Source: Dehalococcoidia bacterium
Lineage (GTDB): Bacteria; Chloroflexota; Dehalococcoidia; Lucifugimonadales; Australimonadaceae
Length of the DNA stretch: 64,000 nt
Direction: 5' to 3'
Assembly: GCA_965261385.1 (NCBI GenBank)
Contig: CBDHDB010000002.1
Span: 1,850,314-1,914,313 of the forward strand
A program made the position numbers and the translations under genes. Shown one piece after another: positions 1 to 64,000 of this stretch (its first letter is position 1; each line of letters begins with the position of its first letter). Below the pieces are notes generated by a model. It saw only the letters and a program-made list of their open reading frames with translations. It made no database searches and had not been told where the DNA came from.

Positions 1-192
1 TGGTATATAATCCCCATTCCGGCAGATAGCGCAGCACACCATGGGACGGTTCATCTTCATCGTCTACGGCGGAAACGCCGACGGCTCCGGCGGCACTACC
101 TCCCACCACGTGGAACAGTACACCGTGGAGCAACTGGACGACCTCGTAGTGAAGCTCGTGGAGGAGGAACTGGCGTTCCTAGCACAGTAGCG

Positions 193-297
193 GGCCGGAC
201 ATCGGTTGCTCCTGACTACCGTGCTCCATGTGCTGGCCAACGCAAGGCGTCCGATATGCCGAAGTTGGGTATCCTGAAGCAGGCTGGTCTTCGCTAA
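193..297 (+). pseudogene. possible decayed hicA toxin remnant
   Basis: Reading 253-297 gives DMPKLGILKQAGLR*, a typical HicA C-terminal ending. It stops 12 nt before the hicB-like start. The upstream part is readable only across an in-frame TAG (188-190) and a frame change, so there is no intact ORF. Confidence 0.3.
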
Positions 298-309
298 AGG
301 AGCCTCCCC

Positions 310-517
310 GTGAAGTACGCCATCGTCATCGAGAACACCGGGAACGGCTACGGGGCGTACGCCCCCCGATCTCCCCGGGTGCATAGCCGCCGCCGACACG
401 CTGGAAGAGACCGAGGCGCTGATGCGCGAGGCCATCGGCCATCACCTCGAACTGATGCGCGAGCACGGGGAGCCCGTCCCCGCGCCCACAACCACCACCG
501 CCCTCGTCGAAGCCTGA
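310..517 (+). pseudogene. hicB: HicB-family antitoxin, frame broken at a C-run
   Basis: GTG 310 gives MKYAIVIENTGNGYGAYAP. After the 6-C run at 362-367 the +1 frame continues DLPGCIAAADTLEETEALMREAIGHHLELMREHGEPVPAP...VEA* (stop 515-517). The joined sequence is a canonical HicB N-terminal domain. Confidence 0.7.
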
Positions 518-520
518 GCC

Positions 521-1960
521 CTACGCCTCATCGGCGAGCGCGGGCCATCGGTTGCCCCATGGGCGGGACTTTTCGATGACGGCGGACATCCTCAGCACTC
601 CCACGTCGTCGTGCAGGCGGCCCACGAGTTGCACGGCGAGGGGCAGACCGTTGGAGTGGAAGCCGACGGGCACGGAAGCCGCGGGGTTGTAGGCGTGATT
701 GAATGGCGTGTTGAAGCTCTGCGGCGGCCTGGAACGGTCGGGCTGCTTCACTTCGGCGATCCGCTGCGCCGGGCCCATCTCCGGGCTGAGGAGGAAGTCG
801 TAATCGCGGAACCACTCCTGCATCCGCAGGCCGTAGGCCCGGTTGCGCCGGACGATGCGACGATACTGCCACGCCTTCGCGTGGGGGCCGGCCGCGTACA
901 CCGGCCGCGCCACGTCGCTCAGGTCGTCCAGGTGCTTCTCTAAGAAGTTCGGGATCATGGCCTCGGCGGCGGCGTAATGGTCGCCGGAATACGCCCAGAC
1001 GCCCGGCTCGAGCTCCTCCGGCTCCTCGATGGTCGGAGGGTCGGCCTCGATGATTCGGCACCCCGCGTCCTCGAAGAACTGGGCCATCTCGCGCACGAAG
1101 CCGAGCGCCTCCTCGTCCATCGCGAACCCTCGCCCGAAGTCGTAGCTCACCGCGACGCGGAGCCCGCGCAAGTCGCCCGACGCGAACGCGAGGTAGTCGC
1201 CGACCGCCGGCAGGTTCGACTCGCCATCGCGCGGGTCATATCCGGACAGCGCCTGCAGAATCAGCGCGCTGTCGCGGACGGTGCGGGTCATCGGGCCGTT
1301 GTGGGAACGTCCGGGCGCGGCGCGCCACGTCTGCACCGATGGCATGCGCTGGTACGTCGGCTTCAACGCGAAGATGCCGTTGATGGCCGCGGGCATCCGC
1401 ACGGAACCGCCGGAGTCCGTGCCAATCGCCAGCGGCCCAAGCCCAGCCGCTACCTGCGCCCCCGCCCCGCCGCTCGACCCGCCGCACGTGCGGTCCAGAT
1501 CCCACGGGTTGCGGCCGGGAGGGCTGATGCGGTTGTCCACGGCGCCGTGCAGCGCGAACTCCGGGAGGTTCGTCTTCCCGATGATCACGCCGCCCTCCCG
1601 CCGGATGCGCCTCGCAATCTCCGAGTCGGGCTGGTAGTTGTCGACGAACGCCTTCGAGCCGTAGGTGGTAGGGTGTCCCGCCAGCTCGATGCTGTCCTTG
1701 AGCGAGATGGGCACGCCGCACAGCAACCCGCGCTCTCCCGAGCCAAGCCACGCCGCCTCTGCGGCCTCCGCGGCCTTCATCGCGTCGTCGGTGTTCAGGG
1801 CGAGGAACGCGCTGAGCCTGGGGTTGAGCCTCTCGATGCGGTCGAACACCTCACGGGCCACCTCGACGGGAGAGAACTCGCGCTTTCGGTAGCCGTCGAT
1901 AAGCTCGGCGGCGGAGAGCCGCCAGAAACCGGAATCGGTCATCTCAGTCCTCCTCGCCAC
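521..1960 (-). CDS. amidase (amidase-signature family)
   Basis: 479-aa ORF with the AS signature GGSSGGAGAQVAAGLGPLAIGTDSGGSVRMPAA. Confidence 0.9.
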   Translation of the reverse strand: MARRTEMTDSGFWRLSAAELIDGYRKREFSPVEVAREVFDRIERLNPRLSAFLALNTDDAMKAAEAAEAAWLGSGERGLLCGVPISLKDSIELAGHPTTYGSKAFVDNYQPDSEIARRIRREGGVIIGKTNLPEFALHGAVDNRISPPGRNPWDLDRTCGGSSGGAGAQVAAGLGPLAIGTDSGGSVRMPAAINGIFALKPTYQRMPSVQTWRAAPGRSHNGPMTRTVRDSALILQALSGYDPRDGESNLPAVGDYLAFASGDLRGLRVAVSYDFGRGFAMDEEALGFVREMAQFFEDAGCRIIEADPPTIEEPEELEPGVWAYSGDHYAAAEAMIPNFLEKHLDDLSDVARPVYAAGPHAKAWQYRRIVRRNRAYGLRMQEWFRDYDFLLSPEMGPAQRIAEVKQPDRSRPPQSFNTPFNHAYNPAASVPVGFHSNGLPLAVQLVGRLHDDVGVLRMSAVIEKSRPWGNRWPALADEA

Positions 1961-2030
1961 CGCTACCGCGCTGCCACAACGCCGTTACTGACTCACACTT
2001 ACCTGCGGTTGGAGCGGGGCGGACGAGCGG

Positions 2031-2594
2031 CTACTCGGCAGCCAGCTGCTCTTTCAAGAGCGCGGTCTGCTTGGACATCGGCACGCCGGCCCATCGCGGC
2101 TCGCGGTCCTCCCGCTCGATGGTCAGCTCGATGAGGACGGGGCCGGTCATCGACCAGATCGCCGGCAGACGCTCGAGCAGGTCCTCGGCAGCCTCGATCT
2201 TCAACGCGTCCGCATACCCCGCGCCTTTCGCGAGCGCCACCCAATCGAACCTGCCCTGGGCCGGCAGGTCCTGGTTGCCGGTGCTCTGGTGCAGACCGTT
2301 CGCGAACACGAAGTGGTAGAGGTTGGCGGGCGACTGCCCCGCGATGGTGACGAGCGAGCCCAGCTGCATCAGCAGACTGCCGTCGCCGTCGAGCACCATC
2401 ACCTTCTTGTCGGGCCGGGCCATCGCGAGGCCGAGGCCGATGGAAGACGCGCTCCCCATGCACTGGGAGGCGTCGACGTGGAGCGTCTCGCCCTGCCCTG
2501 CCTGGTGCCACGGGTGAATCGACTGCATCGTCGCGACGGACACAGCGTCGCCGCGGCCCTCGGCAAGAATGTCTATTGCTTCTTGACGTTCCAT
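2031..2594 (-). CDS. TPP-dependent decarboxylase beta subunit (ComE/sulfopyruvate decarboxylase-like)
   Basis: ATG at 2594 (MERQEAIDIL...) lies inside track ORF 2031-3179. It carries the TPP-binding motif LDGDGSLLMQLGSL and is 187 aa, which fits a ComE-type subunit. Confidence 0.8.
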   Translation of the reverse strand: MERQEAIDILAEGRGDAVSVATMQSIHPWHQAGQGETLHVDASQCMGSASSIGLGLAMARPDKKVMVLDGDGSLLMQLGSLVTIAGQSPANLYHFVFANGLHQSTGNQDLPAQGRFDWVALAKGAGYADALKIEAAEDLLERLPAIWSMTGPVLIELTIEREDREPRWAGVPMSKQTALLKEQLAAE

Positions 2595-2596
2595 GG

Positions 2597-3118
2597 CTAA
2601 GTAGTCGGCGCTCCTATGATGACTGCGACGGGGCCCATCTTCTCGTGGGCCTGGCGGTACGCTTTCTCGATGTTCCCCAGGTCCTCCGGGCCTTCGATGC
2701 GATAGTTCGGCACGCCCCAAGTGTCCAGGGTCGGCTCGACCATGCGGACGGCCCGCGATCTGCTCTCCTCGACGGGGAGCATCGGGTCGCGCTGGAACTG
2801 GCCGACGAACATCAGCGTCGGGATTCGCGCGTCGAGCGGGATCGCCTTGATGGTGTTGATCGACGCGAAGATGCCGTTGTTCTGGATGACGAGAACCGGG
2901 TTCTTCCCGCCCATGTACAGTCCGGCGTTGATCCCCATCGCCTCGTCCTCGGTACAAGCGATCATGAAGCGTATGTCCGGATCGCCGGCGAGGAGCGCAA
3001 TGAGCGTCTTCTGGTACGAGTCCGGGATGCAGACGACGTGGTCGACCCCGAGCTTCTTGATCTCGGCGGCGATCAGCTTCGCGTCCACTCCCTTGGCGAC
3101 AGGCTCTGCTTGCGTCAT
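2597..3118 (-). CDS. TPP-dependent decarboxylase alpha subunit (ComD/sulfopyruvate decarboxylase-like)
   Basis: 173-aa ORF with a pyrimidine-binding N-domain pattern (CIPDSYQKTL...TEDEAMGINAGLYMGGK...IQNNG). Its stop is 2 nt before the beta subunit start. Confidence 0.8.
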   Translation of the reverse strand: MTQAEPVAKGVDAKLIAAEIKKLGVDHVVCIPDSYQKTLIALLAGDPDIRFMIACTEDEAMGINAGLYMGGKNPVLVIQNNGIFASINTIKAIPLDARIPTLMFVGQFQRDPMLPVEESRSRAVRMVEPTLDTWGVPNYRIEGPEDLGNIEKAYRQAHEKMGPVAVIIGAPTT

Positions 3119-3120
3119 GC

Positions 3121-4296
3121 CTATGCCCCCGCGATGCAGGAGAGCTCGACCTCTGCATTGTGTTCGAGGTCGACCCCAACGATGTTCATGGTTGGCGGAT
3201 CGCCGCCGAAGCGCTCCTTGGCGAGGGCGACGAACTCGTCCTCGAAGTTGATGTCGTCTAGGAACACATCGAGCCGCAGCACGTTTTCGACGGATGTGTC
3301 GAACCGGTTGAGGGCGGCGTCGAGACGTCGGAGCGCCTGCCGCGCTTGACCGGCCCGGTCTCCGTACAGCTCCTGCTTCACGGCACCCGTGTTCTCGTCG
3401 GCGAGTCCGGAGGCGCCGGACGCGAAGACCAGGCCGTTCGCCTTCACCGCTTGGGCCCGGTCCGAGTCCTCGGCGAGCCAGGCAATCTCCTTCTCTCCGC
3501 CCGGATTGATGGCGACTCCACCAATCTCCATGAGGCCACGGCCGCCCAAGAGCGTGCCGACAGAATAGGCGGCGAAGTGGACCTTGCCGTCGAACCGGCC
3601 CTTCAGTGCGTCACGATAGTGGTCCACGTCGCCGATGCGCTTCAGCGCGCAGTCGGTTCGAACCAGGTCGTCGAGACTGCCGCCGCCCTTTTCGAGGTGC
3701 GACCGCAGCCACTCGTAGGTGTAGAAGAGCTCCATATCGAACTGCTCCGGGACTTCTTCCGCGGCCTCTTCCTCGGTGAACGGGTTGGAGCGGCCCCGCA
3801 CGCCGATGACATAGGTGAAGTCGCCGCAGCGCGTGATGCGCGAGGCCCGTCCGCGATGCGGCTGGTGCACGAACACCTGGCGTTCGAGGTCGGGAGTCAC
3901 CGCCTGGACGACCGCCGTGAGCATGTTCACGCCGCTCATCTTGCATTGGGCGCCGAAGCTCACGGCGAGCTTGTGGCCTTCTTCGCCGAAGTGGTCGGGC
4001 CAGGTCGCCATGCGTTCGAGGCGCCAGTACTGGCCGGACGTGAAGTTCTCGATCCATACCGCGGAGTCGCCGCCGTAGCCCGCCTTCTGCAGACGCAGGG
4101 CCTGCCGCCCATAGGCGTTGTTGCACTGGGGTATGGGCTGGTTGTCGAGCTCCGGGTCAATCTGCTCGGTCTGGATGTCGCGATGGCCGTCAGAGCTGGA
4201 CAAGAAGAGGTGAGGGCCATAGCGGAGCACCGCCGCCATGTTCCTGTTGCGCTCGTCGGCGAGCAGTATCTCCCTGATGTAGCGGTTCTCAGCCAC
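3121..4296 (-). CDS. protein with three tandem RidA/YjgF-like domains
   Basis: GTG at 4296 is 1 nt after the upstream gene's stop, and the track ORF extends to 4359. The 391 aa divide into about three 130-aa units. The C-terminal unit (NGLVFASGASG...VLRLDVFL...MNIVGV..L..NAEVELSCIA) is clearly RidA-like; the first two are more divergent. Confidence 0.7.
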   Translation of the reverse strand: MAENRYIREILLADERNRNMAAVLRYGPHLFLSSSDGHRDIQTEQIDPELDNQPIPQCNNAYGRQALRLQKAGYGGDSAVWIENFTSGQYWRLERMATWPDHFGEEGHKLAVSFGAQCKMSGVNMLTAVVQAVTPDLERQVFVHQPHRGRASRITRCGDFTYVIGVRGRSNPFTEEEAAEEVPEQFDMELFYTYEWLRSHLEKGGGSLDDLVRTDCALKRIGDVDHYRDALKGRFDGKVHFAAYSVGTLLGGRGLMEIGGVAINPGGEKEIAWLAEDSDRAQAVKANGLVFASGASGLADENTGAVKQELYGDRAGQARQALRRLDAALNRFDTSVENVLRLDVFLDDINFEDEFVALAKERFGGDPPTMNIVGVDLEHNAEVELSCIAGA

Positions 4297-4297
4297 G

Positions 4298-5509
4298 CTA
4301 ATTCCCGTTGGGGCCCTGGATCCCGAAGATGCGCTGGGCACGGGCCCAGACCACGTCATGGACGAGCTCAGGGTCTACCCCGCTGAACATGCGCTCCATG
4401 GCGGGCGTCGCGTCCGGCCAGGTCTGGCCCTGCTCGTGCGGGTAATCACAGCCCCAGATGACGCTCTCCCGGATGAGGAACTCGGGGTCGGGAATCATCT
4501 TCGCGCCGATGTAGTCCTCTTCGAACGTGAAGCTCATGTTGTTGTTGATGTAGTGGAGCGGGTCTTCCTTCAGCGGGTAGATCGCGTCCGGCGCCCGGTC
4601 CTTGTAGCAGCGCTGCATCCACTGGAAAAGGAATGGCAGCCACCCGATCCGGCACTCCGCCATCGATACGTGCAGGCTGGGGTGGCGGTCGAACATGCCG
4701 CTGAACACGTACTGGGCGACGTGCTTGCCCGCCGGGTTGAAAGGCACCTGCGAGAAGTGCGCGAGCGACTGCCCGTACTCGTTCGGCGGGTACGGCGTGC
4801 CTGCGGCGTCGCCGATGTGCGCGCAGATCACCGTGCCCGTCTCCTCGGCGGCGGCCCACAGCGGCTCCCAAACGGGCGACCACACACCCTCGGCCATGTC
4901 GTTCGGGCTCAGCTCGACGGCCCGCGCGCCCTGGTCAACCAAGCGGTGCAGCTCATCGACGCAGGTCTCGGGAAAGGCGGCGTGCAGCCACGGCAGCACG
5001 ATCAGGCGGTCGGGAGCGTGGGAGCAGACTTCCAGCGTCCAGTCGTTGAACGCCCGGTAAATCTCCTTCTCCATCTCTTTGTCTTTAAAGACCCACTTGC
5101 GGGTGTTGCCGTAGTAAACGCCCGCGTAAAACTCGCCGATGTCCATGTGCTGGAGCAGTATCTCCGGGTCGGCCGGGGGCAGTTTCCCCTCCTCTACTTC
5201 GATAGGGTCGAACCGCTTGGCGTACTTCGCCCAGTCCTTGCCGTCGGCGGCGAAGGCGTGGATATCGCCTTCCCACTCCCAGGCCGTCCCCTTGGGCGAC
5301 TCGACGACTTTCGGCGCCTTGTCCTTGTACCTGGAGGAGATTCGAGACTGGATGATGTCCTTGGGGTACCACACCAAGTCGATGTGGTTGTCGGCTGAGA
5401 TGTACTTGTAGTCAACATCGGAGCCTACTCGTAAGTCGCGCACGCTCTCGTTGCGCCGACGCGCCGTACCGCCGAGCCTGTCCGCCCGAACGTTCTCTTC
5501 CGGCATCAC
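4298..5509 (-). CDS. Amidohydrolase_2 (ACMSD-like TIM-barrel metal hydrolase) family protein
   Basis: 403-aa ORF with ISADNHIDL near the N-terminus and WGCDYPHEQG near the C-terminus. Confidence 0.85.
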   Translation of the reverse strand: MMPEENVRADRLGGTARRRNESVRDLRVGSDVDYKYISADNHIDLVWYPKDIIQSRISSRYKDKAPKVVESPKGTAWEWEGDIHAFAADGKDWAKYAKRFDPIEVEEGKLPPADPEILLQHMDIGEFYAGVYYGNTRKWVFKDKEMEKEIYRAFNDWTLEVCSHAPDRLIVLPWLHAAFPETCVDELHRLVDQGARAVELSPNDMAEGVWSPVWEPLWAAAEETGTVICAHIGDAAGTPYPPNEYGQSLAHFSQVPFNPAGKHVAQYVFSGMFDRHPSLHVSMAECRIGWLPFLFQWMQRCYKDRAPDAIYPLKEDPLHYINNNMSFTFEEDYIGAKMIPDPEFLIRESVIWGCDYPHEQGQTWPDATPAMERMFSGVDPELVHDVVWARAQRIFGIQGPNGN

Positions 5510-5677
5510 CCGCTCCTTTCGTCCGTGCGCGCCTTACGCACGGAACGGGGGAATCCTAGGATTGCGTAAGGGGGGTGTCAAGGAAACAGCCCCTGGGCAT
5601 CCGTCCACACCCCCCGCCCCTCTCACCGACACGCAGCGATGAGAGAGGGATATTCCCGCGGGAGGCCGATCAGCGGC

Positions 5678-6076
5678 ATGACCATCATCTACTCCACAGA
5701 CGATACGCCCAACGTGGCCGAGGTGAGCGAGCTCCTGCGCGACGGCCACTTCAACCGGCCGTTCGACGACCTGCCGCGTATGGAACGGATGCTCCGCAAT
5801 GCCGACGTCATCGTCACCGCTAGGGACGGCGGCGCGCTCGTCGGCGGCGTCCGTGGACTGGCGGACTACTCCAGCCAGGCCTTCGTAACCGAGCTGGTCG
5901 TCGCTTCCCCGTACAAAGGCATGGGCATCGGGCGCGAGCTGCTGCGGCTCTTCCGGGAGCAGGCAGGCGACGAGTGCGCCATCACCCTCCACTCGAGCCC
6001 GGAGGGTCACGCCTTCTACGAGCACCTCAGGTGGGACCCGCTAACTCGCGCCTGGCGTCTGCCCCGCACCAAGTAA
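5678..6076 (+). CDS. GNAT family N-acetyltransferase
   Basis: VVASPYKGMGIGRELL acetyl-CoA-binding motif. ATG 5678 is preceded by GGGAGG; the alternative start 5639 is listed in the track. Confidence 0.8.
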   Translation: MTIIYSTDDTPNVAEVSELLRDGHFNRPFDDLPRMERMLRNADVIVTARDGGALVGGVRGLADYSSQAFVTELVVASPYKGMGIGRELLRLFREQAGDECAITLHSSPEGHAFYEHLRWDPLTRAWRLPRTK

Positions 6077-6182
6077 GTTCCCCGCATGTCCTGCGCATTC
6101 CCGCCGTGCTCTCCCGCTATACTGTGCGGCCCGGTCGCCGAACGGCGCAGGCGCGCTGCCGACGCCGGGCGAGGAGAGGTTC

Positions 6183-6761
6183 GTGCGGAAGAAATGGATA
6201 ATAGCCGCCGTGGCCGGAGGGCTCGCCGTGCTGGCCGTCCTAGGGGGCGCTGTCCTAGCCTGCAACCTTGGCGGCCCGGACGATCAAGGAGAGCACGGGG
6301 AAGGCGGCGGGGATTCCGGCGAACCTGGTGAGCGTCAAGGCAACGAGCACGAGACGGGCGGCGAGGAGCCGGCGGAGCAGCTGACCAAGCAACAGAGCTA
6401 CGACCGGCAGCGGGCCGGCGCCCGGCTCATCCTCACGTACGACGCCGACACCAATTCCTTCTCCGGGACCGTCCAAAACACCACTGATGTCACGCTAAAC
6501 CGCGTACGCGTCGAGGTCCACCTGTCCAACGGCGTCGAGCTCGGCCCGACTACTCCCGCAGACCTCGCTCCCGGCCAGGACCTCTACGTAGCCCTCGGTT
6601 CGTCACCCCCGCCCTTCGAGACTTGGAGCGCCCATGTGGAAGTCGGCGGCGGGGACAGTCCCGGCTCCGAGAGCTCGGGAGAACACAGCGGCAACGAGCG
6701 CCAAGGCCCCACCGAAGGCGAGGACGGCAGCCGCAGCGAGCACACCGGCGGCGGCTCCTGA
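6183..6761 (+). CDS. predicted lipoprotein with Gly/Glu/His-rich tails
   Basis: Signal peptide plus lipobox (AVLAC). A beta-rich core of about 90 aa is flanked by low-complexity G/E/S tracts containing four E-H dyads. Confidence 0.6.
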   Translation: MRKKWIIAAVAGGLAVLAVLGGAVLACNLGGPDDQGEHGEGGGDSGEPGERQGNEHETGGEEPAEQLTKQQSYDRQRAGARLILTYDADTNSFSGTVQNTTDVTLNRVRVEVHLSNGVELGPTTPADLAPGQDLYVALGSSPPPFETWSAHVEVGGGDSPGSESSGEHSGNERQGPTEGEDGSRSEHTGGGS

Positions 6762-6799
6762 CGAGGGGCTGCCCGCCTCTCGTTCCCATCCCCTCTCGG

Positions 6800-7099
6800 C
6801 TAAGAACCCAGGACGGCTTGTCGAAGCGCGGCGTTCGCCCGCGTCTGCCATCCGGGGCCGTCCTGGCGAAGCCGCGCAACCACGTCGGCATCGAGGCGAA
6901 TCGTGACCCGCGTCTTGCCGCGAGCCTCTCGTGCTTCGCGCTCCGCGAGGAGTCGCGCCACGAGTTCCGGGTGGACCTCAGCCGTACGACGGAACGGGCC
7001 CGTCGCCTCCCACGTATCAGAGTTGGAGGCAATGTCCGCGTTGATCGCCGCCTCTTCCTCAGGCGTCGGCCAAATAGTGCCTGGCTTAAGCTTGGGCAT
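6800..7099 (-). CDS. brnA: BrnA antitoxin
   Basis: C-terminal TRVTIRLDADVVARLRQDGPGWQTRANAALRQAV matches the BrnA pattern (isiRld..v..fk..G.GYQtriN). It overlaps brnT by 14 nt. Confidence 0.85.
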   Translation of the reverse strand: MPKLKPGTIWPTPEEEAAINADIASNSDTWEATGPFRRTAEVHPELVARLLAEREAREARGKTRVTIRLDADVVARLRQDGPGWQTRANAALRQAVLGS

Positions 7100-7346
7100 A
7101 GCGTCTCATCTCCCTTGGACTAGCCTTTCGCATACTAATGATACGAGTGTTCCCGCCCCGTGCGGTGTACACCACAACGTGTAGGCGATTGCCAATGTAA
7201 CCTAGCGCGAGCGTGCGCCGCTCTCCATAACGAATCTGCTCTTCCTTTAGCGATGTCTCCCACTGAAAGCGCTCAATCTCCTCAAAGTCAATGCCACGTA
7301 TCTCCAAGTTAATCTGGCGCTTGGCTTCATCCCATTCGTATGGCAT
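7086..7346 (-). CDS. brnT: BrnT toxin (DUF497 ribonuclease)
   Basis: MPYEWDEAKRQINLEIRGIDFEE...GERRTLALGYIGNRLHVVVYTARGGNTRIISMRKAS is a typical DUF497/BrnT sequence. Confidence 0.9.
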   Translation of the reverse strand: MPYEWDEAKRQINLEIRGIDFEEIERFQWETSLKEEQIRYGERRTLALGYIGNRLHVVVYTARGGNTRIISMRKASPREMRRYAQA

Positions 7347-7396
7347 CTCTTAGTGTATGTACACAATCGAGCGCGGGCAAGGCAACGCCCCAGCGC

Positions 7397-8650
7397 CTAC
7401 CGCAGGTTGCGTAGCGTCTTCGAGAACAGCGCTTCCCATATCCCGTAGACGACGATTACGCCCCCCGCCGTCGCCAGCGCGACGCGCCCCCCGAACGCCT
7501 CCGCGAGCGCCGTGATGCCCAGCACGGCAAGGGGTATCAGGCCGCCAATCATGGCGTTCAACGCCTGAACGCGCCCGCGCATCTCCCGGTCCGAGTAGGA
7601 CTGAAGCGCGGCAAGGTGCACCACCGTCCGACCCGAGTGTCCCACCCCGATCGGCAGCATCAGGAACAGCGACAGCACGTACCAGTTGGAGGCGGCGAAC
7701 GCCACGACCCCTGCGCCGAACAGCGTGAAGAACCCCACCAGCAGCAAGCCCTTGCGCTGGAAGTCCCCCAGCGACGCCGCGCTGGTGGATCCCAGCAGCG
7801 ACCCGATGCCGAAGAACGTGAACAGCAGCCCAACGCCATCGGCCCCTATCCCCAACAGGTCCTGCGCCAGCGGCAGCAGGTGTTGGAACGGCTGGCCAAA
7901 GACCGTGATTACGAAACCGATCAGGATGAGGTTCCGGATGACCGGCTCCTGCTTGATGTAGCGGAACCCGTCCATTGGGGAGCCGCCGCGCCGCCGCGAC
8001 TGCCGCCCTGCGGCGCCGTGTACGGGAACCGCGAGCATGAGTAGCATCCCCACCACATAGAGGCCAACGATGAGGAAGTACGCCCACTCCGGCCCGACCC
8101 GCGCGAACAGGATGCCCGCGATCAGCGGCATCACCACTCTGTTCGCGTTCTGCGACATCGTGTGCAGGCCCGTCGCGTTCAGCAGGTGGCCCTCATCCAC
8201 CAGCCCTCCGATGATTGCCCGGCGCGTCGGCGTGACAAATACCATCACCGAGCCTTGGAATACGCCGATGATGGTGATATGCCACCAGTCCAGCAGGCCG
8301 AGCATCACCCCAACGGCAGAGATGACCGCGAACACCACCATCAACCCGCCCGCCACTATCAGGATGTTGCGCATCGACGTCTTGTCCGCCAGCGCGCCGG
8401 CGAACGGCGACAGCACGAGGGACGGCGCGTTGTTCGCCGCAATCACGATGCCCAGGACGATGGGAGCGCGGTCGGCGAGGTCGAAGGCGAGGACCGGCCT
8501 AACGAGCACCATCGCCTGCATCGCGCCGAAATAGAAGAGCATCGCGATGAAGTAGCGCCGGTAGGCGGGTATCGACAGCGAGTCGAATGTACGGGGCCAG
8601 CGGCGGCCCCGGCGTTCGCCCGCGGCGGGTATGGGATGCTGTTCTGCCAT
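7397..8650 (-). CDS. MFS transporter
   Basis: Multi-TM ORF. ATG 8650 (MAEQHP...) is chosen over the track start 8749. Confidence 0.8.
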   Translation of the reverse strand: MAEQHPIPAAGERRGRRWPRTFDSLSIPAYRRYFIAMLFYFGAMQAMVLVRPVLAFDLADRAPIVLGIVIAANNAPSLVLSPFAGALADKTSMRNILIVAGGLMVVFAVISAVGVMLGLLDWWHITIIGVFQGSVMVFVTPTRRAIIGGLVDEGHLLNATGLHTMSQNANRVVMPLIAGILFARVGPEWAYFLIVGLYVVGMLLMLAVPVHGAAGRQSRRRGGSPMDGFRYIKQEPVIRNLILIGFVITVFGQPFQHLLPLAQDLLGIGADGVGLLFTFFGIGSLLGSTSAASLGDFQRKGLLLVGFFTLFGAGVVAFAASNWYVLSLFLMLPIGVGHSGRTVVHLAALQSYSDREMRGRVQALNAMIGGLIPLAVLGITALAEAFGGRVALATAGGVIVVYGIWEALFSKTLRNLR

Positions 8651-8818
8651 CTCGGCGATGCTACCCCTAGCTCCCGTCGTTTGCCACACGTCCCCCTGAG
8701 AGGTGGGGGGCCACACAACGTCCGCCGGGGGTGTGGGGGTGACCCCCACAACGTGATAAAACGGATGCGGCCCGAAGAGCCGTCAACGAACAACCCAAAG
8801 AGTCCAAGGGAGAACGTC

Positions 8819-9772
8819 ATGATTCTGATCGTCGGGGGTATGGGATTCATCGGACTGAACACCGCGCTGCGGCTGCTCGAAGTGGGCGAGAGCGTGGTCA
8901 TCACCCAGCACAGCTCCCACCGCGTGCCGGAAGCGCTGGAGCCCGAGCTGAACGAGCGCGTGTTCGTCGAGCGCGTCGACGTCACCAAGAACTACGAGGT
9001 CATGGAGGCGGCGCACCGCCACAGGGTCGACAGCATCATCTCCTTCGCGGCGCCGCCCGCGCGCGGCATCAGCCCCCAGGAGGACTACCGCGTCTACACC
9101 CAGGGACTGCAGAACCTGCTCGAGACCACGCGGGTGCTCGGCCTCGGCCGCCTCTCCCTCGCCAGCTCGACCTCGGTCTACGGCAGCCTGCCCGGAGGAC
9201 CGTTCCGAGAAGACATGCCGCTGCCCATCGCCTCGCGCACCCAAGTCGAGGCGTTCAAGAAGGGCATGGAGATACACGCCTCCCACTATGCCGGCCGCGC
9301 CAACATCGACGTCGTATCGCTGCGCATCGGGAGCATCTACGGCCCCTACTACTACAGCATGTTCAACCCCATGAGCCGCATGTGCCACGCGACGCTCAAG
9401 GGCGAAGACCCGGACTTCTCGGACCGCCCCGGCGGCGCCATCAGCGAGGACGATCAGGGCGACTGGACCTACGTCGCCGACCTGGCGCGCGGCATCCAGA
9501 TGGTCCACACTGCTGAGAGCCTCGCCCACGACACGTACAACATCGGCTCCGGGGCGGCCACGTCGACGAAAGAGGTGTTCGCGGCGGTGCGCAAGTCCCT
9601 GCCGGACGCCGTCTGCTCCGCGCTCAAGCCCGGCCGCAGCGCCGGCGCCAACCCGCCAAACCCGGTGATGGACCTCACCCGCATCAAAGAAGACGTGGGC
9701 TACGAACCCGAATACGACATCGAATCGGGCATCGCCGCCTACATAGACCACCTGCGCAACCACTCCCAATAG
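8819..9772 (+). CDS. NAD-dependent epimerase/dehydratase family protein
   Basis: MILIVGGMGFIGLN Rossmann motif. ATG 8819 follows AAGGGAGA. The N-terminal part of the track ORF (from 8162) is antisense to the MFS gene. Confidence 0.9.
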   Translation: MILIVGGMGFIGLNTALRLLEVGESVVITQHSSHRVPEALEPELNERVFVERVDVTKNYEVMEAAHRHRVDSIISFAAPPARGISPQEDYRVYTQGLQNLLETTRVLGLGRLSLASSTSVYGSLPGGPFREDMPLPIASRTQVEAFKKGMEIHASHYAGRANIDVVSLRIGSIYGPYYYSMFNPMSRMCHATLKGEDPDFSDRPGGAISEDDQGDWTYVADLARGIQMVHTAESLAHDTYNIGSGAATSTKEVFAAVRKSLPDAVCSALKPGRSAGANPPNPVMDLTRIKEDVGYEPEYDIESGIAAYIDHLRNHSQ

Positions 9773-9827
9773 CCGGGCCGCGCGGGAGGCCGAAAATCAC
9801 GACGGACACATTTCGGTTAGGAGGACC

Positions 9828-10364
9828 ATGGCGCCGGAGATCAATCCGTTCGAGTTGCCGGAGGACCGGAAGGGCTGGCGCGGCCTGGAGGTTTCAGGCC
9901 GCCCGCGCCGTCGCGTGTTCACCGTGCTCGAGACCGACCAGGTGCTGGTCACGGCCCTGATGCAGATGCCGGGCGAGCCGGGAGTGAGGCACTCCCATGA
10001 GAGCGGTGAGCTATCGTTCCGCTGGGCGGGCGACATGACCCCGTTCATCACCTGGCATCCGCCGGACGAGTGGCACGGAGGAAGCGCCGAGACCCGCGCC
10101 GACAAGTCGCAGGAGGTCGCGGAGGGCTTGGCGCTGCTGCGCTCCGAGCTGCGCTCCGGCGCCGCCGAAATCGAGTCGCTGCTGCGCATCGCCGAGACGC
10201 TCCAAGAGCAGATCGACAGCCTTCAGCATCAGGCGCGGAACGCGAAGGGGCCGGCCGGCGGGCCGGGGCTGATCATCGATCTGCTCTTCCCGCCGTTCAA
10301 GACCACGATAGAGGACCCCGCCTACCCCGAGGTCCGCACGCTCACCGGACAGTGGTACGACTAG
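9828..10364 (+). CDS. hypothetical protein, cupin-like with coiled-coil insertion
   Basis: PGVRHSHESGELSF resembles cupin motif 1. It is followed by a heptad-like Leu/Glu/Gln-rich segment of about 60 aa. Confidence 0.5.
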   Translation: MAPEINPFELPEDRKGWRGLEVSGRPRRRVFTVLETDQVLVTALMQMPGEPGVRHSHESGELSFRWAGDMTPFITWHPPDEWHGGSAETRADKSQEVAEGLALLRSELRSGAAEIESLLRIAETLQEQIDSLQHQARNAKGPAGGPGLIIDLLFPPFKTTIEDPAYPEVRTLTGQWYD

Positions 10365-10376
10365 GCACGCGCTGAT

Positions 10377-11669
10377 TTGATGCAGTCCACTCCTCGACCG
10401 CCCACCACGACTCCCCGCCGCCTCTTCTACGGCTGGCGCATGGTCATCGCCGCCTTCTTCAGCCAGTCCATACACTCATCCCTGCTCTTCCTGTCCCAGG
10501 GCCTGTATGTCGTTGAGTTCGAGCAAACATTCGCCTGGAGCCGGGGCGCGATCTCCTGGGCCTTCGGCCTCCTGCGCATCGAGACTGGCCTGCTCGGCCC
10601 CATCCAGGGCTGGATGATCGACCACCTGGGGCCTCGTCCCGTCATGCGCCTCGGCGCGGTCTTCTTCGGAGGCGGGTTGATCGCCCTTGGCATGATTCAA
10701 GAGCTCTGGCACCTGTTTGCCGCCCTCACCCTTGTCGCCATCGGCACGAGCCTAGCCGGGTTCCTCACCATCAACACAACCCTTGCCCACTGGTTCGTGC
10801 GCCAGCGCGCCCGCGCCATGTCCGTCACGTCCATTGGGTTCGCATCCGGGGCCGTGCTCGCGCCCCTCGTTGCCTGGTCCATCACCACGTTCGGGTGGCG
10901 CGACACCGCCATCGCCTCGGGAATCATCGCGATAGCTGTCGGCCTGCCTGTATCGCAGGTCTTCCGACGGAACCCCGAGGAAGTGGGGCTGCTTCCGGAC
11001 GGCGACACCGCCGAGCAGATAGCGAAGCGCGCCGCCGCCAGGGGGACCGTGGGGACTGACTACGACTTCACCGTGCGCGAGGCTATCCGCGACCGCTCCT
11101 TCTGGCTGATTTCGATCGGCCACGGCTGGGCGCTCCTCGTCGTCGGCACGATTCCCGTGCATCTCGTGCCCCACCTCGTCGAGCAGAACGACTGGAGCGT
11201 CGCCCAGGCATCGTTGATTTTCCCGGGGCTGATGGTCTCGCAGATCATCGGTCAGGTCAGCGGCGGCATCATGGGCGACATCTACCCGAAGCGATTGCTC
11301 GCCGCCATAGCCATGCTTGGCCACGGCGCGGGAATCTTCGTTCTGGCTTTCTCCACGAGCGTCCCGGCGATAGTAATAGCCATCGCCCTCCACGGAATCG
11401 CTTGGGGCATGCGCGGACCGCTCATGATGGCGATCCGCGCCGACTACTTCGGCAGGCGGAGCCTCGGCCAGATCGCCGGCTGGTCGAACACGATCACGGC
11501 GGGGGGAAGCATCGTCGGCCCCGTCTACGCGGGAATCATGTACGACATCCAGGGCTCCTACACGCTAGCCTTCTGGACCCTAGGCGCGACGGTCGCCGCC
11601 GGAACGTTCTTCTTCCTCTTCGCCCGCCGCCCCCCGACCCCCGCCCGAGCCGCCGCCCACAGCGGCTAA
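10377..11669 (+). CDS. MFS transporter (oxalate/formate antiporter-like)
   Basis: 430-aa, roughly 12-TM ORF. Confidence 0.85.
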   Translation: MMQSTPRPPTTTPRRLFYGWRMVIAAFFSQSIHSSLLFLSQGLYVVEFEQTFAWSRGAISWAFGLLRIETGLLGPIQGWMIDHLGPRPVMRLGAVFFGGGLIALGMIQELWHLFAALTLVAIGTSLAGFLTINTTLAHWFVRQRARAMSVTSIGFASGAVLAPLVAWSITTFGWRDTAIASGIIAIAVGLPVSQVFRRNPEEVGLLPDGDTAEQIAKRAAARGTVGTDYDFTVREAIRDRSFWLISIGHGWALLVVGTIPVHLVPHLVEQNDWSVAQASLIFPGLMVSQIIGQVSGGIMGDIYPKRLLAAIAMLGHGAGIFVLAFSTSVPAIVIAIALHGIAWGMRGPLMMAIRADYFGRRSLGQIAGWSNTITAGGSIVGPVYAGIMYDIQGSYTLAFWTLGATVAAGTFFFLFARRPPTPARAAAHSG

Positions 11670-11837
11670 GGGACCCCAATGGGTTCGTGGTGAGCCTGTC
11701 GAACCACGAGGCCTGCCAATCAGCGCCCCTCTCTCCGCCAACCTCTAGTGTTCGGGGGCAGGGCCGCCGTGTAGTCTGTGATTTGATATGTAGGGCCCTA
11801 GTCACGACCACCCAATCCTTCTTTGAGGTGCTCCACC

Positions 11838-12672
11838 ATGAACTCAGTCATTGACGCCTGGCGCGATCAGATATTGGCGCACGAGCGCGATGCCACGGCG
11901 CAGCGCAGCGACGGACATGGGCACGGTCAAGGTCACGGCCACCGTAGTTTTACGCGAGCTAACAGACCCCTGGATCCCTACCGCACCGACGACCCGGTGC
12001 TGAATAGCCTCTACGCCGCCTTAGGGACGGATGCCGACGTCCTTGATGTCGGCGGGGGGCGCAGGCCGATTTGCGCTCCCCCTAGCGACGCGAGCCAAGC
12101 ACGTGATCGTCGTCGAGCCGTCCGCGGACTCCGCCGAAATGCTAAGGACCCGCGCGGCAGAGGCCGGACTCACCAACATCACGGTTATCAACGAGCCGTG
12201 GGAAGACGCGGAGGCGCCCTCGGCGGACATGGTGCTCTGCTCTCTGGTGCTGCACCACGTGCCGGACGCCGCGCCCTTCGTGGCGAAGATGCAAGAGCAT
12301 GCCAAGGACCGCGTAGTGGTGGTGGAGATGATGGAGGCGCCGGGGGCGCTGGAGGTCCCCTTCTACGAGCGGGTGTACGGCTCGGCCCCGACGCCTCTGC
12401 CGGGGCTCCCAAACGTGCTGGACCTGCTGTGGGCCATGAACATCTTCCCTGATGTGGCGATGCTCAGCTCTGAGGCAGCGGTGCTGGACACGGACCGCGA
12501 TGCGGCGCTGGAGCAGCTGCGGCGTCGGCTGGGCGTGAGGGAAGGCGCTAAGGCGGACGAGCGGCTGCGCGCCGCCGCGGACGACCTGCTGGAAGAGACT
12601 CCTGAGGGCTTAATCGTCCGGGGCGTGGCCCCGCAGCGGCAGGCCATCGTCACGTGGAGGCCCACGCACTAG
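11838..12672 (+). pseudogene. class I SAM-dependent methyltransferase, frame broken at a G-run
   Basis: The N-terminus (MNSVIDAWRDQ...DADVLDVGGG) is in the frame of ORF 11823. The rest (AGRFALPLATRAKHVIVVEPS...) is in ORF 12031. The SAM motif VLDVGGGAGRF is split exactly at the 6-G run 12054-12059. ATG 11838 is preceded by GAGGTG. Confidence 0.7.
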
Positions 12673-12800
12673 GTCTAGCGCCCAGTGATGCCTGTACGTT
12701 GAGCGGCTACCAGTCCTCAGCAAGTTCGTACCGGTGTCCCGCTGTTGCCAGTTGCCAACGGAAATAGCGCCAGCGAGGCTGCCACTGCGCCGTCAGCGGA

Positions 12801-12940
12801 TACTGGCCGGGATACGACAGCGAGGTCGTGCTCCCACTAACATGGGACTGATGAACAAGACCGCAATCATGGTTCTGTCTATCGTCAAGTTTGATGGGGC
12901 CACTCTCGATGAGGAAGACCATCCTGATCCAGTCTTTTGA
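12801..12940 (+). pseudogene. decayed fragment of a sulfatase paralogue
   Basis: 12801-12835 matches 13586-13620 inside the sulfatase gene at 33/35 nt (YWPGYD.EVVLP). Downstream, GLMNKTAIMV and KFDGATL...DHPDP parallel GLIDKTAIIF and KFSDGTL...GDPGS of the intact gene. Deletions and frame changes are present. Confidence 0.55.
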
Positions 12941-12976
12941 CTTCAAGTGGATCTGTTCCTCGGGGGAGGTTAACTT

Positions 12977-14410
12977 GTGGTACATTCTTGGAAGCAGATC
13001 ATAGGAGCGTCTAAGTTGAATGTGCTCTGGATAGTTGCTGACACATTCCGCAGGGATCACGTAGGCGCCTACGGCAATCCGACGATTCGAACACCTTCTC
13101 TCGATGCGCTGGCAGCCCGGTCGGTCAGGTTCGATGGACACTATGCTGCTGGATTCCCGACTATGCCCACCCGAGCAGATCATCACACGGGACGCTGGAC
13201 GATGTCTTTTATGGGGTGGGAACCTCTGCCTGTAGGCGTGACCACCCTGGCGGAGATGCTGGCCGATCGCGGCCTTCACACGGCGGCGTCGGTGGACACC
13301 CCTTATTATCTAAGGGATGGAATGAACTATGACCGGGGCTTTCAGTCCTTTTTTATGAACAGGGGCCAGGATACTCTCTGGTCCTTGGTTCCTCACCCCG
13401 GCTATCATCATGAATCACAAGATGTCCGAGCGGCATGGCGATACGAATCGGACCGGAATGCCCCTCGAACCTTCATGACTGCCATACAGTGGTTGGAACA
13501 TCACTACAAAGAGGATTTTTTCCTCTACATAGACACCTGGGACCCCCACGAACCCTGGGACGCTCCCCCCCACTACACAGAGCTATACTGGCCGGGATAC
13601 GATGGCGAGGTCGTGCTCCCTCTATACGGAAACTGGCATGACGTCCCAGGATACGACGAAAAGAGACTTCAGAAGGGTCATGCCACCTATTGTGGCGAGA
13701 TCACTATGGTCGATACGTGGTTGGGTTTCTTGCTAAAGTCCATTGAGAACATGGGCCTGATTGACAAGACTGCGATCATCTTCACCACAGACCATGGTTT
13801 CTACTTTGGGGAACATGGCGGCCTCTTCGGCAAGATGAACTCAGCCAAGTTCTCGGACGGGACGCTTCGGCCCTATGGAGATCCAGGATCAAAGTGGGCG
13901 TACTCTCCCCTTTTCGAGGAGCTTGTCCACCTCCCACTTCTGATTCACATGCCCGGAGTATCTCCAGGGGTATACAAAGGCCTGAGCTCCGCCGTCGATG
14001 TCATGCCGACCGTACTCGATCTGCTGGAGATGGAGATTCCGGCCTTCGTTCAAGGCAGGTCTCTTGTGCCCGGGATGCGAGATACTTCCATCCCAGGCCG
14101 GGAGTACGTAATCAGCAGCATTCCCTTCGCGAACCCTGGCGATCCGGTTCATTCCGTGGACAATTTGCTCCGTCCCCTCTCAGATTATCCGGTCACCACT
14201 ATCACTTCTGGAGAGTGGAGTTTGCTTTACAGTCCTCAAGATGGTCGATCGGAGCTTTACAACCTGAAGTCCGATCCAAATCAGATGAATAACATGATAC
14301 AAGAAAAGACAGACGACGCCAGGGCAATCCATCAGCTCTTGGTTAAGTTCATGCATGAAACTAAGGTGCCAGACCGTTTACTAAAATCTCGATTGGAACT
14401 GCGTGCTTAG
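12977..14410 (+). CDS. sulfatase-fold (alkaline-phosphatase superfamily) hydrolase with Thr at the nucleophile position
   Basis: IVADTFRRDH...GFPTMPTRADHHTGRW aligns to the sulfatase signature C/S-x-P-x-R as T-M-P-T-R. A TTDHGFYFGEHG metal-site motif is present. G+C is low. Confidence 0.85.
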   Translation: MVHSWKQIIGASKLNVLWIVADTFRRDHVGAYGNPTIRTPSLDALAARSVRFDGHYAAGFPTMPTRADHHTGRWTMSFMGWEPLPVGVTTLAEMLADRGLHTAASVDTPYYLRDGMNYDRGFQSFFMNRGQDTLWSLVPHPGYHHESQDVRAAWRYESDRNAPRTFMTAIQWLEHHYKEDFFLYIDTWDPHEPWDAPPHYTELYWPGYDGEVVLPLYGNWHDVPGYDEKRLQKGHATYCGEITMVDTWLGFLLKSIENMGLIDKTAIIFTTDHGFYFGEHGGLFGKMNSAKFSDGTLRPYGDPGSKWAYSPLFEELVHLPLLIHMPGVSPGVYKGLSSAVDVMPTVLDLLEMEIPAFVQGRSLVPGMRDTSIPGREYVISSIPFANPGDPVHSVDNLLRPLSDYPVTTITSGEWSLLYSPQDGRSELYNLKSDPNQMNNMIQEKTDDARAIHQLLVKFMHETKVPDRLLKSRLELRA

Positions 14411-14568
14411 TTCCTTCGAGGATCGGGCCCTAGCTAGTACTAGCGCGGCGCCGTCTCTGAGGAGAACGACCTAATGGAAGAAGTAGTCCGCATCCCCACC
14501 AGCTTGACCGAGCAGTCCTTGGACATCATTGATGTCTGGGCCTCCAGGCTACTGAGTGACGTTCAGCA

Positions 14569-15261
14569 ATGAGCCAAAGACATGATTTTTCCGAGACCTT
14601 CTACCGGCGTCACGCACAGCGTTACGCAGAAGTAAGCCACGGCTTTCTTCAGTCCATATATAGCAACGTCTCCCATTCGAGGCTCAGCGGCGATACGGAC
14701 CTGATGGACCGGCTCCAAGAGCTGGTCCCCACCGGGTCCCGAGGGCTGGACGCCGGTTGCGGCGCGGGCGCCCGCGATGTCTTTTTCTACTGGCGAAAGG
14801 GGTGTGACATCTACGGGGTTGACGCCATAGAGGAGAACATACAGGAGGCGCGTAGGCTTCACCCCGAGGTCGCTCAGCGGGTGTCCGTCGCCGACCTCCA
14901 AGAGCCTCTCAGCTATCCAGACGCCTCATTCGACTTCATCCTATGCAACGCGGTCATCCAGCACATCGCTCCACACATAGCCTTAGGAGTTACCCTGCCG
15001 GAGTTTGCCAGGCTTCTCGAAGCGGGGGGCGTTCTACAGCTTATGTTCAAGACTGGGAGAGGAGTCGCGACGGTTTACGATGAGGACTACAGCGCAGATA
15101 GGACCTTCCAACTTTACGGCGTGGACGAGGTGATCGGCCTCTTGGCGGATCAAGGCTTGAACGTGATCCCGGTGGAAGGTGAGAAGCTGGGAGGAGTCAT
15201 GTATTTCACGGACCCCAAGCCCATGGACCATTGCGTTCTATTCGCTCGCAAGGCCGGATGA
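14569..15261 (+). CDS. class I SAM-dependent methyltransferase
   Basis: GLDAGCGAGARD motif I and FDFILCNAVIQHI. Confidence 0.85.
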   Translation: MSQRHDFSETFYRRHAQRYAEVSHGFLQSIYSNVSHSRLSGDTDLMDRLQELVPTGSRGLDAGCGAGARDVFFYWRKGCDIYGVDAIEENIQEARRLHPEVAQRVSVADLQEPLSYPDASFDFILCNAVIQHIAPHIALGVTLPEFARLLEAGGVLQLMFKTGRGVATVYDEDYSADRTFQLYGVDEVIGLLADQGLNVIPVEGEKLGGVMYFTDPKPMDHCVLFARKAG

Positions 15262-15313
15262 AGGACGAGGCTTGTTGTCTCCGAGGACCGGGGGCTCCGC
15301 CCATAGCGCAGAG

Positions 15314-16411
15314 ATGACCAGTTTGACCATTCCCAAAGGCCTCCAGGAGATTACCCCCTTCTGGTTGACCGAGGCCCTTCACAGCAAAGGGGCGTCGAGC
15401 AGCGCTTCCGTGGTCCGGCGCTCGGCTGAGGCCATAGCCGAGGGGAAGGGGTTTATGAACCAGGTGGTCCGCCTGAGGCTTCACTACGACGATGACCCCG
15501 TGGACCTGCCGCACGCCGTGATAGTCAAGCTCCCCTCCGCAGACCCTGTACTAAGGATGATCGCCGACAAACTGGGACAGGACCGGCGCGAAGTCAGGTT
15601 TTACCAGGAAGCGCCAACCAACGGCGACATACAAATCCCTCACAGCTACTACTCCGCCATAGACTCAGCAACGAGGAACACCATTCTGCTGTTGGAGGAC
15701 GTGAGCAGCGGCCGCCAGGGCGATAGTGTGGTCGGATGCTCGCCGGCGGAGGCCCATCGCTGCATAGGCCAATTGGCCAAGTTCCAGGCATCTTGGTGGA
15801 ATAACCCCCACTTGGACAGGCTGGACTGGGCGCCGTTGAAGGACGCCGAAGCCGGGGTCTACCAGAAGCTCTACGCTGGCGCGTGGGAGTCCCTCATACG
15901 GAAGGCCGGCGCCGGAATGCCACGCGGGCTGCGACTACTCGGAGACCGCCTGGGCTCTGAGATACCGAAGATAAAGGCGAAGCTCACGAAATCCCCTAGA
16001 ACGATGATTCATGGGGACTACCGCCTCGACAATTGCTTTCTTCTGACCGATGGGGAGTCGCAATCGCTAGTCGTCTTTGACTGGGAGTTCTGCGCGCGCA
16101 GCCGGGGCGTCTACGATGTCGCCACGTTCATCAGCGAGGCGTTCCCTCCGCAACAGCGCAGGAACGAGGAGCTGAGTCTTCTTCACACGTACCACTCCAC
16201 GCTGGCAAGCAACGGCGTAAGCGACTACTCGTTTGAAGAGTGCTTATCCGATTACCGGCTCTCGATGTTGGATATGGTCGTTTTTTGGGTAGTCACGGGC
16301 GGCTACTGCGACTACAGCGGCGAGCGGGCGACCGTGTATCTGCACAACTCCTTGAAGCGTTTCGACGCCGCCATATCCGACCTTGCCTGCACTGAGCTAC
16401 TTTCAAGCTAG
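15314..16411 (+). CDS. phosphotransferase (APH/ecdysteroid-kinase-like) family protein
   Basis: ATG 15314 (MTSLTIPKGL...), an HGDYRLDNCF catalytic-loop motif and VVFDWEF. Confidence 0.8.
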   Translation: MTSLTIPKGLQEITPFWLTEALHSKGASSSASVVRRSAEAIAEGKGFMNQVVRLRLHYDDDPVDLPHAVIVKLPSADPVLRMIADKLGQDRREVRFYQEAPTNGDIQIPHSYYSAIDSATRNTILLLEDVSSGRQGDSVVGCSPAEAHRCIGQLAKFQASWWNNPHLDRLDWAPLKDAEAGVYQKLYAGAWESLIRKAGAGMPRGLRLLGDRLGSEIPKIKAKLTKSPRTMIHGDYRLDNCFLLTDGESQSLVVFDWEFCARSRGVYDVATFISEAFPPQQRRNEELSLLHTYHSTLASNGVSDYSFEECLSDYRLSMLDMVVFWVVTGGYCDYSGERATVYLHNSLKRFDAAISDLACTELLSS

Positions 16412-16646
16412 CTGCGTCGGCTGGCGCTCTCCCCTCCCCACCGGACATCCCCGCGCCCCCTTCCGTCTCCGCGCACGCGGAAACCTCGCAACCCTTTCCC
16501 CAGTCATTCCTCCCGCAAGCAAGAATCCTGGCGGGGCCTGACGTCCTCGTCCCTGTCTGCGTGGAACTTAGGGAAGGGCCGTCTGGGTGAAGGGAAAGGT
16601 AGGATGGCGAAACCAACGAAGAGCGCCCCACCCCGGAGACCAACCC

Positions 16647-18203
16647 ATGTTCGACACCCTCATAACCAACGCCAAGCTCATCGACGGCACAGGCCGGACC
16701 TGGTCCCACGCCGCCGTGGGCATCGAGGGCGACACCGTGACCGTCATAGAGGGCGACGTCTCAGCCGTCGAGGCGCTCCGGACGATCGATGCCGCCGGCA
16801 TGGTCGTCTGCCCCGGCTTCATCGACATGCACTCCCACTCCGACTTCGCGCTGCTCACGAATCCGCTCCATGAACCGAAAGTGAGCCAAGGCGTCACGAC
16901 GGAAGCCCTCGGCCAGGACGGCCTCTCCTACGCCCCCATCTCGGACGCCAACCGCCAGCACCTCGTCGACTACCTGGCCGCAGTCAACGGACGCCCGCCG
17001 GAAGGTACGCAGTGGACCTCCGTCGCATCCTTCCTCGACCTGTTCAACCGGGGCTCGTCCTGCAACGTCGTCTACTTCGTTCCCCACGCGGCGATACGCA
17101 TCGAAGCCATGGGATGGGCGGACCGCCTGCCGACCGACGAAGAGCTCGCGCTCATGCGACGGCTGGCGGTCGAGGGCATGCGCGACGGCGCCTTCGGCTT
17201 CTCGACCGGCCTCTCCTACGTCCCCAACGTCTACTCGAACACCGACGAGCTCGCCGCTGTCGCCGAAGCCGTCACCCCCTACGGCGGCATCTACGTCACC
17301 CACACCCGTTACGGGCTGGGCGACCGCCTGCTGGACCCGTTCCGCGAGGCCGTCTCCGTCGGCAAGCGGACCGGCGCCCCGGTCCAGATCTCCCACTACC
17401 ACAACCCGGTGCAGGGCATGGGCGAGAAGATGGTCGCGCTTGTCGACGAGGCCCGGGCCGACGATGTCGACGTCACGTTCGACCAGTACCCCTACCCCGC
17501 CGCCAGCACCGTCCTACTCTCGCTCATTCCCCCGTGGGTCCACGCGGGCGGCCCCGCCAGGCTCCTCGAACGCATCGCCACGAAGCAGGTGCGCGACGAG
17601 ATAGCGAACGACGTCTACCCCCAATGGGGAGGCTCCCTCGCCGATTACATGTTCGCCCACGTAGGCTCCGCGAAGAACAAGGAGTGGGAGGGCCGCTCGC
17701 TGCAGGACATGGCGGACGCCCAAGGGAAGCGCATGGTGGACACGATCTGCGACCTGCTCCTTGAGGAGCGTCTGGAGGTGGCGTTCGTGGCGCGCACCGG
17801 GAATCCGGAGAACATCCGCGCCATCATGCGCCATCCCGCTCAGATGGTGGGCAGCGACGGCCTTATGACCGGCGACATGCCCAATCCCCGCACCTACGGC
17901 ACGTTCCCCTACCTGCTCGGCCAAGCCGTTCGCGACGGGCTCCTCCGCTTGGAGGACGCAGTCCACAAGATGACCGGCGCCCCCGCCCGCCGCCTGGGTC
18001 TCAGGGACCGCGGCGTCCTCCGCGACGGCATGAAAGCGGACGTGGTCGTCTTCAACCCGGACACGGTCAGCGCCCAAGCCACCTTCGAAGACCCCAAGCG
18101 GCTGGCGACAGGGATCGAGCACGTTTTCGTGAACGGGACGCAGGTCTGGGAGCAAGGCCGGCACACCGGCGCCCTGCCGGGCCGGGCGCTCAGGAAGTCC
18201 TAG
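16647..18203 (+). CDS. N-acyl-D-amino-acid deacylase (D-aminoacylase) family amidohydrolase
   Basis: MFDTLITNAKLIDGTG...CPGFIDMHSHSD. ATG 16647 lies within track ORF 16587. Confidence 0.85.
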   Translation: MFDTLITNAKLIDGTGRTWSHAAVGIEGDTVTVIEGDVSAVEALRTIDAAGMVVCPGFIDMHSHSDFALLTNPLHEPKVSQGVTTEALGQDGLSYAPISDANRQHLVDYLAAVNGRPPEGTQWTSVASFLDLFNRGSSCNVVYFVPHAAIRIEAMGWADRLPTDEELALMRRLAVEGMRDGAFGFSTGLSYVPNVYSNTDELAAVAEAVTPYGGIYVTHTRYGLGDRLLDPFREAVSVGKRTGAPVQISHYHNPVQGMGEKMVALVDEARADDVDVTFDQYPYPAASTVLLSLIPPWVHAGGPARLLERIATKQVRDEIANDVYPQWGGSLADYMFAHVGSAKNKEWEGRSLQDMADAQGKRMVDTICDLLLEERLEVAFVARTGNPENIRAIMRHPAQMVGSDGLMTGDMPNPRTYGTFPYLLGQAVRDGLLRLEDAVHKMTGAPARRLGLRDRGVLRDGMKADVVVFNPDTVSAQATFEDPKRLATGIEHVFVNGTQVWEQGRHTGALPGRALRKS

Positions 18204-18290
18204 CCCCGGACATCTCGGCGTGTCGCTCTACCAGAGAGATGGCCTACAATTCAGGCAAGCGTCGAGGCTCGCTCTACGGGCGGTCCCGGC

Positions 18291-18338
18291 GCTGCATCAT
18301 GTATAGCGAGGTGAACCGGATTGGGAAAGTACATCGTT
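18291..18338 (+). repeat. conserved 5' leader, copy 1, of the tandem YCII-like genes
   Basis: GCTGCATCATGTATAGCGAGGTGAAC(C)GGATTGGGAAAGTACATCGT is nearly identical to 18691-18737, apart from one extra C. It contains GAGGTG followed by TTG. Confidence 0.8.
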
Positions 18339-18656
18339 CTTTATCACGCCCCTGTGTCGTTCGGTGAGGGCATGAAAGACGCCACTCCCGAGGACATGCA
18401 GAAAGGCATGGAGCCCTGGATGGCCTGGTTCGCCCGGTGCGGAGATAGTCTCGTGGACATGGGCGGTCCGCTGCGGAACGCACAGAGATTGACCAGCGCG
18501 GGCAGCTCGCCCAGCGACACGAACATCGTGGGATACTCGATACTGGAAGGCGAGAGCATGGAAGCCGCGAAGGCGCTACTCGAAGGCCATCCACACATAC
18601 AGTGGATGGTCGGCTGCGAGGTTGAGGTCCACGAAGTGCATATTCCCGGCGCGTAG
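18321..18656 (+). CDS. YCII-related / dimeric alpha-beta-barrel-like small protein (paralogue 1)
   Basis: 111-aa ORF with TTG start. The pattern KYIVLY...W..W.....G.L...GGPL...GYSILEGESMEAAKALLEGHPH...VEVHEV recalls COG3795/YCII proteins. Confidence 0.65.
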   Translation: MGKYIVLYHAPVSFGEGMKDATPEDMQKGMEPWMAWFARCGDSLVDMGGPLRNAQRLTSAGSSPSDTNIVGYSILEGESMEAAKALLEGHPHIQWMVGCEVEVHEVHIPGA

Positions 18657-18690
18657 TTCAGCGATGGGCGGAGCAGACCATCCTCTCGGT

Positions 18691-18737
18691 GCTGCATCAT
18701 GTATAGCGAGGTGAACGGATTGGGAAAGTACATCGTC
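18691..18737 (+). repeat. conserved 5' leader, copy 2, of the tandem YCII-like genes
   Basis: See 18291-18338. The spacing between copies is 400 nt. Confidence 0.8.
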
Positions 18738-19064
18738 CTTTATCGCATGCCCCCCGGGGCTATGGAGGAGGCCATGAAAAACATGACCCCCGAGAACATG
18801 CAAAACGCTATGGCGCCGTGGATGGCGTGGATCGAGAAGTGCAGCGACCACCTCGTGGACGTAGGCGCGCCGATAACCGGCGGGCGGGCCGTCGCCCCCG
18901 CGGGCGTCTCGCCTACCGACGGGACGATCACGGGCTACTCGATGCTGGAAGCGGACGACTTGGACCAGGCGACAGCTTTGCTCGACGGCCATCCGCACCT
19001 AATGTGGCACGAGGGCGCTGAGCTCCAAGTCTACGAGTGCATACCTATGCCCATGCCGGAGTAA
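18699..19064 (+). CDS. YCII-related / dimeric alpha-beta-barrel-like small protein (paralogue 2)
   Basis: Paralogue of 18321-18656. Possible starts are ATG 18699 or in-frame TTG 18720. Confidence 0.65.
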   Translation: MYSEVNGLGKYIVLYRMPPGAMEEAMKNMTPENMQNAMAPWMAWIEKCSDHLVDVGAPITGGRAVAPAGVSPTDGTITGYSMLEADDLDQATALLDGHPHLMWHEGAELQVYECIPMPMPE

Positions 19065-19092
19065 GCTCCGCTTCCTCCGGCACGCCCCGGAA

Positions 19093-19118
19093 GACCTCCC
19101 CCGTCTGTGGGGGAGGTC
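19093..19118. terminator. GC-rich hairpin between convergent genes
   Basis: GACCTCCCCC-GTCTGT-GGGGGAGGTC is a 10-bp perfect stem. It lies between the stop at 19064 (+) and the stop at 19133 (-). Confidence 0.5.
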
Positions 19119-19132
19119 CGGAGAGGAACCCA

Positions 19133-20029
19133 CTAGCTGAGCTTTGCAATCACCTGTTCCCCAAAAACGGGAATCTGCTCGTCGATGATGTCGTTATGGA
19201 ACTGCACGTGGAAGGTGTCGACGCCCGCCTCCCGGCAACCCTCGATAATCTCCAGCACCTGGTCAGCTGTCCCGGCGAGCCCGCCTTGGTTTCCGAACAC
19301 TCCGGCCAGCTTGGTCGCAGGGTCCTCGTCGCCCACGTAGGCGTTGCAGTTGACGACCCGGTGAATCGTCCCCGCGTCGCGTCCTGCCGCGTCTGCGGCT
19401 TCCTCCAGCGTGTCCAGTTGCTGACGGTAGGCGTCGAGGTCGGCGGGCCAGCCGCCGTTGCGGATCCATCCGTCTGCGACGCGGCCGGTGAGGCGCAGCA
19501 TCCGAGGCTTCGCCGCGCCGATGAAGATGGGAATCGCCCCATCGGCCGGCTTGGGCGTCACCACCGCCCCGTCCACGCTGTACTGCTTGCCGGCGTAGCT
19601 GAAGCTCTCGTTGGCCCACGTGCCGCGCAGTATCTCGATGGCGTCGATCAGCCCGTCCACCAGCTCGCCGGGGGCGCCGAACTCGATGCCGTAAGTGGTG
19701 AAGTGGTTCTGCTGCGTGCCCGCCCCGAGGGTGAGGATGACCCGTCCGCCGCCCGTGATGGCGTCGAGGCCCGCCGCCATCTTTGAGAGCAGCGCCGGAT
19801 TGCGGAAGGGAACGTTCAGCGTAGAATGGGTCACGCGCAGCTTTTCGGTCTGCAGGGCGATGGCCGTGGCCAGCGTCCACCCTTCAATGTTGTTCTCAGG
19901 CGGGCGGTCGCTGAACGAGATGTTCTGGAACCCTGCCGCCTCCGCCGCTTTCGCCACCGTCACGATGCGGTCATATGGCAGTCCCCGGGGGTTGAGCCCA
20001 AACCGGACTGCGTTGTTGCTTCGCGTCAT
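19133..20029 (-). CDS. LLM-class (luciferase-like, probably F420-dependent) oxidoreductase
   Basis: VRFGLNP...AKAAEAAGFQNISFSDRP...LTLGAG pattern. Confidence 0.85.
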   Translation of the reverse strand: MTRSNNAVRFGLNPRGLPYDRIVTVAKAAEAAGFQNISFSDRPPENNIEGWTLATAIALQTEKLRVTHSTLNVPFRNPALLSKMAAGLDAITGGGRVILTLGAGTQQNHFTTYGIEFGAPGELVDGLIDAIEILRGTWANESFSYAGKQYSVDGAVVTPKPADGAIPIFIGAAKPRMLRLTGRVADGWIRNGGWPADLDAYRQQLDTLEEAADAAGRDAGTIHRVVNCNAYVGDEDPATKLAGVFGNQGGLAGTADQVLEIIEGCREAGVDTFHVQFHNDIIDEQIPVFGEQVIAKLS

Positions 20030-20121
20030 AGTCTCCTCCTAGGCCCTCTCGGGGCCATACGCGAGCATAGCAGCAGCCGGTGGGGGCGCCAACGACGGGC
20101 AAGAGGCGTTACCCTATAGGC

Positions 20122-20544
20122 ATGATTCGCGTCACCGACGACATACAGCTTGCCGAGCACGAGATAGAGATGACCTACGTCACCTCCTCCGGACCCGGCG
20201 GGCAGAACGTCAACCGAGTGGCGACCGCCGCCCATCTGCGCTTCGACGCGGCGGCGTCCCCCTCTCTCCCGGAAGACGTCAAGCGCCGTCTGCGGAGCAT
20301 TGCGGGCAAGCGCCTCAGCAGCGACGGCGTACTCATCATCAAGGCCCAACGCTTCCGCAGCCAGGACCGGAACCGCGACGACGCGATGGACCGCCTTATC
20401 AAGATGCTCGCGCGGGCGGAGCGCATCCCCCGCTCCCGCCGCCCTACGGCGCCCGGCAAACAGGCCATCGAGCGCCGCCTGGAAGAGAAGCGCCACCGGG
20501 CCCAGACCAAGCAGGCCAGAACCTCCGCCCTCGAAGAGGAGTAG
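20122..20544 (+). CDS. arfB: alternative ribosome-rescue factor ArfB (peptidyl-tRNA hydrolase)
   Basis: SSGPGGQNVNRVATAAHLRF GGQ motif plus a basic C-terminal tail. ATG is at 20122. Confidence 0.9.
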   Translation: MIRVTDDIQLAEHEIEMTYVTSSGPGGQNVNRVATAAHLRFDAAASPSLPEDVKRRLRSIAGKRLSSDGVLIIKAQRFRSQDRNRDDAMDRLIKMLARAERIPRSRRPTAPGKQAIERRLEEKRHRAQTKQARTSALEEE

Positions 20545-20589
20545 GGAGTCAACAGCCCCCGCGGGTATGGATCTATCGCAGCGGGTGGC

Positions 20590-20889
20590 TCACTCTGGCC
20601 ATGCGGCCTCACCAGCCCAGTCATCGAACTCGTCAGGCGGAGCCGAGCCGTACGCCGCTTCATACGCCCGGTCGATCTCAGACGCCCAGTCCTCCAACTC
20701 GTCGGGAGGCATGACCGGACCGTACGCGACAGCGTACACCCGGTCGATCTCCTCAGCCTCTTTTCGCGCCAGGTAGTCGGCAACCGCTTCTCGGAGCACT
20801 GCCGAGCGTCCGCGCGTCCGCACCTCCGGGTAGCTGTCCAACCGACGCAGCAACCCCCCTTCCATCGTTACTCGTACAGCCTTCATCAC
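20590..20889 (-). CDS. ribbon-helix-helix (CopG-like) protein with duplicated acidic C-terminal module
   Basis: MKAVRVTMEGGLLRRLD...RSAVLREAVADYL is an RHH. It is followed by two copies of EIDR.Y..AYG....PDE.(E/D)DWA. Confidence 0.7.
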   Translation of the reverse strand: MMKAVRVTMEGGLLRRLDSYPEVRTRGRSAVLREAVADYLARKEAEEIDRVYAVAYGPVMPPDELEDWASEIDRAYEAAYGSAPPDEFDDWAGEAAWPE

Positions 20890-21156
20890 GGGGGTGAACG
20901 TACCACACTACCCCCTCTAACTCTCCCCCGCAGACGAGACCCTTGCATGGCCCACGGTCCCAATCATATGAAGGGGAGCGCAGAGGGGTGACGCCCTTCT
21001 GCCAGGGCATGGGGTTATCCCACACAACATCACGGGCCAGGGGGCCTCCCCTTCCCGTCTGGTCTGTCTCCTCGCCCATCTGCGGGAGAGGGTAGGGAGA
21101 GGTCAGGCGAGGCGCTACAATGCCGGCCGACAGCACCTACCCTCAGGAGCAACCCG

Positions 21157-22335
21157 ATGCCTAGACTCGAAGAACTCTCGGACGTCGCCCAGCAAGGACA
21201 CTTGAACTTCCCCGCGTTCGACCACGACGATTCACCCTGCGCCACGCTCGCCAAACCCCTCGCCGAGGTCAAGCTCGCCCTCGTCACGACCGCCGGGCTC
21301 CATCGGCGCGATGACGCTCCCTTCGCCGGCGGCGACCAGACCTACCGCGTAATTCCGTCCTCGACGCCAGCGCGCGACATTATCCAGAACCACACCAGCA
21401 TCGGTTTCGACCGCACCGCGTTCATGCGCGACATCAACATCACTTTCCCCATCGACCGGGCCCGCGAGCTTGTCGAGCGCGGGGAAATCGGCTCACTGTC
21501 GGAGCACTTCTACTCGTTCATGGGCGCCCAGCGCAGCCCTCGCCAGATCGAGCAAGAGACCGGCCCTGAGGTCGGACGCCTGCTACTCGACGAGGGCGCC
21601 GACGCCGTCTTCCTGACTCCGACCTGACCGAACTGCACGCACACGGTCAGTGTGCTGGCGCGCGCAATTGAAGAGACGGGCCTTCCGACCGTAACGATTG
21701 CGCTCATCCAGGAGCACGCCCAGCGGGTCAAGCCTCCTCGGGCGCTCTGGGTCCCGTTCCCCTTCGGGTTCGCCCTCGGCAAGCCCAACGACCCCGAGTT
21801 CCAGCACAAGGTGCTCGGTGCGGCCCTCGGCCTGCTCCGCGAAAAAGACACGCCGGTGCTGGCCGAGTTCCCCGAGGACGGCGACGCGCCCCCGCGCCTT
21901 CTCCAAGCCGGAGAGGCCCGAGTGGACGCGACCGCCCCGGATGCCGACCCCGCCGACGAGGTGACAGCCCTTCGCGGATGCTACGAGCGTTGGGCAGAAG
22001 AGAGCGGGGGGCGGACCATGGTCGGCTTGAGCGGCGTGCCCCAACGCCGGTTCCGGGGCCTCATCCGCTATATGCAATCATTCGCCGAGGGAGAAGACGC
22101 CCCCTACGAGCTCAAACCCGCGGACCTCGACGCCGGCCGCTTCCTGCGGCTCGCGTCGGACGACATCAAGGCGTTCTACATGGAGGCGCGCTTCTGCCAG
22201 CGCCCCGAGCAACAACACAACGACCTCCAGCACTGGTTCTGGTCCGAGACCGCGATGGGCGGCCTCCTCCACGCCGTCGCCGCAAGGCTGACCGAGCAGG
22301 GCGACGAGCGGAACGCTCAGGGGATCGCGCGCTAA
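21157..22335 (+). CDS. GrdB/PrdB-family reductase-like selenoprotein (in-frame UGA = Sec at codon 157)
   Basis: ORFs 21157-21627 and 21652-22335 share one frame, separated only by TGA 21625-21627. The read-through gives ...DAVFLTPT-U-PNCTHTVSVLARAIEETGLPTVTI..., resembling the GrdB T-U-x-x-C-T region. The N-terminus (VKLALVTTAGLH...D.N..FPIDRARELVERGEIGSL...YSFMG) is GRDB-family-like. The second ORF has no credible start of its own. Confidence 0.75.
21639..21655 (+). promoter_or_regulatory. candidate bacterial SECIS hairpin
   Basis: GCACAC-GGUCA-GUGUGC is a 6-bp perfect stem with a GGU-containing loop. It starts 12 nt after the UGA and extends with bulges. Confidence 0.55.
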
Positions 22336-22375
22336 CGGCTAGCGCGTCCGTGGTTGCCCGCAGGCGGGCTAGGGA

Positions 22376-23680
22376 TTATCCGTTGCCACCATCCGCAGGA
22401 GAGGACTGAGGCGGCTTAGGCGGCCTTGCGACCAGCATCATCAGCGCCGACAGGATGAACGCGCCCGCAAAGATCGTGAACGCAACGTTGTAGCTGCCTG
22501 ATATGTCCTTGATGGCCCCCGCCGCCAAGGGGCCAACGGGGTTGATAAACGCCGTCATCAGGCCCATCTGCCCCCGGATCGCGCCGACCGACTGCCGCCC
22601 GAAGTAGTTGGGCACGATGATGCGCTGACTCACCGTCCACCCCCCTTGGGCGACGCCGAAGGTGAGCCCGAACAGCACCGATCCAGCGAACGACTCGGCG
22701 TTCACGATGATGACCATCGACAAGAAATAGATGAGCGCGACCACCGCGATGACGTGCCGGACGTGGACGCGGTCCATCACCCAACCCCAGGGTGCTGTCG
22801 TGACCGCCGAAGTCATGGCGAACGTGAATACAATCAGCACCGAGCTCTCGAACGTCACCCCGCGCGACTGGAAGTGGGGGACGGCGTGAAGGTTCGTGGC
22901 CGTCTGGCCGAAGAACATCACCGACGTGGTCAGGAGGACGAGCCAGAAGGCCATCGTCTTCCGGGCCTGGGTTGCGGTCCACGCAAACTCGCGGGACGCG
23001 GCGGCGCGCTCTTCCGCTCGGCCGTCGTCCGGCGCGTCCCCGTCGGGGAGCATCCCGTAGTCCTCGGGTCGCCGCCGCAGGTACACGAGCGCCGGAACGG
23101 TGATGAGCAGGATGGCGGAGATTGCGAGGAGTCCGTAGGCCCAGCGCCAGCTCAGCAGCACGATGATTGGCAGGACCGCAAGGGGGACCAGCGCCTGGCC
23201 GAACCGAAGCCCGAACCCGGCGAAGGACGTCGCCTTCCCCCGCTTGCGGACGAACCAGTTGGCGATGGCGACCGTCGTCCCCAACTGAACGCCCGCGATG
23301 GCGAAGCCGCGCCCCACCCCGAAGAATATCCACATCTGCCACGGGGTCTGCATGAGCGCCAAGCCGACCATCGCGCCCGCCAGCGCCATCCCGGAGAGGG
23401 CCGTAACGGTGCGCGTGCCGTAGCGGTCCATCACCTTGCCCACCACGGCAGTGAGGACCGACCCCGCGAAGCTGCCGATGGTGAAGGCGGCGGCCACCTC
23501 CCACGCCTTCCAGCCAGTCTCCTCGCGGATTGGCTCGAACCAGACGCTCAGGACGGGCCCGTAGAAGATGGACGACGCAAAGGAAACAACCAGCGCTGTC
23601 CCGGCTATCGCCCAGCCGTAGTAGGCGTCGAACGGCCACAGAAAGCCCGCTGGGTTGCGGACTCCCTGCGGGCTGCTCAT
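22376..23680 (-). CDS. MFS transporter
   Basis: 434-aa multi-TM ORF. Its start abuts the stop of the upstream amidohydrolase (23681). Confidence 0.85.
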   Translation of the reverse strand: MSSPQGVRNPAGFLWPFDAYYGWAIAGTALVVSFASSIFYGPVLSVWFEPIREETGWKAWEVAAAFTIGSFAGSVLTAVVGKVMDRYGTRTVTALSGMALAGAMVGLALMQTPWQMWIFFGVGRGFAIAGVQLGTTVAIANWFVRKRGKATSFAGFGLRFGQALVPLAVLPIIVLLSWRWAYGLLAISAILLITVPALVYLRRRPEDYGMLPDGDAPDDGRAEERAAASREFAWTATQARKTMAFWLVLLTTSVMFFGQTATNLHAVPHFQSRGVTFESSVLIVFTFAMTSAVTTAPWGWVMDRVHVRHVIAVVALIYFLSMVIIVNAESFAGSVLFGLTFGVAQGGWTVSQRIIVPNYFGRQSVGAIRGQMGLMTAFINPVGPLAAGAIKDISGSYNVAFTIFAGAFILSALMMLVARPPKPPQSSPADGGNG

Positions 23681-24841
23681 CTAGTTCCTGGCCGGGAGGT
23701 GGAAGTAGTCGACCGCGTTCTGGACGATCATCTTGTAGACCTCGTCCTCCGGAACGCCTGTGAAATTGTGCTCCATGACCTCGTCCGAGTCAGGCCAGTC
23801 CGATTCCTGGTGCGGGAAGTCAGCCGCCCATACGAGATGGTCCACGTTCAGGTGATGGCGGAGGTCGACTCCGCTGCGGTCCTGTTGGAAGCCCCAGTAG
23901 AAGTACTCGTTGAGCAGCTCGCTGGGCATCGCCTTCAGCGGCGTAAAGCCGTTCATATGCTCCGCCCAGTAGATGTGGCGGTTATACCGCACGTCCGCGA
24001 TCTCCAAGAAGAAGGGCACCCACCCAATCGACGTCTCGGCAAGCATGACGCGGAGGTCGGGGAAACGGTCGAACACCCCGGAGAGCAGGAGCTGCACCGC
24101 GTTCGTCCCCGCCCCGCGCGTCGCGAACCGCTGCACTTGGAATGCCAGCTCCGTCGTCAGACGACTGTCCTGCTTGGGGTAGTCGAGCAGCTTGCCCTGC
24201 ACGCCCGTCTTGGCAAGCTCGACGTGGATCGAGACAGGCATCTGCAGGTCCAGCGACGCCGCCCAGAACCGGTCGTCCTCGGGAAGCGGCTTGCCCCCGC
24301 CGTTCGGGAACGCCAGCAACTGCACGCCGGTGAGGCCGGCCTCCTTGCAGAACTCGATCTCGGCGACGGCGTCGTCGACGCCGGTGGGCGGTATCGCGCC
24401 GATGCCGAAGAGCCGGTCCGGCGCCTCGGCGCAGTACTCCTCGCCCACCCATGCGTTCCACCCTCTGAAGATGGCGCGCTGGAGATCTTCGTCCTGCGCC
24501 TTCATCCACAGACGGGGACCGACCACCACCGCGGGATAGAGGATCTCAGCGTCGAGGCCGTCCTTGTCCTGCTCCTGGACGCGTTGCTGGGACGAGCCAG
24601 TGCCCGGCGTCAGCTCGTACGTCTGGCCACCGGGGTACCAGATGTCGCGGCCCTTACCGCCGTACAGGTCCATCGGGTTCTGCGCGGGCGGCAGGTCTTC
24701 CAACTGACTCGCGTCGGCGCCCGTTTCGAGCTTGACCGTCTTGGGGGCGCGGTCACGGAACTTGGGGTCGATGCGGTGCGTCCAGCGCTCATTGGCGACT
24801 TCGAGATGCGAGTCGCCGGATATGCGGGTGTAAGGCGCCAT
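23681..24841 (-). CDS. Amidohydrolase_2 family protein
   Basis: ISGDSHLE near the N-terminus and WAADFPHQESDWP near the C-terminus. Confidence 0.85.
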   Translation of the reverse strand: MAPYTRISGDSHLEVANERWTHRIDPKFRDRAPKTVKLETGADASQLEDLPPAQNPMDLYGGKGRDIWYPGGQTYELTPGTGSSQQRVQEQDKDGLDAEILYPAVVVGPRLWMKAQDEDLQRAIFRGWNAWVGEEYCAEAPDRLFGIGAIPPTGVDDAVAEIEFCKEAGLTGVQLLAFPNGGGKPLPEDDRFWAASLDLQMPVSIHVELAKTGVQGKLLDYPKQDSRLTTELAFQVQRFATRGAGTNAVQLLLSGVFDRFPDLRVMLAETSIGWVPFFLEIADVRYNRHIYWAEHMNGFTPLKAMPSELLNEYFYWGFQQDRSGVDLRHHLNVDHLVWAADFPHQESDWPDSDEVMEHNFTGVPEDEVYKMIVQNAVDYFHLPARN

Positions 24842-25023
24842 ACGAGTAACCTCCGGGCCCGCATCGTCTACGGTGGGAAGCAGCGGCGGGCTATGTGACG
24901 GTAGTATCGCCTCACAGCCTTGTCAACGCGAGAGAGGTTGTCAGGTTGTCCTAGCGGCAGACGCCCTCCTATCATGGATGCCGCCTGCTACGGTGGGCTC
25001 CACCACGAGGACAAAGGAACTGC

Positions 25024-25473
25024 ATGGACTTCCACTACACCTATCGAGTAAAGGCCGCCCCCGGAGAGCTATGGGCATTCGTCACCGACATCCCCACCGT
25101 GGGCATGTGCATCCCCGGCGCCGAGGACGTAGCGGCCAACGACGACGGCACGTACTCCGGCACGGTCAAAGTGCGCGTCGGCCCTGTCGCCCTCGGCCTC
25201 GCCGGGAAGCTCTCCGTCGAGTCGCGCGACGACGGCGCCCGACGCATCTCCATGACCGGCGAAGGAGCCGACCGCAAGGTGCCGGGCAACGTCCGTGTGA
25301 AGATTGAAATGGCGGTCGAAGACGCCGGGGACGGGGCCAGCGACCTCGTCGTCGACTCCGACGCCAACATCATGGGCAAGCTCGGGGAATTCGGCCAAGG
25401 CATCATCAAGCGCAAGGCCGACGGCATCATGAAAGACTTCGGCCAGAACCTCGCCAAACGAGTGGAGTCGTAG
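25024..25473 (+). CDS. SRPBCC/CoxG family protein
   Basis: VGPVALGLAGKLSV...GKLGEFGQGIIKRKADGIMKDFGQNL is the typical CoxG pattern. Confidence 0.8.
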   Translation: MDFHYTYRVKAAPGELWAFVTDIPTVGMCIPGAEDVAANDDGTYSGTVKVRVGPVALGLAGKLSVESRDDGARRISMTGEGADRKVPGNVRVKIEMAVEDAGDGASDLVVDSDANIMGKLGEFGQGIIKRKADGIMKDFGQNLAKRVES

Positions 25474-25496
25474 CTCGTAGCTACGTCCCGCTGACT

Positions 25497-25847
25497 CTAA
25501 TCGTCCCGGTCGACGTACCCGTAGAAGGACGACACGAGCGTCACTGACTGGCGCACCCAACGGCCAGCGAGCTCGCCTTCCGCGACGGGGTCGCTGCCGG
25601 ATGCGGCGCGGTAGGCGTTGCGGGCGGTGTACGCGACCTCCGACAGCCGGCCAGTCTTCACCATGCGGCTCAGCTGATAGCCGACGCCGAACGCCAGCCC
25701 CGTCATCGCGGCGCGCCGGGCCATTGGGGAACCGGACAGCTTGACAAGCGCCCTCAGGCCAAATCGCACAGGCGAACGGCCCACGGCTCTCAGGAGCGGC
25801 TGCTGCGCCGGAACGAGCGCTTGCGATTCAGTAGCCATCGACATCAA
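25497..25847 (-). CDS. hypothetical protein
   Basis: 116-aa ORF co-directional with orn and directly downstream of it. I recognised no motif. Confidence 0.45.
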   Translation of the reverse strand: MMSMATESQALVPAQQPLLRAVGRSPVRFGLRALVKLSGSPMARRAAMTGLAFGVGYQLSRMVKTGRLSEVAYTARNAYRAASGSDPVAEGELAGRWVRQSVTLVSSFYGYVDRDD

Positions 25848-25865
25848 GTCTACCCAATCACGGGT

Positions 25866-26414
25866 CTACTCACTACGCGCCACGAACACGCGCTCCCGGT
25901 AGAACCGCAGTTCCTCGATGCTCTCGCGGATGTCGTCCAGCGCCCGGTGCGCCCCCTTCTTCACGGGGGCTCGCAGGCCCGGGTACCAGCGCCGCACCAG
26001 CTCCTTCACCGAGCTCACGTCCACTATGCGGTAGTGCAGGTACGCCTCAAGCGTCTTCATTTCCTTCATCAGGAAGAGCCGGTCTTGGTGGACCGAGTTG
26101 CCGCATAGCGGGGCCTCCCGGGGGCCCACCCATTCCTTCACGAAATCGAGCGTCCGCCGTTCCGCCTCCGCTACGTCGACCGTCGACGCCCCTACCCGCT
26201 CCAACAACCCCGACCCCGTGTGCGTCTTCAGGCTCCACTCGTCGATGCGCTCCATCTCCTCCCGGCTCCGGGCGACCGGAATCACCGGCCCCTCGGCGAG
26301 GACGTTCAGGTCGCCGTCGGTGACCAGCGTCGCGATCTCGATGACGACGTGGCGCTCCGGGTCGAGACCCGTCATCTCCATGTCAATCCAAACGAGACGT
26401 CCTGAGTTAGCCAC
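25866..26414 (-). CDS. orn: oligoribonuclease
   Basis: [14 protein letters not shown]...[12 protein letters not shown]...[11 protein letters not shown] DEDDh exonuclease motifs. GTG 26414 overlaps the rluB-like stop by 8 nt. The track start 26528 would run into the repeat tail. Confidence 0.85.
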
Positions 26415-27579
26415 GCGGCCCCCTCTTGGCAGGAGGGCGGCTCGCAGGGGGACGCCCCGCGGGCGGGCGACTCGCAGGCGGGCGACTCGCGGCGGGACGA
26501 CTCGCAGGCGGGCGACTCGCGGGAGCACGGCTCGCGGGAGGACGCCCCGCAGCGGGACTGCTCGCGGGAGGACGCCCCGCGGGAGGACGCCCCGCAGCGG
26601 GACGGCTCGTGGGAGGACGGCTCGCAGGAGGACGCCCCGCAGCGGGACGGCTCGTGGGAGGACGGCTCGCAGGAGGACGCCCCGCAGCGGGACGGCTCGT
26701 GGGAGGACGGCTCGCAGGAGGGCCGCTCGCAGCAGGGCGACTCGCGGGAGGGAGCCCCGCGGGAGGGCGACCCGCAGGGGAGCGACTCGTGGGAGGACGG
26801 CCTGATCCTGGACGCTGCCGGCCCGCCTCGGCCGGAGCCTCGCCGCTGATTATGCGCATCGCCTCGCTCTCGGTGAGCCGCCGAACGGAGCCCGGTGACA
26901 GCGCCCCGAGCCGCAGTCCACCGATGCGGACCCGTGTCAGCCGGAGGACGCTGCGGCCAAGTCCCGCCATCATCAAACGCACCTCCCGCTTCTTACCCTC
27001 CACGAGCACAACGCGATAGCGCGCCTCCGTCCCCTTGAACGACTCGACTGCGACCGCAGCAGCGATGCCCCCCTCGATCTCGATGCCAGACAACAAGCGC
27101 CGCTGCTCGCCCGCCGACAGAGTCCGGTCCACGAGCACGTCGTATTCCTTCTCGACGCCGTAACGCGGATGGGTCACGCGATTGACGAGCGCCCCGTCGT
27201 TGGTCAGCAACAGAAGGCCGGCGCTGTACAGGTCGAGCCGGCCGGCGGGGACGAGCCCGGTAACGCGGAGCGCCGGGGGCACGAGGTCCAACACGGTCGG
27301 CCTCCCTCGCGCGTCGGTCACTGCCGACAGATAGCCTCGGGGCTTGTTCAAGACCAGATAGACGCGCCGGTCATCGGCCTGTCCGACCGTGGCTCCATTC
27401 ACCTGCACCGAGTCGCCCGGCGCCACGAGACGGTTCAGGTCCAATGCCTGCTTGCCGTTCACCGAGACGACGCCCTGCATGATCAGCGCTGCCGACCGGC
27501 GGCGCGAGCCGACTCCCGCCGCTACGAGTTGCTTGACCAAGGGCTTGGCGCCGGTCTTGGGATTTGGGAGGATGGCCAC
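26407..27579 (-). CDS. rluB: RluB/RsuA-family pseudouridine synthase with long C-terminal pentapeptide-repeat tail
   Basis: S4 domain ([18 protein letters not shown]) and catalytic [17 protein letters not shown]. The GTG 27579 start is uncertain. The upstream part of track ORF 26407-28281 is antisense to gene 27761-28549. Confidence 0.8.
26428..26802 (-). repeat. 15-nt (pentapeptide) tandem repeat array, including three perfect 45-bp units at 26582-26716
   Basis: It encodes about 25 units of (G/S)-R-P-(P/A)-(A/T). The unit GGAGGACGCCCCGCAGCGGGACGGCTCGTGGGAGGACGGCTCGCA occurs three times without mismatch. Confidence 0.9.
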
Positions 27580-27760
27580 CCCACGAGGGTAGCACAGGCC
27601 GAGAGGCGGCTGATAGAATCGCGTCGCCCCCCGACGCGCTAGCCGCGGTTTGGCGTGGGGCCTGACGGCCCCCTCACGGCCTCCCCCGCCGACGGGGAGA
27701 GATTCGGAGCAATGGAGGAAGAGGCGCCGGAATGACGAGAAGAGGCGCCGGAAAGCGTAC

Positions 27761-28549
27761 ATGAGCGAACTTATCGACAAGCTGGAGCGCGCAGCCAAAG
27801 GAGCGGCGCAGCCTCTGGGTTTCGGCGGCGCCGCCAAGCGTGAGCGCATCGCCCCCATCCTCATCCTCGGCGGCGTTGACGCCGGTGACGCAGCCCAAGC
27901 AAAGACCGTTGTCGAGGCCGAGCTAGACGCCGTTATCGTCTCGGCCCGCGAGGGCGCAAAGAAGGCCGACGTGGACAAGTCGGCCAAGGCGCTGAAGGGC
28001 GTCACCTGCGGCGTCTGGTTCGACGAGGGGCAGGCCTCGGACACGGACGGCGCCGACTTCCAGATATTCTCGTCTGCCGCCACCCCCATCGGCGCCCTCG
28101 CCGGCGAGAAGCGCACCACCGTCATGCAAGTCGCCCCCGAGCTCGACGACAGCCTCCTGCGAACGATCGACATGCTGCCGGTCGACGCGTTCTTCGTGTC
28201 GCTGGCGGACGCGGACTCGCTCACCATCAGCCAGCTCATGCGGCTGGGCCGGGTGCGAGGGGTCACTTCCCGATGGCTCATCGCCTATCTCCCGGCGCTG
28301 CCCTCGAAGGAGGAAGCGGAGCAGCTGCGCGACGTAGGCGTCGCGGCCATCGCCGTGAGCGCGAAAGACCTCACTGCCGAAGCGTTCAAGGCGACCCGCG
28401 AGATGCTGCTGGACCTCCCCCGCGAGTCGGCCAAGAAGAAACAGCGAGAGCGAGGCTCGGTCACTCTCCCCAGGCAATCGAGCACGTCCGCTGCATCCGC
28501 CCCGCCCCCGGAGCCCGACGACGACGATGACGACTGGGACGACGAATAG
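27761..28549 (+). CDS. hypothetical protein with poly-Asp C-terminus
   Basis: ATG 27761 (MSELIDKLERAAKG...) with alternating alpha/beta-like hydrophobic pattern. It ends PPPEPDDDDDDWDDE. Confidence 0.6.
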   Translation: MSELIDKLERAAKGAAQPLGFGGAAKRERIAPILILGGVDAGDAAQAKTVVEAELDAVIVSAREGAKKADVDKSAKALKGVTCGVWFDEGQASDTDGADFQIFSSAATPIGALAGEKRTTVMQVAPELDDSLLRTIDMLPVDAFFVSLADADSLTISQLMRLGRVRGVTSRWLIAYLPALPSKEEAEQLRDVGVAAIAVSAKDLTAEAFKATREMLLDLPRESAKKKQRERGSVTLPRQSSTSAASAPPPEPDDDDDDWDDE

Positions 28550-28589
28550 CCAGCGACCGCTGCGACGGCCACCGGCGTAGCTCCCCCTA

Positions 28590-29276
28590 ATGCTCCTCGC
28601 CCAAAGCGACCTCCTGCTCGACGACCCCTTCGCCTTCTTCGTGCTAATCCTGGCGGTGGCTGTTTCGCTCCTGATCAGCATCACTTTCCATGAAGCCGCC
28701 CACGCCTACTCCGCCAACAAGCTCGGCGACCCCACCGCCGCGCGCCTGGGACGCATCACCCTCAACCCCAAGGCCCACCTCGACCCAACGGGCACGGTGA
28801 TGCTGCTGGTGGCCGGTTTCGGCTGGGGCAAGCCAGTGCCCGTGAACCCCCTCCGACTTTGGAACGGCCGCCGCGGCGTCGCCATCGTCTCGGCGGCCGG
28901 CCCCGCGACGAACCTTCTCCTTGCCCTGGCGTTCGCGTCGCTCTTCCAGGTCGGTCTGCTGGAGGCAGGCGACTTCTCCCGGGCCGACCTGCGGACTCTC
29001 GACCCCGGAGCGTGGCTGAACATCATCGCGACCTACAGCGTCTTTCTGAACCTGATCCTTGCCGCGTTCAACCTGCTGCCGCTGCCTCCCCTGGACGGCG
29101 GCGGCGTCCTGGCGGGCGTCGTCCCACGCGAGTGGCTCCCCGCCGTAGCTTGGCTTCAGCGCGTCGGCCCCATCGTCCTCATAGCCGTCATCGGACTCTC
29201 CATCCTGACGGACCTCAACCCCCTGGGGTTCCTCTTCGGCCCGGTCATCGATTTCGCAGGTTTCTTGATGGCGTAG
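28590..29276 (+). CDS. site-2 protease (peptidase M50) family protein
   Basis: FHEAAHAYSA (HExxH), LGRITLNPKAHLDPTGT and NLLPLPPLDGG. Confidence 0.85.
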   Translation: MLLAQSDLLLDDPFAFFVLILAVAVSLLISITFHEAAHAYSANKLGDPTAARLGRITLNPKAHLDPTGTVMLLVAGFGWGKPVPVNPLRLWNGRRGVAIVSAAGPATNLLLALAFASLFQVGLLEAGDFSRADLRTLDPGAWLNIIATYSVFLNLILAAFNLLPLPPLDGGGVLAGVVPREWLPAVAWLQRVGPIVLIAVIGLSILTDLNPLGFLFGPVIDFAGFLMA

Positions 29277-29369
29277 GGTGTCGAGGACCGGAGTCGCCAT
29301 CACGGTGGCTGGACAACTATGTAGCAGCCCTGCAGCGTAACTTACTACCCAGAGGCCGGAGGAATCCGC

Positions 29370-30158
29370 ATGACGGAGTCAACTAGAGACAGCGGAAGTG
29401 AAGAGCACGGCTCTCGCCTGTTACGGGCAATCGAAGTCGTCGCAATTTCACCTGAAGATGCCCAACTGATTGCTAAGCAGTATCTTGACCAGAGCAAGCA
29501 TCGGTTCCCTAGCGACGAGTACTGGAGCCATCAGTTACGAGCAGCCGACAAAATCATCGGTCGGTATTCAAGATTGGCGACGATGGTGGGAACCGCTTCA
29601 GGGTTACCGGGGATCATTCCCGGTTTGGGAACCGCAGTCGCAATAGTGGGAGGGGGAACAGCTGACTACCTAATCTGCATGAAACTCCAGGTTGACATGT
29701 GCATGTGCCTAGCGGCGGCATTCGATTACGACATTACGTCAGAAGACGGGAAGCATCTCATCTTCCTCATCGCAGCGACCGGAGCTGCTCAACATGCGGG
29801 AGTCGAAACAGGTGCCCAGATTGGCTCCAAAGCTGGGGTCCGCATGATTCACCAGTACCTCAAGGGCCCTGCACTAACGGCGGCTAAGCAAGCATTCAGA
29901 ACGGTCGGAATCACCTTTACGCGGAAATCCTTGGTCAAGGTCATCCCCTTTGGGGTAGGAGCGGGCATCGGAGGCGCAAGCAACTATTTGCTAACTCGGT
30001 ACGTAGGCCATCAGGCTAAGGAGTGGTTCATCATTGACCAAACTGATGGACCCGGCGATGGTGCGGATGACAATCCGGAGGACAGCCCTATACCCTCTCC
30101 CACAGCCGATGGAACCGGCTACGCCGCCAAGCCATCCGCGCCGCCGGGCACGGCCTAG
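29370..30158 (+). CDS. EcsC family protein
   Basis: GTASGLPGIIPGLGTAVAIVGGGTADYLICMKLQVDMCMCLAAAFDYD matches the EcsC pattern. G+C is low (29521-29580 = 30/60 by my count). Confidence 0.65.
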   Translation: MTESTRDSGSEEHGSRLLRAIEVVAISPEDAQLIAKQYLDQSKHRFPSDEYWSHQLRAADKIIGRYSRLATMVGTASGLPGIIPGLGTAVAIVGGGTADYLICMKLQVDMCMCLAAAFDYDITSEDGKHLIFLIAATGAAQHAGVETGAQIGSKAGVRMIHQYLKGPALTAAKQAFRTVGITFTRKSLVKVIPFGVGAGIGGASNYLLTRYVGHQAKEWFIIDQTDGPGDGADDNPEDSPIPSPTADGTGYAAKPSAPPGTA

Positions 30159-30205
30159 GATCCCCCCTCAACCCTCCCCCTCAGACGAGAGAGGAGCGAG
30201 AACCC

Positions 30206-30370
30206 CTACCGCTGCGCCTTCTCCGAGTGAATCTCGTCCATCAGCATCCGCTTCGCCGACTCGGCGATGCGTGTAATCTGGTTCGCGGTGAGCTTGGGGC
30301 CCATAACCTCGCGCTCGTACGCGACGATGACGTTGATGAGCGTTCGATCGTTGGGTGTGTTGAGCGCCAT
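30206..30370 (-). CDS. small hypothetical protein (54 aa, below track cutoff)
   Basis: ATG 30370 gives MALNTPNDRTLINVIVAYEREVMGPKLTANQITRIAESAKRMLMDEIHSEKAQR*. Third-position G+C is high and typical of coding sequence here. Confidence 0.35.
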   Translation of the reverse strand: MALNTPNDRTLINVIVAYEREVMGPKLTANQITRIAESAKRMLMDEIHSEKAQR

Positions 30371-30399
30371 ACCAAAGACCTCTGGAGGGATGCCGAGGA

Positions 30400-30750
30400 A
30401 TGATAGCGCACGGACACATCATCCACGTCGCAACCCCGGACGCCTGGCTGCGGGACCGCCACGCGCTGTTCTATGAGCCGGACTCCCTCGAGTCCGAGGG
30501 CTTCATCCACAACTGCCGCTCTGACCAGCTGCGCGGCGTGCTTGGACGGCACTTCGCGGGCCACCGCGCGCTCGTCCTCCTCGTCATCGACCCGACGAAA
30601 CTGACCTCCGAGTTGCGCGTCGAGGAATCGCGCCCCGGCGACTGGTATCCCCACGTCTACGGTCCGATCGACCGGATAGCCGTCGTCAGCGTGTTCCCCA
30701 TCGAGGCCGACACCACCGGCGCCTTCATCCTCCCCGACGGCCTCGGTTAG
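30400..30750 (+). CDS. DUF952 domain protein
   Basis: SLESEGFIHNCRSDQL...LLVID...YPHVYGPI pattern. Confidence 0.85.
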   Translation: MIAHGHIIHVATPDAWLRDRHALFYEPDSLESEGFIHNCRSDQLRGVLGRHFAGHRALVLLVIDPTKLTSELRVEESRPGDWYPHVYGPIDRIAVVSVFPIEADTTGAFILPDGLG

Positions 30751-30873
30751 CCTGCCCGGCGGCCGCCCGGTGGCCACCGCCCGCTGCTCCGCGCCGTGCG
30801 CCAGAGCCGTCTCAGCGGGAGAGCGAGTCGGCGACCGGTGGTACAATCCGCCGACACCCCTGCGGAGGCGTCT

Positions 30874-32151
30874 ATGCAAGCGGTAGTCCAGCGACCCAAA
30901 CGCCTCGTTGGCGACATCACGCCGCCCGGCGACAAGTCCATCTCACACCGCTCGGCGATCTTCAACGCTATCGCTCACGGCGAGGCTCGCGTCGAGAACT
31001 ACGGGACCGGCGCGGACTTGGCGTCTACCCTTCGCGTCCTGCGCGGCCTCGGCACGGAAATCGAGCGCAGCGGCGGCTCGCTCATCGTCCGGGGCGGCGC
31101 CCTCTCAGAGCCCGCCGACGCTCTGAACACCGGCAACAGCGGCACGACCACCCGCCTGATGGCCGGCGTGCTCGCGGGTCAGCCCTTTATGTCCGTGATG
31201 ACCGGCGACAAGTCCATCAGGTCGCGCCCGATGGCCCGTATCACTGAACCCCTCCGCCAGATGGGCGCGCAGGTGGACGGACGGGACAACGGCAAGCTCG
31301 CCCCGCTCGTCTTTCGAGGCGGCGCCCTTCACGGCATCCGCTACCGCATGCCCGTCGCGTCGGCCCAGGTGAAGAGCTCGCTGATGCTCGCCGGCCTGTT
31401 CGCGGACGGCGAGACGGTCCTCGAGCAGCCGGCGCTCTCCCGCGACCACACCGAGCTCATGTTCCGCGCGATGGGCGTCGACGTGATCGAGGACGGGCTC
31501 ACGCTCACGCTCCGGCCCGGCCCGCTCTCCGCACTCGACGTGACCGTGCCCGCCGACATCAGCTCCGCGGCCTACTGGCTCGTCGCAGGCGTCTGTCACC
31601 CTGACGCGGAGGTGCGGGTCCGTAACGTCGGCGTCAACCCCACCCGCACCGGCGTCATCGACGCCCTCCGCATGATGGGGGGCGACGTGACCTTCGAGAA
31701 CGAGCGCAGCGAAGGCGGCGAGCCTGTCGCCGATATCGTCGCCCGTTCCAGCGGCCTGCGCGCGACCGAGATTTCCGGCGACCTCATTCCCCGCCTCGTT
31801 GACGAAGTCCCCGTATTGGCGCTCGCTGCCTGCTTCGCCTCCGGCACGACGGTCATCCGGGACGCCGCCGAGCTCCGCACGAAGGAGTCCGACCGCCTCA
31901 TGGCCTCGCGCGTCGAGCTGTCGCGGCTCGGGGCCGACGTGGAGGAGATGGAAGAAGGCCTGCGCATCACGGGCGGGCGGGCGCTGACGGGCGCGACCCA
32001 CAGGACCTACGCCGACCACCGCATCGCGATGACCCTCGGCGCGGCAGGGCTGCTCGCCGGAGGCTCGACGACAATCCGCGCCGCCGAGACGGCCGCCGTC
32101 TCCTACCCCTCCTTCTGGGAAGACCTCGAATCGATGCGGAACGAGGCCTAG
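30874..32151 (+). CDS. aroA: 3-phosphoshikimate 1-carboxyvinyltransferase (EPSP synthase)
   Basis: PPGDKSISHRSAIF...NSGTTTRLMAGVLA...ELRTKESDRL. ATG 30874 is preceded by GGAGG. Confidence 0.9.
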   Translation: MQAVVQRPKRLVGDITPPGDKSISHRSAIFNAIAHGEARVENYGTGADLASTLRVLRGLGTEIERSGGSLIVRGGALSEPADALNTGNSGTTTRLMAGVLAGQPFMSVMTGDKSIRSRPMARITEPLRQMGAQVDGRDNGKLAPLVFRGGALHGIRYRMPVASAQVKSSLMLAGLFADGETVLEQPALSRDHTELMFRAMGVDVIEDGLTLTLRPGPLSALDVTVPADISSAAYWLVAGVCHPDAEVRVRNVGVNPTRTGVIDALRMMGGDVTFENERSEGGEPVADIVARSSGLRATEISGDLIPRLVDEVPVLALAACFASGTTVIRDAAELRTKESDRLMASRVELSRLGADVEEMEEGLRITGGRALTGATHRTYADHRIAMTLGAAGLLAGGSTTIRAAETAAVSYPSFWEDLESMRNEA

Positions 32152-32152
32152 G

Positions 32153-32752
32153 TTGGAGAAGCGGAACCCGCTCCTCGTGGTCGTGTCCGGGCCGTCCGGC
32201 GTCGGCAAGGACGCGGTCCTCGCCCGCCTCCGCGAGCTTCACCCTGGCCTCTTCTTCGCCGTCACCGCCACCACCCGCCCCATGCGGAAGGGCGAGACGG
32301 ACGGCGTCGATTACATCTTCCTCAGCCACGCCCGTTTCGACTCGCTCCTCGAGCGGGACGAGTTCCTCGAACACGCGGAGGTCTACGGCAATCGCTACGG
32401 CGTGCCGAAAGAGCAGATCAGGAATGCGCTCGCTGAGGGCAAGGACGCCTTCGTCAAGATTGACGTGCAAGGCGCCGCCACCATACGGGCCCTCGCCCCC
32501 GACGCGCTCCTCGTCTTCATCGCGCCCCCTTCGATGCCGGAGCTGGAGCGCAGGCTCCGCGACCGTAAGACCGAGTCGCCCGAGCAGATGACCCTCCGCA
32601 TCGAGACCGCCTCACGTGAGATGAAAGAGGCGGACTGGTTCGATGCGGTCGTCGTCAACGAGACCGGCGCGCTCGACGAGACCGTTGAAGCGATCCTCCG
32701 CGTCGTCGACGAACAACGCGAACGCGTCCCCGCCCGTACAGTAACCATCTAG
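32153..32752 (+). CDS. gmk: guanylate kinase
   Basis: GPSGVGKDAV P-loop and FLEHAEVYGNRYGVP. Confidence 0.9.
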   Translation: MEKRNPLLVVVSGPSGVGKDAVLARLRELHPGLFFAVTATTRPMRKGETDGVDYIFLSHARFDSLLERDEFLEHAEVYGNRYGVPKEQIRNALAEGKDAFVKIDVQGAATIRALAPDALLVFIAPPSMPELERRLRDRKTESPEQMTLRIETASREMKEADWFDAVVVNETGALDETVEAILRVVDEQRERVPARTVTI

Positions 32753-32788
32753 GAAACGCCCTAAGCGACGACCGCGAGGAGAACCAAC

Positions 32789-33082
32789 ATGGGTGAATGG
32801 AATTTCGCGCCGGGAGTCATCGCTACCTACATCATCGCCGTAGCGGGAGGCGTGCTGCTCGCATACCTGCTTCGCTCCCTTCCCTCTTCCAAGCGCCCCA
32901 GGCTCTTCGTCAGTCTCATCAAGGAGAACTACGGGCCGTGGCAGTGGCAAGCCAAGTTCCACAACGAGGGGGAGGAGGAGATTATGGCAAGCGGCAAGGT
33001 GCGCGGCTACAGCTCCGCTACCGAAGCCCTCTCCGACGCCCGCCGGACCTTCAGGGCGCAGGCCGTCTTTGAGGGCGACTAA
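32789..33082 (+). CDS. hypothetical membrane-anchored small protein
   Basis: 97-aa ORF with one N-terminal TM segment (VIATYIIAVAGGVLLAYLL). Confidence 0.5.
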   Translation: MGEWNFAPGVIATYIIAVAGGVLLAYLLRSLPSSKRPRLFVSLIKENYGPWQWQAKFHNEGEEEIMASGKVRGYSSATEALSDARRTFRAQAVFEGD

Positions 33083-33163
33083 CGGAATCACCCGACCGGT
33101 GTTCCCCTCAATGCGCCAAGCCCGGCGCGCTCGCCCCTCTCTACCTGAGCCCGCTCGCTAACG

Positions 33164-33784
33164 CTAGATAGCGTAGATCTCCATGCCCAGGGAGTGCTCG
33201 CCGGGGCCGCTGGAGCGGCCGGGACAGGCGGAGACGGCCACAATGCAGTCCATCAGCGCCAGCATGTCGATGTAGTCGCCCGCCTTCACGTCGAACGGCT
33301 CCTCCCAGAACGTCCGTTGGTCCCCGTCGATTCCCGTGCGCATGAAGATGTTGAACGAGTCGTGGACATAGTTGCCGTTCAGCCCAAAAGGCTCGATGGC
33401 CCTAGCGAGAATCTCCTGGCAACCGGGCGAGTCGACGCCGTAGCGCTCGATCCGGCTCGTAGCGCAGCAACGGCCGCTGAGCATGTCGTGCGTCTCGGCG
33501 CCGCTGGGCGACGGCTGATGCACGACAGTGTCCTCGACGATCCTGAGCATTGGACGTTCCCACGGAGGCCGCGTCCAGAGGGTCGTGCCGGTCGTCGGAT
33601 GGATGGTCTCGCGTCGGCGCGTCACGGACGAGCCCAGGTGCTCCCAAGGGTCGTGCAAGTTGAAGGCGTTGAAGTCGATGACCTGCGGGCCTTCCGGCTG
33701 CGTGAGGCGGAGGACCTGGCCTTCGCCCAGCGCCAGCGCAAGACCGTCGTGTTTCCTGACGATGCGGCTTTCGAGCAGTCTCAC
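33164..33784 (-). CDS. DUF1989 (urea-carboxylase-associated-like) family protein
   Basis: VIDFNAFNLHD...HDMLSGRC...NIFM...GDYIDMLALMDCIVAVSACP pattern. Confidence 0.75.
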   Translation of the reverse strand: MRLLESRIVRKHDGLALALGEGQVLRLTQPEGPQVIDFNAFNLHDPWEHLGSSVTRRRETIHPTTGTTLWTRPPWERPMLRIVEDTVVHQPSPSGAETHDMLSGRCCATSRIERYGVDSPGCQEILARAIEPFGLNGNYVHDSFNIFMRTGIDGDQRTFWEEPFDVKAGDYIDMLALMDCIVAVSACPGRSSGPGEHSLGMEIYAI

Positions 33785-33785
33785 G

Positions 33786-35111
33786 CTACGCCTCCTCGTA
33801 GAGCCGTTTGCGGCTTAGCGAGCGCTGGAGCGCTAGGTATTCGTCCTTCGAGAGCAATGGCGTGGCCCCGGCGATGACGCCGTCGGCAGCCCCACCCTCC
33901 GAGAGCAGGTCGAGCATGGTGAGGACGGTGGCCAGCGCCGGATTGGCGACAGCTTGGGCGTAGTCCGCAATAAGGAAATCGACGCCGTGCGCCGTGCCGG
34001 TCGCGCCTCTTGCGTAGGGCTGGATGGTCGGCATGAGGTGGCTCAGATCGCCCATATCGGTGGACGAGCCGCGCGGTCCCGCCTTCGTTACGTTGTCCTC
34101 GCCGACCACCTGCGCGGCATTATTGCGATATACGGCAGACAGCGCACTGTCGTTCTTCAGCGGCAGGTATGCCGAGAAGCTCGTGATTTCGACCTTGCCG
34201 CCCACTGCAAGCGCGCCGGCGCGCAGCGCCCGGTCGACCTTCCGGTCGGCGTCGGCAATCGCTTCGAGGTTGCGGCCGCGGACGAACATCTCCATCCGCA
34301 CCTCCGCCGGGACCGCGTTCACGACATCCCCTCCCCGCGTGATGATGGGGTGGACACGGATCGAGTCCTGGTCTTGGAACGTCTCCCGATTGGCATTAAT
34401 CGCAGCAATCGCGATTGTGGCCGCTTGGAGCGCGTTGATCCCACGATGCGGGGCAGAGCCCGCGTGGGCCTGCACGCCGAGGAATCGCGCCTCTTTGGCA
34501 AGCGCGCCGTTGTTGATCGAATCGACTGCCAAGAGCCCCTCCGTCGCATTGCTCGACGCGTGCGTGAGGATGGAGATGTCGACATCGTCAAACTCGCCGA
34601 GCCTCACGAGCTCGGCCTTGCCGCCCATGAACTCGAGCTTCCCCTCGTCGCGCAGCATCTGGCGGTGCTCAATCTCAATGAACTCTTCGGCGGGCACAGC
34701 CATGAAAGCGACATGGCCCTTGAGCGCATCCCTGACGTCCGGGTCGCTCAGGACCGCCGCAACGGTGAGCATCGTCCCAATCTGCGCGTGGTGACCGCAG
34801 GCATGCGCGAACGAGGTGTTCGGGTCGGCGAAGGGGTGTCCGGGGACGATGAGGGAGTCGAGCTCGCCCATGACGGCGACCCGCGGACCGTCTCCCGAGC
34901 CTGCGAGGTCAGCCCGCACGCCGGTGAGCGCAAGCCCATCGCGGTGGGGCAGTCCGATGCGGTCGAACCACTGGCGGACGAGACTCGCGGTGCGCTCCTC
35001 GCGGAACCCAGTCTCCGGATGCTCGTTGATGTCTCGGGCCACGTCAATGGCGGCCGGCGCGTGCTGCTCGACGAGCTCGCGCACCCGCTGTCTGACCTGT
35101 GCCATGTCCAT
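33786..35111 (-). CDS. M20 family amidohydrolase (AbgB/hippurate-hydrolase-like)
   Basis: ACGHHAQIG, and HPETGFREERTA near the N-terminus. Its stop is 1 nt before the DUF1989 gene start. Confidence 0.85.
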   Translation of the reverse strand: MDMAQVRQRVRELVEQHAPAAIDVARDINEHPETGFREERTASLVRQWFDRIGLPHRDGLALTGVRADLAGSGDGPRVAVMGELDSLIVPGHPFADPNTSFAHACGHHAQIGTMLTVAAVLSDPDVRDALKGHVAFMAVPAEEFIEIEHRQMLRDEGKLEFMGGKAELVRLGEFDDVDISILTHASSNATEGLLAVDSINNGALAKEARFLGVQAHAGSAPHRGINALQAATIAIAAINANRETFQDQDSIRVHPIITRGGDVVNAVPAEVRMEMFVRGRNLEAIADADRKVDRALRAGALAVGGKVEITSFSAYLPLKNDSALSAVYRNNAAQVVGEDNVTKAGPRGSSTDMGDLSHLMPTIQPYARGATGTAHGVDFLIADYAQAVANPALATVLTMLDLLSEGGAADGVIAGATPLLSKDEYLALQRSLSRKRLYEEA

Positions 35112-35269
35112 GGGCGCTCTCCTTCCGGAGAATGAATCGTACCACTCCGGCCTATACTGGGCGGCGGTCGCGCCAGACGGCCCGGCCTAGTCCAGAGAGG
35201 AGGCCCCTGGATGGCCACTTCATCTCCCTGCGCAATCCCCAAGCGCCTAGCGGGCTTCTTGGCGGACTG

Positions 35270-36394
35270 ATGCGCATCCTAGCCGCGCCACAAGGATTCA
35301 AGGGCACCCTCACCGGAGTAGAGGCCGCCCGAGCCGTCGCGGAAGGAGCCCGGCGCGTTTTCCCCGACGCGGAGGTCGTCGAGATGCCGGTCGCCGACGG
35401 CGGCCACGGAACGCTCGACGCCATGCTCGCGGCGGCGGACGGCGAGCGCCGCTCCGCCCGCGTCCTCGGCCCCCTCAGCGAAGCGGTCGAGGCGGGCTGG
35501 GGCCTCTTGCCCGGCAACATCGCAGTGATCGAGATGGCGCAGGCGTCGGGCCTGACGCTCGTGCCGGAGGCCCGCCACGATCCGATGCAAGCCACGACCT
35601 ACGGCGTCGGCCAGCTCATCGCAGCGGCGCTGGACGAGGGCGTGAGCCGCGTCATCGTCGGAGTGGGCGGCAGCGCAACCAACGACGGCGGCGCCGGAGC
35701 AGCGCAGGCGCTCGGCGTGCGGCTGCTCGACGCGGAGGGCCGCGACATACCCCTCGGCGCGGAGGGTCTCCTATCGCTGGCCTCCATCGATATCGCGGAC
35801 CGGCGCCCTGCGCTCGGACGAGTCGCGCTGGAGGTTGCAGCCGACGTCTCCAACCCCCTGACCGGACCGACGGGCGCGGCGATGACCTACGGCCTGCAGA
35901 AGGGGGCGTCGCCGAGTCAGCTCCTTGTGCTCGACGCGGCGCTGGGCAGGATGGCGGATGTCGTCGAGCGGGAACTGGGGCTGCAGTTGCGAGACGTTCC
36001 GGGGATGGGCGCGGCCGGCGGCCTGTCGGCGGGACTCGTGGCGTTGGCTGGCGCACGGCTGCTGCCGGGCGCAAAAGTGGTGCTCGACGCGCTGCGCTTC
36101 GACAGCTGCCTCGACGGCGTCAGCCTCGTCATCACCGGCGAGGGCCGTCTCGACTGGCAAACGGTCTACGACAAGGCTCCAATCGAGGTGGCGCGGCGGG
36201 CGCAGGCGCGCGGGATTCCTGCTCTCGCGGTAGCCGGTTCGCTCGGACGAGGCGCTGACGATGCGCTCGCTCATGGCATCGCGCTGGCGGAGGCCTGCTC
36301 CAAAGAAAACGACCCGCTGCCCGCAACCAGCGACGAGGCGGCAGCCAGGCTGGCGGATGCCGCCGAACGGGCCGTGCGGCGGTGGAGCGGCTAG
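35270..36394 (+). CDS. glycerate kinase
   Basis: MRILAAPQGFKGTLTGVEAA...MPVADGGHGTLDA...GGSATNDGGAGAAQALG...LVITGEGRLDWQT. Confidence 0.85.
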   Translation: MRILAAPQGFKGTLTGVEAARAVAEGARRVFPDAEVVEMPVADGGHGTLDAMLAAADGERRSARVLGPLSEAVEAGWGLLPGNIAVIEMAQASGLTLVPEARHDPMQATTYGVGQLIAAALDEGVSRVIVGVGGSATNDGGAGAAQALGVRLLDAEGRDIPLGAEGLLSLASIDIADRRPALGRVALEVAADVSNPLTGPTGAAMTYGLQKGASPSQLLVLDAALGRMADVVERELGLQLRDVPGMGAAGGLSAGLVALAGARLLPGAKVVLDALRFDSCLDGVSLVITGEGRLDWQTVYDKAPIEVARRAQARGIPALAVAGSLGRGADDALAHGIALAEACSKENDPLPATSDEAAARLADAAERAVRRWSG

Positions 36395-37140
36395 GAGACC
36401 TCTTTGCCACCGTTGACGGCGATGAGCTGGCCGGTGATGAAGTTGGCGTCGTCGGAGAAGAGGAAGGCCACCGTGCCCGTGAGGTCGGTGGGGACGCCTC
36501 GGCGGCCGAAGGCGCGGGACTCTTCGGGAGTGGCGTCGGCGCCTTCCAACGCAGGGTCCTGGTCGGTGCCGCCGGGGGCCAGCGTGTTCACGTTGATGTT
36601 GTACTCGCCCAGCTCGCGGCAGATAGCGCGGGTGAACGCCATCACGGCGCCCTTAGAGGCGACATAGTGGGGGTTGCTGTCGGTCACGTGGTTGGAGGTG
36701 CGGAGCATGGTGGTCGAGCCGACATTCAGAATCTTGCCACTGCGCTGCTCGCGCATGTAGGGAAAGACCGCGCGTGTGCAGAGGTAGGTGCCGCGCGCGT
36801 TGACGTTGAACACTTTGTCCCACCAGTCGGGGTCCACGTCCATCAGCGATGGGCCGGTGATGTTCCGCATGAGGCCGGCGTTGTTGAGCAGGCCGTCGAT
36901 GCGCCCGAAGCGGTCGAACGTCTGCTTGGCCAGGTTGGCCGTCTCTTCCACGCTGGAGACGTCCACGGTGAGCGGCAACACTTCGGCGCCCTCGGCCTCG
37001 CAGAGGGCCGCCGTCTCCGAGCAGTCGAGGACGTCGGCGACGGTGAGCTTCGCGCCCTCCTGAGCAAGCCGGACAGCATAGGCCTGGCCGAGGTGTCGGG
37101 CGGCGCCCGTTACGATGATGACCTTGCCTTCGAGACGCAT
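36391..37140 (-). CDS. SDR family oxidoreductase
   Basis: KVIIVTGAARHLG, YVASKGAV and NTLAPGG. Confidence 0.9.
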   Translation of the reverse strand: MRLEGKVIIVTGAARHLGQAYAVRLAQEGAKLTVADVLDCSETAALCEAEGAEVLPLTVDVSSVEETANLAKQTFDRFGRIDGLLNNAGLMRNITGPSLMDVDPDWWDKVFNVNARGTYLCTRAVFPYMREQRSGKILNVGSTTMLRTSNHVTDSNPHYVASKGAVMAFTRAICRELGEYNINVNTLAPGGTDQDPALEGADATPEESRAFGRRGVPTDLTGTVAFLFSDDANFITGQLIAVNGGKEVS

Positions 37141-37211
37141 GTCACGCCCCTTTCCTAGCTCTCAAGTCCTTCTCTCCACCGTCCGCGTGGAGAACTAGAG
37201 AGTGGACTCCC

Positions 37212-37982
37212 CTACCCCGCCCGCGCGCCCAGGATAATCATGTGCACTTCACCGGGGCCATGCACCCCGATAGTGAGCGTCTGTTCGATGTCCGCGGTGC
37301 GCGACGGGCCGGAGATGAAGTTGAAGTAGTTGGGGCCGCGGGTCCTGGCCTGCATCCCGTTGAGCCGCATGATTGCGAAGAAATCGTCCAGGGTCTCGAC
37401 GACCTGCTCCGGCTCGATGAGCAGCGCCAGCACCGGCGGGGCCAGCGACGCGAGACGCGCAACGCCCTTGCGCGGGATGACCGCGCAGCTCGCCGTCTCC
37501 GCCACCGCGTAGGAAACCCCGGTAATGCCCATGTCCGAGCGGAACGCGACCTCCTTCAAGTCGACGCGACGCCGCGACCGGCTTGACCTGCCCGAGGCCA
37601 AGATTGTCGGCGAAGCTCCCACGGAGCGGAGCGCGCCGTCCACGTCCACGCGATTGAATACGTCCTCGAAGGAGCGGATGACGCTCTTGGCGCCAACGCT
37701 CCGGGCGATTCCCGCAACGGCGGAGGCGGCCTCGGCGTCGCTGTTGACGCGGTGCACGTTCCACGAGGCCGCTGCGGCGGTCTGGGCGAGCCGTTCGACG
37801 CTCTGCTCCCGCCGCGCCTCATTCCTCGCGAGGACCGTCCTGATCTTCTCGGCCTGGCGCGTCGAGTTGGCTTTCAGCGGAGGGTGGTCGGGAGCGTAGA
37901 GGATGGGCTCGGTACGACCGAGGGCCTCGCGGACGCGTTGAAGGAAGGCTGCCTTGTTGGAGTGCTCTTCGGGCGTCGGCAT
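37212..37982 (-). CDS. lutC: lactate utilization protein C (LUD domain)
   Basis: Last gene of a lutA-lutB-lutC order. ITGVSYAVAETASCAV is a LUD-domain pattern. Confidence 0.75.
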   Translation of the reverse strand: MPTPEEHSNKAAFLQRVREALGRTEPILYAPDHPPLKANSTRQAEKIRTVLARNEARREQSVERLAQTAAAASWNVHRVNSDAEAASAVAGIARSVGAKSVIRSFEDVFNRVDVDGALRSVGASPTILASGRSSRSRRRVDLKEVAFRSDMGITGVSYAVAETASCAVIPRKGVARLASLAPPVLALLIEPEQVVETLDDFFAIMRLNGMQARTRGPNYFNFISGPSRTADIEQTLTIGVHGPGEVHMIILGARAG

Positions 37983-37985
37983 CGC

Positions 37986-39443
37986 CTAGCCCTGACCGCC
38001 GCTTCCGTCGGCAAGCTCGTCCCTCCATATCTTGGCGAAGGACTTGGGCGCCGGCTCCGGGAAGTCGCGGCTGGCGGTCCAGCCGCCCACCATCGGAACG
38101 GGAACGAGTCCCGCGAGCCTGCCCCGGCGTGTGGTCATTCTCTGCGCGATCCTGCCCCACCGCGCCTTGCCTTCCAACGCCTTCCGGCTGCGCATCGCCG
38201 TATGCCATTGGCGTATGAACAGCCGCTCCATCCAAGTGGAGCTGCTCTCGCCGGGGCCGCCCTCGGCGACCTTCCGGCGGAGGTGCAACAGGAGCTTGGG
38301 GATGTCGATCTTCACGGGGCAAACGTCGCGGCACGCGCCGCACAGCGTTGACGCGTAAGGGAGGTCGCGCGCGACCTTCATGTCGGTCATGGGGGGAGTG
38401 ACGATGGCGCCGATGGGGCCCGAGTACACCCAGCCGTAGGCATGACCGCCGATCCTCTGGTAGACGGGGCAGTGGTTCAGACAAGCGCCGCACCGGATGC
38501 AGCGCAGCGCCTCGCGAAGCGTCTCGTCCTTCAGGAGGTTGAGCCTGCCGTTATCGACGAGTATCAGGTGGAACTCCTCCGGGCCGTCCTCGTCGCTCTG
38601 ACCGCGAGGGCCGCCCACGAAGGTGTTGTAGCTGGTGATGCGCTGGCCCGTAGCCGAGCGCGGCAGCAGACGGAGGAAGAGGGCAAGGTCCTCGATGGCG
38701 GGCAGGAGCTTCTCCATGCCCGCGAGGACGACGTGCACGCGCGGGGCGGACGTGGTCATGCGGCCGTTGCCCTCGTTCGTGACGATGCAGACGGTGCCAG
38801 TCTCGGCGACGACGAAGTTCGCGCCGCTGATGCCCATCTCGGCCGCCTCAAACTTCTCGCGAAGGGCATCGCGCGCGTAGGTGCAGAGACGTTTGATGTC
38901 CTGGGTCGGCGCGGTCTTCAGCCACTCCTGGAAGAGGTCGGAGACCTCCTGGCGGGTCTTGTGCATGGCCGGGGCGATGATGTGGAAGGGCGTCTCGCCG
39001 GCAAGCTGGATAATGTACTCGCCGAGGTCCGTCTCGACAGGCTCGATGCCCTCGCGCTCCAGGACATGGTTGACGCCCATCTCCTCGGAGACCATCGACT
39101 TGCTCTTGATGACCGTCTTAACGTTGTTGCGACGCGCGATGTCGAGGACGATCCGGTTGGCTTGTTCGGCGTCGTCGGCAAAATAGACGTGGCCCCCGTT
39201 GCGGCGGACGTTCTTATCGACGAGGTCCAGGTAGTAGTCGAGGTTCTCGATGACGGACTGCTTGATGGCGGCGGCGCGGTCCCGCATGGCGTCCCAGCTC
39301 TCGTCCCCGAAGTCGTTCTCGATGCTCGATGCGCGCGCTTCGACGAAGTGCTTCATGACGTGGTCGAGCGAGTGCTGGAGCTTGTCGTCGTGGACGGCGC
39401 GGGCCGACGCCTTCTTGAAATCGGCGGACTTGACCTCAGCCAT
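37986..39443 (-). CDS. lutB: lactate utilization protein B (4Fe-4S, LUD domain)
   Basis: CIRCGACLNHCPVY and CGACRDVCPV ferredoxin motifs. ATG 39443 overlaps the lutA stop by 8 nt. Confidence 0.85.
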   Translation of the reverse strand: MAEVKSADFKKASARAVHDDKLQHSLDHVMKHFVEARASSIENDFGDESWDAMRDRAAAIKQSVIENLDYYLDLVDKNVRRNGGHVYFADDAEQANRIVLDIARRNNVKTVIKSKSMVSEEMGVNHVLEREGIEPVETDLGEYIIQLAGETPFHIIAPAMHKTRQEVSDLFQEWLKTAPTQDIKRLCTYARDALREKFEAAEMGISGANFVVAETGTVCIVTNEGNGRMTTSAPRVHVVLAGMEKLLPAIEDLALFLRLLPRSATGQRITSYNTFVGGPRGQSDEDGPEEFHLILVDNGRLNLLKDETLREALRCIRCGACLNHCPVYQRIGGHAYGWVYSGPIGAIVTPPMTDMKVARDLPYASTLCGACRDVCPVKIDIPKLLLHLRRKVAEGGPGESSSTWMERLFIRQWHTAMRSRKALEGKARWGRIAQRMTTRRGRLAGLVPVPMVGGWTASRDFPEPAPKSFAKIWRDELADGSGGQG

Positions 39444-40248
39444 CGGCGCCCCCCTCGGCGAGGAGCTCGGCGATGTGGACGGCGCGGGCGCGCATCCCCT
39501 GGCGCTCCATCGCCCCGCGGATGTGCATGAGGCATCCGCAGTCGTTCGCGACAAGCGTATCCGCGCCGGAGCTCTCGATGTTCTTCAGCTTCTGCTCCAG
39601 AATGGCGGTCGAGATGTGGGGAAACTTCACGGAGAAGAGGCCGCCGAAGCCGCAGCAGGCCTCGGACTCGTCCATCTCCTGAAGCTCGACGCCGGCGACG
39701 TTCTCAATGAGCTGACGCGGCTCCTTGGAGATGCGGAGCTCGCGCAGCAGGTGGCAGGCGTCGTGGTAGGTCACGAGGCCGCCGGAAGCCGCGCCCACGT
39801 CCGAGACTCCGACAACGTTCACGATGTAGTCGCTCAACTCGCGCGTCTTCTCGCCGACGGCTTTGGCGCGTTCGAGGTTCTCGGGATCGTCTTCGAAGAG
39901 CTCCTTGTAGTAGACCTTGACCATGCTGGCGCAGGAGCCGGACGGGATGATCACGTGCTCTTCATTCTCGAAAACGTCGAGGAAGTGCTTGGCGACGTCC
40001 GCAGCCTCGGCGCGGAAACCCCCGTTGAAGGCGATCTGCCCGCAGCAAGTCTGATCCTCGGGAAACCCAACGTCGACGCCGAGGCGGCGCAGCACCTTGA
40101 CCGCCGCCACGCCCACCTCCGGGTAAAACTGGTCGACGAGACAGGTCGCGCACAGGGCCGCCCGAAACTTGGGCAGCGGCTGCCCTCTTCTTCTTGTTCG
40201 TCCTGAGCCCGTCCAAGGGCGGCCGCGTCGTCGAGCCACGAGAGTCAA
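39436..40248 (-). CDS. lutA: lactate utilization protein A (CCG-domain Fe-S oxidoreductase)
   Basis: CATCLVDQFYPEVG...DQTCCGQ...HDACHLLRE...SEACCGFGG. The N-terminus is Arg-rich and atypical, so the true start may be downstream of 40248. Confidence 0.8.
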   Translation of the reverse strand: MTLVARRRGRPWTGSGRTRRRGQPLPKFRAALCATCLVDQFYPEVGVAAVKVLRRLGVDVGFPEDQTCCGQIAFNGGFRAEAADVAKHFLDVFENEEHVIIPSGSCASMVKVYYKELFEDDPENLERAKAVGEKTRELSDYIVNVVGVSDVGAASGGLVTYHDACHLLRELRISKEPRQLIENVAGVELQEMDESEACCGFGGLFSVKFPHISTAILEQKLKNIESSGADTLVANDCGCLMHIRGAMERQGMRARAVHIAELLAEGGADG

Positions 40249-40284
40249 GGTAACAGACGGCCAGGCGGCGTGACAACCGGCCCT

Positions 40285-40292
40285 TACCCCCA
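40285..40292. repeat. target-site duplication, left copy (TACCCCCA)
   Basis: Identical 8-mer flanks both IS ends (40285-40292 and 41718-41725). Confidence 0.85.
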
Positions 40293-41717
40293 GTACCTGT
40301 TCAGAGTTGGTGAGGAGGATTGGCTAAAAGTGGTGTTCCTAAGGGCTAGCGCTGACCGAGGCAGTTCGGTGATAGAGATGACATGGATGCCCGCATCGAC
40401 TTGGACGCCGCCCGCCGCGACGAACTCATCGCCCTCATCGTCCAGCAGCAGACGGTCATTGGGCGCTTGGAACGGCGCATTGCCCAGTTGGAGGACAAAG
40501 CCAAACCGGGCGGCCCATCGGGAATGCCCGGCCTCAAGCCACAGTCCAGCCCGAAACCTCCGGCCCCCCAGCAGCCCCGGAAGCCCCGGCCCCATGGCTT
40601 CTCCCGTCGACGGATGGCCCCCACCCACCGGGTGGAGCACGTCGTGCCCCGATTGCGGGACCCCGTTGTCCGGCGGCTGGGCCCATCGCACCCGGGAGGT
40701 CATCGACCTGCCCCGGGTCCCCGCGCAAGTCACCGAGCACGTCTTCATCGCCCGGGTTTGTCCCCGCTGCCGGCGCAACTGCCTCCCCTCGGCAGAGTTG
40801 GACAGGGCTGCCTTGGGGAAGCAGCGCCTGGGAGTCAACCTGGTCAGCCTGATTGCCACCCTGCGGGAGGAGGGGAGGCTGCCCATCCGCAGCATCCAAT
40901 GGTATCTGCGCACCGTCCATCAGTTGCGCCTCAGCGTGGGAGCCATCGTCGCAGCCACCCAGCGCACGGCGGAGAAGGCCCGGCCCGCAGTGGCGGGCAT
41001 CTTGGAGCGCATCCGCGGCAGCCCGGTGGTCCACGCCGATGAGACCGGCTGGCGGGAGAACGGCGCCAACGGCTATGTGTGGACGTTCAGCACGCCCACC
41101 GACCGCTACTTCCTGCGGCGTGGCCGAGGCAAGTCGGTGGTGGATGAAGTCCTCGGCGACGGGTTCGCGGGGGTGCTGGTCTGCGATTTCTACGCCGCCT
41201 ACCACCACTACGACGGCCCCAAACAGCGGGGCTGGGTCCATCTGCTGCGGGACATCCACGACCTGCGGGGCCTCTACCCCGATGACGGCCGGCTGGCCCA
41301 GTGGGCCGAAGCCGTCCATGGGCTTTACGCTGAGGCCAAAGCCTTCGCCCATCCCAAGGAAAAGCAGCGGCGCGCCGCACAACAGGCCTGGGAACAGCGC
41401 CTCCTGGCCCTCTGCCGTCCCTTCCTGGATGACCGCGCGGCAGCCCAGGCCAAGCTGTGCCGTCGCATCGAGCGCCACATCAAGGAACTCCTCGTCTTCG
41501 TGGGCGAACCGGCGGCGCCGTCGGACAACAACGCCGCCGAGCGCAGCCTGCGTCACTTGGTCGTGAGCCGCAAGGTCAGCGGGGGGACTCGGTCAGCGCA
41601 AGGGACCGACGCCAAGATGACCCTGACTTCGCTCTTCGGCTCCTGGCGGGCCCAAGGCCTGAATCCCCTCGCCGCCTGCCGCCAACTGCTCCTCTCTCCT
41701 CAACTCTGAACAGTTAC
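40293..41717 (+). mobile_element. IS66-family insertion sequence (single-ORF, ISBst12-like architecture), 1425 bp
   Basis: Left inverted repeat GTACCTGTTCAGAGTTG (40293-40309) matches the reverse complement of the right repeat GTAACTGTTCAGAGTTG (41701-41717) at 16/17. It has an 8-bp TSD and an IS66-type transposase inside. Confidence 0.85.
40383..41709 (+). pseudogene. IS66-family transposase, reading frame interrupted near 40641-40650
   Basis: The N-terminal leucine-zipper part (MDARIDLDAARRDELIALIVQQQTVIGRLERRIAQLED...PRPHGFSRRRMAPTHRVEHVV) is in one frame. The zinc-finger and DDE part (CPDCGTPL...VVHADETGW...VCDFYAAY...NNAAERSLR) is in the frame of ORF 40270. Removing one nt restores ...VEHV-CPDCG.... 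Confidence 0.8.
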
Positions 41718-41725
41718 TACCCCCA
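41718..41725. repeat. target-site duplication, right copy (TACCCCCA)
   Basis: See 40285-40292. Confidence 0.85.
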
Positions 41726-41840
41726 ACCCCCAATCTCGCGTACCATAGGCCCTGTGGCAGGCCCCGGACTGCGTCCCCGCAAGGAGGCGCGGGGACGCCC
41801 CCACCGACGCCCCCATGCGTGAATACACGTTTCATTCGTA

Positions 41841-41892
41841 TTCTTGATCGCGGGAAGCAGGCCACGGCCTGCTAAACACCCCCGATCAAGAA
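41841..41892. repeat. nested palindrome TTCTTGATCG...GCAGGCC-AC-GGCCTGC...CGATCAAGAA
   Basis: The 10-nt outer arms (41841-41850 and 41883-41892) are perfect inverted repeats enclosing an inner 7-bp palindrome. A third ATCAAGAA copy lies at 41949-41956. Confidence 0.6.
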
Positions 41893-41925
41893 GCCGAAAA
41901 CACCCCTTTCGGCAACAGATTTTTT
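41893..41925 (+). terminator. terminator-like hairpin plus T6 in the leader of the aldo/keto reductase gene
   Basis: GCCGAAA-ACACCCC-TTTCGGC, then AACAGA, then TTTTTT (41920-41925). It lies 87 nt upstream of the start at 42012. No + strand gene ends here. Confidence 0.3.
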
Positions 41926-42011
41926 CGTCCTTACGAGTAAAACTACCTATCAAGAAGCTGATTAGCTCCCCACTTTTGCAGGAAATCCCGAACCCTGGCT
42001 GAGGAGGCGAC

Positions 42012-43052
42012 GTGGAATATCGAGAAGTCGGCAACACAGGCATACGCATCTCAGAGATCGGTTTCGGTGGAGGCGGCAACGCCGGTCTGATGGTGCGAGG
42101 GACGCACGAACAACAGGTCGAGGCCATCTACCGAGCGTTGGAGCTGGGCATCAACTACTTCGACCAAGCGCCCGACTACGGAGACGGCCTTTCCGAGACG
42201 AACCTCGGCCGCGTGCTGAAGGAGCTGGGCGTACGTCCCTACCTCAACACGAAGATCGAGGTCCGAGCCCACAACCTGGACGACATCGCGGGGCACGTGG
42301 CTCGTTCCCTGGACGAGAGCCTGGAGCGGTTGGGCGTCGACTACGTAGACTTCCTACAGGTGCACAACGGCCCATTGCTCGACCCCCCTGAACTGGCCGG
42401 GCGGTCGTACACGCGGTTGGGTATCGACGACTACCTGAAGCCGGGCGGCGCGCTCGAGGGCCTGCAGCGGGCGCAGGCGAGCGGCAAGGCCCGCTTCATC
42501 GGCTTCATCACCCGCGGCGGCGACGTCCAGGCGGCCAAGACGCTCATCGACACCGGCTCGTTCAACCTGATCAACGCTTCGGTAAACCTGCTCAACCCGT
42601 CGGCGGGCGTACGTCCATACGGCATGCGGTTCGACGCGGACTACGGGGAGGTCCTCGGGTATGCGGCCTCCAGGGGCGTCGGCGCGGCGGTCTACAGCCC
42701 CCTCGCCGGCGGCGTCCTCACCGACCTTGGCGTCCGCGAAGGCGAGACGCACCCTCTGGCGCGCGCGCTAAACGCAGGCAATGCCGGCGACGAAGGCATG
42801 CGCCGCGCGAAGGCGCTCTCCTTCCTCTCCCATAACCTTGCGCCCGACACCCAGGAGGACGACCACAGCCTCTCCGAGGCGGCGATCCGCTTCGTCCTGT
42901 CGCTCAGAGGCGTGACCACGGCGCTTGGCGGCTTCTCCGACGCCAGACAGGTCGAAGACAACGTCGCATGCTCCGGCAAAGGGCCGCTCTCGGAACAAAA
43001 CATGATGCGCATCGAGATGGCCTGGCGGGCCAACTTCGGCGCAGAGGGCTAA
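42012..43052 (+). CDS. aldo/keto reductase
   Basis: MEYREVGNTGIRISEIGFGG...INYFDQAPDYGDGLSE. Confidence 0.9.
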   Translation: MEYREVGNTGIRISEIGFGGGGNAGLMVRGTHEQQVEAIYRALELGINYFDQAPDYGDGLSETNLGRVLKELGVRPYLNTKIEVRAHNLDDIAGHVARSLDESLERLGVDYVDFLQVHNGPLLDPPELAGRSYTRLGIDDYLKPGGALEGLQRAQASGKARFIGFITRGGDVQAAKTLIDTGSFNLINASVNLLNPSAGVRPYGMRFDADYGEVLGYAASRGVGAAVYSPLAGGVLTDLGVREGETHPLARALNAGNAGDEGMRRAKALSFLSHNLAPDTQEDDHSLSEAAIRFVLSLRGVTTALGGFSDARQVEDNVACSGKGPLSEQNMMRIEMAWRANFGAEG

Positions 43053-43187
43053 CCCCCAGCCGAGCAATAAACAACGGAGGCGCGCCATTTTGTGCGCGCC
43101 TCCGTTACAAAGCTACAGTGGCATCACCGTTTCCAGCCAGCGCATCCCAGCCGCTTTGTGCGCTCAGCCGTGCTCGATCCCCGCAGG

Positions 43188-45734
43188 CTAGAACACCTTC
43201 TCCCCGAACCAGTCGATCAGGGCGGCCTCGGGCCAGATGATGAAGAGCACGTTGTCGGTTAACACGAACTCGAAGAGGAACACGAAGCTCATCGTGATGA
43301 CCGGGGCGAAGACGCGCCAAGCGAAGAGCCAGTGGAGACGCTCGGGTGCCTCCAGCTCCCGCAGACCCTTCGGAATGAGAAGAAGCAGCATCAGCAGACC
43401 CGGAATGATGCGGAATGCCCACCCGGTTATCGTTCCAGACCAGCCCTGCGTCGTGTCCGGCCAGCCTGCGAGCGCCATAATCAGCACAAACACGGCGAAC
43501 ATTGAGGATACGACGGCGACCGGCCACGGCTTCCTCAGCGTCGCCGTCACTTGGGCGTCGATCACCAGACCTGCGGCCAGAGCTAAGGCGACAGCAAGCG
43601 CGGCGACGATCGACTCCACGGCCCCGACGCCAATGGACGATTCGATCTCGCCGGGCAATAGGGCGTTGGCGAGCGCCGCGAAACTCGCCGTCGCCATGAG
43701 CACGCCCAGGATGACGCCCACCACGGCGCTTGCCCCGATGGCGATTGGCGGCTTCACGCCGCCGCGGGCCATGAGCGTGAAGGGGATATAGCCGGCAAAG
43801 GCAATCGCTCCCCAGCGAAGCCCAACCGTGCCCGTGAGAATCAGGAAGAGCAGGAAACCAACGGCGATAAGGAAGCCGGCCTGCTTGGCGCCGGGCAGCG
43901 CGAGGCTGTGCATACCGAGGTCCATTATCTGGACAAAGCGGCCCGTTCGCTCCCGCAGGTGGAAGGACAGCTGCAGGAGCGCCAGGACGATTATCACCAC
44001 CGACATAGCCCGGGCAAACATCCAGGATTCGACTACGCGGAAGCCCAAGCTGCCGACAAAGAACGCTATCGCCCCGCCGATAATCAGCAGAATGGGTATA
44101 TTGCGCATGCTGAAGAGCGCCTGCATCAGCGAGACTGAGCGCGGGGCCGTGTCCGAGCCGCCGGCGACGGGAGGATGGGCGTCAGCCGTTGAAGGGGCGG
44201 CGGTAATCTGCGTTTGGCCCTGCGCCGACCGGGCGAAGACCAAGGCTGTTGCAACGGCGATGACGAGCAACGCGATGGTAAGGGGCCGCGCAAATATGCC
44301 AAGGTACTGGCTCTCCCCAAGGCCCGGAATCGAAACAGCCTCCACCACTGAGCGGGCCGACTGGAAGTTCCTCTCAATGATCGGCCCAAGGATGACGCCG
44401 AGCAGCAGCGGGGGGCGAGGCCACTGGAAGAGCTTCATGATGAGGCCGATGCCCGCGAAAACCAGAACGATGGGCAGCGCCAGCCAACTGGTCATCGTGA
44501 TGACGCCGCCGAGGAGCACAACAGGTATGACCACGCCAGCAATCACCGGATAGGGAATGCGCGTCAGCTTGACGAACTGCCCTGTGGCGGCGATGCCGAG
44601 CATGGTTATGATGAAGTTGCCTATAGCGAGTGTCAGCACCAGCAGGATCACGACGTCGGCCTGATCGCCGAGCAGGCGCGGGCCGGGCGTCAGGTCCATC
44701 GCAATCATCGCGACGAGCACGAACGCCCACGCCAAACCGCCCGGGACTCCGAGCGAGAGCGTGGGAATCGCCTGCCCGGCCTCCTTCGAGTTCTGGGCCG
44801 ACTCGGCGAACAGCACACCGTCGAGCGAGCCCTTGCCGAACTGGCTCTTGTCCTTGGACCAAAAGATGCCGAAGGCATAGGAGAGCCAGTCAATCACGGC
44901 GGCGCCGACGCCGGGAATCGCGCCCAGCAGCACCCCGAACACCGACTGCCTGATCATGATGGGCCAGCGCCTGAGGCCGTCTTGCGCGCCGCGTATGACC
45001 TCGCGCGTGCTGATGACCGCGTCGGGCGGCGCGACCGGCTTCCGGGCAATGGTGAGGTCGATCAGCTCCGGCAGCGCGAAGAAGCCAAGCGTAACCGCAA
45101 TGATGGGCAGCCCTCCCCAGAGCTGCGGCTGCTGGAAGACGAAGCGCACGTCGCCCGTTATGGCGTTGATGCCGACGGTGCCAAACAGCACGCCGAGCGC
45201 GCCGGCCATCAGCCCCTTCACCATGGCGCCCGCGCTCAGGGCTGACACCATGGCAATGCCGAAGAACGCCATCGCGGCAATCTCAGCAAATCCGAAGAAG
45301 AGGATGACGGGCTTGATGACGGGAACGAGCGCGGCCAGCACAATGGCGCCTATCAGCCCGCCGAGGGCGGACACGGCGTAGATGGCGCCCAGCGTGTGGG
45401 CGGCCTTCCCCTGCCTGGCGAGCTGGTGACCCTCGAGGAACGTGACCTGCGTGGCGCCGCCAGGGAGGCCGAGCAGCACCGCAGGAATCGAGTCGAGCGT
45501 GTTATTCACGCCCGTCATCGTTGCGAGCGCCACGAGGCCGATGGCGCGCTGATCGCCGCGGAAGACGTCGACGATGAAGGGGATGGAGAGCGCCATGATG
45601 ATGACGCCGCCAACTCCGGGGATGATGCCGGAGGCGGCCGCGACGAACACGGCGGCGAGCACGGCGACCCAGTAGATCGGCTCGCGCAAGTACGCAATGC
45701 CTTGCCCTATCTCGGTAAGGAAATCGCCTTCCAA
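43188..45734 (-). CDS. tctA: tripartite tricarboxylate transporter permease TctA with about 350-aa extra C-terminal membrane domain
   Basis: The N-terminal 500 aa or so are TctA-like (GIIPGVGGVIIMALSIPF..., LLGAIPGVGAAVIDWLSY). The C-terminal third has about eight further hydrophobic segments. No separate tctB ORF is present. Confidence 0.85.
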   Translation of the reverse strand: MEGDFLTEIGQGIAYLREPIYWVAVLAAVFVAAASGIIPGVGGVIIMALSIPFIVDVFRGDQRAIGLVALATMTGVNNTLDSIPAVLLGLPGGATQVTFLEGHQLARQGKAAHTLGAIYAVSALGGLIGAIVLAALVPVIKPVILFFGFAEIAAMAFFGIAMVSALSAGAMVKGLMAGALGVLFGTVGINAITGDVRFVFQQPQLWGGLPIIAVTLGFFALPELIDLTIARKPVAPPDAVISTREVIRGAQDGLRRWPIMIRQSVFGVLLGAIPGVGAAVIDWLSYAFGIFWSKDKSQFGKGSLDGVLFAESAQNSKEAGQAIPTLSLGVPGGLAWAFVLVAMIAMDLTPGPRLLGDQADVVILLVLTLAIGNFIITMLGIAATGQFVKLTRIPYPVIAGVVIPVVLLGGVITMTSWLALPIVLVFAGIGLIMKLFQWPRPPLLLGVILGPIIERNFQSARSVVEAVSIPGLGESQYLGIFARPLTIALLVIAVATALVFARSAQGQTQITAAPSTADAHPPVAGGSDTAPRSVSLMQALFSMRNIPILLIIGGAIAFFVGSLGFRVVESWMFARAMSVVIIVLALLQLSFHLRERTGRFVQIMDLGMHSLALPGAKQAGFLIAVGFLLFLILTGTVGLRWGAIAFAGYIPFTLMARGGVKPPIAIGASAVVGVILGVLMATASFAALANALLPGEIESSIGVGAVESIVAALAVALALAAGLVIDAQVTATLRKPWPVAVVSSMFAVFVLIMALAGWPDTTQGWSGTITGWAFRIIPGLLMLLLLIPKGLRELEAPERLHWLFAWRVFAPVITMSFVFLFEFVLTDNVLFIIWPEAALIDWFGEKVF

Positions 45735-45910
45735 GTCCAGTCTCCCGGCGCTAACGCGCTATCTTCTAACGGCTCTTATCCCCACGCTCAACCACGCTGC
45801 ACTTGTCAGAGAAGCGGCCCCGAAGAGTCCTGCTACGGAGCTAGCGGGGCCGCGATTCTAACCTAAAGCGAGGGCCGCCTGGCAAATCACTCAAGCCGCC
45901 CTCCGATTCT

Positions 45911-47185
45911 CTATCTCACGTACTTCTCGAACACGTCCTGAGCTACCCCGTCGATGACGTCTTTGTTGTCGATGAACGAGTTCGTGGTGTCGGTCAGCTC
46001 CTGTTGGGCTGTGTCACCGTGGGTGAAGATGTTCTTAATGCCGGTGAAGTTCTCCATGGAGGAGGCGAACTCCTCGTTGGCCATCGCGTCGGCGAGCGCG
46101 TTGCGCAGCGCTGCGGTCACGCCATCCGGAATCCCCGGCGGCCCGATGATGTTCTTGGACGCATAGTTCCGAGGACCTTGCATCGCAACCCATAGATCGA
46201 GGTCGTCGCCTTCCAGATAGGCGTCGCCGACGTTGGGGCAGTGGAAGTCCCTCTCGCCGTTGTGGCCGAGGTCAAACCCGGGCATGGACAAGTCGGCGAA
46301 CGGTTTGATGAACCCGCTCCCCGTCCAGCCGGGCCTGGTCCGGGGGTACTGGTCCCAGATCGTGCCGGAGACCCAGGAGTTGACGTCGCCGCGCTCGATC
46401 ATGACGTACTGCTCAGCGGAGCCCGCTGCGGCGAGGTTCCTGATTTCCAGAGGGACGTTGAATTTGTTCGATATCCAGCCGACGGGGGTCGTTGCGCCGA
46501 GGTCGGCTGGCGTCGGGGCCGACGTGCCTATGGTGAGGGTATAGTCGCCATCCCACGCGTCTTCGAAGCAGTCATAGGGCACGTAGTCGCGCGCGACCCA
46601 GACGCCTTCCTGACCGGAGGTCACGCCAATCATCGTGACCTCGCGCAGGTCGAAATCGGCGCCGGGGAGGAACTGGTCGAAGATGCCGGGCGTCGCCTCG
46701 AGCCCCAGCGTCAGGCCATCCGCCTTCGAGTTCCATACGAAGTTCCGCTCAATCAGCACCGGGGTCATGTTCGTGACTACGATACGAGGGTTGCCGGGGA
46801 TAAAGGTCGGCCATGCTCGCGACATGAACCGCGCCTGCGCGTCCGTACCGCCACCGGGGTTGAACCCGACCATCATGCGGATCGTCTTGCCACTAAAGTA
46901 AGCCTCCGCGTCGAAGTCAGGGTCTGCCGGGACCTCAGGCGCCGCAGTTGCTGTCGGCGGTGGCGTGGGCGTCACCGGCGGCGGTGTAACGCCCGGCGGC
47001 AGCGGGGTTGGGGTAGCCGTCGGCGGGACCGCCGTCGCGGTCGGGCGCGGCGTCGCGGTCGGGTCATCTCCACCACACGCAGCCAATACGAGCGCGAGCG
47101 TCAAACTCATTGCCCCCAAGACCGCAGATCTCTTCACCAGCCTCAACATCTGTTCCTCCCTGTCAATCGACACAAGTAAGAACAC
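45911..47185 (-). CDS. tctC: TctC-like (Bug family) substrate-binding lipoprotein, paralogue 1
   Basis: Lipobox LAAC, a Pro/Thr linker, and GKTIRMMVGFNPGGGTDAQARFMS...GNPRIVVTNM, a TctC-like motif. Confidence 0.8.
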   Translation of the reverse strand: MFLLVSIDREEQMLRLVKRSAVLGAMSLTLALVLAACGGDDPTATPRPTATAVPPTATPTPLPPGVTPPPVTPTPPPTATAAPEVPADPDFDAEAYFSGKTIRMMVGFNPGGGTDAQARFMSRAWPTFIPGNPRIVVTNMTPVLIERNFVWNSKADGLTLGLEATPGIFDQFLPGADFDLREVTMIGVTSGQEGVWVARDYVPYDCFEDAWDGDYTLTIGTSAPTPADLGATTPVGWISNKFNVPLEIRNLAAAGSAEQYVMIERGDVNSWVSGTIWDQYPRTRPGWTGSGFIKPFADLSMPGFDLGHNGERDFHCPNVGDAYLEGDDLDLWVAMQGPRNYASKNIIGPPGIPDGVTAALRNALADAMANEEFASSMENFTGIKNIFTHGDTAQQELTDTTNSFIDNKDVIDGVAQDVFEKYVR

Positions 47186-47220
47186 AGCCTGGACGGCTAC
47201 CGCCTAGGTTGAGTCGCGGC

Positions 47221-47250
47221 ACTCTAGCGCGGGGCGCATTACGCTGTCAA
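47221..47250 (-). promoter_or_regulatory. sigma70-like promoter of paralogue 1
   Basis: On the minus strand: TTGACA (47250-47245), 18 nt spacer, TAGAGT (47226-47221). Confidence 0.45.
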
Positions 47251-47293
47251 TTCATTGGGGGCTTACAGCGCGGCTCGCGTCTTCCGAATCGCA

Positions 47294-47324
47294 AAGCCGC
47301 CCCGCCAACGTGGCGGGGCGGCTT
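47294..47324 (-). terminator. GC-rich hairpin downstream of paralogue 2
   Basis: AAGCCGCCCCGCC-AACGT-GGCGGGGCGGCTT is a 13-bp stem, 24 nt after the stop at 47348. The U-tract is weak. Confidence 0.55.
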
Positions 47325-47347
47325 CAGTCCACCCTCGTCTCGCGCTG

Positions 47348-48589
47348 TTACCTCACGAACTTCGCGAACACGTCCTCCGTGATGGCGTCAATCGCGTCCT
47401 TCCTATCAATAAACTGGTTCGTCATGTCGATGAGCTCCGGCGCAGCCACGTCGCCGTGCGTGAAGGAGTTCTTGATGCCAGTGAAGTTCTGCATGTTGTT
47501 GGCGAACTCCTCGTCCGCCATCGCGTCCGCGAGCGCGGTGCGCAGCGCAGCAGTCACGCCGTCCGGCACCCCGGGCGGACCGATGATATTCTTCGACGCT
47601 AGAATCTGCGGTCCGCGCATCGCCTTCCACAGCTCAACGTCGTCGCCCTCGAGGTGAGCGTCAGCCACATTCGGGCAATGGAAATCGGCCTCGCCATTGT
47701 GCCCCAAATCGAAGCCGGGCCAAGAGATGTCGGCGAACGGCTTGATGAATCCGCTCGCCGTCCAGCCGGGCCGTGTGCGCGGCCACTGGTCCCAGATGGT
47801 GCCGGTCCACCACGAGTTGACGTCGCCCCGCTCAATCATGACGTACTGCTCTGCCGAGCCCGCCGCCGCCAGGTTCCGGATCTCCAGCGGCACATTGAAC
47901 TTGTCCGCGATCCAGCCCATCGCCACGTACGAGCCTAGGTCCGCCGGTGTGGGCGCTGAGGTGCCCACGGTGATGACGTAGTCGCCGCCCCATGAATCCT
48001 CAAAGCAGTCGTAGGGCACGTAATCGCGGGTCGCCCAGAGGCCTTCCTTGCCGGAGGTGATGCCGATCATCGTCACCTCGCGCATGTCGAAGTCCGCGCC
48101 GGGCGTGAACTGCGTGAAGACCCCGGGGCTGGCCTCGACGCCCATCGTGAAGCCGTCAGCCGGGGCGTTCCACACGAAGTTCCGCTGCACAACGTTGGGC
48201 GTCATGTTCGTGACCACGATACGCGGGCTGCCGGGGATGTACTCCGGCCATGCTCGCGACATGAACCGGGCCTGGGCGTCAGTCCCGCCGCCGGGGTTGT
48301 AGCCGACCATCAATCGTATCGTCTTGCCCGTGAAGTACGCCTCCGCATCGAAGTCAGGGTCAGGGGCGACCGCGGCTGCTTCCGGCGTCGGTGTCGGTCT
48401 TGGCGTGGGCGTCGCCGGCGGCGGCGTCACTCCAGGCGGCAGCGGCGTCGGGGTAGCGGTCGGCGGGACCTGCGTGGCGGTTGGGCGAGGAGTCGGAGTC
48501 GCGTCCTCTCCTCCGCATGCGGAAAGCACGAGCGCGAGCGTCAAGCCCAGCGCCCCCAGAGTGGCGAATCTCACCGTTAGCCTCAACAT
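47348..48589 (-). CDS. tctC: TctC-like substrate-binding lipoprotein, paralogue 2
   Basis: Same architecture as paralogue 1, with lipobox LSAC. Confidence 0.8.
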   Translation of the reverse strand: MLRLTVRFATLGALGLTLALVLSACGGEDATPTPRPTATQVPPTATPTPLPPGVTPPPATPTPRPTPTPEAAAVAPDPDFDAEAYFTGKTIRLMVGYNPGGGTDAQARFMSRAWPEYIPGSPRIVVTNMTPNVVQRNFVWNAPADGFTMGVEASPGVFTQFTPGADFDMREVTMIGITSGKEGLWATRDYVPYDCFEDSWGGDYVITVGTSAPTPADLGSYVAMGWIADKFNVPLEIRNLAAAGSAEQYVMIERGDVNSWWTGTIWDQWPRTRPGWTASGFIKPFADISWPGFDLGHNGEADFHCPNVADAHLEGDDVELWKAMRGPQILASKNIIGPPGVPDGVTAALRTALADAMADEEFANNMQNFTGIKNSFTHGDVAAPELIDMTNQFIDRKDAIDAITEDVFAKFVR

Positions 48590-48663
48590 CTGTTCCCCCT
48601 AGCGCTCGCCAATGGCATACAAGACAGAGTATGGACGGGACTGACCATATTGGAAGCGACGGA

Positions 48664-48692
48664 AACCTATCGCGGGAAGCCGCAACTGTCAA
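48664..48692 (-). promoter_or_regulatory. sigma70-like promoter of paralogue 2
   Basis: On the minus strand: TTGACA (48692-48687), 17 nt spacer, TAGGTT (48669-48664). Confidence 0.45.
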
Positions 48693-48747
48693 TTCCGTTT
48701 CATGGGCCACGTTGGGCGCTGGGGAACCCGACATCCCGATCAACAAA

Positions 48748-48774
48748 GCCGCCCCGCCAAGCTGGCGGAGCGGC
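48748..48774 (-). terminator. GC-rich hairpin downstream of paralogue 3
   Basis: GCCGCCCCGCC-AAGCT-GGCGGAGCGGC is an 11-bp stem with one mismatch. Confidence 0.45.
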
Positions 48775-48802
48775 CCCTCCAGTCCACCCTCGTCTCACGT
48801 CG

Positions 48803-50041
48803 CTACTTCACGTACTTCTCGAACACTTCCTGCTGGAGATTATCGATAAAGTCCTTGTTCTCAACGAACGCGTTGGTCGTGTTAATCATCTCCTGCGCAG
48901 CCACATCGCCGTGCGTGAAGATGTTCTTGATGCCGGTGAAGCTCTGCATAGAGTCCGCGAACTCCTCGTTCGCCATCGCGTCCGCGAGCGCGGTGCGCAA
49001 TGCAGCAGTGGGGCCCGCCGGGATCCCCGGCGGTCCGATGATGTTCTTCGACGCGTATATCCGAGGACCTTGCATCGCGACCCACAGATCGAGGTCGTCG
49101 CCTTCGAGGTACGCGTCGGCAACGTTCGGGCAATGGAAGTCAGCTTCGCCGTTGTGGCCGAGGTCGAACCCAGGCATGGACAAATCAGCAAACGGCTTGA
49201 GGAACCCGCTTTCCGTCCAGCCCGGCCTCGTCCGCGGATACTGGTACCAGATTGTGCTGGTCTGCCAAGAGTTCACGTCGCCCCGCTCGATCATCACGTA
49301 CTGCTCGGCGGAGCCGGCGGCGGCGAGGTTCCTGATCTCCAGCGGCACGTTGAACTTGTCCGCAATCCAGCCCGTTGAGGCTGTCGCGCCCAAGTCGGCC
49401 GGCGTCGGGGCCGACGTGCCTATGGTCAAGGCGTAGTCCCCGCCCCACGCGTCTTCGAAACAGTCGTAGGGCACGTAGTCGCGAGTGACCCACACGCCCT
49501 CCTGACCCGAGGTGATGCCGATCATCGTGACCTCGCGCATATCGAACTCGGCGCCGGGCGAGAACTGATCGAAAATTCCCGGCGCCGCCTCAACGGAGAT
49601 GGTGAGGCCGTCCGCCTTGGCGTTCCAGACGAAGTTTCGCTGGACAACGTTAGGCGTCATGTTCGTGACCACGATCCGCGGGCGGCCGGGGATGAACTCC
49701 GGCCACGCTCGCGACATGAACCGCGCCTGGGCGTCCGTGCCGCCGCCGGGGTTGTAACCGACCATCAACCGGATCGTCTTACCGGAGAAGTAGGCCTCTG
49801 CGTCGAAATCGGGGTCCGTCGGGACCTCCGGCGCGGGGGCGGGCGTTGGGGTTGCCGTCGCCGGCGGGGGAGTCACGCCAGGCGCCGGCGTGGGCGTTGC
49901 CGTCGGAGCCGCCGTCGGCACGGGCGTCGCGGTGGGGCGCGGAGTCGGGGTCGAGTCATCCCCTCCACATGCGACAAGCACGAGCGCGAGCGTCAAGCCC
50001 AGCGCGCCAATGACCGGGATTCTCCTCGTCATTCTCAGCAT
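48803..50041 (-). CDS. tctC: TctC-like substrate-binding lipoprotein, paralogue 3
   Basis: Same architecture as paralogue 1, with lipobox LVAC. Confidence 0.8.
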   Translation of the reverse strand: MLRMTRRIPVIGALGLTLALVLVACGGDDSTPTPRPTATPVPTAAPTATPTPAPGVTPPPATATPTPAPAPEVPTDPDFDAEAYFSGKTIRLMVGYNPGGGTDAQARFMSRAWPEFIPGRPRIVVTNMTPNVVQRNFVWNAKADGLTISVEAAPGIFDQFSPGAEFDMREVTMIGITSGQEGVWVTRDYVPYDCFEDAWGGDYALTIGTSAPTPADLGATASTGWIADKFNVPLEIRNLAAAGSAEQYVMIERGDVNSWQTSTIWYQYPRTRPGWTESGFLKPFADLSMPGFDLGHNGEADFHCPNVADAYLEGDDLDLWVAMQGPRIYASKNIIGPPGIPAGPTAALRTALADAMANEEFADSMQSFTGIKNIFTHGDVAAQEMINTTNAFVENKDFIDNLQQEVFEKYVK

Positions 50042-50092
50042 TTCTCCTCCTAAAACGACCTAGGCGGTATGAACCAGCCTAGGTCTAGAAGA

Positions 50093-50122
50093 ACCCTATC
50101 GGCAGGAGGGACGCTATGTCAA
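50093..50122 (-). promoter_or_regulatory. sigma70-like promoter of paralogue 3
   Basis: On the minus strand: TTGACA (50122-50117), 18 nt spacer, TAGGGT (50098-50093). A CCTAGGC...GCCTAGG hairpin in the 5'UTR lies at 50059-50083. Confidence 0.45.
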
Positions 50123-50200
50123 CGGACAGCCCGACTCGCCTGGTCCGCGAACGTCCACCCTCTAACCGATGCGCTCCGCGGGAAGCCTGCCGGGCCATAA

Positions 50201-50234
50201 GAAGCCGCCCCGCCGAGGGTGGCGGGGCGGCTTC
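50201..50234 (-). terminator. GC-rich hairpin downstream of paralogue 4
   Basis: GAAGCCGCCCCGCC-GAGGGT-GGCGGGGCGGCTTC is a 14-bp perfect stem. Confidence 0.55.
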
Positions 50235-50266
50235 TCCAATCTTCTTTCGATTCGCGTTCGCGCTGC

Positions 50267-51508
50267 CTATTTCACGTACTTCTCGAACGCGAGGTCCTGC
50301 AGCTCCCCGATCAGCGGCAAGTTGTCCAAGAACGCTTGCGTGGTGTCGATCAGTTCCTGCTGCGCCGTCGCCCCGTCGGTGAAGTTGTTGGGGATACCCG
50401 TGAACTTCGTCATGTCGGTCGCGAACTCCTCGTCGTTCATCGCGTCCGTCAGCGCCTGCCGCAGTGCGTTCAGCGGGCCGGGCTCCATGCCGGGCGGGCC
50501 GATGATGTTCTTAGAGGCGTAGGTGCGCGGCCCCGTGATGGCGATCCAGGTCTGCAGCTGCTCGTCGGTTGTGAAGAACGACTCAGCCTTCGGGCAGTCG
50601 TACGGGCCCTCGGCGTTCGACCCCAGCTCGTAGCCCGGGTACGAGAGGTCCACGAATGGACGCAGGAACCCGTCGGCTATCCAGCCTGGACGCGTAATCG
50701 GCAGCTGGCTCCACACGGTGGACGACGTCCAGCTGTTCACGTCGCCGCGCTCCAGCATGATGTACTGCTCGGCGGAGCCTGCGGCAGCCACGTTCTTGAT
50801 CTCCAACGGAAGATTGAACTCGCCCGCGAGGTAGGTCAACTGCACCAGTGAGCCGAGGTCCGCGGCCGTTGGCACGCTCGACCCGATGGTCAGCACCGGG
50901 TCCGTCGCGCCGAAGGCCGTGTCGATGCAGCCGTAGGGCAGGTCGCCCCGGATCATCCAGAACTGATCCTTACCGGAGGTCACGCCGATCATCGACGCCT
51001 CGCGAAGGTCGTACTCGGCGGCGGGCTCGACCTGACCGAAGATGCCTGCCGTGGCCTCGACGGAGATGGTGAAGCCATCGGGCTTGGCACTGTACACGAA
51101 GTTCCGCTGAACGACGTTCGGCGTCATGTTCGTCACGACGAGCCGAGGATTGCCGGGGATGTACTCCGACCATGCCCGCGACATGAACCGCGCCTGCGCG
51201 TCGGTGCCGCCACCAGGGTTGAAGCCGACCATCAACCGAACCGTCTTGCCGCCGAAGTACTCCTCCGCGTCGAAATCGGGATCCGTGGGGACCTCCGGCG
51301 CAGGCGCAGCCGTTGGGGTTGCCGTGGCTGGCGGCGGCGTCACACCGGGCGGCAGCGGCGTTGGCGTCGCCGTCGGCTCCGCCGGAATAGGCGTTGCGGT
51401 TGGGCGCGGGGTTGCAGTCGGATCGTCTCCTCCACAGGCGGCAAGCACCAGAACGAGCGTCAGGCTGAACGCCGTCAAAACCGCGAATTTTCTCATCATT
51501 CCCATCAT
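50267..51508 (-). CDS. tctC: TctC-like substrate-binding lipoprotein, paralogue 4
   Basis: Same architecture as paralogue 1, with lipobox LAAC. It is the most divergent of the four. Confidence 0.8.
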   Translation of the reverse strand: MMGMMRKFAVLTAFSLTLVLVLAACGGDDPTATPRPTATPIPAEPTATPTPLPPGVTPPPATATPTAAPAPEVPTDPDFDAEEYFGGKTVRLMVGFNPGGGTDAQARFMSRAWSEYIPGNPRLVVTNMTPNVVQRNFVYSAKPDGFTISVEATAGIFGQVEPAAEYDLREASMIGVTSGKDQFWMIRGDLPYGCIDTAFGATDPVLTIGSSVPTAADLGSLVQLTYLAGEFNLPLEIKNVAAAGSAEQYIMLERGDVNSWTSSTVWSQLPITRPGWIADGFLRPFVDLSYPGYELGSNAEGPYDCPKAESFFTTDEQLQTWIAITGPRTYASKNIIGPPGMEPGPLNALRQALTDAMNDEEFATDMTKFTGIPNNFTDGATAQQELIDTTQAFLDNLPLIGELQDLAFEKYVK

Positions 51509-51583
51509 CTGATCCTCCCGCCGCCGACATCGCTTCTATATTAAGGCAACCTAGGCGAAGCAGGGCTCGCCTAGGGCTAGGAA

Positions 51584-51613
51584 ACCCTATCGGCGGGCTG
51601 GCCACCGTGTCAA
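51584..51613 (-). promoter_or_regulatory. sigma70-like promoter of paralogue 4
   Basis: On the minus strand: TTGACA (51613-51608), 18 nt spacer, TAGGGT (51589-51584). A CCTAGGCGA...TCGCCTAGG hairpin in the 5'UTR lies at 51550-51575. Confidence 0.45.
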
Positions 51614-51707
51614 CGCCTCCGCCAATCGGTCAACCTATCTTGGGGATTCTCGCCCGCCCGCTACCCGGCCTCTGCTTGTTATACGCTTTAGAAAGCAATC
51701 CGGTTTC

Positions 51708-52771
51708 ATGGAATTCGATCAACCCATGACTTTGACTCTGACACTCAGCGCAACCGACCAGTCTCCGATGCGCCGGGGCGAGACCCCCGCCGACGCTTTG
51801 CGCGACACCGTAGCCCTGGCGCAGGCTTTGGAGGGATTCGGCTATTCGCGGTACTGGGTGGCCGAGCACCACAACGCCGGCACGTTCGCGGGCGCGAGTC
51901 CCGAGATAGTGGCTGGCCAGATTCTCGCCAACACCCGGCGGATACGGGTCGGCAGCGGGGGCGTGATGCTCTCCCACTACTCGGCCCTCAAGGTTGCCGA
52001 GCAGTTCCGCATCCTCGAGTCGTTCTATCCGGGGCGTGTCGACCTTGGAGTCGGGCGTGCGCCGGGAAGCGACCAGGCCACGGGATTGCCCTCGCCTACC
52101 CGAAGCGGCCCGCCGCCATTGAGACGTTCCCGCAGCAAGTCGCTGACCTCATCGGCTATCTCCACGGAGCATTGCAGCCAGACCATCCATTTGCGGCGAT
52201 CAAGGCGCAGCCAGGGCCGGCCCCCGAGTCTGCGCCCGAGGTCTGGCTGTTGGGTTCGAGCGACTACTCGGCGAACCTGGCCGCCTACCTCGGCCTGCCG
52301 TTCGCCTTCGCCGACTTCTTCGGCAATACGGGCAAGCACGGGCCGGCGGTGGCGGAGATCTACCGGCGCAACTTCAGACCATCCGAGCTGTGCCCGACGC
52401 CACGGTTGAACGTCACGGTCCATGCCGTGTGCGCGCCGACGGAGGAGGAGGCGCGGTTCGTGGCATCGAGCCGCAATTTAAATAGGGCGCGGAGGCTGTT
52501 GGAAGCGCGGACCGGAGAGCGAATCGAGGGCCTCGTCCCGCCGGAGGAGGCTTCCCAAGCCATGGTCGGCGAGGACGCCGAGCAATACGCCGCGCAGTTT
52601 ACCGCAGGCTACATTGACGGCGACCCCGCCCAGGTGAAACACGCGCTTCTGGAGACGGCGGAGCGCTACGAGACCACGGACGTAGGCATCGTGACGATCG
52701 CCTACCACCTCAATGACCGGGTGCGTTCCTATGAGGAGATCGCTCGCGAGTTCGGCCTGCTCCCAGCCTAG
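51708..52771 (+). pseudogene. LLM-class flavin-dependent oxidoreductase, frame broken near 52080-52085
   Basis: ORF 51708 (…YWVAEHHN...GGVMLSHYS...GRVDLGVGRAPGSDQAT) continues in ORF 52172's frame as GIALAYPKRPAAIETFPQQVADLIGYLHGALQPDHPF.... One nt is missing at the GGG run 52082-52084. An alternative start is ATG 51726. Confidence 0.75.
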
Positions 52772-52839
52772 GACGTAGCGTACCATCAGCCCCGGCGCCA
52801 TCCGGCCCACATCAAACCCCAGACGGCAGAGGAGAAACC

Positions 52840-53226
52840 ATGGGCAGACGTCAGACCATTCACATCCCGGGCGTGCAGCACAACGCCCCGATACCCTACG
52901 GCGCGCGCGTCGGCAACGTCATTTACAGCTCAGCGATTCAAGGCATCAACGCCGACACCGGCGAGCTCCCCGACGACGTTTACGAGCAGGCGCGGCAGTG
53001 CTTCCGTAACATGCACACGTTCCTGGAACTCGCAGGCGCGACTCCGGACGACATCGTGCGGCTCACCTGCTTCCTAGCCGACCTCGCCGACCGGCAGGCG
53101 CTGAACGAGCCTTGGCTGGCGCTCTTCCCCGACGAAAACGACCGCCCTTCACGGCACACTTCGAAGTACGAGCCTCCGCCCGGCGGGATGAAGGTGCAGA
53201 TCGAGGTCGTCGCCGTCGTCGAGTAA
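52840..53226 (+). CDS. RidA family protein
   Basis: VGNVIYSSAIQG...QCFRNMHTFLELAG...VRLTCFL...VQIEVVAVV. Confidence 0.85.
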   Translation: MGRRQTIHIPGVQHNAPIPYGARVGNVIYSSAIQGINADTGELPDDVYEQARQCFRNMHTFLELAGATPDDIVRLTCFLADLADRQALNEPWLALFPDENDRPSRHTSKYEPPPGGMKVQIEVVAVVE

Positions 53227-53327
53227 CGCTCCCTGTCTCCCTGTCTGGGGGCCTTGCGTGAAGGGCCCCCTACCCGTTCGCCCTGATTCTGGCGACGAGG
53301 GACTCGCGGTACGGATAGGGACGCCTA

Positions 53328-53615
53328 TTAATAGATGTCCAGGGTGAAGCGGGGAGTCGGGACTTCTTCCGTCTTGTAGTCGAGCACGGCGTTGCCCAGG
53401 GACTGCGCCACTTCCTCCTCAATCACGAGCACCGTCGCGCCGTCATGGGCGTAGGCGGCGTCGGCGGCGCCTCGCTGATCGATGACGATGCCCCAGTCGC
53501 CTGCGCCGGTCCAGACCGGAGGCACGGCCAAGCGCAAGAGCCTGCCCGGCTCGAGCTTGCGCTCGTGAGCGATTGCCTTCAGCTGACGACGCGCCTCCGG
53601 GGTGACGTCGAACAT
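53328..53615 (-). CDS. HesB/IscA-like fold protein lacking the Cys ligands (tentative)
   Basis: 95-aa ORF whose pattern MFDVTPEARRQLKAI...LRLAV...G.W.I.ID....D.....DG..VLVIEEEVA resembles IscA/HesB scaffolds. No cysteines are present. Confidence 0.5.
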   Translation of the reverse strand: MFDVTPEARRQLKAIAHERKLEPGRLLRLAVPPVWTGAGDWGIVIDQRGAADAAYAHDGATVLVIEEEVAQSLGNAVLDYKTEEVPTPRFTLDIY

Positions 53616-53616
53616 G

Positions 53617-54354
53617 CTACCCGGCGACGACGAGCTCGCCGTCTTTCAGGTCCAGCAGCTTGCCGGACATCTCCATCGGCGCCTCGGCGGACAGGATAAA
53701 GCGCGGGCCGGCGTAGTCGGGTCCGGGCATGCGATTGCGCGCCTCCTCGGGCGCGTCCTCCGTCGCGATGGCGGCTCCAGGGGAGATGATGACGACGCAG
53801 ATGTTGGAGTCCCGCACCTCCTCGGCGTGGAACTTGGTGAATGTGATGAGGGAATCCTTCGCCGTCGCGTAGGCGAGAGCCCCCGGGGGAGTGAGGCCGC
53901 CGCCGCCGTGGAGGTTGACGATATGGCCGCCGCCGCCCTGCTCCATGTACGGCACAGCGTGCTTCGAGGCCAGGAAGGAGCCGCGCAGCGCCACGCCCAT
54001 GACCGTGTCCCAGAAGAACGACACGTCCATGTCCTGCACCTTCGGCCAGCGCGGCTTATCATTCCAGTTGAAGTGCGGCACGATTGCGGCGTCGTTGATG
54101 AGCACGTCTATCCCGCCGAATCGCTCGTTGACCTGCGCCATGAGCGACGCGACTGCGTCCTCGTCCCTGACGTCGGCGGAGACGGCCATCGCCTCCGCGC
54201 CGAGCTCGCCCAGTTCGCCGAGCGTCTGCTGCAGGCGGGTCTCGTCGATGTCGGCTATCGTCACCTTCGCGCCCTCTTTGGCGAAGCCATGGGCGATGTA
54301 GCGCCCTATCCCCTTCGCCGAACCCGTGATCACGACCGACTTGTCCTTCAGCAT
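53617..54354 (-). CDS. SDR family oxidoreductase
   Basis: KSVVITGSAKGIGRYIA, LINDAAI and YATAKDS. Confidence 0.9.
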   Translation of the reverse strand: MLKDKSVVITGSAKGIGRYIAHGFAKEGAKVTIADIDETRLQQTLGELGELGAEAMAVSADVRDEDAVASLMAQVNERFGGIDVLINDAAIVPHFNWNDKPRWPKVQDMDVSFFWDTVMGVALRGSFLASKHAVPYMEQGGGGHIVNLHGGGGLTPPGALAYATAKDSLITFTKFHAEEVRDSNICVVIISPGAAIATEDAPEEARNRMPGPDYAGPRFILSAEAPMEMSGKLLDLKDGELVVAG

Positions 54355-54388
54355 GATGCCCTCCCCGCCGCTGACTGTCCCGCAACCT

Positions 54389-57106
54389 ATGGGATACGCG
54401 GCGGAGGGTCAATCCCCACCACAGACCACCTGCTACACTGCCGCCATCCCTCGACTGGAGACGCCGCCTCTGCGAACGCCTGCGCTCCTCACCCTGACCC
54501 TCCTTGCGCTCGCGCTCGCCGCGTGTGAGTCAGCCCCGCCGACAGTTGCCCTCGTGGACTCCGGCGTACGCCCAACACCAACAGGTGTAGCAACGCCTGC
54601 TACGCCCGTGCCAACATCCGCAGGAACGCCTACCCCAACGCTTACGCCAACTCCAGCGCCCACCGCAACACCCACATCTACCCCCACACCTACTCCAACG
54701 GCCACCGCAACACCCACCCCAACCTCTACGCCGACCCCCACGCCAACACCCATACCTGGAAGCCACGCTGCGATTGACGTGATGCCTTGGGTTATCAATG
54801 GAGGGGAGCGGAAACGAGGGGCTGCCGACTACCTGAAGGCTATATCGAGGGTTGACAGAGAATCGGCAGCAATAATGCTCAACTTCCCCTGGATCATCGA
54901 CGGCATCACCCCGGGCGAGTTATCCGCTATCTCTCTCGTGTCAGGCATACAAAATGAAGACCCGGAGTTCGCACGAACAGTGCTCGATCAATGGTGGGTA
55001 CAAGACGACATGCCGCTGGTGGAGCAGTACGCCCTCACTGACCTCCGGAACCTCGCAAGAAGCAACCCAGCCTTGGCGTGGCAGGTTATCCGAGCTCCCT
55101 TCATGGACCCGCCCTTCCGGCTCAGGGACGAGTATGCGCTCAATGTCCTGGTGAACATGCTGTTGGAGCCGCCCGGCATTACTGTAGGCGCCGAATTGCT
55201 GTCCCAGCTCGGCACACAGCAATGGTTCAGCGACGGCCTGGATGACCGAGACGTCGTGCTCTTGTACGCAATCGCCAACAGTTCCGCTGACTATAAGCAG
55301 GCGCTTCTGCAGGCTCATCATATCAGGTCAGTAGAAGTGCAATTCCCCTTGACTGGCAACACAGACATCACCGTGGTGAGACACACCGCTTTCCCCCAGG
55401 ATGATTACACGCTTGCGGCCTTGGAGGAGGGTGTACGAGCGATAGAAGGCTTCATGGGTAGGCCGTTCCCCGTTGATGACGTGATACTGATCGTCACTGA
55501 GCCGGACATCTGGAACATAGAGGCTTCCGGAAAATTTGTCGGTGACAAAAGCGGGGGCGTTGAGGAACCGTACCTACGGGCATACATGCTCGCGAGAAAC
55601 TCTGAGTCCGGCCCAAACCGCATGACTCTCTACCACGAGCTGGGCCACTATTACCTCCTGAACGGACATGCCTGGCTTGTAGAAGGCACGGCTGAGTTGA
55701 TGCAAGCCTACACCCGGCATCAACTCGGCACGGAAAGCATCGAACAGCGGATTGACGCGATCGAAAAAGGGGGGTGCAGCAAGGAGAACATCCAACAGCA
55801 CATCGACGACGATGGCGATAACCACTGCAACTACCACCTCGGCGAGCGGTTCTTGATCGCGATGTACCAGGGTCTGGGGCCGGACGCTGTATCCGCTGCT
55901 CTGGGAGAACTGTACGACCTGTCCCAGTTCTTCGAATTTCTCGATGAAGACCTCATCTACCAGGCGTTCCTGTCCAACGCGCCGCCCGGCAAAGAAGAAA
56001 CCTTCAAGACTGCCTACCGGCAATATCACGGCGGACCAGTTGTCGACACGTCGCCTGAGGACAACCCTGACCGGACTCCGCTAATCGCTCTCTACAACGC
56101 AACCAACGGCGCGGGCTGGATAGACAACCGGAGCTGGACGAGTGCCATCCCGCTGGGCACATGGCACGGCGTAACCACCGAGTCTGGGGGGCGCGTTGGG
56201 ATACTGGATATGGACGGGAATCAGTTAGCCGGCCAGCTGCCCGGTGAGATAGGGAACCTCTCCGACCTCAGAACCCTGGGAATGGCCGACAACCAACTGA
56301 CCGGCCCGATACCCCCCACGTTGGGCAATCTCTCGGAACTCGTATCGCTACGGCTTGGTAGAAATCTCTTGACCGGGCAGATACCTCCTGAGCTTGGCGA
56401 CCTCACCAAGCTCCAGGCACTGTACCTTGAGGAGAATCAACTGACCGGAGAGATACCTCAGGCGCTGGTAGGCATGACCAGCATGCGGCTCCTAGACCTC
56501 CAACTAAACCAGCTGACCGGCCCGGTACCTGCTGAACTCAGCCGTCTGTCCAACCTTGAATCCCTGAAGCTCGGCAGTAACCAGTTGAGCGGAGAGATAC
56601 CCCCCGAACTGGGGAACCTTTCGAACCTTATTCGGCTGGACCTCGAGAAGAACCGACTGAGCGGGCAGATTCCTTCTCAACTGGGCAATCTCTCCCGCAT
56701 CGAAAGGCTGCGCTTCTGGGAGAACAACCTGACTGGAAACATCCCGCCTGAATTGGCGAATCTCCCCAACCTCGGCAGCCTGGAACTGAACGACAACCAA
56801 TTGACCGGAGAGATACCCGCTGCGTTGGGCATGCTCCCCAAGCTTCGAGTACTGAGGCTGCACAGGAACCAACTTAGTGGAGAGATACCCAGCGAACTGG
56901 GGAACCTCTCGGAGCTTTGGGCGCTGGACCTCAGCAACAACGAGCTGACCGGAGAGATTCCGCAAGAACTGGCACGCCTCTCCAACTTAGACAAGTTGTA
57001 CCTCGCAGGAAACCAGTTGACCGGGTGCATACCCGATGGGTTGCGCCATATCCCTGAGAACGACCTCTCCCAGCTCGGCCTGCCGTTCTGTGCTGCCTCT
57101 CCGTAG
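54389..57106 (+). CDS. lipoprotein: Pro/Thr linker + Peptidase_MA-like (HExxH...EGxAE) domain + 12 plant-type leucine-rich repeats
   Basis: Lipobox LALAAC and a PT linker of about 70 aa. LYHELGHYYLLNGHAWLVEGTAELMQAY is a gluzincin/Peptidase_MA_2-like motif. An LRRNT-like cap (LIALYNATNGAGW...W.GVTT..GRV) precedes 12 units of 24 aa, L..L.L..N.L(T/S)G.IP.ELG.L. The start is uncertain (ATG 54389 chosen). G+C is low (54841-54900 = 28/60). Confidence 0.85.
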   Translation: MGYAAEGQSPPQTTCYTAAIPRLETPPLRTPALLTLTLLALALAACESAPPTVALVDSGVRPTPTGVATPATPVPTSAGTPTPTLTPTPAPTATPTSTPTPTPTATATPTPTSTPTPTPTPIPGSHAAIDVMPWVINGGERKRGAADYLKAISRVDRESAAIMLNFPWIIDGITPGELSAISLVSGIQNEDPEFARTVLDQWWVQDDMPLVEQYALTDLRNLARSNPALAWQVIRAPFMDPPFRLRDEYALNVLVNMLLEPPGITVGAELLSQLGTQQWFSDGLDDRDVVLLYAIANSSADYKQALLQAHHIRSVEVQFPLTGNTDITVVRHTAFPQDDYTLAALEEGVRAIEGFMGRPFPVDDVILIVTEPDIWNIEASGKFVGDKSGGVEEPYLRAYMLARNSESGPNRMTLYHELGHYYLLNGHAWLVEGTAELMQAYTRHQLGTESIEQRIDAIEKGGCSKENIQQHIDDDGDNHCNYHLGERFLIAMYQGLGPDAVSAALGELYDLSQFFEFLDEDLIYQAFLSNAPPGKEETFKTAYRQYHGGPVVDTSPEDNPDRTPLIALYNATNGAGWIDNRSWTSAIPLGTWHGVTTESGGRVGILDMDGNQLAGQLPGEIGNLSDLRTLGMADNQLTGPIPPTLGNLSELVSLRLGRNLLTGQIPPELGDLTKLQALYLEENQLTGEIPQALVGMTSMRLLDLQLNQLTGPVPAELSRLSNLESLKLGSNQLSGEIPPELGNLSNLIRLDLEKNRLSGQIPSQLGNLSRIERLRFWENNLTGNIPPELANLPNLGSLELNDNQLTGEIPAALGMLPKLRVLRLHRNQLSGEIPSELGNLSELWALDLSNNELTGEIPQELARLSNLDKLYLAGNQLTGCIPDGLRHIPENDLSQLGLPFCAASP
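56200..57035 (+). repeat. 72-nt periodic coding repeats (12 LRR units)
   Basis: The recurring AACCAGCTGACCGG(A/C)GAGATACC-type segments encode NQLTGEIP. Confidence 0.85.
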
Positions 57107-57452
57107 GTCCTCCTGTGGGGCATAGCGGTCACCTCTATTCGCAGGCGTCCCCCACTGTGACACCCGCCCCTTACGCCATCGCCCCGCGACCGCGTACGCT
57201 GTCTGCGACGGCATGGCGTCGGAGGCGGACTACCCCGGCGCAAGGGGTGGGCTTCAGAGAGGGCGCACCTCTGCCACGGGTGTCCGTACGAGTAAACCGG
57301 CATGCCCCTTACGGGCCATCCGCGCTCATTCGCGAGCAGGCCGCACTCATCGCCGATCGTTCTCCGCTCATTCCGTTCCACCCGCGGGGCGCAAGTGGGT
57401 GGCCGCCATCCCTGCTCATCCTGTCCACCCACGTCGGTTCAGGTTCGGCAAG

Positions 57453-57481
57453 TTGACACGCCACACGGCCCGTCATAGTGT
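57453..57481 (+). promoter_or_regulatory. possible promoter of the amidohydrolase-SDR-methyltransferase operon
   Basis: TTGACA (57453-57458), 17 nt spacer, TAGTGT (57476-57481). AAGGAGG lies upstream of ATG 57517. Confidence 0.3.
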
Positions 57482-57516
57482 CGCACGCGCGAATCCCAAG
57501 GAGGAGAGATGCTGCC

Positions 57517-58608
57517 ATGAGCAACCCAGAGTGGAGCGCTCCGGTCATCGACTGTGACGGCCACCTCGTCGAGTCCATCCCAGAGATGGCGGAGTACCTC
57601 GACCCCATCGCCCGCAAGATGGCGACAAACCCCGGACGCAACAGGTCCGGCGTGTTCCCCGGCCTGGACGGGATCCACTACCCCCGCGAGGCTGAGATTC
57701 CTGACGAGCAGAAAGCGAAAGCCCGTCAATACGTGACCGCCAGTGAGCACCGGAAGGGCTCCGGCGAGGACATCGTCGCTTTTCAGGAGAAGGCGGGTGT
57801 CGAGGCGTCGGTCCTCTTCGCGTCCGAGGCGCTTTCTGTCGGCTTCATTCAGCAGACCGACTACGCAGTGCGAGTATGCCGGGGGTACAACGACTACGTG
57901 GCCGACCGCTACCGCCGGGTCAGCGACACGCTCTATCCGCTGGGTATCATCCCGATGCAGAACGCGGAAGAAGCGGTCGTTGAGCTACGGCGGGCGGTCA
58001 ACGACCTTGGACTCAGGGGAGCGATGCTGCCGTCGCTGGGCTTGCCGCTCCACCTGGGGCACGACTACTACTGGCCGGTCTACAAAGAGGCCGCCGAGCT
58101 TGGCGCGGTCCTGGGCATTCACGGCGGCTCCAGCATCGGCTTCGGAATAGACACGTTCACCAGCCCTTGGGCTGCCCGCAGTATCCGCCATCCCGTGCCC
58201 CTGCTCCTCGCGATGGCCTCGTTTGTCGGCCACGGCGTGTTCGACCGCTACCCAGACTTCAAGATCGGCTTCTTCGAAGGCGGGGCGGCCTGGCCCGCCC
58301 TCCTGCTCGACCGCATGGAGCGCGACGACGAGGTCTACACCACCGGTACGGGAACGGCGCGACATCTGCGCTCCTACTTCGAGGGCGGCAACGTCCTCAT
58401 CGGCTGCGAGGGCAACGAGGACATCCTCACCTACCTCACGGACAAGGTCGGCATAGAAGCGTTCGCGTGGGCGTCGGACTACCCGCATGAGGTGGACGTC
58501 GTCGCCGCAAACAACATGATCCAGGAAACGTTCGAGCGGACGGACATGAGCGCCGAGCACAAGGCCGCCGTCATGGGCGGCAACGCGAGGCGCTTCTTTG
58601 ACCTCTAG
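57517..58608 (+). CDS. Amidohydrolase_2 family protein
   Basis: VIDCDGHLVE near the N-terminus and WASDYPHEVD near the C-terminus. Confidence 0.85.
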   Translation: MSNPEWSAPVIDCDGHLVESIPEMAEYLDPIARKMATNPGRNRSGVFPGLDGIHYPREAEIPDEQKAKARQYVTASEHRKGSGEDIVAFQEKAGVEASVLFASEALSVGFIQQTDYAVRVCRGYNDYVADRYRRVSDTLYPLGIIPMQNAEEAVVELRRAVNDLGLRGAMLPSLGLPLHLGHDYYWPVYKEAAELGAVLGIHGGSSIGFGIDTFTSPWAARSIRHPVPLLLAMASFVGHGVFDRYPDFKIGFFEGGAAWPALLLDRMERDDEVYTTGTGTARHLRSYFEGGNVLIGCEGNEDILTYLTDKVGIEAFAWASDYPHEVDVVAANNMIQETFERTDMSAEHKAAVMGGNARRFFDL

Positions 58609-58617
58609 GAGGCTGAC

Positions 58618-59370
58618 ATGCTGGAAGGAAAGGTAGCAATCATATCGGGCGCGGGCCCGAACATCGGACGAGAAATCGCCGGCACGCTGGCCGGTAGCGG
58701 CGCGAGCGTCGTCTGCATGGACATGCGCGGCGAGGCCGCGGAGGCGACGGCCCGGGAAGTCGTCGACCGGGGCTACGAGGCCATCGCCGTTCAGGGAGAC
58801 ATCACCCGCGCGGAGGACATGGAGAACTTGGTCGCGCAGGCCATCGCCGCCTACGGGCATATCGACATACTCGTGAACAACGCGGCCATCACCAATTCCG
58901 CGGGGCTTCTCGACGAGAACTTGGACACCTTCAGGAAGGTCGTCGACGTCATCCTTGCGGGGACGTTCAACTGTACGCAGCACGTCGCCAAGCAGATGGT
59001 CGCCCAGGGCAGCGGCGGGGCTATCGTCAATATCGCCTCGACCTCCGGACACCGGGGCAAGTCGGGCGCAATCGCATATCAGTCGGCCAAAGCCGGCATT
59101 CTCAACTTCACCCGGGCATGCGCCGTGGAGCTCGCGCCCCACGACATCCGCGTAAACTCGGTTACTCCGACGCAGACGGGCATGCCGGTCGGCGGCAGGC
59201 CCGCGCGCCCCGACAGCGAAAGGCCCCAGAGCGTTCCTCGCGGCCGTTGGGGACGGCCCAAGGACCAGGCGCAGGCCGTTCTCTTCCTCGTTTCCGACAA
59301 CGCTGACTTCATTACCGGAGCAGACCTACCGGTGGACGGCGGCAACCTGGCCGTCCGCATCTCAGGCTAA
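58618..59370 (+). CDS. SDR family oxidoreductase
   Basis: KVAIISGAGPNIGREIA, NNAAI and YQSAKAG. Confidence 0.9.
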   Translation: MLEGKVAIISGAGPNIGREIAGTLAGSGASVVCMDMRGEAAEATAREVVDRGYEAIAVQGDITRAEDMENLVAQAIAAYGHIDILVNNAAITNSAGLLDENLDTFRKVVDVILAGTFNCTQHVAKQMVAQGSGGAIVNIASTSGHRGKSGAIAYQSAKAGILNFTRACAVELAPHDIRVNSVTPTQTGMPVGGRPARPDSERPQSVPRGRWGRPKDQAQAVLFLVSDNADFITGADLPVDGGNLAVRISG

Positions 59371-59381
59371 GGAGGCGCACG

Positions 59382-60134
59382 ATGACCACGCAACACCAAG
59401 GCCACGGCGAGCAACCAGGACTCCCATGGGGCCACTCTTGGAAAGAGGAGGACCGCGTCGCGGACTACGTCGAGCGGATGGATGAGCAGGACGCCGAGCG
59501 CCAGCCCGTCTTCGATCTGCTGACCCGCCTCGTGCAGGCGGAGCAGCACGCGCCGGTCCGGATACTCGACATCGGGACGGGCTACGGACCCGTCGCGACG
59601 GCGTGCCTCGACGCCTTCCCCAACGCCACGGCAATCGGCCTAGACGTGTCGGAGGCGATGATGGAGGCGGGCAGGCCGCGCATGGCCCGGTTCGGCGAGC
59701 GGTTCGCCTATATGCACGGCGACTTCGCGGAAGGCGTGCTGCCGCCACAGGCAGTCGCAGCAGGGCCTTACGACCTAGTCGTCTCCGCTCGCGCCATCCA
59801 CCACCTGCCGGCCGAGCTGATGGCCAGCCTCTACGCGAGCATTCACGAATCCCTCACGCCGGGCGGCTCGTTCTTCAACCTCGACACTGCCTCGCCGGCA
59901 ACAGACTTCCTCAACAACGTGGGCCGCGGGGCGCGCAGACGCGGTCGCGACGAGAACCGCGCGCCCCGCGAGGAGCGGCGCACGCCGGAACAGATCGCCC
60001 ATGACGCGATGCACCATCACCGGGACGCCACCCTCGCCCGTCACCTGGAGTGGCTAAGCGCAGCAGGCTTCGCGGAAGTCGACTGCTTCTGGAAGAACCT
60101 CTCGCTCGCTCTCGTGGGAGGGTTTAAGGGATAG
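59382..60134 (+). CDS. class I SAM-dependent methyltransferase
   Basis: VRILDIGTGYGPV motif I and YDLVVSARAIHHL. Confidence 0.85.
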   Translation: MTTQHQGHGEQPGLPWGHSWKEEDRVADYVERMDEQDAERQPVFDLLTRLVQAEQHAPVRILDIGTGYGPVATACLDAFPNATAIGLDVSEAMMEAGRPRMARFGERFAYMHGDFAEGVLPPQAVAAGPYDLVVSARAIHHLPAELMASLYASIHESLTPGGSFFNLDTASPATDFLNNVGRGARRRGRDENRAPREERRTPEQIAHDAMHHHRDATLARHLEWLSAAGFAEVDCFWKNLSLALVGGFKG

Positions 60135-60167
60135 GTGGCGAGAGCCAAGTTTCTGAATACTGAACTG

Positions 60168-60196
60168 TTGACATAACTACTGTTATGGTGTAGCTT
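60168..60196 (+). promoter_or_regulatory. possible promoter giving a leaderless transcript of the HTH/NYN-like gene
   Basis: TTGACA (60168-60173), 17 nt spacer, TAGCTT (60191-60196), and ATG only 6 nt further on (60203). No SD sequence is present. Confidence 0.35.
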
Positions 60197-60202
60197 CTTG
60201 GC

Positions 60203-60910
60203 ATGACGCCAGTGAAGCCCGGTAGCTACCTGTTCCGCAAGGAAAGCATCGCCGAACTCCGGCAACGGCTTGGCTTATCACAGGCCGCTATGGCGAAACG
60301 GCTTGATGTGCCCAAGAACACCGTCTCGCGCTGGGAGACTGGAGCGACCACCCCCGACGGCGAGTCACTGGCGGCTATCTACTCGCTCGGAATGGAGGTC
60401 GGCGTGCAGGCGCAGTTCTTCACTCCGGTGAGGCAGAGAGCGCCGGTGCGAGATACTGCCGCGCTCGTCTACTGGGATATCCCTCTCTATTTGCCAGGCA
60501 TCGGGAGCCTGGAGCAAATGGACAGATCCATCAAGGACGAAGTGCGTCGACGCTCCCCCTCCGCCAAGCGCGAACTCTTCAAGGCCTTTCTCCCCTACTC
60601 AAATTCCAGTGCAAGCACTCTGCTCGAAAACCTCGGATGGCGCGTCTGGGAACCAGAGATCCCATTCCAATACGACTGGACCAACGACGTCTACGAGCAT
60701 GCGCTCAGTGACCAGGGGCAGAATCCGGCCGCCTCGGTCGTTTTCCTGATAACGACGGACACGCGCCACGTAGACCTCATCGAAGAGCTGAGGGGTAGAA
60801 AGGTGCCTGTCTATCTCATCGCACCGCGCAACACGGGAACGTTCTCACTCCCTGTCAGTTCCGAGCTCGTAGCAGCTATCCCCAAGAAGCGCTTTATCGA
60901 ACTCACCTAG
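60203..60910 (+). CDS. XRE-family HTH domain fused to a NYN/LabA-like domain
   Basis: The N-terminus LRQRLGLSQAAMAKRLDVPKNTVSRWETG is a classic XRE HTH. The C-terminus (ALVYWDI...; ASVVFLITTDTRHVDLIEELRGRKVPVYLIAP) follows the NYN pattern (fiD...; vlvSgDsDf.pl...lr..Gk.V.v), but with altered acidic residues. Confidence 0.65.
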   Translation: MTPVKPGSYLFRKESIAELRQRLGLSQAAMAKRLDVPKNTVSRWETGATTPDGESLAAIYSLGMEVGVQAQFFTPVRQRAPVRDTAALVYWDIPLYLPGIGSLEQMDRSIKDEVRRRSPSAKRELFKAFLPYSNSSASTLLENLGWRVWEPEIPFQYDWTNDVYEHALSDQGQNPAASVVFLITTDTRHVDLIEELRGRKVPVYLIAPRNTGTFSLPVSSELVAAIPKKRFIELT

Positions 60911-60987
60911 CCCTATTCTTCTCTCCTCCCACCCTCACCCCACAACCCGCTACAATCGTTCGGCCGTAGCTTCGGCCGAGGTGTGGC

Positions 60988-62106
60988 TTGACCACTGCGA
61001 ACCCTGACGTCGTCATCATTGGCGGGGGCATCGTCGGCATCGCCGCCGCGTACTACCTCGCGGGGATGGGCGTACGGAGCACCGTCATCGAGAAGGACGG
61101 CATCGCCAGCCACGCCTCCGGGTTCGCCTACGGCGGCCTCTCCGGCGGCGTGCCCAACGGCCCCCAGCACAACACCGCAATCATCGAGTACAGCATGGGC
61201 CTCTATCCCGTCCTTGCGCGGGCGCTGGCTGAAGAGACCGACGTCGACATCCAGTACCAGGACCGTCCGCTGCTGAGGCTCGCGCTCTCCGACGACGAGG
61301 CCGTTACGCTGACAAGGAATCTCGACTGGCAGCAGGCGCAGCGCGGATACAAGGTCGAGTGGCTCGACCCCGCCGCCGCCCGCGGGCTGGAGCCGCGCAT
61401 ATCCTCCGAGACTGTCGGCGCGCTCCACGTCGAGGGAGGGTCGGACGTCGAGCCATACCGCCTGACGCTGGCGCTCGCGCAAGCCGCCGAGAAGCGAGGG
61501 GCCTCCATCCGAACGGGCGAGGTCACGGCAATCCATCATCACGACGGGAAGCTGCTCGGCGTTGCGCTCGGGAGCGAACAGGTGGCTTGTGGAGCGGTCC
61601 TCGTCGCGATGGGGCCTTGGAGCGCGCAGGCCGAGTCCTGGTTCGGCATGCGGCTGCCGGTGCGGCCGCTCAAGGGCCAGATCATCCGGCTGCGAGCTGG
61701 GGGCGCCCCCTACGCACTGAGCATCGGCCACGGCTCGAACTACGCCATGACCAAGCCGTCCGACGGGCTGGTCTGGTGCGGCACGACCGAGGAGGAGGTC
61801 GGGTTCGACGAGTCCCGAACGACCCAGGCCCGCGACCAGATCATCGAGTCCACGCTGCGGATGCTGCCCGCCCTGGAGGACGCGGAGGTTGTCCTGCAGA
61901 CCGCCTGCCTACGGCCGGTCGCGGAGGACGGCGCCATCGTCTTGGGCGCTGTCCCCGGCGTCGAGGGCGCGTACATCGCGACCGGCGGAGGCCGGCAGGG
62001 AATCATGATGGGGCCGGGAATGGCCAAGGCGGCCGCGGACCTCATCGTGAACGGCTCCACGGAGGCCGACATCGGACGCTACGAGCCCGGCCGCTTTTCC
62101 CAATGA
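60988..62106 (+). CDS. FAD-dependent oxidoreductase (DAO/glycine oxidase family)
   Basis: DVVIIGGGIVGIAAAYYLA dinucleotide-binding motif. TTG start. TACAAT at 60951-60956 is a possible -10 box. Confidence 0.85.
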   Translation: MTTANPDVVIIGGGIVGIAAAYYLAGMGVRSTVIEKDGIASHASGFAYGGLSGGVPNGPQHNTAIIEYSMGLYPVLARALAEETDVDIQYQDRPLLRLALSDDEAVTLTRNLDWQQAQRGYKVEWLDPAAARGLEPRISSETVGALHVEGGSDVEPYRLTLALAQAAEKRGASIRTGEVTAIHHHDGKLLGVALGSEQVACGAVLVAMGPWSAQAESWFGMRLPVRPLKGQIIRLRAGGAPYALSIGHGSNYAMTKPSDGLVWCGTTEEEVGFDESRTTQARDQIIESTLRMLPALEDAEVVLQTACLRPVAEDGAIVLGAVPGVEGAYIATGGGRQGIMMGPGMAKAAADLIVNGSTEADIGRYEPGRFSQ

Positions 62107-63341
62107 CCCAGGAGCACCCGCCGGACGGGGACAGCCGCACGGAGTCCCGCGCCGTCCTGCTCATCTACGCGTCGTCGTTCTCCTACCAGATCACCCTCGG
62201 CCTCATCCAGGTCCTCGTACCGCTGTACGCGCTACACCTCGGCTACGACCTCGCCACGCTGGGCATCATCGTCGCTTCGCAGGCCGTGTTCGGACTGGTC
62301 CTCCGCCTATTCGCGGGGGCGATAGCCGACCAGTTCGGGGAGCGCTGGGTGCTCTGGGCGAGCTTCATCACCATGTTCACGGGCATGGCGTTCTTCGTCG
62401 TCTCCGGGGCGTTCTGGATGCTCGTTCTCGGCCAGTCATTCGTGGGCTACTCGCGCGCGACCTACTGGACGGCGACCCAGTCCTACGTGAGCCGCATCAA
62501 CCCGGCGCGGTCGGGAGAGATATACGGGCGCGTAAACGGGGCCGGCAGCGCGGGCGGAGTCATCGGCGCTTTCCTCAGCGGCTTGCTCATCACCACCCTG
62601 GGCTACGGCCCGGCATTCGCCATCACCGGCGCCGTAGCGCTCGCCGGGTTCGCAGGCAGTCTTGCGCTGCCGCCGCTGGCGGCTCGGTCGGCGCGGCGCG
62701 GCTTCCGCGCGCCCCTCGCGCAGGTCCCCGGCATCGCCCGGCATCGGGGCATGGGTCTCGGCGGATTCGCCGCGTTCGCCGCCTCCACCGCCATGATTAT
62801 GCCGGCCGTGCTCTTCATTCCATACCTGGATGAGCTCGGCTATAGCGAGGCCGCCACCGGAGGCATGCAGGCCGTCAGCGTCGGCGGAAGCGTCGCCGTC
62901 GGCATGGCGTTCGGCCATATCCTCGCGCGGCTGGGGCGGCGCTGGATGTACACGACAGCGCTCCTCATGGCGGGGCTCACGGTGCTCGGCCTATCAGTGG
63001 GCGCGGGCGTGTACGCGACGCTCGTGCCGCTCATGATCGCCTACGGCCTCTTCCGAGCGGCGCTCGGCATTCTCTACCCAATCGCGGCATCAGACCACAG
63101 TGCGACGAGCCAGCGGGGCATGGCGATGGCCTACGTCGGCCTCTATTGGGGCACGGCGCAGGTCGTAATCCCCTTGGGATTCGGAGCGCTCGCGGCCGCC
63201 GCCGGCATTCAGGCGAGCCTTTGGGCCGCAGGCGCGCTCTTTATCGCAGCGGGGGCGCTCTTTCCGCTGCTCTACCGCTGGTTCGTCCCCGGCGCGGAGC
63301 AGACCTTGGGGGAGCCCGTCCAGGCCGGCCGGGGAGCTTGA
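62103..63341 (+). CDS. MFS transporter
   Basis: ATG 62103 overlaps the upstream stop (ATGA). Multi-TM. The N-terminal part of track ORF 61359 is an out-of-frame overlay of the oxidoreductase gene. Confidence 0.85.
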   Translation: MTQEHPPDGDSRTESRAVLLIYASSFSYQITLGLIQVLVPLYALHLGYDLATLGIIVASQAVFGLVLRLFAGAIADQFGERWVLWASFITMFTGMAFFVVSGAFWMLVLGQSFVGYSRATYWTATQSYVSRINPARSGEIYGRVNGAGSAGGVIGAFLSGLLITTLGYGPAFAITGAVALAGFAGSLALPPLAARSARRGFRAPLAQVPGIARHRGMGLGGFAAFAASTAMIMPAVLFIPYLDELGYSEAATGGMQAVSVGGSVAVGMAFGHILARLGRRWMYTTALLMAGLTVLGLSVGAGVYATLVPLMIAYGLFRAALGILYPIAASDHSATSQRGMAMAYVGLYWGTAQVVIPLGFGALAAAAGIQASLWAAGALFIAAGALFPLLYRWFVPGAEQTLGEPVQAGRGA

Positions 63342-63357
63342 CCCAAGCGGCGCAGGC

Positions 63358-64000
63358 CTAACGGTTCAACGCCGTCTCCGCCGAGGTGATGAACTCCAGC
63401 AGCGCCGCCCGCCCCTCCTCGGTGGCGCGGCGGGCGCGGAGGATGGCGGGCCCGACCTCGGCGGGGTCCTCGACACGTTCGGCCCAGCCGCCCAGCGAGC
63501 GGGCTAGGTCCGCGTAGTTGCCGCTCACGTCGCGCGTGCCGTATTTCTCATGGGAGCCAATGAGGCGCCTGGTCTCGATGGCCATGGTGGAGTTGTTCGA
63601 TACGATCGTGATGATAGGAATGCCGTTGCGCACGGCGGTCTCGAAATCGAGGCCGGTCATGCCGAACGCGGCATCGCCCATCCAGTTGATGCAGACCTTG
63701 TCTGGGGCGGCGAGCTTGGCGCCCATTGCGAAGCCGAGGCCGGTGCCGAGGGCGTGGGACTTGCCCCAGCCGATGTAGCTGCGCGGGCCCGACGACCGGT
63801 AGAACGGGACCATCTGGTCGCGCGGACTGCCTGAGTCATGGGTGACGACGGCCTCGTCCGCGGGAATGACGCGGTTCAGCTCCCAGACGACCCGATACGG
63901 ATTGATTGGAGCGTCCTGCGATTCGAGCTTGCCGCGCCACGCGTCGACCCACGCGTCGTACGCGGCGGCGATCTCCGCCTCGACCGCCTCGCGTCGCCCG
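63358..64000 (-). CDS. thiamine-pyrophosphate-dependent enzyme (acetolactate-synthase-like), C-terminal part; 5' end outside the window
   Basis: GWGKSHALGTGLGFAMGAKLA...MGDAAFGMTGLDFETAVRNGIPIITIVSNN is a TPP-binding motif. The frame stays open upstream of Met 63813 to the window edge (...INPYRVVWELNRVIP...). Confidence 0.8.
   Translation of the reverse strand, partial: GRREAVEAEIAAAYDAWVDAWRGKLESQDAPINPYRVVWELNRVIPADEAVVTHDSGSPRDQMVPFYRSSGPRSYIGWGKSHALGTGLGFAMGAKLAAPDKVCINWMGDAAFGMTGLDFETAVRNGIPIITIVSNNSTMAIETRRLIGSHEKYGTRDVSGNYADLARSLGGWAERVEDPAEVGPAILRARRATEEGRAALLEFITSAETALNR

Follow-up and report, generated by a model that had tools for sequence, protein, structure and literature searches.

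A predicted selenocysteine-decoding, stand-alone PrdB-like gene in a Dehalococcoidia genome

Introduction

Two neighbouring open reading frames in a Dehalococcoidia genome are interrupted by a single in-frame TGA, which raises the question of whether this codon ends a protein or encodes selenocysteine (Sec), and, in the latter case, what kind of selenoprotein the joined gene specifies. An earlier note on this DNA had read the pair as one gene of the GrdB/PrdB family, possibly for an unusual, uncharacterised reductase. We followed up this reading in the window, i.e. the whole 64-kb stretch of DNA that was analysed, and in related loci from public genomes.

The catalytic residue of PrdB from C. 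difficile is Sec151 (PMC11229817). Sec-containing proteins filed as "PrdB", with a UxxC motif, have been among the most abundant marine selenoproteins in the Sargasso Sea and GOS surveys since 2005, with Sec outnumbering Cys forms by 42 to 1 in the former and 235 to 110 in the latter (PMC1088965, PMC2398784).

Results

Open reading frames 21157-21627 and 21652-22335 share one frame and, as the earlier note had claimed, nothing but the TGA at 21625-21627 separates them; translation reproduces the coordinates and yields one gene of 392 codons (Table 1). The read-through product, 392 residues in total, runs ...FLTPT-U-PNCTHTVSVLARAIEE..., and the residues around the Sec site are ...FLTPT-U-PNCTHTVSVLAR. 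When the entire window was scanned for TGA-interrupted coding frames, this gene alone was returned. Public gene calls split it into pieces of 156 aa and 227 aa, as seen in the near-identical contig L094 and also in L001 and L002. A relative on OZ252088.1 is 93% identical. A scan for promoters and terminators around the gene found nothing.

Table 1. Positions of the gene and its predicted features in the window.
Feature	Position	Strand	Details and basis
Shine-Dalgarno-like AGGAG	21145..21149	+	Read from the sequence; 7-nt spacer to ATG 21157
Single gene, predicted selenoprotein	21157..22335	+	392 codons including one Sec codon; translation, end-to-end alignment with Cys homologues
PrdB-like alpha/beta catalytic core, residues 29-229	21241..21843	+	TIGR04483, identity to E. 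gilvus PrdB, AF2 model of P0030
UGA codon, predicted to encode selenocysteine (U157)	21625..21627	+	Cys-column homologues, alignment with PrdB C151, conserved TGA
TGC codon, Cys160, putative resolving cysteine of U-x-x-C	21634..21636	+	Invariant C160 column in the homologue alignment
Predicted SECIS hairpin	21639..21655	+	Arms 21639-21644 and 21650-21655 (6 bp), apical loop GGUCA 21645-21649
Family-specific C-terminal region, residues 240-392	21874..22332	+	Mostly helical bundle; no Pfam match
Stop codon TAA	22333-22335	+	End of the joined 392-codon frame

The downstream frame seems to have no start of its own, in agreement with the earlier note, which saw neither a plausible ribosome-binding site nor a start codon there. 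Its sole available start is GTG 21652, a codon that falls within the hairpin's 3' arm and lacks a Shine-Dalgarno sequence; in many relatives the same column is GGG or GCG, so that translation cannot start there. The eight linker codons between the TGA and this first possible start are nearly invariant. When relatives are compared, divergence is dominated by third positions on both sides of the TGA, implying that both halves are translated in the same frame under purifying selection.

The identity of the column itself points to selenocysteine. The best 120 database matches comprise 108 split (Sec-type) entries and 12 full-length Cys forms; the latter are single proteins, not pairs, that cover the whole 392 aa, and all 12 have Cys at the UGA column. 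The U157-P-N-C160 segment aligns with C151-G-T-C154 of the genuine PrdB of E. gilvus, placing the U-x-x-C redox motif at the GrdB/PrdB-type site that the earlier note had proposed, and the column is Cys or Sec in the homologues compared. In species-representative genomes of Chloroflexota, Methylomirabilota, Acidobacteriota, Eremiobacterota, Actinomycetota and Proteobacteria, TGA occupies the U157 column in 79 of 80, the exception being a Streptomyces locus with TGC. Decoding of the UGA as selenocysteine is thus strongly supported by comparison of sequences.

A perfect hairpin 12 nt past the UGA with GGU in its loop had also been described, and its position and sequence hold: it reads GCACAC-GGUCA-GUGUGC over 17 nt and follows the UGA after an 11-nt spacer, so that the stem begins at the twelfth nucleotide. 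The published bSECIS consensus (PMC13188914) specifies a loop of 3-9 nt with a G in its first two positions, a stem of 4-16 bp, a UGA-to-loop distance of 16-37 nt and a minimum free energy (MFE) of -7.5 kcal/mol or lower. The window's hairpin agrees with this consensus in all four criteria, with a GGUCA loop of 5 nt, a stem of 6 bp, 17 nt from UGA to loop and an MFE of -8.6 kcal/mol. Applied to the 17-nt core, the same criteria are passed by 49 of 76 relatives; 26 of the 27 others keep loop, stem and spacing and fail in MFE alone, and the last one (L064) fails in stem and loop as well as in MFE.

Support for the hairpin is drawn from comparative analysis. The fold of the single sequence is unexceptional: it is not unusual against shuffles (z = 0.68) and prefers an alternative helix, in which the loop pairs with the UGA context. 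Across the 76 sequences, 90% of the stem cells are paired, compared with 15-62% for slid controls, and RNAalifold independently predicts the identical stem. Stem pair 22-30 is AU in 37 sequences, GC in 34 and GU in 5, and is never broken. The covariation extends to synonymous sites, where the choice of the third position follows its pairing partner in 76/76 sequences. The window keeps its A-U stem pair by using AGU, the rarest serine codon (2.8% of the serine codons in the window), and Betaproteobacteria contain additional compensatory stem variants, U-A and G-C. In Cys-type genes the hairpin has decayed, with 3-4 of the 6 pairs left. The 17-nt hairpin is therefore a predicted bacterial SECIS, a function that is strongly supported by these comparisons. 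An Rfam scan of 21400-21900 for SECIS families gave no relevant match.

The alternative helix is pairable in 74% of cells across the 76 sequences. Its covariation does not exceed that of shuffles (71 of 500), and most sequences break three of the nine pairs, so we set it aside; within the clade of the window it could nevertheless compete with the hairpin.

No selA, selB, selD or tRNA-Sec lies within the 64 kb. The genes for tRNA-SeC, SelA, SelB and SelD adjoin distant family members in six alphaproteobacterial loci (L065, L070, L078, L079, L081 and L057), and 49 selenoproteins are listed in BSepDB (PMC13326102) for Dehalococcoidia bacterium UBA1141, the source of relative L015.

The family assignment was evaluated with profile models. 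Pfam GRDB (PF07355) matches residues 15-156 with 41.5 bits, passing its gathering threshold of 22, and the TIGR04483 PrdB model aligns with residues 29-229 across the UGA (E = 6e-46); both matches bear out the GrdB/PrdB family membership claimed before. The latter score, 156.7 bits, does not reach the equivalog cut-off of 300, and neither does that of the Cys homologue P0030 (124.8). Scores are likewise below the cut-offs for TIGR01918 (55.5 versus 65.45), GrdB (48.9 versus 602), GrdF (65.5 versus 800) and GrdH (59.7 versus 775), and the Grd-type models are matched only at positions ~205-431, which is the C-terminal half of a ~435-aa protein. Identity to the genuine PrdB of E. gilvus amounts to 39% over residues 31-229. 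Within the GRDB (selenoprotein B) superfamily, we place the protein in a large PrdB-like clade whose members stand alone, a placement that belongs to the main reading and shares the probability given for it in the Discussion.

That no grd or prd partners lie nearby had been noted from the window, and our searches agree. With queries from a genuine operon, tblastn revealed no match to PrdA, PrdC, the GrdE-like subunit or CBO2463 in the window or in ~90 family loci, and the Pfam scan of the window's ORFs found no GRDA or Gly_reductase family.

The C-terminal extension had been put at ~140 aa and listed among the unusual traits of this gene. The extension exists, spans residues ~230-392 (about 160 aa) and is a conserved part of the whole family, not a peculiarity of this gene. 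It was found in this family alone among 1.84 billion representative proteins, and its AF2 model has a pLDDT of 86. Foldseek comparison of the domain model with the PDB yielded no fold relative (best E = 1.9), and for the full-length AF2 model the top matches were photocobilin/B12-binding proteins at E = 8e-3 and a TM of about 0.3; neither comparison was informative. The PDB as searched by sequence contained no structure of PrdB or GrdB; the matches were weak local ones to glutaredoxins (E = 0.1-0.4) at an I-x-P-T-C-P-x-C segment. The T-P-T-U-P-N-C-T motif follows a beta strand and sits at the start of a helix, with a local geometry like that of glutaredoxin. The C-terminal domain is charged and conserved in the homologue alignment, where R, E, D and W occur at invariant columns, which suggests a dedicated binding site.

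The family is present in at least 590 species genomes; the full 390-aa architecture is seen in its loci from marine Alphaproteobacteria and SAR202. Of the earlier description as an unusual, uncharacterised reductase, the stand-alone character stands; the gene is less unusual than supposed, belonging to a large family listed since 2005. Since UxxC selenoproteins named "Proline reductase PrdB" have been listed for that long, the kind is already known, and what we present is a gene of a known kind, correctly identified, not a new system.

No neighbour is universal across phyla, as judged from ORF clustering over 83 loci and tblastn with seeds; neighbours are clade-specific only. Cys-type relatives occur at a fixed position inside modified ortho-cleavage aromatic operons of the catechol/hydroxyquinol type. 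Only the Cys-type actinobacterial clade (44-47% identity) shows this context; the Sec-type loci do not share it. GcvH is encoded beside several Cys-type relatives, often recurring, and a cultured Streptomyces, sp. CA-111067 (NZ_CP192103.1, region 29.5-42.7 kb), carries the Cys form within a catabolic operon. In the window's Dehalococcoidia lineage, the neighbours are catabolic genes, an LLM oxidoreductase, Amidohydro_2 and MFS. The Cys-type operons and these catabolic neighbours suggest a role in the breakdown of organic acids or ring-cleavage products, against a Stickland-type reduction of proline.

We also considered ORF3, which is unexplained in the clc and tcb chlorocatechol operons, as a possible member of this PrdB-like family. 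A tblastn search with P0030 over 72,556 plasmids did not support it, retrieving only true PrdB and two alphaproteobacterial "selenoprotein B family" genes.

Discussion

The best explanation of the locus as a whole is that 21157-22335 is one gene for a 392-residue, Sec-decoding, stand-alone PrdB-like selenoprotein, to which we assign a probability of about 0.88. In the mechanism that we propose, the hairpin would recruit SelB-GTP-Sec-tRNASec to the ribosome. If catalysis follows that of PrdB and GrdB, the U157 selenolate may attack the substrate at an electrophilic carbon or sulfur, Cys160 would then resolve the adduct to form a selenenyl-sulfide, and a dithiol donor, possibly thioredoxin or a lipoyl protein such as GcvH, would reduce it again. 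The protein presumably works without a pyruvoyl PrdA subunit.

Two other accounts concern the codon itself. If the TGA were a true stop or an error, the locus would be a pseudogene, a sequencing artefact or a pair of small proteins, as the two ORFs of the public gene calls have it; a few genes in the window do end in TGA. Conservation of the TGA in 79/80 species, purifying selection on both halves with nearly invariant linker codons, and a downstream ORF lacking a conserved start or RBS are all at odds with this account, and truncation would leave the protein without its resolving Cys and with only half a catalytic domain. We regard it as effectively refuted on comparative grounds. Alternatively, the UGA might be read by a route other than Sec, through a reassigned code or near-cognate insertion of Trp or Cys, for which the striking rarity of TGA as a terminator (3/47 window ORFs) could be taken to speak. 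However, only one coding frame in the 64 kb has an internal TGA, and thus TGA is not a general sense codon; moreover, the homologues place Cys in this column, forming the classic Sec/Cys pair, a covarying SECIS follows the UGA, and sel genes are linked to family members. Such read-through is highly improbable.

The remaining alternatives accept selenocysteine and differ in what the protein does. It might be a genuine PrdB of D-proline reductase, or a GrdB-type subunit of glycine, sarcosine or betaine reductase, with its PrdA or GrdE partner elsewhere in the genome. TIGR04483 PrdB is indeed the best named model (E = 6e-46), the 39% identity includes an aligned Sec/Cys column, the Cys homologues carry the JGI name "D-proline reductase PrdB", and proteins of this sort are entered as PrdB in metagenome surveys (PMC1088965, PMC2398784). 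The scores nevertheless fall below the cut-offs of this model and of GrdB, GrdF, GrdH and TIGR01918, the conserved C-terminal domain of about 160 aa is absent from PrdB, and PrdA, PrdC, the GrdE-like subunit and CBO2463, which are adjacent in a genuine operon, were found neither in the 64 kb nor in ~90 loci. Natural Cys forms occur, whereas the U151C variant of PrdB is inactive (PMC11229817), and the hosts are probably in large part aerobic soil and marine heterotrophs. A subunit of either reductase is accordingly quite improbable. A general thiol/selenol-disulfide oxidoreductase, i.e. a glutaredoxin- or thioredoxin-like redox carrier or a peroxidase that cleaves no substrate, seems unlikely, yet carries some weight: glutaredoxins gave the sole PDB sequence matches, surveys class PrdB among thiol-dependent UxxC redox selenoproteins (PMC1088965), and Sec-type loci share no conserved partner or pathway. 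Against it, 200 residues are homologous to catalytic subunits of substrate reductases and not to a Trx fold, the charged C-terminal domain with its invariant R/E/D/W residues suggests a dedicated binding site, and the Cys-type members hold a fixed position within catabolic operons.

Beyond the stand-alone selenoprotein reading of the window gene, we tentatively suppose that the abundant environmental "PrdB" selenoproteins, with the window gene among them, could form a self-contained class of Sec/Cys reductases with a substrate-binding helical domain of their own, instead of being subunits of proline or glycine reductase, and that the Cys-type clade could perform an unrecognised extra step of modified ortho-cleavage (chlorocatechol/hydroxyquinol). 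This is a speculative extension that we hold to be possible but rather doubtful. One possibility for the step would be that a muconolactone- or maleylacetate-type intermediate reductively loses a heteroatom substituent located alpha to a carbonyl, where the selenenyl-sulfide or disulfide might be recycled by lipoyl-GcvH or thioredoxin.

Here and in public genomes by the hundred, the gene is wrongly annotated as a pair of hypothetical ORFs, of which only the first is recognisable by itself, as "GRDB"; owing to this split, genome annotation and metabolic models miss a selenoprotein. The family is among the most frequent selenoproteins of oceans and soils, yet is filed as D-proline reductase without the defining partner of that enzyme. 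Its function is now approachable by experiment through the Cys form of a cultured Streptomyces, GcvH beside the Cys-type genes and the clean SECIS covariation.

Comparison with known systems

D-proline reductase PrdB (TIGR04483; Clostridioides/Acetoanaerobium; Sec151) shares with the window gene a homologous alpha/beta core, the U/C-x-x-C column and a UGA codon for Sec, predicted in the window gene, that is followed immediately by a SECIS; the chemistry of selenolate attack and resolution by Cys is expected to be common as well. PrdB is, however, a single domain of about 240 aa, whereas the present family adds a helical domain of ~160 aa at the C-terminus, includes natural Cys forms and differs in host phyla and lifestyle; its loci have neither a pyruvoyl subunit PrdA nor neighbours of the PrdC or PrdH type. 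GrdB, GrdF and GrdH (PF07355) have in common with it a passing GRDB gathering score and a UxxC-type redox site; their N-terminal domain of about 200 aa is absent here, and GrdA, GrdC, GrdD and GrdE are not nearby.

A further counterpart by description is the "PrdB" of the marine surveys (Zhang & Gladyshev 2005, 2008), with UxxC, pfam07355, Sec predominance and aerobic marine bacteria as hosts. Those surveys did not separate the stand-alone 390-aa form from true PrdB, and the C-terminal domain, the SECIS covariation and the gene contexts are undescribed in them.

The hairpin can be set beside the SECIS of the E. coli fdhF type and the bSECIS consensus. Like these, it lies within the coding region just past the UGA and has a small apical loop starting G-G-U; its distance of 17 nt from UGA to loop and its 6-bp stem are in keeping with them, and the GGUC loop of the window presumably resembles that of fdhF. 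Compared with the fdhF-type element, the window's hairpin is short and has no obvious lower stem or bulged U.

Reading frame of the selenoprotein gene

The two ORFs that the earlier note had joined across a UGA indeed form one frame. Translation through the TGA gives a product of 392 residues with the junction ...FLTPT-U-PNCTHTVSVLARAIEE..., where the TGA is residue 157 (U157), and a window-wide scan for TGA-interrupted coding frames, with high GC3 required on both sides, returned this single site. TGA is not reassigned, because only this one frame holds an internal TGA. The downstream ORF also lacks a plausible start, as had been claimed: the sole start codon open to it, GTG 21652, is located within the 3' arm of the hairpin discussed below, and no ribosome-binding site precedes it.

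When the window is compared with relatives of 61-93% identity, the third codon positions collect most differences on both sides of the TGA, and the eight codons that separate the TGA from the first possible restart hardly vary. Therefore, a pseudogene, a sequencing error and two independent proteins can all be dismissed. The comparative evidence shows one gene, with Sec predicted at residue 157 and a putative SECIS element 11 nt downstream; the earlier note identified the gene correctly, and its reading is supported.

Coordinates of the selenoprotein gene and of other features in the window
Feature	Position	Strand	Remarks
AGGAG before the ATG	21145-21149	+	Read from the sequence
Selenoprotein gene ORF	21157-22335	+	ATG 21157 to TAA 22333-22335; sole interruption TGA 21625-21627
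Hairpin GCACAC-GGUCA-GUGUGC	21639-21655	+	17 nt; 11-nt spacer after the TGA
ArfB ribosome-rescue peptidyl-tRNA hydrolase	20080-20544	+	NCBIfam equivalog, 165.8 bits vs cut-off of 100
99-aa ORF between arfB and the selenoprotein gene	20590-20889	-	No family match
Four tandem paralogous ORFs, 412-424 aa	45911-51508	-	No Pfam match; beside TctA
TctA	43188-45734	-	
IS66-family transposase	40270-41709	+	Inserted beside the lutABC-like operon; ends in TGA
lutABC-like operon	37212-40248	-	

The SECIS hairpin

The hairpin after the UGA, proposed earlier as SECIS-like, agrees with the bSECIS model, which has a loop of 3-9 nt, a stem of 4-16 bp, G in the first two loop positions, and a UGA-to-loop distance of 16-37 nt with MFE ≤ -7.5 kcal/mol (PMC13188914). 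The window hairpin passes with a 5-nt loop GGUCA (G-G-U), 6 bp, 17 nt and -8.6 kcal/mol. With the 17-nt core alone, 49 of 76 relatives pass as well; 26 of the 27 failures are on energy only, with the geometry kept, and one locus (L064) fails also on stem and loop.

Covariation was examined in an alignment of 76 distinct sequences (A2; -3 to +51 around the TGA). Stem columns 18-23 pair with columns 29-34 in 90% of cells, compared with 15-62% in controls with the 3' arm shifted by 1-3 columns, and RNAalifold independently predicts the identical stem. Pair 22-30 comprises 37 A-U, 34 G-C and 5 G-U, and is broken in none of the 76 sequences; pair 20-32 is A-U in 55 sequences and G-C in 8. Column 30 is a synonymous third position of a Ser/Gly codon and tracks the first base of the opposite Thr/Ala codon, such that A faces U in 37 of 37 cases, and G faces C in 34 and U in 5. 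In the window this codon is AGU, the rarest Ser codon of its genes (19/688, 2.8%). Six further loci have another compensated stem, GUGCGC...GCGCAC. Coding constraint on the protein does not account for the stem covariation. Four distinct Cys-type genes, with a Cys codon at the U157 column, served as a control: they retain only 3-4 of the 6 pairs and form no hairpin at the site.

Rfam holds no family matching the hairpin, and the single-sequence fold of the region is not exceptional. The MFE structure of the single sequence is an alternative helix (21623-21653), mutually exclusive with the hairpin, in which the loop GGUCA pairs with the complementary UGACC at the Sec codon. This helix is pairable in 74% of cells across the family, where it lacks covariation.

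Distribution of Sec and Cys, and the C-terminal region

A search of 5.8 billion proteins yielded 525 relatives, of which the best 120 were described by architecture. Most of these (108) are 217-252 aa long and align with the query solely over its C-terminal 53-58%; they are the same gene cut at the same site by gene callers. The other 12, mostly full-length (365-397 aa, 41-47% identity), align over 92-100% of the query. All 12 of these non-split homologues carry Cys at the UGA column, so that the column is Cys or Sec as the earlier note anticipated, and its U-x-x-C redox motif belongs to an invariant TPT-[U/C]-P-x-C-T. One Cys homologue, P0050 (496 aa, JGI metagenomes), is a natural fusion of a Cys-type member with a C-terminal muconolactone-isomerase-like domain (PF02426).

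When 185,579 species were scanned, each represented by one genome, at least 590 genomes proved to have a relative. The 80 highest-ranking loci belong to Dehalococcoidia/SAR202, Methylomirabilota/Rokubacteria, Acidobacteriota, Eremiobacterota, Actinomycetota and Alpha-, Beta- and Deltaproteobacteria, the closest being Dehalococcoidia MAGs at 96% and 93% identity. TGA occupies the Sec column in 79 of them; the exception, Streptomyces sp. CA-111067, has TGC. Tandem paralogues, each with an in-frame TGA, occur in loci L068 (6460, 7689), L073 (6460, 7691) and L082 (5234, 6463).

The C-terminal extension described earlier is present, but it is not peculiar to this gene, as the full-length homologues align across it. 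Residues 240-392 have no Pfam match; an exhaustive search of 1.84 billion representatives matched 257 clusters, in which the region solely ends proteins of ~230-250 aa (split Sec) or ~390 aa (Cys), with no other architecture. Confident AlphaFold models of a full-length homologue (pLDDT 80.6) and of the C-terminal domain alone (pLDDT 86, pTM 0.82) place a helical bundle after an alpha/beta core. No PDB relative of either model was detected by Foldseek. The PDB copy searched contains no PrdB or GrdB structure, and by sequence it offers only a weak, local resemblance between I-x-P-T-C-P-x-C and the active sites of glutaredoxins.

Genomic context

Clustering of ORFs from 83 loci revealed no neighbour common to different phyla. 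The gene order in the window's clade is LLM oxidoreductase, ArfB, selenoprotein gene, MFS and Amidohydro_2; a SAR202 clade has Zn-ADH upstream instead. The gene arfB lies directly upstream on the same strand, and this order, retained in L001-L007 (58-96% identity), may be plain synteny. L001 has a PemK toxin/RHH antitoxin pair in place of the 99-aa ORF.

The window contains no tRNA, and a Pfam survey detected no sel gene among its ORFs; nor do the Dehalococcoidia loci have sel genes within 6 kb of the family member. BSepDB, restricted to Sec-pathway species, lists Dehalococcoidia bacterium UBA1141, the source of L015, with 49 selenoproteins (PMC13326102). In two of the loci examined, L065 and L070, tRNA-SeC precedes the family member by ~2 kb. 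The order in L065 (19-7200) is selA, selB, a glycosyltransferase, tRNA-SeC, selD and the family member, and selD and tRNA-SeC adjoin the family member in L070 (2517-7200). Sel genes also flank it in L057, L078, L079 and L081; all six sel-linked loci are alphaproteobacterial.

The stop codons of 47 well-supported window ORFs are 36 TAG, 8 TAA and 3 TGA, which is very unusual at 65% GC; a preference for TGA over TAG is treated as the rule (PMC10471768, PMC9348620). The TGA-terminated ORFs are only 6183-6761, 40270-41709 and 60988-62106. TAG is likewise preferred in close relatives and in SAR202-like loci, whereas loci of Actinobacteria with comparable GC prefer TGA by 18 to 1. It is conceivable that TGA scarcity is linked to a Sec-rich lifestyle through less RF2-SelB competition. 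The sole matches of the four tandem paralogues are weak and N-terminal (20-23 bits vs a cut-off of 190), to the NCBIfam Rcas_1661 thioredoxin-like (seleno)lipoprotein model; these proteins might serve the TctA transporter as solute-binding lipoproteins.

Cys-type genes are found in another setting, namely in clusters for aromatic catabolism. In Streptomyces sp. CA-111067 (L049, NZ_CP192103.1, 1924-10128), LysR, CoA-transferase, MR_MLE cycloisomerase and DUF1330 genes precede the Cys-type gene, and an intradiol dioxygenase, a dienelactone hydrolase and an Fe-ADH of the maleylacetate-reductase type follow it. Apart from the family gene, which is an addition, these genes make up a modified ortho-cleavage operon. 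Soil metagenome contigs L083-L085 and L088-L090 repeat the pattern, the next gene downstream in L088 and L091 is GcvH, and GcvT-like, MTHFR and FTCD_C genes also occur near Cys-type genes on soil contigs. We found no paper reporting this setting in our literature search. Sec-type loci have none of these partners, except for distant MR_MLE paralogues in 7 SAR202 loci; therefore, the functional lead bears directly on the Cys clade only.

Relation to PrdB and GrdB

Assignment to the GrdB/PrdB family holds. The joined protein (U replaced by C) passes Pfam GRDB with 41.5 bits against a cut-off of 22, the match reaching residue 156, since the Pfam model itself extends no further than the Sec position, and NCBIfam PrdB (TIGR04483) aligns with residues 29-229 straight across the UGA (E = 6e-46). 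However, the TIGR04483 score of 156.7 bits is lower than the equivalog cut-off of 300, and the GrdB, GrdF, GrdH and TIGR01918 subfamily models are all under cut-off. The genuine PrdB encoded in an annotated prdC-prdA-prdB operon in Enterococcus gilvus is 39% identical over residues 31-229 by BLASTP, which places U157 on C151 and C160 on C154; in C. difficile PrdB, Sec151 acts as the catalytic nucleophile (PMC11229817). The gene stands alone, as the earlier note had it: tblastn with genuine-operon queries found no PrdA, PrdC, GrdE-like subunit or small CBO2463 protein in the 64-kb window or any of ~90 family loci. Identity as a genuine PrdB or GrdB is rejected on the sub-cut-off scores, the lack of operon partners across the window and these loci, and the private C-terminal region.

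On the precedent of PrdB/GrdB (PMC11229817, PMC13188914), the U157 selenolate would attack the substrate, Cys160 would resolve the adduct to give a selenenyl-sulfide, and a dithiol would re-reduce the latter. The context suggests that the enzyme may act alone, with the C-terminal domain probably binding the substrate, and that its role would be in catabolism rather than Stickland fermentation.

Marine surveys rank a "proline reductase PrdB" (UxxC, pfam07355) third in abundance among the selenoprotein families of the Sargasso Sea (42 Sec and 1 Cys forms) and among the leading families of GOS (235 Sec and 110 Cys forms) (PMC1088965, PMC2398784), and in reviews it is still entered simply as D-proline reductase (PMC9312934, PMC13188914). 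Members from marine Alphaproteobacteria and SAR202 in our genome scan show the complete 390-aa architecture; therefore, the survey family, equated by architecture and description, is very probably the present one. The window gene thus belongs to an already known kind, and its novelty is modest. Compared with the searched literature, what is new is that the family stands apart from true PrdB, that it has a C-terminal domain of its own, that the SECIS stem covaries, and that Cys forms lie in aromatic operons and beside GcvH.
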